A stretch of DNA of 28,800 nucleotides from contig JAHLWZ010000516.1 in assembly GCA_020536535.1 (NCBI GenBank), forward strand, positions 1 to 28,800. The letters run 5' to 3'. The position numbers and the translations under genes were made by a program. The notes beneath the pieces were generated by a model. The model was not told the DNA's origin. It ran no database searches and saw only the letters and a program-made list of their open reading frames with translations. Each line of letters opens with the position of its first letter. Within the stretch, counting starts at the first letter, position 1. The stretch comes from Pelomyxa schiedti (taxonomy: Eukaryota; Protista; Evosea). Shown piece by piece: positions 1 through 28,800 of the stretch.

Positions 1-720
1 GTAGATGTAGCATTAGTGGCATGATCGGTAGCGTGGTTGGCCACCTCGCCACCACGTGTGCTGTTGGTCGTGAATATGGGACCAACACGGCCCCGCCCCC
101 CGTTTCCACGTCTGCCCCGCGCTCCACCACAACAGGCCCTTCCCCGATCCATGCCCAGACAACGGATCAAAAAATTTGAAATTGTTTCAAATTTCCTCGT
201 CGTCCCATTATTCCGTTCACCGGGCCCCTGATGGGTTTATTAGGGGCATAATGACCCTGTTTTCCGGAGTTTTCAGGTGCTCGAAAGTTCCCAACAAAAC
301 AACAAATTAATTGAAAGAAAACAAAAACTCCCCCCCCGAAGCACCTTCAAAGAAGATGAAACAAAAAAAGGAAAACACAGAGGAAAAGAAGAAGAAAGGT
401 GACCGAAAGGGAAACCAAGCCGCGACTGCAGTGGGGTTCGGATGAACCGGTTGCAGAAAACCCCCACACAAACTCCTGGAGTGGAACCCGGGTTGCGCCC
501 CTCGCGGTGGTTGGGCTGTGGGCAGATCCATTCACGAAGGGGCTCAGCCCCTCATGGACAGAGAATAGCCAGTCCTCTCAGGCCTCTGGCGGTCACCTGA
601 ACCCCCCCACCCTGTGTCTTCCTCAAGGGGACTATTTTTTAGTGTTTTTTTATTTTGGGTCCTGTCACGCCAGCGTTGCACTTTGTACACTCGAGAAGTG
701 TCGTGCACCAACTTTTTCGA
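1..720 (-). repeat. Inverted-repeat copy A, reverse-complement homologous to 6820-7500 and truncated by the window start
   Basis: Direct comparison of revcomp(1-720) with 6820-7500 gives about 93% identity over the roughly 300-nt core (A 240-600 against B 6950-7310). This includes an 80-nt identical stretch, tcgcggcttggtttccctttcggtcacctttcttcttcttttcctctgtgttttcctttttttgtttcatcttctttg. Recognisable but decaying homology continues to A 60 / B 7490 and to A 720 / B 6820. ORF-track peptides 307..531(-) and the tail of 6702..7307(+) are nearly identical (MDLPTAQPPRGAQPGFHSRSLCGGFLQP... against MDLPTAHPPRGAPPGFHSRSLCGGFLQP...). This reflects shared DNA, not coding. Confidence 0.8.
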
Positions 721-953
721 GGACAGACAATTCGGAGTGAACCACTCTGGTATATCGCCGACACTGCTATTTCACTGACCCATCATGCTCAGTTGCAAGA
801 TTTGGCTGATAACAGCTGCACGGAATTAAATACAGTGGGGAGGTCTGGGGACTGATTTGCCTTACAAAGTTTCTCCCTTTTTTGTGGTTCTTGTTGTTGA
901 CTATTTTCACTTGTTGTTATGGTTGGAGGGTAAAATTATCAAGTGGTCACATC

Positions 954-1597
954 TCAAGAGGAACTTGTTGATGTTGTGGAAGGCAGCGGAGACACCACGG
1001 GAGTCATAGATCCCACAGTCACAACACTGCTGGAAGGAGGAGATAGAGTGTGGTGTGAGTGTGACTGCGCCGCCGTGGCCTCGGTGGCATCCACAGCCAT
1101 AAGGCTCCTCTCTTGCTCCAGCTGTTTTCGTATCTTGGATTCCTCCTCGGCTCTGAGCTGAAGCCTGCGCTGCTGAAGCTTCAGGGCACGCTGCTTCACC
1201 CGGTCTGTGCGTTCAGTGACTGTGTACATGTCACGTTTTAGCTGCACCAGCTTCTGTTGGTAGACATATGCGGCGCTGAACTGTGGTGGTTAGTTGTAGA
1301 GGTGGGACAAAGAGAGAATTTTGCGTGAAGCTAAAGTTATTGTTTGCAATTTTGTCTGGAATACTTCTCAATGCCGTCATAGCGTCTGCTGATGTTCTGA
1401 CGGCAAGGAAACATGCAGAAATTGCAACCGGTGTTGCTGCTGAGAGCTTCGTACTTCTTAAGAACGCGAATATCATTCTCCCACCGAAATGCTACACCAA
1501 ACACTCTCTGATCGTTTGTGGTCAACAAAAGACCTTTTCCAAGAACAGGAGGAAAGTCGGAAGTTCCATGGTTGGAAGTTCGGGTTGTCATACACAA
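954..1597 (-). CDS. 3' portion of a multi-exon gene for a coiled-coil protein, no family assigned
   Basis: The terminal exon is about 954-1271. It is preceded by a polypyrimidine tract and cag, and reads FSAAYVYQQKLVQLKRDMYTVTERTDRVKQRALKLQQRRLQLRAEEESKIRKQLEQERS...SSS* with exon-like codon usage and a heptad-like K/R/E/Q pattern. An upstream ORF at 1337..1597(-) (…FGVAFRWENDIRVLKKYEALSSNTGCNFCMFPCRQ…) probably supplies a further exon, but the junction could not be resolved with canonical GT/AG. The 5' exons probably lie beyond the window or are unresolved. Confidence 0.35.
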
Positions 1598-1809
1598 ATC
1601 TGTTAATCAACAGCCATGAACATTTCGGCCAGTAGCTCGTCACGTCAACCGCTCACGATTTATCAAATCGACTACATCATTGGATTATCCACTGCTCCGA
1701 TTAACATATTCACAGGTTTGCGTGTCTGTGCAGTTGAGGGGGTATTTTTTTTTTTTTGTTTACAACTGATGACTTTGTTGTTTCATTGTATTTGGCTTTG
1801 TGACTAAGT

Positions 1810-2960
1810 ATGGAGTTCCGCACAGTTGGGATTCTTGTATACACATATTTCTCAGTGGTGTCACGGGGGTTCACCACAAGGATTCCATTGTATCTTGCTA
1901 CAGGGGGAATAGTGAGAGCCCTCAGCCTTATGTCTTGGTTCTCAGCCCTTATTAGAAGGCTTTTCTCTGGGATTGACACTCTGACGGATCCCCTGTGTTG
2001 GACTGTTGGTATTCTCTCTTTTTTTTTTGAAAAGGCCAAGTTTTAACCCGGCTTGACAGAGATTACACAGTTTTGGTCTATAATGACCTGCAGGCATTAA
2101 TCCAATACTTGTTGTGAGGCTCTGAATTGACTTCGTTTTTCTTTCTATATAATTCAGCTGGTGGTTTGTTGGAATGTCACTATTCCTGGTTCTAACAGTG
2201 TACCCGCGGTGGATTCTGGGGCAAAATATATTTTTCACTGAGGGGTCATTCTTTGTTGCATGCTCTGTTGTCCCATTCCCTCTGGCTGTGGTTATAGCTG
2301 TGATCAAGTACTACGCATTTGAACGAGATGGCAACATTTGGAGCTGGTATGCCCTGTGATCGGTTTGTTTTTTATCATGACAATATTATATATAATGATA
2401 TGATTTTTATGTACTTTGTCTCCCACTACCGAATTTCTGTTCCTATGTCTGAGCTATAACGCCAAATCAAATACAGGTGTGAGAGATTTTCAAGGTTTGA
2501 GATGGTGGCACTGTCTCTTCCTGTACCTCTAGGAATCGGTCTGTTACTAGCTGCCTGTATTAAGATATTCACCATCAAGAATTATCGGCTCTCAAATCAG
2601 CCTGATAACAAAAAGCAATTGCTGAAAGCTCAAATGAAACTGTTCAGGCAACTCGCTGCATTTCCCATTGCGTATGCCATGCTGTTGACCATTCAGCTGA
2701 TTTGGGGCTACAATCAAGCATTCAATTCCACCACCACAACAGCATCACCATATCTATTTGGTGTTGACATTGTTCTCATAACTCTAGCACCCCTTGTCAT
2801 TTCCATTCTGTATGCAATGACATATCGCCACAGAGTCAAGGACACGACAATGGCCATAATGCAGAAAATAGGTGGTTGTTTGAAAAAACGACACACCAAT
2901 GAGACAGAATTATCTACCAGTGTGAAGTCTTATGAGATCAGCACTGAAACACAAGAATAG
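1810..2960 (+). CDS. Multi-pass membrane protein of at least three exons, with GPCR-like TM5-ICL3-TM6-TM7 topology in the last exon
   Basis: Three plus-strand ORF segments, 1810..2046, 2174..2359 and 2502..2960, are each dominated by hydrophobic 20-25 aa stretches. The last exon (about 2477-2960, stop at 2958-2960) encodes VALSLPVPLGIGLLLAACIKIFTI, then a basic loop KNYRLSNQPDNKKQLLKAQMKLFRQ, then LAAFPIAYAMLLTIQLIWGY, then NQAFNSTTTTASPY, then LFGVDIVLITLAPLVISILYAMTY, then a hydrophilic tail. This is a typical 7TM-receptor C-terminal half. An AG acceptor (acag) lies just upstream of 2477. The family is not recognised with certainty. Confidence 0.4.
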
Positions 2961-5377
2961 GAGTACAAAACGTAAAAAAAACCAATGTAAAGCAATATTT
3001 TAAATGCTACTTATAAAAGTTTTACAAAAAAACTATGGTTACTGCTTTGTCAACCAAATTCCTATTGCCAATCTTCCACCTGAAAAACCGAAACGGAATA
3101 AATTAAAAAGAAAAACAAGAAGGAACCAAACCTGTTGTGAAAACCTCATTGTGGAAGTACCCATCTGTTTGAAGCTGAGGCTGCAACACTTTGAGAGGTA
3201 CACTTGAAGCAGTCCCATCTAGTGAAAAGGCAGAGAATGATTGTTCGCCAGTGAAGGAATCGTCAATTGCTCTCTTCTCAGTCGTTAGTGTCCGCATTCA
3301 AAGGGAATTGCTTACTTTTAGTTCTTCCACTGTCAACCATGCCGCACTGTCTACCTCACCCACAGAAAACTTGAGGGGTTGTTCTCCTATTTACAATTAA
3401 GTTGGATGGCTAGGCACAGAATATAAGCGACCTTCTATTTCTGCAGAAAAGTAGAATACAATATGATGTGCTTTGGGAGCGCCTTCAATAATTTTTGGTG
3501 GGTAAACAGATTCATAGAGGCAAAGTGGAGTAATTGACGAGGGTGTCAAAGTAAGGCCAGTCTCTACAATGGAATTAATTCCCTGAAAAAAGGGGGAGGA
3601 GTCGCCTTCAAAAGTTTCACGTGCAACGGCAGTTTCCAAGGTCTCTCCATTATCTATTGTGAGTTAGTGTGAAAACGGAGCATGCAAAGCCTACAACCTA
3701 CATGCCCACCAGGTAGTACCCAACACCCAGGAAAAATCCTCATAGTACCTTTTTTTAGATTTGTGTAAGTAAAAAAATTAAAAAAACAAAAAAATAATAG
3801 CTGAACAAAATAAACCCAAACATCCAATAGGCTTAAAAATAAAACACAGTTACGAAACTCAGTCGGCGAGTGATTAGGACCTGCTGGCCATGTGTAGGAT
3901 GTTTCCGTATAATTATGACTGACACGGCTATACCAACATAAGGAGGTGTGTGCATAGATGCCTCCAATTCTTCCATTGGGCATCGCGGTGCGTGAATAAA
4001 TGGGATGTCTCGTGCTCTGTAATAATTACGAAAAGATAAGATGCGCTAAGCTTTTTCTTGCGTGTTGTTACACGATAGAAAGAGAGAAAGAAAGCACGAC
4101 GCACGGGTGTGGGCCAGTGCCTTTGGGTGCAATCCTAAGGCAGTCGCTGTCGAACCCCCAGGAACACATCGTGTCATCTGCACCAAGCACCTTCCTTACC
4201 AGGCAAGCATCCCCCTCGTGCCCCTCCCTCGGTCGTAGGTCCAGCGCCACCCTCGTGCTGTTGCGCAACAACATCTGATGACCTCAATGAAACGAAAGGT
4301 TGGTTTTCTAGGAAATGTGACTTGAAATCAGCGAAGGTTCAGCAAATGTGTCACGGCCATGAAATAATTCAGAGTTGTTTGTAACACACATGCACGATAC
4401 TTGACAAAGTAGGGTGCCTCAACTTTTGTGTGGTGTGAACTTGGCTAAGTCGTACAGCATTTTGTTATTAATATCGGCCAGCTCTTGTATCAGTTTGTTG
4501 AGCGCGTCTACGTTGCTGTGCACTGACTCTGTGAAACTGGGGATGACTGTTAAAGTTGCTACTGATGGCAATCAACCTTTGCATCGTCACGGCATCAGAG
4601 TTCTTTTTTGGCACTGTATTTGGCACCGCAGCTCTGGGATTTGTCTCACCTAGATTAAGCGTCTATAACGTGTGTTACTATCTGAGACCATACCTTTTGG
4701 AGTGTCACACTTTAGTTCAACCATCATGGTGGGGAGCTTTGGGCCCATGGATACCGAGCGCTTATTTGCCTTTGTGTGGTCTCCAGTGTCCAAAGATGCC
4801 GATCTGGAGTGATTGACACAAGAACGAACCACTGTGGATCTCCCGCGGCCTGGATTCCTTGCTCCCTGAGCCAGCCGCGAGATCTTGACAGATGATGGAC
4901 ATATATACTCGGCATCATGTGGTCGCTTTGCCTCAAGAGATCTTTCTGTGTGTACCTCTTGCATCTTGACAGAGATCTTTCCCTTCTTTTTTTCTTTTGT
5001 TCAATGAATACCACAACAGGGGAAGTGTGCCCCATAAATACAAAGTGCCAGGTAACTCGTGCCATGCCAATCACGTAGATAGAAGAACTTAATTTTGGTG
5101 GCGGGCCCATAATTCAGCGCACGCGGAAAATCCATTTATTAACTGAGCAGAGTGGGGTCTTGTTTTCGTCCTCTGGGGGGTGGCAATGGTGCTCCAATGT
5201 GAACGCGGTTCATCGAAATAACTATCATGCAGAGATAATACCCTCATCAATCCATCGTTGGTGCGCCTCGCCTATCACGCGAGGTTGCACCCGCCTTTCC
5301 TACCCGGAAGCAGACTGGGCCAGGAGAGGTAAACCCCGCGTTACTCCACTCACCAACTCCTCAAGGATTTACTTTTT

Positions 5378-5379
<2 letters not shown>

Positions 5380-5409
<30 letters not shown>
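5380..5409 (+). repeat. Homopolymer T30
   Basis: An uninterrupted T run lies 3' of the gankyrin gene, which sits on the opposite strand. It is one of many 13-30 nt T tracts in the window. A T26 at 8379-8404 is similar. Confidence 0.95.
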
Positions 5410-5410
<1 letters not shown>

Positions 5411-5535
5411 TGAGTTGGAAACTTGAAAACACACAGGTCAGTTGCTCTCTCTTCTCTATCCATAACTCCTTATTCTTTTGTTTTTTTTTTGTTTACAAAA
5501 CGCAAAAAGGGAAGAAGCACAGGTTCCTGTAGTAA

Positions 5536-6619
5536 TCAACTCCTCAGAAGTCGTCTTATCTCGTCGTCAGCCAACATAAGAGGGGTGGTGTTATCAGAAT
5601 CTGGTTCGTTTGGCGAAGCACCAGCAGCCACGAGTCTCATTGCAATGTCCTTGTGTCTCATGGAAACTGCAACGTGAAGGGGTGTCTCGCCGTTCTGATT
5701 CTTGCTATCTACATTAATCCCTATTTGTGTTTTGGTTAATGGTTTGGATTTTGGTTATTGGTTGATTGCTTGGGTTTGAGAGTACTGTGAGGGGAGGGCA
5801 AAGCATACCTCGGCACGAAAGGAGCAAATCCACAACGGCTAAATGACCACTGCTGGAAGCTCTGTGAAGTGAAGTGTTTCCATAACGGTCTCTGATGGAT
5901 GGCTTTGCTCCAGCAGCGAGAAGTTTTTGAACTATCTCTACGTGGCCTGCAAACGAGAGCCTCTTAGTTACATGATTAAACCTTTAGGAAGCCCACCCTT
6001 GCTGCAGGCGTATTGAAGAGCAGTATTTCCTTGGTTGTTTGGAGTGTTTACGCCAATATCCCTGCAAAAAAGGATTAGATAAAACAAGAAGTTTGCAATT
6101 GTATATGCAGCAGTGCTATTCCAAAATTGAGCACAACATACGGCACTCTCAGCAACATCTGCACAATTGGTACGTGCCCGGCACTGCTTGCAGACATAAG
6201 GGGTGTCCAGCCAGCACCGTCGACCGGTTGTGTGTCAGCACCCAGCTCCATCAGTCGCGATGCCATCGCAACATCGCCTCGGGAACAGCCCCAATGAAAT
6301 GCAGTGCGCTTGTCAGAGTCTTTTTTTGTTCGTTAGTTTGTTGGCTTGTTGCATTAGTGTTTGTTTGGAGAGAGGATTATTGTATTATGTTGGAAAGGGC
6401 GTGGGATCGAGCGTCGAAGAAAGAGCTAGTTATGGGACATGGCACAACAAAGCGCGCACCAGGTTGGTCCACAGTGACCTGCCTGGAAGTGATCATGGCA
6501 GAAACTCTCTCCACATTTCCAGATTGGACGGCATCAAAGAATTCCTTGACAACCCCTGACGTGGCATCAGCCCCGCCGAGTAGAGACGCCGTCGACTTCG
6601 TGGATGACGCGGCTGCCAT
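5536..6619 (-). CDS. PSMD10: 26S proteasome non-ATPase regulatory subunit 10 (gankyrin)-like ankyrin-repeat protein, five exons, 241 aa
   Basis: The model is complement(join(5536..5720,5809..5946,5997..6061,6142..6319,6460..6619)), total 726 nt with consistent phases. The protein is MAAASSTKSTASLLGGADATSGVVKEFFDAVQSGNVERVSAMITSRQVTVDQP|DSDKRTAFHWGCSRGDVAMASRLMELGADTQPVDGAGWTPLMSASSAGHVPIVQMLLRVP|DIGVNTPNNQGNTALQYACSK|GHVEIVQKLLAAGAKPSIRDRYGNTSLHRASSSGHLAVVDLLLSCR|GINVDSKNQNGETPLHVAVSMRHKDIAMRLVAAGASPNEPDSDNTTPLMLADDEIRRLLRS*. It has six or seven ankyrin repeats. Repeat-by-repeat, it resembles human gankyrin: RTALHWACSAGH, DDAGWSPLHIAASAGRDEIV, NQNGCTPLHYAASKNRHEIAVMLL, QDTEGNTPLHLACDEERVEEAKLL. 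Donors include GTATGT, GTGGGC and GTATGC. Acceptors follow pyrimidine tracts, except exon 2 (aaaaaaag). Confidence 0.85.
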
Positions 6620-6819
6620 TGTGCTTTGTGATTCTAATCGATAATCCAAGAAAAGGAAATCTCTTGCACTGTTTTCAAGCTGTCATCTCAGGGATATTTC
6701 CTTGGTCTACGAGGATCATCGAAGCCCAAAACCTTGCAACAATGATGCATTTCACTTTGAGTTGAACCTGGCACCCGGCTGTTGCACTCTCCTGGCCTTT
6801 TGGGCCGAGGAATTGGCGA

Positions 6820-7500
6820 GGCTAGACCAAATACCGCAAGCCAATCACTACCCAAACATCACCACACTTCTTTTTCTGATGTCACAAGGAATTTACCCAA
6901 AGACCGAACAAAAAAAAAAGTCCCCTTCTGGAATACACAGGACCAGGGGGGTAAGTCACCGTCAGAGGCCTGAGAGGACTGGCTATTCTCTTTCCCCAGA
7001 GGAGTTTATCCCTCCGAAAATGGATCTGCCCACAGCCCACCCACCGCGAGGGGCGCCACCCGGTTTCCACTCCAGAAGTTTGTGTGGGGGTTTTCTGCAA
7101 CCGATTCATCCGAACCCCGCTGCAGTCGCGGCTTGGTTTCCCTTTCGGTCACCTTTCTTCTTCTTTTCCTCTGTGTTTTCCTTTTTTTGTTTCATCTTCT
7201 TTGGAGGTGCTGAGGGGGGGGAGTTTTTGTTTCATTCAATTAATTTTTTTTGTTGGGAACTTTCGAGCACCTTACAACTCCCAGAAATCTTCCTCTGCAG
7301 TGACTAATAAACCCATCCCCGGCCCGGTAAACCGAATAATGGGACAAGGCAACACAATTTGTTACCCTTATCTGTACCTGGGGCGTTGTGGGCGAACCAA
7401 TACCTGCGGCACCCACGTGGGCATGTTTGCATGTGGTCTTGTTTCGACCCCCTTGGGGCTGGGTCTGCCCAAGTGTGCGTGTTGTGTCATCGGCCTGAAA
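6820..7500 (+). repeat. Inverted-repeat copy B, partner of 1-720, containing an 80-nt polypyrimidine core at about 7131-7215
   Basis: See copy A. It lies about 200 bp upstream of the gankyrin start at 6619, which is on the minus strand. Copy B carries an intron-like insert at 6951-6999 (gtaagt...tttccccag) where copy A has non-canonical ends (gttcag...catgag). The 201-aa track ORF 6702..7307 runs through the stop-free pyrimidine tract and is judged non-coding. Confidence 0.8.
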
Positions 7501-7831
7501 CTCCGCGTTTGGGGCTTTGCTTTTCCACCACCAAGGTGGTTCGGGTGCGTTGTGTGGCCTCTGCAACCACGCTCCATTCCAGGCAGCCACAACAGAGTGA
7601 GAATGGCCCCAGCAAAGCCATCACATCCCAATACACAACCTGTGCAGCTTTTGCCCGGCGGACGGTTTCGTTGCTGAGTGTTGGTGCATTTGCCCCAGGG
7701 TTATGCAACTGTCTCAGCATGGGCCACACGCAGATAATCACAGGCAGGTTCCCAGTGCAGAAAGCCAAAGCCCACAGTATGTATGTAAGTATGGGCGGCA
7801 AGCCTGCAGCTTCTTCTTTCTTTCCATCCAT

Positions 7832-7952
7832 GAGTAAATAATTCAATTTTCTGGTACAGATTTGACAGTTCCCCTTTAAAAAAAAATTCGAAAATAAATC
7901 AGTTTTAATTTTTTTTCCCCCCGTTGTAACCAGAAAATTGAATTATTTACTC
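7832..7952. repeat. Foldback / hairpin element with 23-bp perfect inverted arms
   Basis: The arm gagtaaataattcaattttctgg at 7832-7854 is the exact reverse complement of 7930-7952 (ccagaaaattgaattatttactc). The 75-nt spacer contains A9 (cccctttaaaaaaaaatt) and T8 (aattttttttcccccc) runs that can pair to extend the stem. No clear target-site duplication was found. Confidence 0.7.
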
Positions 7953-9307
7953 AATTGTTCCTCCCGTTGGTTCTCGCTGTAGCTTTAGAACTGCTATTCT
8001 AACCGACAGATACTCGTATCTGCTAAACAGAAACTCAAACGAGAGATGTACACTCTCAAATGTCCTGGGACAATTGCCAGCACAATATACTGCGTGTTCT
8101 GGGTCACTGTCTCAGATTGAGGATTATGAATCATTAACATCTCTTCAGTTGCGCTCAATCTCATCGCTTTCGTGACAGGTGAGGAGGTGAGGTGGTGATT
8201 GGCCTTGGTCTCACAATATCTGCTACGACACAGATGACATTCCTGCACTTTGTTGATTGCGCGGCGTTGCTGATTGCACCCGCTTTCGTCATCTACTACG
8301 CCACCGCATTGTATATTTTTTTTTTATTATTTATTAGACTCTGCAACACAGTGTCTGTCTTATCTTGTTGACCAAGGGTTTTTTTTTTTTTTTTTTTTTT
8401 TTTTGAATCAGGGGAGAGGAGAGGGCTGTTGTGCCTTGCTTCTACGGGGTTTTGGGATATGGTGGCACGCAATTAATTAAAGTGTTCCTTTTCTCTCTTT
8501 GTTTTGAATCCAACAACAAAAATCAGATGGTTGTACTCGCAACGTTCATGCCGAGTGTATCTGCCTTCCTTTCTTTCAACGTTTTTCAGGTTAGTTTCCA
8601 GTAACCCAATAAGGTTTTACCCTCACACCCATAAAAAGGAGGTGCTCAAAGTAGTTATATCGTGGTTAGACTTATGTCTAATGGGAGTTGTCCTGTCTAA
8701 TGTTCCAGGGTTAGATTGTCCTTTTCCTGTCTTCTCTCGACACTTATAGTCACGGCAGAAAACACAAGGAATTACGAGTTCTGGGTGTTGGACTTGGATG
8801 GGGTGCTGCTGAGGCCATTGTACTTAGAATTGTGCCTCTATGGATGCGCGCCCGCGCTCCTGAGTGGGATTGGTCCCATTTGTGCTCTGTTCTTGAAGCA
8901 AATTCCAACCTTGTAAGCAACAGTGTAGTTGTTATCACTCTGTAATATCTTGAAGCTTCAAGCTATATGCTTTGCCCAATTGGTTGCAAGATACCAATTG
9001 ATACCCAAGCTGAAGACCGAGAAAGACTCCCGGAAGGAGATTCTCATTGTGATAGCAATTTACACTCTGGTATCTGGTGTTGGAGAAAGGTATCACAAAT
9101 TTACAAACAATTTTCAGCACTCACCACATCCCAAGTTTCTTAAGATTGGCTCTTGGATTGGGCCCCTTCCCCTGCCTATTATTCCATGTTGCTTGTGTTG
9201 GTGCCCTCTGGTACCGTGTCAGACAGACAAAAATGAAAATTTAAGGAACAAAACAAATTTTTGTTTCATTTTTCTTCGGCCGTTTTAAGAGGGCAATCCC
9301 CCACTTG

Positions 9308-10833
9308 TTACCAAGTGAGGAGGGTTTCATCAAAACCCACTTGATCATACAAATCCATGAGAGCAGACTGCATGGATTGCACCAACATTTGTGCTTGGGT
9401 CTCATCCTGCATATAGTTGTGGGGTCCCTCAAACCTTTTTTGTTGCTATGAGGAAATGAGTTATGGGTGATTAAGAACATACACAGTGGGGCCAATTAGT
9501 TGCTGATTGGAATGTTTTTGCCATGCTTCCATGTTGGCAAGGCTAAGAGTGTGGTCCGACTTACCGAGAAAAGTAAAAATGGGACAGTCAAAGGGTGTGG
9601 TCTCGTCATCCTGGTATTGGAAATTCTCATACGCAACGAAGTCAGCTTTCACAACTGCAAATCAGCACAACGCTTTGTCACTGTTTTTGTTTCCCACAAA
9701 TTCATTGGGAGAAAGTAAGAGCCATACCTTTCATTAGGGCAGGAACGGAATCGGGCTTTTCATTAATGAGTTTGCGTACATTATTGTCTTCGTACTTGGT
9801 GGCCAGTGCTGTTGCAAATTGCTATTTTACCAGTTCATGAATGACTTTTAAAGGAGTAAAGTGGCACACCATCGGGTCCTCAATCGTGCATAGCCTTCGT
9901 GCTGGGTTTTTTGGATCCTTTAGGTGGGCAGCCTTTCTACCACTTAGGAACATTGCCAACGGCTCAGCAATGTCAGGTTCAATCCGCTTCATTTGTCTAC
10001 ACACTTCAAAGCCCAGTAGGGCTCCCATACTTTGACCAAAGATAGCATACGGTCTGTCAATAATTTTGACAAGAAGACTCGCAACACCCTGTTTGGGGAG
10101 GCCATTAGAAACTAAAAGGGTAAACATAAAGCAGATTGGATAATAACCTTTACAATATCATCAAAGTTAGTGATCAATGTTTCATCATACCTCGAGAAGT
10201 GTCCAGGGAGCTCAAGTGCACAAACTCTAATACTGGAATTGAACCACGTGTCCCATTTCCTGTAATCTGCAAGCCACCTTAACCAACATCATAATAGTAA
10301 TAACAGTAACAACAACAACAATAATAAAAAGGCATTCACCAAAAAATACAACAGCAACAGAAACAGCAACAGCAACAACACCCCCAAAACATGGCACAAC
10401 AGCACAGCCACGCACCCGAGGCATTGCCCCCGGCACAGTGGAAGCAAAACAGCAGAACCTGAGGGAGGCTCTTGCCCGCCCCCCCCGCGTCCCCCAGCCT
10501 CGCCACCCACGGCGCCCGGGGCTCCAGCGTCCCAGGGTACGCCGTGCCATTCCCCGACACCCTGGGCCTTGCTTTGCCCCCGGCCCCCTCCGTACTCTTC
10601 TTCTCGTCGCCCTGCTGCTGCGTGTCCGCGCCACTGTTGCTGCCGGTTGAGGTCGCGCTGGTGTTGGTGGTTGGGATGCATGCTGCGGGGTCGTGGGTCG
10701 TGCTGGAAGGAGGGGCAGTTGGTTTGGTGGTGGTTGTGGTGTCGGGTGTGGGGTGTTGTTCCTCTGGAGGTGGAGCACTTTGAGCAACCCTTGCTCTCTT
10801 CGGGCCGTGCGGTTGCTGCACGGTATCACTCAT
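9308..10833 (-). CDS. Type II (OLAH-like) thioesterase, alpha/beta-hydrolase fold, six exons of about 380 aa, with a long low-complexity N-terminal exon
   Basis: The model is complement(join(9308..9445,9485..9654,9728..9794,9831..10111,10192..10260,10416..10833)), 1143 nt with consistent phases. Exon 1 is T/P/S-rich, then reads KSLPQVLLFCFHCAGGNASG (compare OLAH ICFPWMGGGSTHFAKW). Exon 3 carries the nucleophile elbow LLVKIIDRPYAIFGQSMGALLGFEV. That is GQSMG where OLAH has GHSMG. Exon 5 reads VVKADFVAYENFQYQDDETTPFDCPIFTFLGKSDHTLSLANMEAWQKHSNQQ, compare OLAH FVGSEDIAKDMEAWKDVT. Exon 6 reads QQKRFEGPHNYMQDE... as the GGHFYL-like tail. The exon3/exon4 junction (HEL|YEDNNVRKLINEKPDSVPALMK) and the choice of exon 5 donor (9479 or 9485) are the least certain. 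Intron 1 (10261-10415) contains an (AAC/AGC)n microsatellite. Confidence 0.75.
10290..10381. repeat. Trinucleotide (AAC/AGC/AAT)n microsatellite
   Basis: The sequence is aataacagtaacaacaacaacaataataaa...caacagcaacagaaacagcaacagcaacaaca. It lies within intron 1 of the thioesterase gene, on the minus strand. Confidence 0.9.
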
Positions 10834-11890
10834 GGAGGAAAAGTGTGCAAAAAGAAATTTCCTCTTCCCATTATTCAGGGCACCGTTGTTGAAAAAAAAT
10901 TCAACAAAATAAGCACTGAGAAAAAACGAAAACGAAGACAAAGGAAAAGAAAGGGGCGGGAAGGCATGCAAACTGTGATGCTGTATTTCACACAAACTTC
11001 TGGAGTGGTGCCTTCATGGGGGAGGGTGCGGACAGACCCAACATTGGGGGGCTTGCCCCGCTTGGCAGTGGACAGTCGGCCCTCCCACTTGACTTCTGAC
11101 TCTCCCTTGCTCTACTTTGTGAATTCTTTTTTGTTTTTTTGAAACTATCACAGTGATTGTTCCGTTTTAATTATTTCACAAGTTGTGGTTATATGAAGGG
11201 ATGCTGTCAAGTTCAATTGCCGTCACTGTTGCTCCCCCAATTCTACAATCATAGCAGCGTGAGCTTAGTGTTGCTTGCCAAGCTCACCCCAGATACTAGT
11301 GTGACTGTGGTTTCATTCCGCGGCATTGTGAGGAAGAACTCACTTACAAATGTGGCTGATGGAGGCCTCACTTGTACTCGGACTTGGTTATTTCCGCCAT
11401 CATATTGCAGCTGTAAGAGAAACATTGGATGGAAGTCAAAAAATGTGTATATAAGAGGATTATACCCTGAGAGCAGTGCCAGGAACTAGTTGGGGAATGT
11501 TGGGTTCATCCTTTCCGCAAACCCTCCAGCTTTTAGTTTTGCAGCAAAAAGTTACACCAATGGTAGTGTATGACATTGTTTCCCCAAAGCAGCTTTCGCC
11601 GGTAAGTGGAAACACAGACGATGCAACTCCAAAACTGATACAACTTTGGTCACCCAGGGTATCAATGACAACCTCAAGGCACACTCTGTAGAATGTTTGT
11701 CATAGATACCAGTATTGGTTGCACATACTTTTCTGTAGCTGCAAACTGACTGGAAAAAGCCTTGGGGAAGTTTCCTTTATCGCCAACTCGTTGTATGGTA
11801 CGGCGATCAGAAGAAATGGTGAGCGAACGTGAGACCCTGAGTGAAATGACATTGAAATTTAAATTAAGGTGGCATACAAAGCCCACTCCG

Positions 11891-13021
11891 TTACTCTCCG
11901 GAAAGTACTTGTACCTTAGTGGTTATGAGAAAGAGTAAGCAAGGAAGATGGTGACTCTTCAGTTTCTGTATTTCATCTTCGTGTATTTCGACTTGCGTCA
12001 TGAGTTTTTGTATGAGAGCACTTTGAGTGGATAGCTGATCCAGTAAACGAGAAAAAAACGGTTGAAGTTTCGCAAGATTGCAGCTGGCACAGTGTGCAGG
12101 CAACTCTGACCTTACACCTTTCCAGGAGCAACAGTCTGTGAAACTTCCAGGGCAACGAATAACTTTCATGGGACAAACATTCATTTCATGTTTATCCTGA
12201 TCCAGGGGTGCTATTTTCGAGCCACATCCAAGCCTGCACACTGTTGAACGAGACATCAGTAACTACTTGAGGTTCTGTGCATGTGGAGGGCAATATAAAC
12301 ATTTAAAAAAAGAGCTTAATTGGTAAAACGGGAGGCCATACATATTGGACAACTTGGAATGTGTTCTGTATCCAGTTTGGCTCTGGGAACCAAGACACCG
12401 CAGTTTGGACAGCTTATTGGGATGACAGGGCAAACGGTATCATGCATGCGTTGTTGAGATGGTTTCACCAGTTTATTACATCCATTGATACATTCTGTAC
12501 AAAGGAGAAAGGTTAAGAGACTGGAGCAAAAAACTTTGAGTGCTGAACCAATGGGGCATTCTGGAGTGTGACTGCCAATTTCAGCTCTTCTGAAAGTCTT
12601 TCTGCACCCAAGGCAATATACCTCAAGGGAATCCAGTTTAGAAAGCATAGTCTTGTTTGTAGCAAGCTGGCTCTCATTTACATCCTCAGTGCAAGTAGGG
12701 CATTCAGATATCTGGAAAAGAAGCCGCCTTAGTTACCAAAAAGATTATTTCCCACACTTCCACATGGACAAAAATCACATAACAGATCCCCTCACAAAAA
12801 CGTGGCCGCACCTCATTTTTGCAGGCAGAGCACAGCCATTCCCCGCAAGAGTGCACAAGAGGAATTGTGGGAGGCAGGTGGCAAACAACGCACAAACGAG
12901 GGAAGCTGCTAGCATTCACGTACTCGTACGACGCCCCTGCACCTCCGCCTCCTCCTGAGGAGAACAAGGATGGCAAGGATGACAGGTGCGCGTGGTGATG
13001 CTTCCTGTCTGAGGTTAACAT
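11891..13021 (-). CDS. TRAF-type zinc-finger protein with a degenerate N-terminal RING, a coiled coil and a hydrophobic C-terminal tail, three exons, 313 aa
   Basis: The model is complement(join(11891..12240,12330..12711,12812..13021)), 942 nt. Exon 1 ends at ...LCVVCHLPPTIPLVHSCGEWLCSACKNE with a GTGCGG donor. It splices onto a strong cttcttttccag acceptor to give ISECPTCTEDV.... The resulting RING-like motif is C-x2-C-x11-C-x4-C-x2-C-x6-C-x2-C, with Glu where TRAF6 has the conserved His (compare PCGHRFCKAC). Exons 2-3 encode repeated TRAF-type zinc fingers: CLGCRKTF..HTPECP, SCPNCGVLVPRAKLDTEHIPSCPIC, CRLGCGSKIAPLDQDKHEMNVCPMKVIRCPG..CCSWKGVRSELPAHCASC. A coiled coil follows (LQPFFSRLLDQLSTQSALIQKLMTQVEIHEDEIQKLK), and the protein ends HHLPCLLFLITTKVQVLSGE*. 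No MATH domain was found downstream. Confidence 0.7.
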
Positions 13022-13319
13022 GGTGACGTTGGTTGGTTGTTTGTTTGTTGTGTGAAGGTTTGGGGCTTTGTTTTTTTTTTTGGTTAGTGGTGCGTGAGAG
13101 GCTCCTTAACGAGGTTGGTGTTTTGGTTTTTATTTTTTTTCTTGTGGAAGCTCCTGAAACGCACGTGGTAGAGCCCGCCGTGAGTGAATTTAAATTGGGG
13201 TTGTGTCAGAGATCAAGGCGAAAAAAAGCGGTGGTTTTTCACTCATTTTCTTCTAGGTGCACGTTTTTTTGAGTGTACAGGTTTTCTCTTGCCTTTTGTT
13301 GTGGACCATTTTTGGGAGC

Positions 13320-14096
13320 TCAAAGTGGCAAATACAGGCAAAAGGCGTCGACACCATTGAGGTAGTACCTCTTGAGGCGTTTTACTTTGAGGAACCCAAG
13401 GGATGTGTAGAGTCCCAATGAGCCTTGGTTTGTAACTTCAGTTTCTAGTACAACCTCGTCACACTTGTCCTCTAGCATTCTGCTTATTACGGATTTGACA
13501 AGAGCCGACCCTAAAATAGATGGTTGTTGGGAATCGTAAACAATTGTATGGCGATAAGTCAAACCTATTCCTTGCTTTCTCCAAGCTTTATCTACAGCAA
13601 GCATTGCAATATACCCTCTCATGGTGTCACGTTTAGATCTATCAAGTTTGCACACAATAGCACCAACACACTTGCCTGTTTGCTTGTCTCTAGCCTTCAT
13701 TGATTAGATTTTGTTTACCCCATAACGCAAACTACCAAAAAAACCAAGATTTACATACAAAAAAAAAAAAAAAAAGAGAAAGAGTAAGAAACAAACCAAC
13801 AAACACAATGAAGGCCAGTTGTGTATGAAATATCTATATGTGAACACAGAGTAGGGCTCGCTGAGCTCCAGCTCCATCAGGGCCATGATCTCCCCGAGGT
13901 CCATGTCGTCCCTGTACGCGTCGATGCGCCACATCGCGCCAGCCATCCTCGCCGCGTCGGCCGCGGCAGCCGCCTCCATCTGCATGCGCCTCTGCCTCGC
14001 CAGCTCCTCCGCCCTGCCCCCCTCGCCCCCGTTGCTGTGATCGTGGTGGTGGGCCCCCGCCCCGCTCCCGTGCTCATGGCCGCACCCGCACGACAT
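13320..14096 (-). CDS. NAA30: N-alpha-acetyltransferase 30 (NatC catalytic subunit, Mak3)-like GNAT acetyltransferase, two exons, about 224 aa
   Basis: The model is complement(join(13320..13694,13797..14096)). Exon 1 has a G/H/A-rich N-terminus, then [43 protein letters not shown] with a GTTTGT donor. Exon 2 reads [106 protein letters not shown]. This is nearly collinear with human NAA30: [24 protein letters not shown]...[10 protein letters not shown]...[10 protein letters not shown]...GIG...DEVVLETE...[15 protein letters not shown]. The intron contains an A18 run (13758-13775), which is a polypyrimidine tract on the coding strand. Confidence 0.85.
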
Positions 14097-14208
14097 TCTG
14101 GTCGATACGCCTGGTCAAGGCCGAATCCAAATCTTTTTTTTTTTTTGAATCAAGCCACACAGACGACAAACATTTCACAGTGGTGATAACCACGAGCGCT
14201 ATCGACAA
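14097..14208. promoter_or_regulatory. Putative bidirectional promoter between NAA30 (minus, ATG 14096) and the low-complexity gene (plus, ATG 14209)
   Basis: Only about 112 bp separate two divergently oriented start codons. The spacer contains a T13 run (14136-14148). Confidence 0.4.
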
Positions 14209-17200
14209 ATGCAGCCGACAGGCGGGACAGGGCGCGGAGCAGCACACCGGTCCAGCGGCGGCGGTGGCCGTGCACAGCCCGATAATGATAATCTGCAGCA
14301 CCCGGCGCTCGACGCGGGGGAAGAAGAGGAAGAAGAAGCGCCCCCGCCATGGCTGGAGCAGCACTTGGCGTCCTTGAGTGCCTCGGGCATTGACCCCACC
14401 CAGTTAGGCTTAGACCTCAACTTCCCACAGCGCCACGGCCACCAGCCACAGCAGCAACAGCAACATCGCCAGCAACAACAACAGCAGCAACCTTATCAAC
14501 AACAACCGAGAGGCGTTGGCGTCGGCGTAGGCGTAGGCGTCGGGCCGGATTATGCTCATCTTGACCCCGTTGTCAACTTGTTCGCTCAGTATCCGAATGG
14601 CTTCGACCACAACGCCTTCACATTCCTCCTGGACTCTCCTCCGACGGATACTAACGTCGGCACCTCCTCCGCTGGTACATCGACACCCACTGCAACTTCG
14701 ACTTCTACATCCGCCTATGCATCTACTACGACGAGGAGGTGTTCTTCCACTTCATCTCCTGTTATTAATACTTGTTCCGCTTCCGCTTCTGCTTCTTCTT
14801 CGAGTTTGTATCCTCCCAGTGGTGGAACAATTGGCACTGTGAGGAAGGGTTTGGGCTCAGCACTTCCTGGAACTTCCAACACCAACGCTTCGTCGCTGTC
14901 GCTGCCTAGCGCTGGAATTCCGGTGAATATATCACCCCATTTGCCACCTGTCTCCACTGCAACAAGTTCTTCCACTCCTCTATCTAGTGCTACTCCTGCA
15001 TCATCAAGTGCTCTTCCTGCTACAGGAGGGGCCACAATGGCGGTGGATAAAAGAGGGGTGGACAGGAGTGAGGTTAACAATATGGGGGAGAGTGATCAAA
15101 CCGTGGACGGCAGTGCTTTTGGATTTGGATTTGGTTTTGATTTTGGTTTTAGTTTTGGTGTCAGTGGTGGAAGTGAAGGCAACAGAGCTCGTTCCATTGG
15201 AAGTAGTGGTAGTCCAGACGATCCAATGCATGGAGATCAGACCCCCGCTCCTTTTTTGCCTGTTCCAAGTCAGAAATTCACCTGTGTTGAATTCCCAGGG
15301 TAACAGTTTCCTTCTTTTTTTTTTTTTTTTTTTTGAGAATGTACTCTCGTCTTGATGCGGGGCTACAATCTCTACATGTAGTACTATTTACACTGTTGCA
15401 GGGCAATTACAGGTGACGTTCAAAATGCACTTGCCTCGTTTGGAGGCGCCACTGCTGTTTCTTCTGCTCTACGGTGTCATCATGCCGGCAAATATGACAA
15501 TATGCTTCAATTCGCCCCTCGTGGTGGTCTGTTTGCAAGGCCTGCATATGCTCACAGAAAAGTTGCATGCAACATGCTCCTGCAAGTGAAGCACACAAAA
15601 CCCAGGCTTAATTCAAGTCCGACATCTTCGTCAATACCTGAAGAGGCAGACGAGAGGAAGGTTGCGAGTGCTGAAATTATTGGTGTTATTGATAGCGTGT
15701 TTCAATTCTCAGGACTATTTGACTTTCAGGTCAGATTGCCACGGTTTTTTTTGCTTCCACTCACTTGGTGCAGTTCATTGTTCAAGAGTCTGCAATGGAC
15801 GAAGAATCCCTTGTAGCAGACACCTTGTTGAACATCCCTCCCCCTGTGGGTATATCAAGTCTGTTTATTCCCTCATTTTAATTCAGGTATTTTCTCGTGT
15901 TGATAGGCCAATTCCCTATCGTTTCCGACCAAACCCACTTTGGAAGGCTGAAAAATCTCCGTCGGGGTCTACAGAGGCCATGTCGTTCAAGCTGAAAGTG
16001 AGGTAACTGCTCTCTGGTCCCAATCCCAATCTTGAAGTCCTTCCTCACTGCATCCTTAGCCAGAAGAGGAGAGCACTCACTTTGCTTCCCTTCAATGCTC
16101 CCATACTTATGCAAGCACCTCTAGAAACCTTTCCCAGTCTTCGACCCGGCGATTCAGCCATTATGGAGCCTCTCACTGCACTATTCAAGGCCAGGTACCA
16201 GTTGCATTAAGCTGCTTTTTCTCAATCACACCAGATTTGTGTGGTCGCAAGGTTGCCTTCACGAAGCTCTGAGTAAAACCATTCTAGTGCCCTTAAAAAC
16301 ACTGAGGAGACTTCTGCCATACGTTGCCTTCCGTTTTCAGGGAGGACCTTGGCGAACTGCACTTGTGGCCTATGGCTATGACCCAAGAAAGGTTTCTTGT
16401 AAATAAAATAGATCCGATCTCAAAAAATGCAGGACCCCGCGAGTAGAATACACCAGGTGATAACGGCAACCACTCTTTAATACTGTTTTCACATTGACAC
16501 AGACAAAGGGGCGTACTGCATCTAACTTACTTGCGTTAGGTTGGTGAATTACGAATCCGGGAAGCTCTTCCAAAAAAAAGTACCGTAATGGAGCAGTACT
16601 TTCCCCGACAAAGAAGGCAGCTCTCAGTTTCCCTTGAAGTATCACACTCCACTGTGTTTTCTGTTTAATTGAATCAAGGACCTTTCACAAGGGGATCTGC
16701 CTGACCTTTCCAAAGAAGTTGATCATGATACATTCAGACTGCGAAGCAAACCATACCAGCAAACCTTCACTTACATGTTCTCTGATATTGACAATGTAAA
16801 TATGCAGCGGCTTCTAGCAGAAGTACCCCCTCTTGGTCAGTGTACTGCTAAATACGGCTGGCTGCCACTGATTGCCTGCAAGGCTCTCTTTGAGATTGCC
16901 CGAAAAATGGCAATAGGATTGGCAAGGGGTTGTCCCCAAAACGAGGTTAATTCCCTTTTTTCCGTACGAAGAAAAATTCTTCAGATTCTCAACGCCGGCT
17001 TAGGTTTCCAATTATGGCAAAGAGGAAGCCGATGCAGTGCTAGAGCAGCTGCGCAACAAAAAGCCAGACGACCTCCTGGCCGAAACCTCCGCAAGCAAGC
17101 CGGCATTCCCACATCTCAGTGTATATGCCGCCGTAGCAGCAGCAACACCCATGATGCTACCCCCTGTAAGTGACAAAAACCTCCTCAGTGCCGAATCCCT

Positions 17201-17498
17201 TGAAGCCCTTCAAAAAATGAGCACAGTTGCAACATCTTCAACAGCTTCAACAGCAACATCTACTTCCACTACAACTTCAACTTCAGCAGCACCCAACACA
17301 GATACAGGGGCCACATTCGGCCCGGTTCATCAACAAACAACCAAACTGGATGCAAACAGTATATTTGAAAACCTCAGGGTTCCTTCTCCTGAGCAGCTAC
17401 AACAGATGCTACAAAGTATGGTTGATGGTGATGCATATGTACCCCTAGATTCTGGTGATGAGGCAAACAATGATACAGAGGATGAGGAAGATGCCTGA
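14209..17498 (+). CDS. Large multi-exon gene (at least 9 exons) encoding a low-complexity polyQ / S-T-rich / FG-dipeptide protein with conserved-looking C-terminal blocks, function unassigned
   Basis: Exon 1 is 14209..15299 (364 codons: acidic run, Q-rich tract, a (GV)5 tract from a GGCGTN hexamer repeat at 14512-14545, S/T-rich tracts, and FGFGFDFGFSFG from a TTTGGN repeat at 15118-15150), ending at a GG|GTAACA donor. Exon 2 is 15402..15729 (AITGDVQNALASFGG...VIDSVFQFSGLFDFQ). Exon 3 is 15887..16002 (VFSRVDRPIPYRFRPNPLWKAEKSPSGSTEAMSFKLKV, donor AG|GTAACT). Open, phase-compatible exons follow through 16058-16680. Then come 16679..16945 (…EVDHDTFRLRSKPYQQTFTYMFSDIDNVNMQRLLAEVPPLGQCTAKYGWLPLIACKALFEIARKMAIGLARGCPQNE) and 17004..17498 (VSNYGKEEADAVLEQLRNKK...acidic tail DSGDEANNDTEDEEDA*). 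Intron 1 carries a T20 run (15315-15334) before its acceptor. The exact middle exon boundaries are not confirmed. These could be two adjacent genes instead of one. Confidence 0.5.
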
Positions 17499-17752
17499 AA
17501 TGGTGCCCAAATAAAGAAAAAAAAGGTGAAATTACAAACAAGTTTTTATTTTTTTACATGTTAGTTTTCACCCCCTTTGTTTGTTGGTGCTTCATCCCCC
17601 TGGATTCTTCTTTGAACTCGCTCAAGCACAATTGCATAGTTCTTTGCTATCCAGGTGTCACTTTTGCATTCCTGGATGAGAGCTTCAACAGTGCTCTTAT
17701 CACCACCAAGCAAGCCATCATATATATTATTGAATAGCTGGGCGACCTGTGC

Positions 17753-20596
17753 TTATGTAAGTGACACGGTTTGGAAGAGTGAGGTGTTTACCCGAATTTG
17801 TTGTCCAGTGGCTCCTGCTTTAGTACCAATCAATTGGTAAACGTGAGTTACTGTGGTTTTGTAGCCTCGTAGTATTACAGTGTCAACCCAGGCGCACACG
17901 AACTGGTCTTTGACAGTTCTAGTTGTGTCAGTGTACTACAAGAATAACAACGAAATACCGGTAAGTTTCTCCTGAAATGAGAGGTGTTAGGCTGTTAACT
18001 TTGCCAAGTTGCTCCAACCGAGAGGCAATATTTGCAGTATTTCCACACACTGTTCATAAAAAGTTACACAGGAGGGTAAGAGTAAAAAAAATCGACCTGT
18101 ATAATTTATTCTGTCAGGGCAGCCGATATTGCCCACAAGTAGAACCCCTGTGTGAATTCCTACTCTTATTTCTATGCCGGGCATTCCTCTGCTTGCCCAA
18201 ATCTGATTCAAATGTTCCAGCTCCCGCATAAAATCTACTGCTGTTTTGCATGCCCAAAATTCCTGCTCCTCAATTTCTTCAGGAGCTCCCCAAATGGCCA
18301 TAATGCAATCACTTTTCACAATTAAGTTACATTTCGTTGTGTTCAAAGTAGAAAAAGTACCCAATGTACTTGTCAATGGTACCGTGGTTCTGATGAATGA
18401 TTACTGTGAAACCCTCCAGCCATTCATTTAGCAAAGCAACAACAGAATGACGGGGAAGCGACTCAGAAAGAGTTGTGAATCCCTTTTCAGAATTATGTTT
18501 TGTCCATGGGGTAAGGTATACCTTGATGTCACAAAACAGAACTGTCATACGTCGCTGCTCCATGCCAAGAAGACTTGAACCAATAGGTTTGTGCATTACA
18601 TCCAGAACCACCTTTCGTGGGATATACTTAGTCAAAGCAATTATTCCTATGTGGTAATGAAATTTTCAGAAATCCTGCTGGAAACCAACCAGATTTGAGT
18701 TGGGCAAATCTGGCATGTATTTCCCTCATCTCAGTCAACATAGGCGGACTTCGGGTGCCAGTAAAATCGAGATGTGTTATGGACCTCATATCTCTCTCGA
18801 GACTTTTCAGTGGCCTCGAAACACAAAGAGAGAATAGCAAGGCCAAACCTGCACACGATTAGGAACATATTGGTAAAATTGCGTACCTAGGCATGCAGCA
18901 CAAATTACACAACACAGAACGAGGGTCAATATGTCTGGTTGCATTTTTTCCCCTTGGTAAACAACCACAACACCCCAATTGATCCCACATTCCATTTGGA
19001 GGGGTGTGACTGCCATAACATGTGAGCCTGATATCCACGCCGTGTATTCATCTTCGACCCAAGAGATTGTGTGGGAATTGTAAAAGGAAACGGCGTCCTG
19101 TATTAGCCAGTGTTGTACATCAGATACAGGCAGGACTTGGTTATTCTCATCATATAGTTGTACGTCGGGGCTTTATTTCTAGTTAGAAGGCGTTTTCTAT
19201 GTCTTTCTTATTACCTACTGCAGCCAACAACTAAACCATCCTGGGTTATGATGAAGGCTATTGAGTTCTCAGGCAGTGGAATTGCTGTAAACATCACATT
19301 AATTGCTCCTACGATATAGTCCATGCCAGATACTGCAATCAGGTATCCAGTGTTATCGCGTACTGCTAGGCTGTGACTGATATAGGTTATTCCACTGATC
19401 GAAGAGGTGTACATGTCTGTCCAGCATTTTTGAGGGCCAGCTATTTCAGGAATGTTGGTGAGTGGACCACTTGGTCTTTATTACCTGGGTCACTAACAAT
19501 GGTGTACCATGGTTTTCCAGTGCCTCCATAGTTGTCTTTGCACCAGTTTGAAGAACCAGTCCATTGACCCTTGAGGTCTGAAAGAAATACTGTCAGGAAA
19601 TGGAATGATACTAGAAAAGAAGTACTGGTGGAGAGTTCACACTCGGTTCCATTGTTAAACCCCCTCCAGTAACCTGTCACATTATCCTATAATTGGTAAA
19701 TTTCACTTGAGACAGTGGTTGGCACACATATCGGATATGACCATATATTACACCAGGCTGGGTGAAAGTTATCCAAACAGCGCTGACTGGCCACCCATAA
19801 AAGTCTCCTACGTTTCCGTCAGATACAGAAGGGAGCTGGGAAGGTGATTACCATACAGACTATTGTTAAGAGTTACTTGGTCCGTTTGGGAAAGTACCTT
19901 TTTTTTTTTTACTTAGGTGAACGTGATGAAGAGAGGAGTGGAGGGAACACACCCCAGAAAGAACTTTTTGTTTATTGATAGCTACCACTGTCTCGGCGGT
20001 AGTAAGTTGCTGCTTCGCAGAAAGTCGAAGGCTTTGAGCATGTGAAAGTGCTCTGGCTGAAGTGATGGTGTCCGCCCAGCGATTTGTAGATACAAAGCTC
20101 TGGAGTAAAATAAAAGAAATCTGATTAGACCAAAGGGAACAGAAGCGGAAATAAAGGGAGGGAGGGAGAGAGAGATGAAAGGCACCATGGCCAAAGCTGT
20201 GATCGTTGGGAGAATGGCCGCGGTGGCGACCAAAAAAAACAAAACTACAACAAACGAGACGATCTTTTTGTGGAACCAATGGGCCGTCCTCTTGGGGAAA
20301 CTTTTTCGGCGGGACGGCCTGTCTGACGCCGAGAAGTCTACGTTTGAGTGGTCCATGTCGAGCACGAGCTCGGATTCACTCCACTGCACTTTCTGAATGT
20401 GCACGGGGGCAACTGTAAAGTCGCTGCCTCCCGTAACTGCGATCTTGCCCTCTGCTTCGTCGGCTACTTTGCCTGAACGCATGAGCACAAGCCCACCGGT
20501 GGTTTTTTTTTTTGTTCTTTTGCCGAACTTGTTGTTCGCTTTTTTCTGAGTTTTCTCCTTGGGAGGGAAAGATTGTTCGTGGCCTGTTGAAGACAT
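17753..20596 (-). CDS. Receptor-type class III adenylate/guanylate cyclase with an extracellular Cache-like sensor domain between two transmembrane segments (more than 10 exons)
   Basis: Exon 1 is 20186..20596 (MSSTGHEQSFPPKEK...basic cytoplasmic N-terminus, then TM1 IVSFVVVLFFLVATAAILPTITALAM, donor GTGCCT, pyrimidine-rich intron). Exon 2 is 19913..20099 (SFVSTNRWADTITSARALSHAQSL...). The exons within 19211-19680 encode a Cache-like fold: ...DNYGGTGKPWYTIVSDP | AGPQKCWTDMYTSSISGITYISHSLAVRDNTGYLIAVSGMDYIVGAINVMFTAIPLPENSIAFIITQDGLVVGCS. This matches the PWY...YT...G.lIaV.G.D...I motif pattern of dCache/sCache domains. TM2 is within 18807..19016 (MQPDILTLVLCCVICAACLG). The cyclase catalytic domain is split over exons in 17987-18635: TVLFCDIK|GFTTLSESLPRHSVVALLNEWLEGFTVIIHQNHGTIDKYIG|DCIMAIWGAPEE...IRVGIHTGVLLVGNIGCPDRINYTG|(V)CGNTANIASRLEQLGK.... 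The terminal exon runs about 17753-17907 (…DQFVCAWVDTVILRGYKTTVTHVYQLIG...*). The exact exon coordinates are unresolved. Confidence 0.75.
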
Positions 20597-20780
20597 AGAA
20601 TTTTTTAGGTAGTTAAGATCAACACGACGCACAACTCAACTCACGGTTGTGGACATTGTAGAAGTGACAATTCCCGGGGACCCTAAAATAGCCTGGACTC
20701 CGAAAAAATTGCTTTTTTTGGGCTTGGTAAAGTAAATGTGAACCAACTGCTGTTTGTTAAGATGAAAAAGTTTCTTTGGA

Positions 20781-22370
20781 CTAGAGTAGTGCCGCGAGAA
20801 TGTTCTTGATCTCAGCCTTGCCAATGTTTCCCTCTGTAGCTAGGTGTGCATCCTTAAGGGTCTCGACGATTGCCTCGAACTTGTCATCAGTTAGGCCGTA
20901 CTGTGAAAGCCTGGTGTGTACACCAAGGCTCTTGAAAAACTCCTCCACAAAGACAATAGCTTGTTCTGCAGCATCCGCTCCCTGTGTTTTGTTTTTCTTT
21001 AGGTGGAGAATAGAGGCCTTAAAGGTGCGTACGTGGTAGTTGAAAACGCGCTCTGCCATTTGAGTGTACTTGTTCCTCCTCAGAGACAGTTGGTGCTTCA
21101 TTACTACAAAGCAGTGAGAGATATCACAAGATTACACCGACTCACTAGCAGGAATTGTGAGAGCCAAAGTTTGCGCATGGTCCAAGCCGTACTGAGCAGT
21201 CATAACGTGCCCTTTACACAGCGTTAGGATACCAAACTACTCTTTGTTACATACCAATAGCATGTCCGGCCCAGCAAGGCTTGACACCGGAGGAAATGAG
21301 GCCATTGAGAGCGGAACTCGCGCACCACATAAAATCGGCTGCAGCAGCATAACTAATTCTGGTTTAATTTGTAGGATTTGTCGAGGAGTGCTTACTCCTG
21401 TCGTTGAGCCATAACAGTGGGTGCAACTTCAATTAAAGACTTTAGAATAGCCTCTGCCTGTCTGTCCTGAAGACGTCCCATTTGATAATGCCCCAAGTAC
21501 TGCTCAAGAACATGAACAAACGAGTCAATGAGCCCATTAGCAAGTTGCCTGCGGAGGTTGGAGAATCATTCAGCAGAGGAAAAACGCACCTTGGTGGAAT
21601 GGAGAAGGTAACTGTGGGGTCAAGAATACTGAAGACCGGGAAGCAAGACGGATGGGCAAATGGTATTTTGCGTTTAGTTGCGAGATGAGAGACAACTGAG
21701 CCTTCATTGTATTCGCTCCCTGCTGCTGGCAAAGTCAAAACAACACCAATGGGGCACTAAAAGGAAAGTGATTGAACGTCCTGGAATTACATTTCATACC
21801 TTCGCATGGGGTTCATACGCTTTCTCATTGGGGAACCCAAAGCCCCAGTGCACGGGAATGTCATACGGATCGTCCGAGGCGGTCCAATTCATGGCACAAG
21901 TGATGTACTTGCAAGCTGCAAAATGACCAGTAAGAAGATCAACAAACAGATAAGGCGTTACCATCAATAACACTCCCACCACCAACTGCAAGAAGGAAGT
22001 TAACGTTGTTCGTTTTCGCAAGAGCAACTGCCTTCATGCATGTCTAAAACAAATGTCAACCCCACTTTCTGTTTTTAATAATAACTTCATATTAAATGGG
22101 TACCTCGTGGGAGGGATTTGGCTCAATACCGCCAAATTCACAAACAGGTGTCACAGCAGCTGTAACCTAATGTTATTTAAAATGAGCAAGACCAACGAAA
22201 TGGGAAAAAAACTTCAGAGACACCTGAGCATAAATGCCATTTGCTTTAATGCTACCACCGCCATAGACCAACATCACACGCGAGTCTGTGGGCACCAAAG
22301 TGCTCAGTTTGGCAATCTGACCACGGCCAAACACGATCCTGGTGGGGCTGCATAGAACGAAGTTGTTCAT
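20781..22370 (-). CDS. YqhD-type iron-containing NADPH-dependent alcohol/aldehyde reductase (Fe-ADH family), nine exons, 406 aa
   Basis: The model is complement(join(20781..21103,21146..21211,21255..21358,21396..21548,21590..21756,21800..21915,21962..22043,22104..22166,22224..22370)), 1221 nt with all phases consistent. The N-terminus MNNFVLCSPTRIVFGRGQIAKLSTLVPTDSRVMLVYGGGSIKANGIYAQ is nearly identical in pattern to E. coli YqhD MNNFNLHTPTRILFGKGAIAGLREQIPHDARVLITYGGGSVKKTGVLDQV. Further collinear blocks: EFGGIEPNP; VNFLLAVGGGSVIDG; DPYDIPVHWG; VLTLPAAGSEYNEGSVVSHLATKRKIPFAHPSCFPVFSILDPTVTFSIPPRQLANGLIDSFVHVLEQY (YqhD VLTLPATGSESNAGAVISRKTTGDKQAFHSAHVQPVFAVLDPVYTYTLPPRQVANGVVDAFVHTVEQY); DFMWCASSALNGLISSGVKPCWAGHAIGHVMTAQYGLDHAQTLALTIPA; AERVFNY...FFKSLGVHTRLSQYGLTDDKFEAIVETL. 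Donors are GTGTCT, GTACCC, GTAACG, GTATGA, GTGCGT, GTAAGC, GTATGT and GTGAGT. Confidence 0.85.
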
Positions 22371-22820
22371 TTTTACTCAACACAAAGCGCGGGGATTTTT
22401 GGCTATCGGGGAGCTTGTTCAGGGTTTTTTTGTTTTTTTGTGCGCCACGGCACTTGTTTTCTGTGATTGATCGTTTGGGGATTTGAAGCTGGGGGGGGCC
22501 GGTAAAAATTCGTTGTGAGAAGTGTACACTTTGCAGTTGCGAAGTTCAACCCTCTCCCAATCAATAACTGCTAGAGAAGACTTCAGTCTCTCCGTCTGCA
22601 GCAAGCACATGTGCGTGAGCGTTGCTCAGAAGGGAGCTATTGAGAGTGGAACCACCTTCTCTGAGTGGAAGAAATATCAAGGAGCAGGGTGCACACTTCA
22701 AAATCTAGACGGCGACATCAAAGCTACGAGAAAAACTTTTGATCTCCCAGGCGTGCCAATCACTTTCACTTTTAATTTGACATCGCGCAGGCCTCACGCG
22801 ATCTTCTAGTTGTAAGGACT

Positions 22821-23156
22821 ATGGTGCTGTTCCGCCGTTTGATTGCTCTTTTGGGATCTTGTTTTCTAGTGGGCTGTACTGTACTACGAGGATCTGGCTG
22901 TTTGAACGAATTCACGCAGGAACTACTTTTTAATGCCCTCGTGCATTGCGCAACTGGTGTGCCGCAGAGCGTTGGTTATGGAGACGTGTTGAGGAGCGAG
23001 TGCGATAGCGACGTGCGGAAATTGAAGGTGTTAATGACAGTCGTTTCTGTGGAAGACAATACAGGCTCCCCTTTATCAATTGAACTACAAAAACTGGTCA
23101 CTGTAGGATCTGACGCCTTGGTTTGCGACTTGTGCATGCGCATCTTTATTCTTTGA
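22821..23156 (+). other. ORF with a signal-peptide-like N-terminus, which could be either the first exon(s) of the downstream permease gene or a separate small secreted protein
   Basis: The track ORF reads MVLFRRLIALLGSCFLVGCTVLRGSGCLNEFTQELL.... It has a hydrophobic start and no recognisable family. It is on the same strand as, and just upstream of, the permease exons, which lack an in-frame start in their first identified exon. Confidence 0.25.
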
Positions 23157-23313
23157 TTTTTCTGAGGCTGCAAACATAGTGGACTACAATTGATGACACT
23201 GTCGCGAGCTGTTCTGTATACGAGCATTCATTGTGTGAAGTCCATTACGATGCTGAACAATTAGAATTGGGGTACTCTACATTTCGTCGTGGATAGTATT
23301 AACATTTATTTAG

Positions 23314-25449
23314 AAAAAGTGAGCTTCGTCTTCGAGTTTATCCGTCTCTCTTGAATTCTAATTCGCAAGACCGAGTTTGTGTAAGCTTGACTGCTGTCCC
23401 TCTGGGAGCAATAGGAAGATATGAGGTAGGTTCTTCCATCTTATTCCTAACTACCCTCATCTTATTTAGGTTTATGTTGCTGCAGCTGTATTTATAGTTA
23501 TGTTCGTACTTGTATCTGTTGAGGTGTGCAACAGAACGTTGGTAGCATTATTTGGCGTTATGACTCTTTTTTGCTTTGTGTGGGCTTTTGAAGGTCAGAA
23601 GCGATCCTCTTTCTTCATTATTAATTTTCACAAAGAACTTCCAACGTTGGAGGAAATGTCCAGCTGGCTAGACTGGAACACTCTTGTTCTCCTCCTTTCT
23701 ATGATGATGCTTATAAGTGTGTTCTCACAAACCGGGGCATTTGAATATGTTGCATGGGCAACAGTTAGGATATGCGCACGTCAAACTTCCATTGCGCCAT
23801 GCAATTGTGGGAGTATTTTCTCTTCCCGCCACAAGTGGAGCATTTTAATTGCTATTGGCACTTTGACTGCTATCGCTTCTGCCTTCTTGGATAACTGTAC
23901 AACTGTATTACTATTTGGTCCTATTTCAGTGAGAATTGCAGGACTTTTACACTGTAGTCCAAAGCCTTTTCTTATGTACTAATCCTTCTGATTCCTTTAC
24001 GCTAATGCGGGTTAAAGATCACTAATATACTTCTGTACACTTGGTGGTGCTATGACCCTTGTGGGAGACCCCCCCAAGTAATAGCTTCTTTTTTTTTTTC
24101 CCCCAATACAATTTACCATCTTTGCAGTCTGATAATTGGAAGTAGCTTTAACCTTGGCTTCACTGAATTGTATTTTTTGTGGTCTTTTTTGTTTTTTCCT
24201 CATCATACCAACAGCTTACTTAATTGCATGCCCTGCATAGTCTTCATTTTTCCGTTTGCCTTTCTTTTGATGTACTTTCAATTCAAAGACTTGATCTCTC
24301 CAAAACCTCCAAAGTACAATCCAGTCGTCAATGTGTGTTATTATGTAGGGAAAAAGGTCTCACAATTATATTATTTAGTGGGAAGATGGCTCTCAATATG
24401 ACTCCGAACTGTCTTTGCTTCACCACACCCCCGACAATCTGCCCAGGTTTCTTTCGTTCATTGTAGTAATCTCATTTTTGAATGAAGTCCTTCTTCACCA
24501 TTAAATGACATCCAAAAACGACATTCGAATTGTACTTCCCCGAGTAAATCCGAAGAGACCTCTGTTCACTTTGACATTATTTTGGAGGGCTCTGCGAGTC
24601 CCACTACTACATGTAAGACTTTCCCTATATGCAACAAGTTAACCGTAATCAATCGGAAGCTTATATACGCGACAAAAGGAAATTGTGCATTTGCAGCATC
24701 GTCCTATGCCTGGTCTTGCTTGGATTCCTACTAGAACCACTAACTGGGCTGAGTCCTCCTTATGTCTCCCTTGCTGGAGCTGCTGTATGAGAGTATATGT
24801 TTCTATTTTTAACTCTTTACTAGGTAGTTCTGTTACTTTGCTCTCCAAAAGATATCACTGACATCCTCGAAAAAGTGGAGTGGCAGACACTATTATTCTT
24901 TTCCTTTTTGTTCATTTTCATCAACTTGACCACCAAACTTGATTTGTCATGGTTTCTTTCACTTGGAGCTGAGAAATTAATATCAGGTTGAAATTCTATC
25001 TCACATGAAGTAGCAAACTCCTTCCAGCCGTTCCTGTGAACGCTCAATTGCCGGTTGCAGTGATTTTCGTATGCTGGACGAGCGGCTTGATAGCTTGCTG
25101 GTGTAACAACATTGCTTATACTGTGGCAGTTATACCTTTGGTGTGCACAGGCTGTACTATGTTCTGAATAACCCAATGTTAGATATTTAATATTGGATAC
25201 AACCCTGAAATATCCTGCGCAGTAGAACCTCTCGCTTTCACCCTGGCACTTGGTGTTGCTCTGAGTGCCAATGGCACCATCATAGCAGCAGCACCAAACC
25301 TCATTCTTGTTGGACTTGCCAACAAATGCGGGCACAAGATTTCCTTCTTCGAGTTCCTCTGCTATGGTTTCCCGTTCCTCGTCATGACACTCGTTCTGTG
25401 CAGTTTTTACTGTTTATTTGTCTATAGCGCTCTTGGGGTATACAGTTGA
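23314..25449 (+). CDS. ArsB/NhaD-superfamily (P-protein/OCA2-like) anion permease, at least 10 exons, 5' end not resolved
   Basis: Exons are approximately 23314..23425 (…VSLTAVPLGAIGRYE, donor GTAGGT), 23470..23593 (VYVAAAVFIVMFVLVSVEVCNRTLVALFGVMTLFCFVWAFE), 23636..23975 (ELPTLEEMSSWLDWNTLVLLLSMMMLISVFSQTGAFEYVAWAT...KWSILIAIGTLTAIASAFLDNCTTVLLFGPISVRIAGLLHCSPKPFLM, with a possible internal intron 23764-23835), 24018..24077 (ISLIYFCTLGGAMTLVGDPPN), 24128..24344 (LIIGSSFNLGFTELYFLW...KPPKYNPVVNVCYY), 24379..24446, 24697..24784 (IVLCLVLLGFLLEPLTGLSPPYVSLAGAA), 24824..24986 (VVLLLCSPKDITDILEKVEWQTLLFFSFLFIFINL...), 25061..25153 (VIFVCWTSGLIACWCNNIAYTVAVIPLVCTG), and 25223..25449 (LEPLAFTLALGVALSANGTIIAAAPNLILVGLANKCGHKISFFEFLCYGFPFLVMTLVLCSFYCLFVYSALGVYS*). 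Hallmark ArsB/NhaD/CitMHS motifs are present: EV.NR.L, DWNT, FEY, SAFLDN.TTVLL, GDPPNLII, EKVEW.TLLFF, NGT.I.A.AN.. This gene converges on MVP. Its stop at 25447-25449 is 182 bp from the MVP stop. Confidence 0.8.
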
Positions 25450-25631
25450 GAAAACTGGATACCCACCTGGAGCTAAACCATACAATAAAAAAACCTACTT
25501 TTGTGTAAACGAGCCTTGGATTGGCATAAGAAAGAGAAGACGAATAAAAAGAACAACTAGAATCTTTTTGGAAAACCAAAACTCAAACAAAACACTTTTG
25601 TTGTGTAACCAAAAAACACCAGTCACGTGCC

Positions 25632-28416
25632 TTAGTTGCCAGAGGCAGCAGGAGCAGAGACCAACCCAGAGGCAGTGTTGAACAGGTTGATTGGGCTGTT
25701 GCCGTCGGTGATCATGAGGGACTTGAGGCCGAGGCCGCTGAGCAACTTGGCCTGCATCTCTGGCCCAGCCTGTGCGATTGCCCTGATTGTGTCTGGGCCA
25801 ATGGCAGTGACGACCTCTGCGAACTTGGTGGTCTCAATGTCGGCGAGGTCGCGGGTGCGCTTGACCTCCAGCTCGGTGAGCTTCTGCTTGTGGGCGAGCT
25901 CCATGCCCTGGCGCTTCTTGAGCTCGTCGAGCGCGGCCTTGGCCGTGATGGTGGCGCTGTTGGCGGACAGGTTGGCCTGCTTGACGGCGGCCTCGCCCTC
26001 GATGGTCGACGCGGCGGCGAGGGCGCGGGCCTCGGCGGTGGCCTGGCCGGTGCTCTCGACTGTGGCGCTCTGGGCCTGGAGCTCCAGCAGGGACTTGCGG
26101 GCCCTCTCGGCCTCGGCCTCGTCCGCGAGCTTCTGGCGCTCGAGGCGGCCGCGGGCCTCCTGGTCGAGGCGCTCGGCCTCCTGGCGGGCGGTGGCCTCCT
26201 GGGACTTGGTGGTGATCTCGATGGCGAGCTGGACGGACTTCTGGAGCGAGTCGCGCGTGCGCTGGTCGACGGGCTCGACCGACTGGATATCAATGTTGGT
26301 CACGACCAGGTTGTTGCTGCTGAACACGAGTCGGTCGTTGATCTCTCCGGTCTGCGCGTTGCGGCCAAAGACAGACTCCTGTATGATGTCGACAGAGTGC
26401 TTGTGGAAGGCATCGAATGAGGTGGAGGCGACGACTCCACGGACGCGGGCGCTCAGGGCCTTGCAGAGGTCACCAACTGGGAAAATGTGGTTAGGGAAAA
26501 GAGATAACCTAAAGAGGGGGATAAGGCCTACCAAAGTCTGGTGTGCTGAAGATTCGGCCTGCTGCCTCGTGGTCGCTCTGGTCAACCTCGAAGTGCCAGT
26601 TGTAGCTCAGCTTGAGGGCCAAACGGGCGTGGTCGGCAGTCTCGACGGTGATCTGGTCTGTCATGAAGTCCGGGCCAAGGAACAGAGAAATGGCGTGGAT
26701 TTGGTTGGATTGTTTGGGGACACCACCGCTCATGTTGAGTGTTGTGAAGTGCTCGTCAGGCTGGAGCAAGACAAGATCTGGACCAAAGACTACACGTGAT
26801 TTCTTCTTCTCATAGTCGTACACTTGTACAGCTGCACCGTGAGGTACACGGTAGCTGACAACGCGGGTTGGGTCGCGAGCCTTGGGAGCTGAGGCCTTGA
26901 TGTCATTCTTGTCTCGAGAGGCATCAACCAGAAGGAGCTTATCAACCTCAGAGGGGAGAATCTTTGACCAGAGTTCCTCATTGGGGGCAAGCATGTATGA
27001 AGACCCAATATGAGCGCGAATCTTACCAGTGGTAATATCACGGACATAAATACCCTCATTCTCATCAAGAGGAATAGCCCTCCTCTTCTCAACCACCTCT
27101 ACCTCAACTGGGGGGATGAAGTCACGAGGACCATAGAGCATCCACCTGTCTCCTGGGAGCTTCTTCTCAGATGGGAGAGCGGATCGAGCGCGGAGAAGAA
27201 GTGCCTCCTCCTGAGCAAGCACGTACACATCCTGGATTCCATTCTCAAGCCTCTCACCAGGGTAAAGGAAGAACGAGGCCTCGCCGCGTCTGAGTTCGCG
27301 TGCTCCGAAGCGGGGTCTGCCATCTTGTCCAATTGGATCAACAACAACGCAGAACTGTCGGTTGTTGAGGGTGGTGATCTTGACAATACCCTTGACTTGC
27401 TCGTAGACATCGGTGATGTAGGTCTCGGTGTCTTGCATGGTAACAAGCCACTCCTCACCAGCCTTGCGGACCTTGTTGAAGACATCGGAGAATGTGTTGT
27501 TGGCAACAAGGTGGAGAGCTGTTGTGGGGGTAAGAACCACAGCACTGACGGTTCCTACAATTTCCTCGTTGACGTCTGGGAGGTAGGCACCACTCTTGCG
27601 AACCAACCATTGCTCACCAGCGCATCTCTTCTGGCTAGTGCTGTCAGTGCAGTCGAGGCGGGCGCGGAGCTTAAGGGCCTCGTTCTCCTTGATGATAGTG
27701 CAGTTGACCTTCTCAACAACTGACTCCTCAATTCTGGGGGTATAAGTTGAAGGTCCCTTGAAGAGCCACTCGTCACCAGCAGTGTGGTGAGCGCCAGACT
27801 TCTCATCAAAATCACGAACGGCGCGGAGGCGAAGAGCCTGGTTAGCTTGAACAACAACCATGGGAGTTGGTTTCTCTGCACAATAAGTTAAGAACGAAAC
27901 AAGAAACAGGGAGAAAAAAAGCGAACAAGGAAAGTACCCTTAAGAGACTCCCCGGGGAAGAGAGGGAAAGGATCCTGGGCGAAACGGATTTCCTCATCTC
28001 CGTGTCTGATCTTGGGCATGCCAAACTGATCGAGGATGGGGGTCCCCTTCTTGTCCTTCTCAACTGGGTTGGCAATCATGCAGTAGTTGCGTGGGGGGAC
28101 AGTAATCATAGCCTCTGTTAAAATTCGGTCAACGTTAAACAGCTTTCCCACTAAATTCTTCCAAACAAATAATAAAGTATTCATCGCAAATACGACATCG
28201 AATGTAAATGCCCAAGGACGCTAGTAACGAAGGAGAAAAGGAAAAAAAAGAAAAAAACAAGCAGTAATTAAAAAACAGACCTGGTCCAAGAATGATGTTC
28301 TCATGATCTCTGCGGGTGAAGGTTCGTGGACCGACGACAACGGTGGTGACATTTGTGTTGTTGTCGAAGACGTGGATGTAGTGGTTGGGCTTGATTCGAA
28401 TGACTGACTCGGGCAT
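25632..28416 (-). CDS. MVP: Major vault protein, four exons, 833 aa, complete
   Basis: The model is complement(join(25632..26476,26532..27875,27938..28114,28281..28416)), 2502 nt with all phases consistent. The N-terminus [45 protein letters not shown]|[17 protein letters not shown]... parallels human MVP [61 protein letters not shown]. The long exon 3 carries the MVP repeats (…GEEWLV…[42 protein letters not shown]…[22 protein letters not shown]…[31 protein letters not shown]…[29 protein letters not shown]). Exon 4 carries the shoulder and cap helix (…[51 protein letters not shown]…[47 protein letters not shown]...*). Donors are GTCTGT, GTACTT and GTAGGC. Acceptors are aacag, gtgcag and cccag. 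Confidence 0.95.
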
Positions 28417-28800
28417 TGTGGTTGACTTTTTTTTTTATGACTGGTTGGTTGGTTTGGCTCCTTGCTTTGGTTTCTTTTTTATTTTTTTTTGATTTTTCCG
28501 GCTTAAGGGTTAAAAAAACACTTGGTGTCCAACCGAAAGGCAAAAAAAAGAACCGCAAGACGCAAATTTTAAACCTAGAAACGAAAGGGAAAAATTTTGG
28601 AATTCCAAAAACTGAAGGGACTGGGAGACTCCTGGTCCTCTGAATGCGCTGGGAGGCCACCCCAATCGTGCCACTCCCTCTGTCTTCCATTCTACTTGCC
28701 CCGTTTGTGAAAAAATATAAAATTCGATCAGTAGGTTTTGACTTTTTTGCTTTGTGCCCCATGAGGTTCGGTGGTGAAGGTTAGTTCCAAGTTGGGTGTT
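28417..28800 (-). promoter_or_regulatory. Upstream / promoter region of the MVP gene
   Basis: The 380 bp 5' of the MVP ATG are T-rich on the plus strand (A-rich on the coding strand), with T9-T11 runs and no coding signal. The track ORF 28301..28762(-) is a K-rich low-complexity artefact. Confidence 0.25.

Follow-up and report, generated by a model that had tools for sequence, protein, structure and literature searches.

The stretch of DNA analysed here, 28.8 kb in length and hereafter called the window, carries two similar segments in opposite orientation, and it raises the question of what such a pair represents: a special DNA structure, a functional unit such as an RNA gene or a regulatory module, or members of a family of repeats. 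Self-BLASTN of the window aligned the two segments, designated copies A and B, over 441 nt (202-640 against 7345-6912) with 86.2% identity (E 1.75e-141). The copies are separated by 6.3 kb and share a gap-free core of 241 nt (301-541 and 7010-7250) that is 92% identical. Since they differ at 67 of 439 columns, an assembly or MDA-chimera artefact was ruled out.

Limits of the repeat and a third copy

The initial annotation described an inverted repeat of about 700 bp, with copies at 1-720 and 6820-7500, the former running off the edge of the window. A highly significant repeat is present, but it is shorter, at about 440 bp per copy (202-640 and 6912-7345). A three-copy profile extends weakly beyond this core, to 131-680 in copy A and about 6880-7430 in copy B, and these positions mark its maximum. 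No significant similarity between A and B was found in the flanks (1-200, 7346-7500 and beyond) by local and boundary-anchored alignments compared with shuffles (19/500 and 76/500; 216/1000 and 98/1000). A continuation of copy A past the window edge is not demonstrable, because the flank alignments fail to beat shuffles.

A search of the window by nhmmer, using a profile of A and B only, detected a third, diverged copy, C (E 6.5e-10, 31 bits), which was absent from the earlier account. Since this copy exists, the A/B pair belongs to a dispersed intergenic family of at least three copies, in support of one of the alternatives in that account, which saw the pair as members of a dispersed family of non-coding elements. 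Copy C is approximately 55% identical to A and approximately 55% identical to B, and the A/B differences that can be polarised against it are evenly divided between the two (20 versus 23). The copies and their component parts are as follows.

Copy A, core: 202-640, minus strand (BLASTN to copy B; nhmmer, 5e-165)
Copy B, core: 6912-7345, plus strand (BLASTN to copy A; profile)
Copy C: 10854-11140, about 287 nt, minus strand (nhmmer, E-INS-i alignment)
5' A-run, in the orientation of copy B: A10 at 6910-6919 of copy B, plus strand
20-nt box CCACTCCAGAAGTTTGTGTG: A 465-484, minus; B 7067-7086, plus; C 10989-11008, minus
84-nt run identical in A and B: B 7120-7203, A 348-431, plus in B (the longest identical run)
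3'-terminal box GAATAATGGGA: A 203-213, minus; B 7334-7344, plus; C 10866-10876, minus
Hypervariable block 1: B 6995-7014, A 537-556, plus in B (identity profile, clustering test)
Hypervariable block 2: B 7271-7303, A 244-276, plus in B (identity profile, alignment, clustering test)

The unit is approximately 290-440 bp long and is composed of an A-run end, a 5' half that is rich in GC, partly palindromic and contains the 20-mer, a pyrimidine-rich tract and an end marked by GAATAATGGGA; the A-run, the 20-mer, the tract and the 3' box are common to A, B and C. The A-run is represented in copy A by A6 and A7 (plus-strand T-runs at 635-640 and 645-651) and in copy C by A7CA6 (11127-11140, minus strand). 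B and C carry the same 20-mer, from which A departs by a single mismatch; with up to three mismatches allowed, the box occurs three times in the window, compared to 0.00 expected. That a copy with about 55% identity elsewhere has kept it perfectly suggests a degree of selection, a point against reading the unit as a mere relic. The 3' box, an 11-mer, has three matches, every one of them within a copy (0.38 expected), and is followed by AGG..AAATTT in the alignment of the three copies. No tandem repeats were found within the unit.

Both hypervariable blocks are of equal length in A and B. The first (about 50-65% identity) forms a hairpin in each copy (GGGGCTGAGCCCC in A, GGAG..CTCC in B, GGGGCAAGCCCC in C), with z = -4.1 on the purine strand, a value that is not robust after multiple-testing correction. 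The second (about 40-50% identity) is missing from copy C. In the E-INS-i alignment, copy C lacks about 30-60 nt and a further 85 nt or so of the A/B interior; internal deletions are typical of decaying repeat families. As for the 49-nt GTAAGT...CAG insert (6951-6999) attributed previously to copy B, the segment is present in both copies with a single 1-nt gap relative to copy A, and it includes a 29-nt identical block; only the contexts of its terminal dinucleotides differ. The reading of this segment as a spliced insert is thus not supported.

Coding capacity and genomic setting

The unit is non-coding. A protein-coding exon was rejected on the copy-B strand, where 17 of 20 A/B differences are non-synonymous across the three frames, and on the other strand, where stop codons occur in all frames and the sole readable frame has only non-synonymous differences. 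Codon-usage scores are about -0.09 for the repeat versus +0.07 to +0.10 for real exons. For the 201-aa ORF that spans copy B, a search of 1.84e9 representatives gave no homologue, the single match being of low complexity. Paralogy of the flanking genes was likewise rejected: the ORF at the left edge and ORF119 (7487-7846, minus strand) give no alignment, homologues of ORF119 were not found, and neither was a thioesterase paralogue downstream of A or B.

The genome is gene-dense and archamoebid-like, and the three copies occupy different contexts in both orientations. Copy B lies within a non-coding spacer of 1.6 kb. The ankyrin-repeat ("gankyrin") gene that had been placed beside it is indeed to its left, on the minus strand, with its ATG (about 6619) 293 nt from copy B. 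Copy C starts about 36-74 nt past the inferred stop of an upstream minus-strand gene and stops about 20-32 nt short of the first ATG (10833) in an ORF leading into a thioesterase-domain gene, whose Pfam match lies on the exon downstream of the copy. Scans for exact matches to a 26-mer, a 21-mer, a 23-mer and CCACTCCAGAAGTTTGTGTG found no further copies in metagenome, prokaryotic-genome and viral contigs, among which close relatives are absent.

Origin and possible functions of the unit

We regard A, B and C as one non-coding interspersed family, probably what is left of a non-autonomous mobile element. The family is unclassified and most likely an ordinary relic rather than a special DNA structure. 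Its copies would have landed in, or been copied into, intergenic spacers, and A and B would be its two most closely related members, placed 6.3 kb apart in opposite orientation by chance.

No hallmark of any transposon class was found, which counts against a mobile element; we agree with the earlier account that neither a transposase nor a target-site duplication (TSD) is to be found. MITEs typically have terminal inverted repeats of at least 10 bp. No such repeats were found in A, B or C: the only terminal inverted repeat in A and B is GTCCC...GGGAC, imperfect and 5 bp long (7/8 when extended), and the ends of A and B are weakly inverted (GTCCCCTT and AATGGGAC), with the 5' arm missing from copy C. 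The units are 287-440 bp in size and non-coding, and three of them occur in 28.8 kb. A k-mer search of the copy flanks gave no convincing TSD, only short matches, which are parts of the unit rather than TSDs because they are shared between copies. The features that mark SINEs are a 5' head that descends from tRNA, 7SL or 5S RNA and contains an internal Pol III promoter, a 3' tail of A-rich or simple-repeat sequence, and TSDs. No tRNA-, 7SL- or 5S-like head was detected (0 genes by ARAGORN; no Rfam match up to E 10), and the A-run lies 5' on the pyrimidine-rich strand, the wrong end for a SINE tail. Solo LTRs have TG...CA termini with a TSD of 4-6 bp; the candidate TG...CA pair in copy B (6881/7359) has non-matching flanks.

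The initial annotation emphasised a perfectly conserved, uninterrupted polypyrimidine core of 80 nt that could adopt H-DNA or triplex conformations. The identity of A and B stands, and extends over 84 nt, but the tract is not uninterrupted: the identical run is 81% pyrimidine, broken by 13 G and 3 A, the segment 7131-7215 (T45 C20 G16 A4) is 76% pyrimidine, and the longest pure run is 21 nt (7152-7172). The tract resembles H-DNA-forming homopurine-homopyrimidine mirror repeats in its strand-asymmetric composition and differs from them in its 16 interruptions in 84 nt; it is not a long uninterrupted mirror repeat, the best mirror being 13 nt at most (TTTCTTCTTCTTT). The triplex idea is not supported, since the purity on which it was founded is absent from the sequence. 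That the core is a structural element, maintained for its ability to form H-DNA or a triplex, is therefore extremely improbable, even though a pyrimidine-rich tract occupies the same position in all three copies despite their divergence; copy C retains the composition only, not the 84-nt sequence, and the window holds about ten other tracts of 60-100 nt with 77-81% purine or pyrimidine, as well as several pure runs exceeding 21 nt. We also consider it very unlikely that each unit is a gene for a non-coding RNA of about 300-400 nt, transcribed from the purine-rich strand (plus in A, minus in B, plus in C) and ending at a T-run that serves as a Pol III-type terminator. T6-T10 runs end all three copies on that strand, the A/B consensus fold had z = -4.0 there versus -1.4 on the other strand (column shuffle), and the block 1 hairpin signal is confined to the same strand. 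The fold evidence vanished, however, when the clustering of substitutions was preserved in the null (z -0.65 to -0.86) and in the three-copy test, where the energy z was -1.3 to -1.65 and compensatory pairs were no commoner than in shuffles (P = 0.30 and 0.65). Single-sequence folds gave z of -1.35 to +0.48, Rfam gave no match, either at the gathering threshold or with E relaxed to 10, no tRNA-like gene was found, internal T4 runs interrupt A and B, and copy C does without about 115-145 nt of the interior; the RNA gene offered as an alternative in the initial annotation is accordingly not borne out by database matches, fold stability or covariation.

A regulatory role is somewhat more probable, but still unlikely. 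The unit would then be a reusable cis-regulatory module under selection that combines a terminator side with a promoter side: the 5' A-run would mark where the upstream gene ends, putative regulators would bind the 20-mer and the pyrimidine tract, and the GAATAAT...AAATTT end would act as a putative TATA/initiator-like core promoter for the adjoining downstream gene. Copy C fits this description, in that it fills nearly the whole spacer between two same-strand genes and ends just before the thioesterase-gene ORF; moreover, A-runs often occur 20-150 nt ahead of ATGs in the window, the 20-mer does not vary between copies whose identity is otherwise 55%, and conserved blocks alternate with variable blocks of equal length. 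Against it, a credible downstream gene in that orientation exists for just one of the three copies; the sequences that follow B (7345-8233) and A (1-200, on the minus strand) are not coding-like and have no homologues, the orientation relative to neighbouring genes is inconsistent (B points away from the ankyrin gene), the terminal boxes were not found upstream of other genes in the window, and a compact genome places any intergenic element next to the start or end of a gene. The broader proposition of a lineage-specific, selectively maintained intergenic module, be it a portable terminator/promoter cassette or an RNA gene of about 300 nt, we hold to be rather unlikely; CCACTCCAGAAGTTTGTGTG, the positionally conserved hairpin and the pyrimidine tract would then be functional, and the unit would have been copied to many gene boundaries of a pelomyxid or archamoebid genome. 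A purely local origin of the copies, by duplication without mobility, is unlikely too, with A and B inverted, an older C nearby, the core kept by intrachromosomal gene conversion and no wider family. The profile search placed all three copies within 11 kb and none in the remaining 17.7 kb of the window, transposon hallmarks were not found, and the clustered identity matches conversion tracts; yet the ends of the unit are discrete and alike in three unrelated contexts, the flanking DNA shows no significant homology, and a dispersed family is more parsimonious than three separate small duplications of one unit.

Mosaic identity of A and B and comparison with known systems

Within the interspersed family that we favour, the A/B differences show strong clustering (variance/mean 4.3 versus 0.8), and an identical run of 84 nt has P of about 1e-4 under evenly scattered differences. 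This clustering, together with the lack of conservation of the 84-nt block in copy C, points to conversion or recent shared ancestry rather than to family-wide selection. The mosaic of one identical block and two scrambled blocks is best accounted for by patchy gene conversion between the inverted copies together with clustered, palindrome-associated mutation; family-wide constraint on the tract is a poorer explanation. A and B may have been homogenised by gene conversion. They also qualify as a recombination substrate, being inverted copies on one molecule with 86% identity over 441 nt and an 84-nt identical run. Recombination between them could occasionally flip the 640-6912 interval, so that the inversion proposed earlier is plausible by analogy. 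The sequence itself shows the repeat and its limits, copy C, the blocks held in common, the absence of coding capacity and the clustered differences, whereas mobility, gene conversion and inversion are inferences.

If this is an ordinary repeat family, its value is practical: the assembly needs it masked or annotated, its copies flag places where inversion or gene conversion could occur, and it adds a repeat family to those of the barely studied anaerobic amoebae. If, on the other hand, the family proves to lie systematically at gene boundaries, it would represent a reusable promoter/terminator cassette.

Gene-converting inverted segmental duplications, such as palindrome arms, likewise show patches of perfect identity in diverged inverted copies on one chromosome. 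Classical palindrome arms are kilobases long and more than 99% identical, whereas the A/B arms are about 440 bp and non-coding, and a third, dispersed copy is present. MITEs and unclassified DNA-transposon-like repeats such as ERE2 share with the unit a short length, an intergenic occurrence in more than one copy (three for the unit, in this window), internal-deletion variants and, in the case of MITEs, the absence of coding capacity. The ERE2 elements of Entamoeba possess terminal inverted repeats of 19-22 bp and TSDs of 3-14 bp (PMC2657916); the inverted termini of the present unit are just 5-8 bp, are lost in copy C and are accompanied by no detectable TSD.

Intergenic interspersed repeats of similar size are well documented in Entamoeba genomes (PMC2657916). 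Compared by description, the unit resembles EhSINE1-3 in being non-coding, a few hundred bp long, intergenic, archamoebid and devoid of a poly(A) tail, and differs from them in that a partner LINE, a shared LINE-type 3' end and TSDs were not seen. The host, moreover, is not Entamoeba: the best MVP match is to Mastigella (79%), and the GC content of the window is about 46%. Mastigamoeba balamuthi was rejected as the source because its genome has a GC content of 60.7% (PMC8136499). In E. histolytica, inverted pairs of EhSINE1 flip the spacers between them, with 85% identity in a pair 500 bp apart and 100% in a pair 12 kb apart (PMC3787063); A and B, at 86% and 6.3 kb, are comparable to these. 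Should A and B flip the five-gene segment between them, the stress-inducible inverted-repeat recombination of Entamoeba would extend to a free-living relative.

Extent and divergence of the inverted pair

Self-comparison of the window by BLASTN pairs positions 202-640 with 7345-6912 (441 aligned nt, 86.2% identity, E = 1.75e-141), and reveals no second self-match comparable to it. The copies of the non-coding repeat considered here are the following:

Copy A, 202-640, minus strand: first member of the inverted pair
Copy B, 6912-7345, plus strand: second member of the inverted pair
Copy C, approximately 10854-11140, minus strand: a third, shorter and diverged member

The inverted repeat is a real feature, which the initial annotation had partly mis-described by assigning about 700 bp to each copy. 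Outside 202-640 and 6912-7345 the identity between A and B drops to background, both local and boundary-anchored alignments of the flanks are no better than those of shuffled sequences (19/500 and 76/500; 216/1000 and 98/1000), and a profile of all three copies extends the A/B match to no more than about 131-680 and 6882-7427. The A/B unit is therefore about 440-540 bp long, with 80% identity over the extended 525 columns. The flank alignments likewise lend no support to a copy A that runs past the window edge. The core identity, put previously at about 93%, is 92% over the gap-free 241 nt delimited by the repeat finder (301-541 and 7010-7250). An assembly or amplification artefact is ruled out, since A and B differ at 67 of 439 columns.

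These differences are strongly clustered (variance-to-mean ratio of 4.3 per 20-column bin, compared to 0.8 expected). The longest identical run, 84 nt (348-431 in A, 7120-7203 in B), would have P ~1e-4 if the differences were evenly scattered. Because the sequence of this block is not conserved in copy C, it is attributed either to putative gene conversion or to a recent ancestor shared by A and B, and not to family-wide selection. Two nearly scrambled blocks of equal length in both copies (A 537-556 and B 6995-7014; A 244-276 and B 7271-7303) coincide with hairpin-forming sequence, which in copy A takes the form of perfect short palindromes (GGGGCTGAGCCCC and GCCCCT...AGGGGC). Quasi-palindrome template-switch mutation, or selection on a stem, would be expected to leave such a pattern.

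Two finer details of the original description require revision. The supposedly uninterrupted 80-nt pyrimidine tract at 7131-7215 has the composition T45 C20 G16 A4, and its longest pure pyrimidine stretch is 21 nt (7152-7172); the 84-nt identical run is similarly mixed (T45 C23 G13 A3). Pure runs of comparable or greater length occur elsewhere in the window, together with about ten similarly skewed tracts of 60-100 nt. The 49-nt GTAAGT...CAG segment at 6951-6999, formerly taken for an insert peculiar to copy B, can be aligned with copy A throughout, with a single 1-nt gap and a 29-nt identical block.

The third copy and the common landmarks

An nhmmer profile built from A and B alone matches 10890-11111 on the minus strand (E = 6.5e-10, low compositional bias). 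The limits of copy C were set by direct reading and by E-INS-i alignment of the three copies, which shows a collinear series of landmarks in all of them.

Landmarks common to copies A, B and C, listed 5' to 3' in the orientation of copy B
1. 5' A-run, in A, B and C
2. GAATxCACAxxG
3. GTCAGArGyC
4. Short GC hairpin: GGGGCTGAGCCCC in A, GGGGCAAGCCCC in C, GGAG..CTCC in B
5. TGGrTCTGyCCrCA
6. The 20-mer CCACTCCAGAAGTTTGTGTG: 3 in the window, 0.00 expected
7. Pyrimidine-rich tract
8. TTTCAAywA
9. CGGT...GAATAATGGGA, then AGG..AAATTT; the GAATAATGGGA box occurs 3 times in the window, in the copies only

Two segments of the A/B interior, one of about 30-60 nt and one of about 85 nt, are absent from copy C, whose identity to A and to B is 55% in each case. 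Sites that differ between A and B match C equally often for both (20 versus 23). The 20-mer is nevertheless identical in B and C at this overall identity; by our own estimate a perfect 20-nt run would arise by chance at such divergence in roughly 1% of cases, and the box may be under some constraint. No fourth copy is detectable in the 28.8-kb window using the three-copy profile.

Genomic setting

The window is gene-dense eukaryotic DNA with introns. Most of its 1-kb bins have a GC content of about 40-51%, within an overall range of 39-60%. Pelomyxa schiedti is an intron-rich pelomyxid (PMC8887013), and the GC content of Mastigamoeba balamuthi is 60.7% (PMC8136499). The major vault protein (MVP) gene (25632-28416, minus strand) has as its best database match a Mastigella eilhardi transcript, at only 79% identity, which places the sequence in or near the Archamoebae.

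The three copies lie in unrelated intergenic contexts, and their orientation relative to the neighbouring genes is inconsistent. Copy A is located between the window edge, where short ORFs are uninformative, and the stop (954) of a minus-strand gene. Copy B begins 293 nt upstream of the ATG (6619, minus strand) of an ankyrin-repeat gene and faces away from it, within a 1.6-kb stretch (6620-8233) bounded on the other side by the DUF2053/TMEM147 gene (ATG 8234, plus strand). This stretch, which seems long relative to other gene spacings read in the window, contains no ORF that has homologues, and its codon usage is not coding-like. Copy C takes up almost all of the spacer that separates the inferred end of a zinc-finger gene on the minus strand (~11.18-11.22 kb) from ATG 10833, the first of an ORF running into a thioesterase-domain gene.

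The spacer upstream of TMEM147 also holds a perfect 25-bp inverted repeat (7831-7855 and 7929-7953; TGAGTAAATAATTCAATTTTCTGGT and its complement) around a 73-nt A/T-rich segment, forming a 123-bp foldback, MITE-like unit that occurs once in the window. At 1591-1616, the ATG of an ORF on the minus strand (exon 1337-1597) and that of a plus-strand multi-pass membrane (Jiraiya/GPCR-like) gene stand head to head about 24 nt apart, so that the divergent promoters would be overlapping or extremely short. Long A/T homopolymers occur in introns or spacers (T30 at 5380-5409, T26 at 8379-8404, A17 at 13759-13775 and T20 at 15315-15334), and upstream of the start codons of the MVP, N-acetyltransferase and TRAF-like genes there are repeatedly A-runs of 8-13 nt at a distance of 20-150 nt; such tracts may represent a promoter or 5'-UTR feature general to the genome. 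Poly-Q, (GV)n, (GF)n and Ser/Thr/Ala runs abound in a 364-aa ORF (14209-15303, plus strand) that is divergently oriented to the N-acetyltransferase-like gene; the spacer separating the two measures about 110 nt and includes a 13-nt A/T run.

Nature of the proposed repeat family

Protein-coding function of the unit was rejected: translation in the three copy-B-strand frames makes 17 of 20 A/B differences non-synonymous, and on the opposite strand the frames contain stop codons. The unit shows no coding-like codon usage, and no protein homologues were found for it. It matches no known RNA (Rfam, tRNA head), and its RNA structure is not significant. Single-sequence folds give z-scores of -1.35, -0.81, +0.48 and -1.16. 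The A/B consensus fold reaches z = -4.0 on the purine-rich strand (plus for A and C, minus for B) under column shuffling, but only -0.65 to -0.86 when the clustering of substitutions is kept, and the three-copy fold energy gives z = -1.3 to -1.65. The compensatory pairs in the three copies (7 and 5) are not in excess over shuffled alignments (P = 0.30 and 0.65), and a single hairpin block with z = -4.1, on one strand only, is lost on correction for about 70 windows. An ncRNA gene, one of the readings proposed initially, would be transcribed from the purine-rich strand as far as the T-run and is quite improbable.

As in the initial annotation, no target-site duplication was found at the copies. 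The terminal inverted repeat measures just 5-8 bp and is missing from copy C, and the unit carries neither a tRNA or 7SL head nor a 3' A-tail. Examined feature by feature, the copies do not qualify as SINE, MITE, LTR, Rfam or H-DNA elements; the only class with testable features to which the pair would belong, judging from its sequence, is that of inverted homologous repeats capable of recombination. With its tract interrupted and a longest pure run of 21 nt, a triplex-forming structural element, suggested earlier, is scarcely credible.

On balance, we favor A, B and C as members of an unclassified, non-autonomous interspersed repeat family of intergenic spacers, of which A and B would be two close relatives in inverted orientation; these may exchange sequence and could flip the 6.3-kb interval between them. 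A set of purely local duplications combined with conversion is unlikely. Somewhat less likely still is a selected intergenic terminator or promoter cassette, a proposal that draws mainly on the distance of 20-32 nt between copy C and a downstream ATG, and also on the A-runs common upstream of ATGs in the window; the inconsistent orientation of the copies speaks against it.

In the favored interpretation the feature is of an ordinary kind, a diverged family of non-coding repeats, in an under-sampled lineage. Among documented systems, the intergenic SINEs and ERE repeats of Entamoeba come closest to it (PMC2657916). For the A/B pair, the closest experimental analogue is provided by inverted EhSINE1 pairs, one with 85% identity 500 bp apart and another with 100% identity 12 kb apart, which recombine and thereby flip the spacer, more so under stress (PMC3787063).

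Follow-up and report, generated by a model that had tools for sequence, protein, structure and literature searches.

The gene at positions 20781-22370 of the window (the whole stretch of 28,800 nucleotides analysed, from Pelomyxa schiedti contig JAHLWZ010000516.1) is an expressed ten-exon gene of the YqhD/ADH3 type. It probably goes back to one old transfer from bacteria, followed by descent within eukaryotes and by later intron gain and codon adaptation.

Gene structure and transcript

The gene lies on the minus strand. Its ATG starts at 22370 and its TAG ends at 20781, exactly the span at which a preliminary description, made from the sequence without database searches, had placed a gene for an iron-containing alcohol dehydrogenase (Fe-ADH). 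The same description counted eight introns and a product of 406 aa. The cDNA contig L001 (ENA ERZ12420489 NODE_508, 1348 nt) and the GenBank protein KAH3761638.1 correct these figures to nine introns, all GT-AG and 41-60 nt long, ten exons and 387 aa. The spliced coding sequence (1164 nt) is present base for base in the cDNA, and the product is 100% identical over 387 aa to KAH3761638.1, named "aldehyde reductase [Pelomyxa schiedti]". A model of eight introns and 404 aa that retains intron 9 was ruled out by these two records; this intron is in frame and stop-free, so that the open reading frame runs through it and it can be overlooked when no tools are used. For intron 6 an acceptor CTGCAG, 14 nt further on, was discarded since it breaks the frame; the upstream AG restores the frame, in agreement with the cDNA. 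The features are as follows.

20727-22481, minus strand: transcribed region, minimum extent (alignment of cDNA L001 from 22481 to 20727)
22371-22481, minus: 5' UTR (cDNA L001)
20781-22370, minus: CDS with introns (cDNA L001)
20780 to at least 20727, minus: 3' UTR (cDNA L001)
22224-22370, minus: exon 1, aa 1-49, start codon and YGGGS motif (22265-22251) (cDNA)
22167-22223, minus: intron 1, 57 nt, GT-AG, phase 0 (missing from cDNA L001)
22104-22166, minus: exon 2, aa 50-70 (cDNA)
22044-22103, minus: intron 2, 60 nt, GT-AG, phase 0 (cDNA)
21962-22043, minus: exon 3, aa 71-97 plus 1 nt, GGGSVID cofactor-binding motif (21983-21963) (cDNA)
21916-21961, minus: intron 3, 46 nt, GT-AG, phase 1 (cDNA)
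21800-21915, minus: exon 4, aa 98-136, clade-specific insertion WGFGFPNEKAY (aa 121-131, 21847-21815) (splice model, alignment)
21757-21799, minus: intron 4, 43 nt, GT-AG, phase 0 (cDNA)
21590-21756, minus: exon 5, aa 137-191 plus 2 nt, TLPAAGSE..N segment (cDNA)
21549-21589, minus: intron 5, 41 nt, GT-AG, phase 2 (cDNA)
21396-21548, minus: exon 6, aa 192-242 plus 2 nt, metal ligands D200 (21526-21524) and H204 (21514-21512) (alignment)
21353-21395, minus: intron 6, 43 nt, GT-AG, phase 2, acceptor AG at ..AATTAG (frame and cDNA)
21255-21352, minus: exon 7, aa 243-275 plus 1 nt, metal ligand H273 (21264-21262) (alignment)
21212-21254, minus: intron 7, 43 nt, GT-AG, phase 1 (cDNA)
21146-21211, minus: exon 8, aa 276-297 plus 1 nt, H277 (21209-21207), metal ligand H287 (21179-21177) (alignment)
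21104-21145, minus: intron 8, 42 nt, GT-AG, phase 1 (cDNA)
21033-21103, minus: exon 9, aa 298-321 (cDNA)
20982-21032, minus: intron 9, 51 nt, GT-AG, phase 0, in frame, stop-free (missing from L001 and KAH3761638.1)
20781-20981, minus: exon 10, aa 322-387 and TAG stop (cDNA)

The two longer alignments of the cDNA to the genome are free of mismatches. In the first alignment, over the 5' UTR and exon 1, there are a single mismatch and a single gap, and both must be in the UTR because the spliced coding sequence is contained exactly. The 5' start of the cDNA carries what we take to be the end of the SMART template-switch oligo, which puts 22481 near the cap site. Rfam families, tRNA genes and relevant tandem repeats were looked for in and near the gene and none was found.

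The locus is a nuclear, expressed gene in a eukaryotic context. Other genes in the window encode major vault protein, a CitMHS transporter, a GNAT acetyltransferase, TRAF-like zinc fingers and a cyclase. Codon usage is host-like, as had been claimed: relative synonymous codon usage correlates with that of the other window ORFs having Pfam matches (r = 0.57) and hardly at all with that of bacterial homologues (r about 0), and GC3 is 0.50, compared with 0.40-0.58 in two neighbouring ORFs.

Enzyme family and predicted function

Both domains of the family were found above the Pfam gathering score: Fe-ADH (PF00465, E = 1.2e-36, residues 9-183) and ADH_Fe_C (PF25137, E = 5.9e-25, residues 195-385). 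Among solved structures, E. coli YqhD (4qgs/1oj7) is the best match (E = 4e-98), collinear over residues 1-367 with about 48% identity; the N-terminal match string given in the preliminary description proved exact. Butanol dehydrogenases (BDH) follow at 8e-75 to 2.5e-53, the ADHII type (3owo) reaches 2.8e-11 and the FucO/DhaT/AdhE types 1e-13 or weaker. Among NCBIfam models the YqhD equivalog PRK15138 comes top (7.5e-119), the next family scoring 5e-32 and the 4-hydroxybutyrate dehydrogenase (HOT-like) model 3.4e-27. Scores against structures and models thus place the protein outside the HOT/ADHFE1 and ADH4/ADHII types. The score of 397.2 bits falls short of the 645 required by the YqhD equivalog cut-off (NF011717 / PRK15138); the protein is therefore a relative within the YqhD subfamily and not a strict equivalog of enterobacterial YqhD. 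By its sequence it is assigned to the group III metal-dependent ADH, YqhD / butanol dehydrogenase subfamily (CDD cd08187).

The cofactor motifs Y36-G-G-G-S40 and G91-G-G-S-V-I-D97 are present, and are invariant throughout the eukaryotic clade described below. An NADP-type site in the YqhD/BDH subfamily is recognized by GGGSxxD together with an N-terminal YGGGS and no Asp at the FucO/DhaT position 39 (PMC7594077, PMC5125639), and this is the combination found in the Pelomyxa protein. The metal ligands D200, H204, H273 and H287 align with D194, H198, H267 and H281 of YqhD and are invariant in all 30 clade members compared (30/30). The enzyme is predicted to be cytosolic and probably dimeric, holding a divalent metal by these four residues and binding NADPH through the two glycine motifs. 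It would reduce short-chain aldehydes (acetaldehyde, toxic aldehydes) to the alcohols, with a putative role in the fermentation and aldehyde detoxification of an anaerobe. We infer its substrate range, metal and cofactor preference from the motifs and by analogy with YqhD and EhADH3B, an ADH3 enzyme of Entamoeba histolytica.

Compared with E. coli YqhD, the protein is not extended at its N-terminus. It is distinct from Pelo_9085, the Fe-ADH that the Pelomyxa genome paper discusses as a candidate for the mitochondrion-related organelle and that has a long N-terminal extension. Judged by eye, the C-terminus (...AALL) is unlike a peroxisomal PTS1 signal.

A eukaryotic clade with a diagnostic insertion

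The nearest relatives are eukaryotic: an uncultured relative with 63% identity and Mastigella eilhardi with 58%, compared with at most about 53% for bacterial matches. In neighbour-joining (NJ) trees the protein falls in a eukaryotic clade of 60 members (bootstrap 90-94%), which contains Pelomyxa, Mastigella, Mastigamoeba, Entamoeba ADH3 and several intron-poor protists. Most members are metagenome or metatranscriptome sequences, and eukaryotic origin was checked on five contigs; the genes next to such members encode UTP20 and kinases, a CHD helicase, SH3/CS proteins and gelsolin/VHP. All named members and every informative genomic context are eukaryotic. The trees were built without eukaryotic ADHFE1 and yeast ADH4. 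An assignment of the P0036 group (402-423 aa) to parabasalids was dropped, since its relatives included no named parabasalid, nor a named organism of any other kind.

What sets the clade apart is an insertion of about 9 aa, situated after the GGGSxxD motif and before the TLPATGS segment. The segment from D97 to T144 measures 48 aa in Pelomyxa and 42-50 aa in 60/60 clade members (46-50 aa, shortened to 42 in Entamoeba), compared with 36-41 aa in 282 of the 288 outsiders. These columns were left out of the trees. A second signature, 'EQYxG[H/N]' instead of the 'EQYxT[Y]' usual in bacteria, is less uniform: Gly occurs in 43 of the 60 members and Thr in 210 of the 288 outsiders. A profile made from the clade minus the Pelomyxa group gives 548 bits on the query, and a profile of the nearest bacteria 498.

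Placement by maximum likelihood (ML) gave the same picture. The scan was home-written, with a Gonnet-derived rate matrix and four gamma categories, on 36 taxa and 377 columns with a fixed NJ backbone. The entire likelihood weight (1.0) goes to placements within the clade or on its stem, and the best placement outside is 86.5 lnL worse (KH z = 4.3, p = 8e-6, RELL 0/10000). On tree, insertion and profile, the Pelomyxa protein belongs to this eukaryotic ADH3-like clade.

Relationships within the clade are less firm. Pelomyxa and Mastigella group together (NJ bootstrap 87-92%), and the pelomyxids group with Entamoeba (NJ bootstrap 38-56%, RELL 0.72), but their placement on the clade stem or beside the Mastigamoeba half is just 3.2-3.4 lnL worse, a difference that is not significant. 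The Mastigamoeba paralogues stand apart from Pelomyxa and Entamoeba and join the P0004/P0036 lineages (NJ bootstrap 64-80%).

Origin of the gene

The eukaryotic clade is nested 17 nodes deep amid bacterial YqhD-like sequences. Its immediate sister is bacterial, with bacterial neighbour genes (RNase Y, HflX, MmeI), and to some bacteria the eukaryotic clade is nearer than E. coli YqhD is. This nesting points to an old bacterial origin, dating back at least to the divergence of the sampled Archamoebae, with the Pelomyxa copy inherited within eukaryotes. Lateral transfer of EhADH3 from Gram-negative bacteria was already proposed (PMC7594077), and the YqhD/BDH subfamily was earlier listed in Amoebozoa, Parabasalidea and Stramenopiles (PMC5125639). 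We infer the direction and timing as follows: a bacterial YqhD-like gene would have been acquired a single time by an anaerobic eukaryote, in the distant past and no later than the archamoebal radiation, and the Pelomyxa copy would descend from that eukaryotic founder. As for the donor, when bacterial and archaeal genomes were scanned with this one protein as query, only six Bacteroidota loci came up; they were picked by exact peptide patterns and hold no reliable information. The preliminary description had set an old horizontal acquisition against vertical membership of a eukaryotic clade; the evidence favours the two combined, in that order. Simple vertical descent, which it had linked to a broadly distributed eukaryotic Fe-ADH clade, does not agree with a clade confined to anaerobic protists.

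Four other explanations were weighed against old transfer followed by eukaryotic inheritance. That the gene is bacterial contamination or an assembly artefact is refuted, and we give it practically no credence: nine spliceosomal introns are precisely spliced out in an independent cDNA bearing a 5' template-switch oligo, and the flanking genes are eukaryotic, major vault protein among them, even though the genome was obtained by single-cell amplification from a cell harbouring bacteria (PMC8887013, PMC10579272). These bacteria also raise the question of a recent and independent transfer, directly into the Pelomyxa lineage from an endosymbiont, with which Pelomyxa lives (PMC10579272), or from prey, and many bacterial proteins match it at a raw identity (49-53%) much like that of Entamoeba (48-49%). 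Yet the eukaryotic relatives are 58-63% identical, the gene has the eukaryote-specific insertion together with its introns and host-like codons, and all placements of the pelomyxids among bacteria are at least 86.5 lnL worse (KH p <= 1e-5, RELL 0). We regard this explanation as rejected by the insertion and the ML placement, and its probability as very slight.

Vertical descent from the last eukaryotic common ancestor or the mitochondrial endosymbiont, the gene having been lost from almost every aerobic lineage, would suit a clade that is exclusively eukaryotic as far as labelled and that has its own insertion and signatures, as an old eukaryotic family would. It is already disfavoured, and appears improbable, because it requires very many independent losses and because the clade lies so deep within bacterial diversity. 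Moreover, the named members are all anaerobic Archamoebae, the others have eukaryotic neighbours and come in some cases from gut samples, and searches of 5.8 billion proteins and 1.84 billion cluster representatives brought up no sequence of an animal, fungus, plant or aerobic amoebozoan among their best matches. Rather more weight, although still a minor share, goes to transfer between eukaryotes, in which the Pelomyxa lineage, or Archamoebae repeatedly, got the bacterial-derived gene from another anaerobic protist. The Archamoebae do not form one group within the clade, Mastigamoeba going with P0004/P0036 and Pelomyxa plus Mastigella with Entamoeba; descent within Archamoebae may therefore not have been strictly vertical. 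Gene sharing of Entamoeba with other anaerobic protists was proposed earlier (PMC4217692), and 170 transfer candidates of Mastigamoeba are reported to be shared with other eukaryotes (PMC8136499). On the other side, the internal branches are weak, as the small cost of the alternative placements indicates, the P0004/P0036-type lineages could themselves be Archamoebae, and presence of the gene in all four sampled archamoebal genera fits ancestral presence and old paralogy.

Intron gain and significance

Under an old transfer with eukaryotic inheritance, all nine introns would have been gained afterwards, at a density normal for the intron-rich Pelomyxa genome (mean of 7.43 introns per gene; PMC8887013), and codon usage would since have been adjusted to the host. 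Sharing of intron positions among eukaryotic homologues, suggested earlier as a sign of vertical descent, was not observed with the orthologue of Entamoeba invadens, the one orthologue whose genomic sequence was read: it has zero introns. In Mastigamoeba the mRNA spans of the paralogues are 220-470 nt longer than the CDS, which, with a mean intron size of 137 bp in this species (PMC8136499), suggests that these copies have a few introns. The Mastigella sequence comes from a transcriptome only. Scanning metagenomes with P0002, the closest uncultured relative, brought back its own transcript-like contig alone, and no intron-bearing genomic relative. Compared by eye, the nine Pelomyxa introns have no mutual similarity, and an introner-like origin is not indicated.

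The significance of these results is little beyond bookkeeping: the gene is already correctly annotated in GenBank, members of the enzyme family from E. coli and Entamoeba have been characterised, and the ideas that archamoebal ADH3 came from bacteria and that transferred genes gain introns in intron-rich amoebae are both in print. Three modest gains are made. The exon-intron model is corrected and cDNA-proven, with its nine introns. The enzymes of Pelomyxa, Mastigella, Mastigamoeba, Entamoeba and other protists are brought together in one eukaryotic clade with a diagnostic insertion, which implies that the transfer predates the divergence of these lineages. Finally, nine introns against zero is a clean contrast within one family, which can serve to illustrate post-transfer intron gain.

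A wider reading, which we offer tentatively and would not expect to hold, is that the clade is a eukaryote-only YqhD-like subfamily, previously undelimited and marked by the ~9-residue insertion, that spread among unrelated anaerobic protists partly by inter-eukaryote transfer, the introns of its orthologues recording gain in Archamoebae. If true, the counts of nine introns in Pelomyxa, probably few in Mastigamoeba and zero in Entamoeba would form a dated gene-level record of lineage-specific gain, because the founder gene would have been without introns. This wider reading takes in several abundant intron-poor eukaryotes of gut and anoxic habitats.

Comparison with known systems

The closest named relative of the Pelomyxa protein is the Mastigella eilhardi homologue (EukProt EP01105_P003214), with 58% identity. 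Mastigamoeba balamuthi has at least seven paralogues (EP00727 m51a1_g12531, g7510, g8922 and others), which have the same insertion and belong to the same clade, but lie on its opposite side with about 48-51% identity.

E. coli YqhD (PDB 1OJ7, 4QGS), a broad-range NADPH aldehyde reductase, is collinear from Met1 with about 48% identity, and has identical metal ligands and the same NADP-type glycine motifs. Its length of 387 aa is equal to that of the Pelomyxa product. The Pelomyxa protein differs from it by the ~9-aa insertion at 121-131, by a different and slightly shorter C-terminal segment, and by being encoded in an intron-containing gene.

The ADH3 enzymes of Entamoeba histolytica (EhADH3A/EhADH3B, e.g. 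EAL49788.1) are clade-mates of the Pelomyxa protein in both NJ and ML analyses. They have in common with it the domain layout, YGGGS and GGGSxxD, the metal ligands and 'EQYxG[HN]'; identity is 44-49%, and their insertion is shortened (segment of 42 versus 48 aa). EhADH3B is enzymatically characterised, whereas the Pelomyxa protein is known here from its sequence. In recombinant form EhADH3B is dimeric, reduces acetaldehyde and formaldehyde in an NADPH-dependent manner and shows no alcohol oxidation; Ni or Zn activates it (PMC7594077). It is like E. coli YqhD in NADPH-dependent aldehyde reduction with little or no alcohol oxidation, and in being dimeric (PMC7594077); by analogy with the two, NADPH aldehyde reductase activity and a dimeric state may be expected of the Pelomyxa protein.

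As regards introns, genes of bacterial ancestry with introns near the normal density of the host are likewise known elsewhere: in Acanthamoeba castellanii, transferred genes have an intron density broadly comparable to the native 6.2 per gene (PMC4053784), and a basidiomycete alpha-amylase underwent massive intron gains after transfer (PMC3584928). Unlike these cases, the present one offers a contrast within a single family, nine introns in Pelomyxa against zero in Entamoeba. This contrast agrees with the part of PMC4053784 that cites Roy et al. 2006, according to which intron gain is nearly absent from the transferred genes of Entamoeba.

Gene structure and transcript

The reductase gene lies at 22370..20781 on the minus strand. 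Its structure, established by eye and then by scripted assembly, comprises 10 exons separated by 9 introns (41-60 nt, all GT-AG), for a coding sequence of 1164 nt and a product of 387 aa. A protein search found this product 100% identical to the 387-aa KAH3761638.1, "aldehyde reductase [Pelomyxa schiedti]", so GenBank already carries an annotation of this gene. Exact-protein look-up retrieved a 1348-nt ENA contig (ERZ12420489, NODE_508) with an unbroken ORF. Its alignment to the window consists of exon-sized blocks, with zero mismatches in the exons of the two longer alignments, and the spliced coding sequence is present exactly within it. The nine introns therefore all have experimental support, and the gene is an expressed one. 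The contig opens with ...ACGCAGAGTACATGGG, the end of the SMART template-switch oligo, and so represents a full-length cDNA, with the transcript beginning near 22481 and ending at 20727 or beyond. In the 5' UTR (window 22371-22481, contig 19-130) cDNA and genome differ by one mismatch and one single-base gap, which probably fall in A-rich runs and stem from a homopolymer error in one of the two single-cell assemblies.

The coordinates in the preliminary description were exact, but its count of eight introns and 406 aa was off by one intron and about 19 residues, because the following intron had been kept:

21032-20982, minus strand: intron 9, 51 nt, in frame and stop-free

The mechanical ORF list runs through this intron uninterrupted. 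A model retaining it has 404 aa and was rejected, as the cDNA has the spliced coding sequence instead; the spliced form is the sole form seen (one cDNA contig). Retention would add 17 residues (VRTFKASILHLKKNKTQ) in a loop whose length varies throughout the family. For intron 6, an acceptor 14 nt further downstream was rejected: it breaks the frame, which the upstream AG restores.

Protein family and predicted function

The product contains the Pfam domains Fe-ADH and ADH_Fe_C. Among solved structures the best match by far is E. coli YqhD (E = 4e-98, residues 1-367), collinear from Met1 as had been proposed; next come butanol dehydrogenases (1e-75 to 1e-53), then FucO, DhaT and AdhE types (no better than 1e-13). 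The top NCBIfam match is the YqhD model PRK15138, with 397 bits, the equivalog cut-off of 645 not being reached. The proposed YqhD-type assignment holds: the protein belongs to the subfamily without being a strict equivalog. Its metal ligands D200, H204, H273 and H287 are all in place, as are the GGGSxxD motif and the second motif, YGGGS, that characterises YqhD-type enzymes using NADPH. The protein is without N-terminal extension and its C-terminus (…AALL) is, by eye, unlike a peroxisomal PTS1 signal; a cytosolic location is predicted. A characterised relative, EhADH3B of Entamoeba, is a dimer that reduces acetaldehyde and formaldehyde with NADPH and does not oxidise alcohols (PMC7594077); by analogy the Pelomyxa enzyme is predicted to carry out the same chemistry.

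A clade of eukaryotic reductases

The nearest sequences to the query are those of an uncultured relative (63%, transcript-like) and of the fellow pelomyxid Mastigella eilhardi (58%); all others are at most about 53% identical. In a neighbour-joining tree of 348 full-length homologues (379 columns, gamma distances, rooted on a distant subfamily member) the query falls inside a 60-member clade with 90-94% bootstrap (94% in an earlier version with 251 sequences). Its named members, anaerobic Archamoebae without exception, include Pelomyxa, Mastigella, Entamoeba (ADH3) and three of the at least seven paralogues of Mastigamoeba balamuthi (EukProt EP00727); no named bacterium occurs inside it in the 348-homologue tree. 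Three M. balamuthi genes (m51a1_g7510, g7511 and g7514) are clustered within about 10 kb of one scaffold (293-303 kb) and g12531/g12532 are adjacent, which indicates local tandem amplification.

On four of five contigs read for members from unnamed lineages the neighbouring genes are plainly eukaryotic; the fifth (L013) carried no informative neighbour. The clade gene adjoins a 3374-aa UTP20 and protein kinases on contig L015 (8001-9272), a chromodomain CHD helicase on L016, from a Hadza gut metagenome (8001-9203), SH3/CS-domain proteins on L004 (4816-5979 and 6275-6733), and a gelsolin/villin-headpiece protein and a papain-type peptidase on L018 (126-1316). These close relatives, from several abundant unnamed eukaryotic lineages, are intronless genes. 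The contig with the uninterrupted UTP20 has 70% GC and a GC3 of 94%, and one of the four carries an apparent second, tandem Fe-ADH copy at its end. About 45 clusters of group P0036 consist of transcript-like contigs of 1.3-1.4 kb. No named organism was found to match the intronless lineages or this group.

The clade is supported independently of the tree. Its members carry an insertion between GGGSxxD and TLPATGS, the columns of which were left out of the tree matrices: this segment measures 46-50 aa in the clade and 42 in Entamoeba, versus 36-41 in 282 of 288 outsiders. They also read "EQYxG[H/N]" at a site where "EQYxT[Y]" prevails among bacteria. A profile HMM of the clade minus pelomyxids scores the query at 548 bits, against 498 bits for one of the nearest bacteria. 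When the clade profile was searched against a 5.8-billion-protein database, a gap in the scores emerged: most members scored 573-668 bits and bacteria 536 or less; a second Entamoeba ADH3 paralogue group, outside the tree sampling, scored 530-543 bits, and no further named eukaryotes were found by this search.

Likelihood placement used our own code (Gonnet-derived rate matrix, four gamma categories with alpha 0.92, 36 taxa, 377 columns) on a neighbour-joining backbone with optimised branch lengths. With the pelomyxid clade regrafted on each of the 63 backbone branches, all likelihood weight falls within the eukaryotic clade or on its stem. The best bacterial placement is 86.5 lnL units worse after full re-optimisation (KH z = 4.3, p = 8e-6; RELL 0 of 10000). 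The pelomyxids fit best as sister of the group that includes Entamoeba (RELL 0.72); placing them on the stem of the clade or beside its Mastigamoeba half is just 3.2-3.4 lnL units worse and is not rejected.

Genomic context and codon usage

The window is eukaryotic nuclear DNA, with fragmented ORFs throughout; no Rfam families, tRNA genes or relevant repeats were found in it. Its other recognizable features are:

25632-27861, minus strand: major vault protein gene, with Vault repeats and shoulder domain
23500-23982, plus strand: exon of a CitMHS-type transporter (citrate/arsenite-type family)
11891-12648, 13320-13700 and 17987-18376, all minus strand: ORF fragments matching a TRAF/Sina-type zinc finger (weakly), GNAT acetyltransferase and adenylate/guanylate cyclase

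The vault protein gene, which takes up the window's GC-rich part, where GC reaches 61%, has at least one intron between its two long ORFs. The CitMHS exon lies upstream of the reductase gene in the opposite transcription direction; since its family is mostly prokaryotic, it may be another gene of bacterial ancestry. The three ORF fragments are ordinary eukaryotic neighbours. The reductase gene has a GC3 of 0.50 (0.40 and 0.58 in two neighbouring ORFs) and introns of 38% GC. In relative synonymous codon usage it correlates with the pooled host ORFs (r = 0.57) and not with bacterial homologues (r about 0), in agreement with the host-like usage noted earlier.

Origin and age of a probable transfer

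The eukaryotic context, GC3 and codon usage together exclude contamination and recent transfer. Rooting puts the eukaryotic clade 17 nodes deep within sequences of Bacteroidota, Verrucomicrobiota, Planctomycetota, Sumerlaeota and Proteobacteria, many of which leave E. coli YqhD further out. The clade's immediate sister group has a typical bacterial neighbourhood (RNase Y, HflX, an MmeI-type restriction-modification gene). The preliminary description, which weighed an old acquisition followed by intron gain against vertical descent, proves half right, in that the gene came ultimately from bacteria, and long ago, but its immediate ancestry is eukaryotic. The broadly distributed eukaryotic Fe-ADH clade that simple vertical descent would predict was not borne out, the clade being confined to anaerobic protists; animal, fungal, plant and aerobic amoebozoan sequences were absent from the best matches of every search. 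The data are most simply read as one transfer from bacteria to eukaryotes before Pelomyxidae, Entamoebidae and Mastigamoebidae diverged. The clade clearly shows later duplication, and the gene may also have spread between eukaryotes. A single old transfer fits published work: lateral transfer was suggested for the YqhD/BDH subfamily, already listed from Amoebozoa, Parabasalidea and Stramenopiles (PMC5125639), a bacterial origin was proposed for EhADH3A and EhADH3B (PMC7594077), and Entamoeba is the immediate sister for 34 Mastigamoeba transfer candidates (PMC8136499).

Probable intron gain compared with known transferred genes

As the bacterial founder gene was intronless, all nine introns would have been gained after the transfer. 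Nine introns in a 1.16-kb coding sequence are nothing unusual in P. schiedti, where the mean is 7.43 introns per gene and 98.4% of the boundaries are GT-AG (PMC8887013). The Mastigamoeba genes span 220-470 nt more than their coding sequences; with introns averaging 137 bp (PMC8136499), this would correspond to about two or three per gene. A metagenome scan with the protein of the uncultured relative found no genomic relative with introns. This is an ordinary metabolic gene, already annotated, with an evolutionary history of a known kind; the small new element is that the insertion delimits the eukaryotic ADH3-like clade, together with the intron contrast inside it. Host-like intron density in transferred genes is documented in Acanthamoeba (PMC4053784) and basidiomycetes (PMC3584928), and intron acquisition is nearly absent in transferred genes of Entamoeba according to Roy et al. 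2006, as cited in PMC4053784. The ADH3 of Entamoeba invadens, a single ORF of 1149 nt, has 0 introns, whereas its Pelomyxa orthologue has 9.
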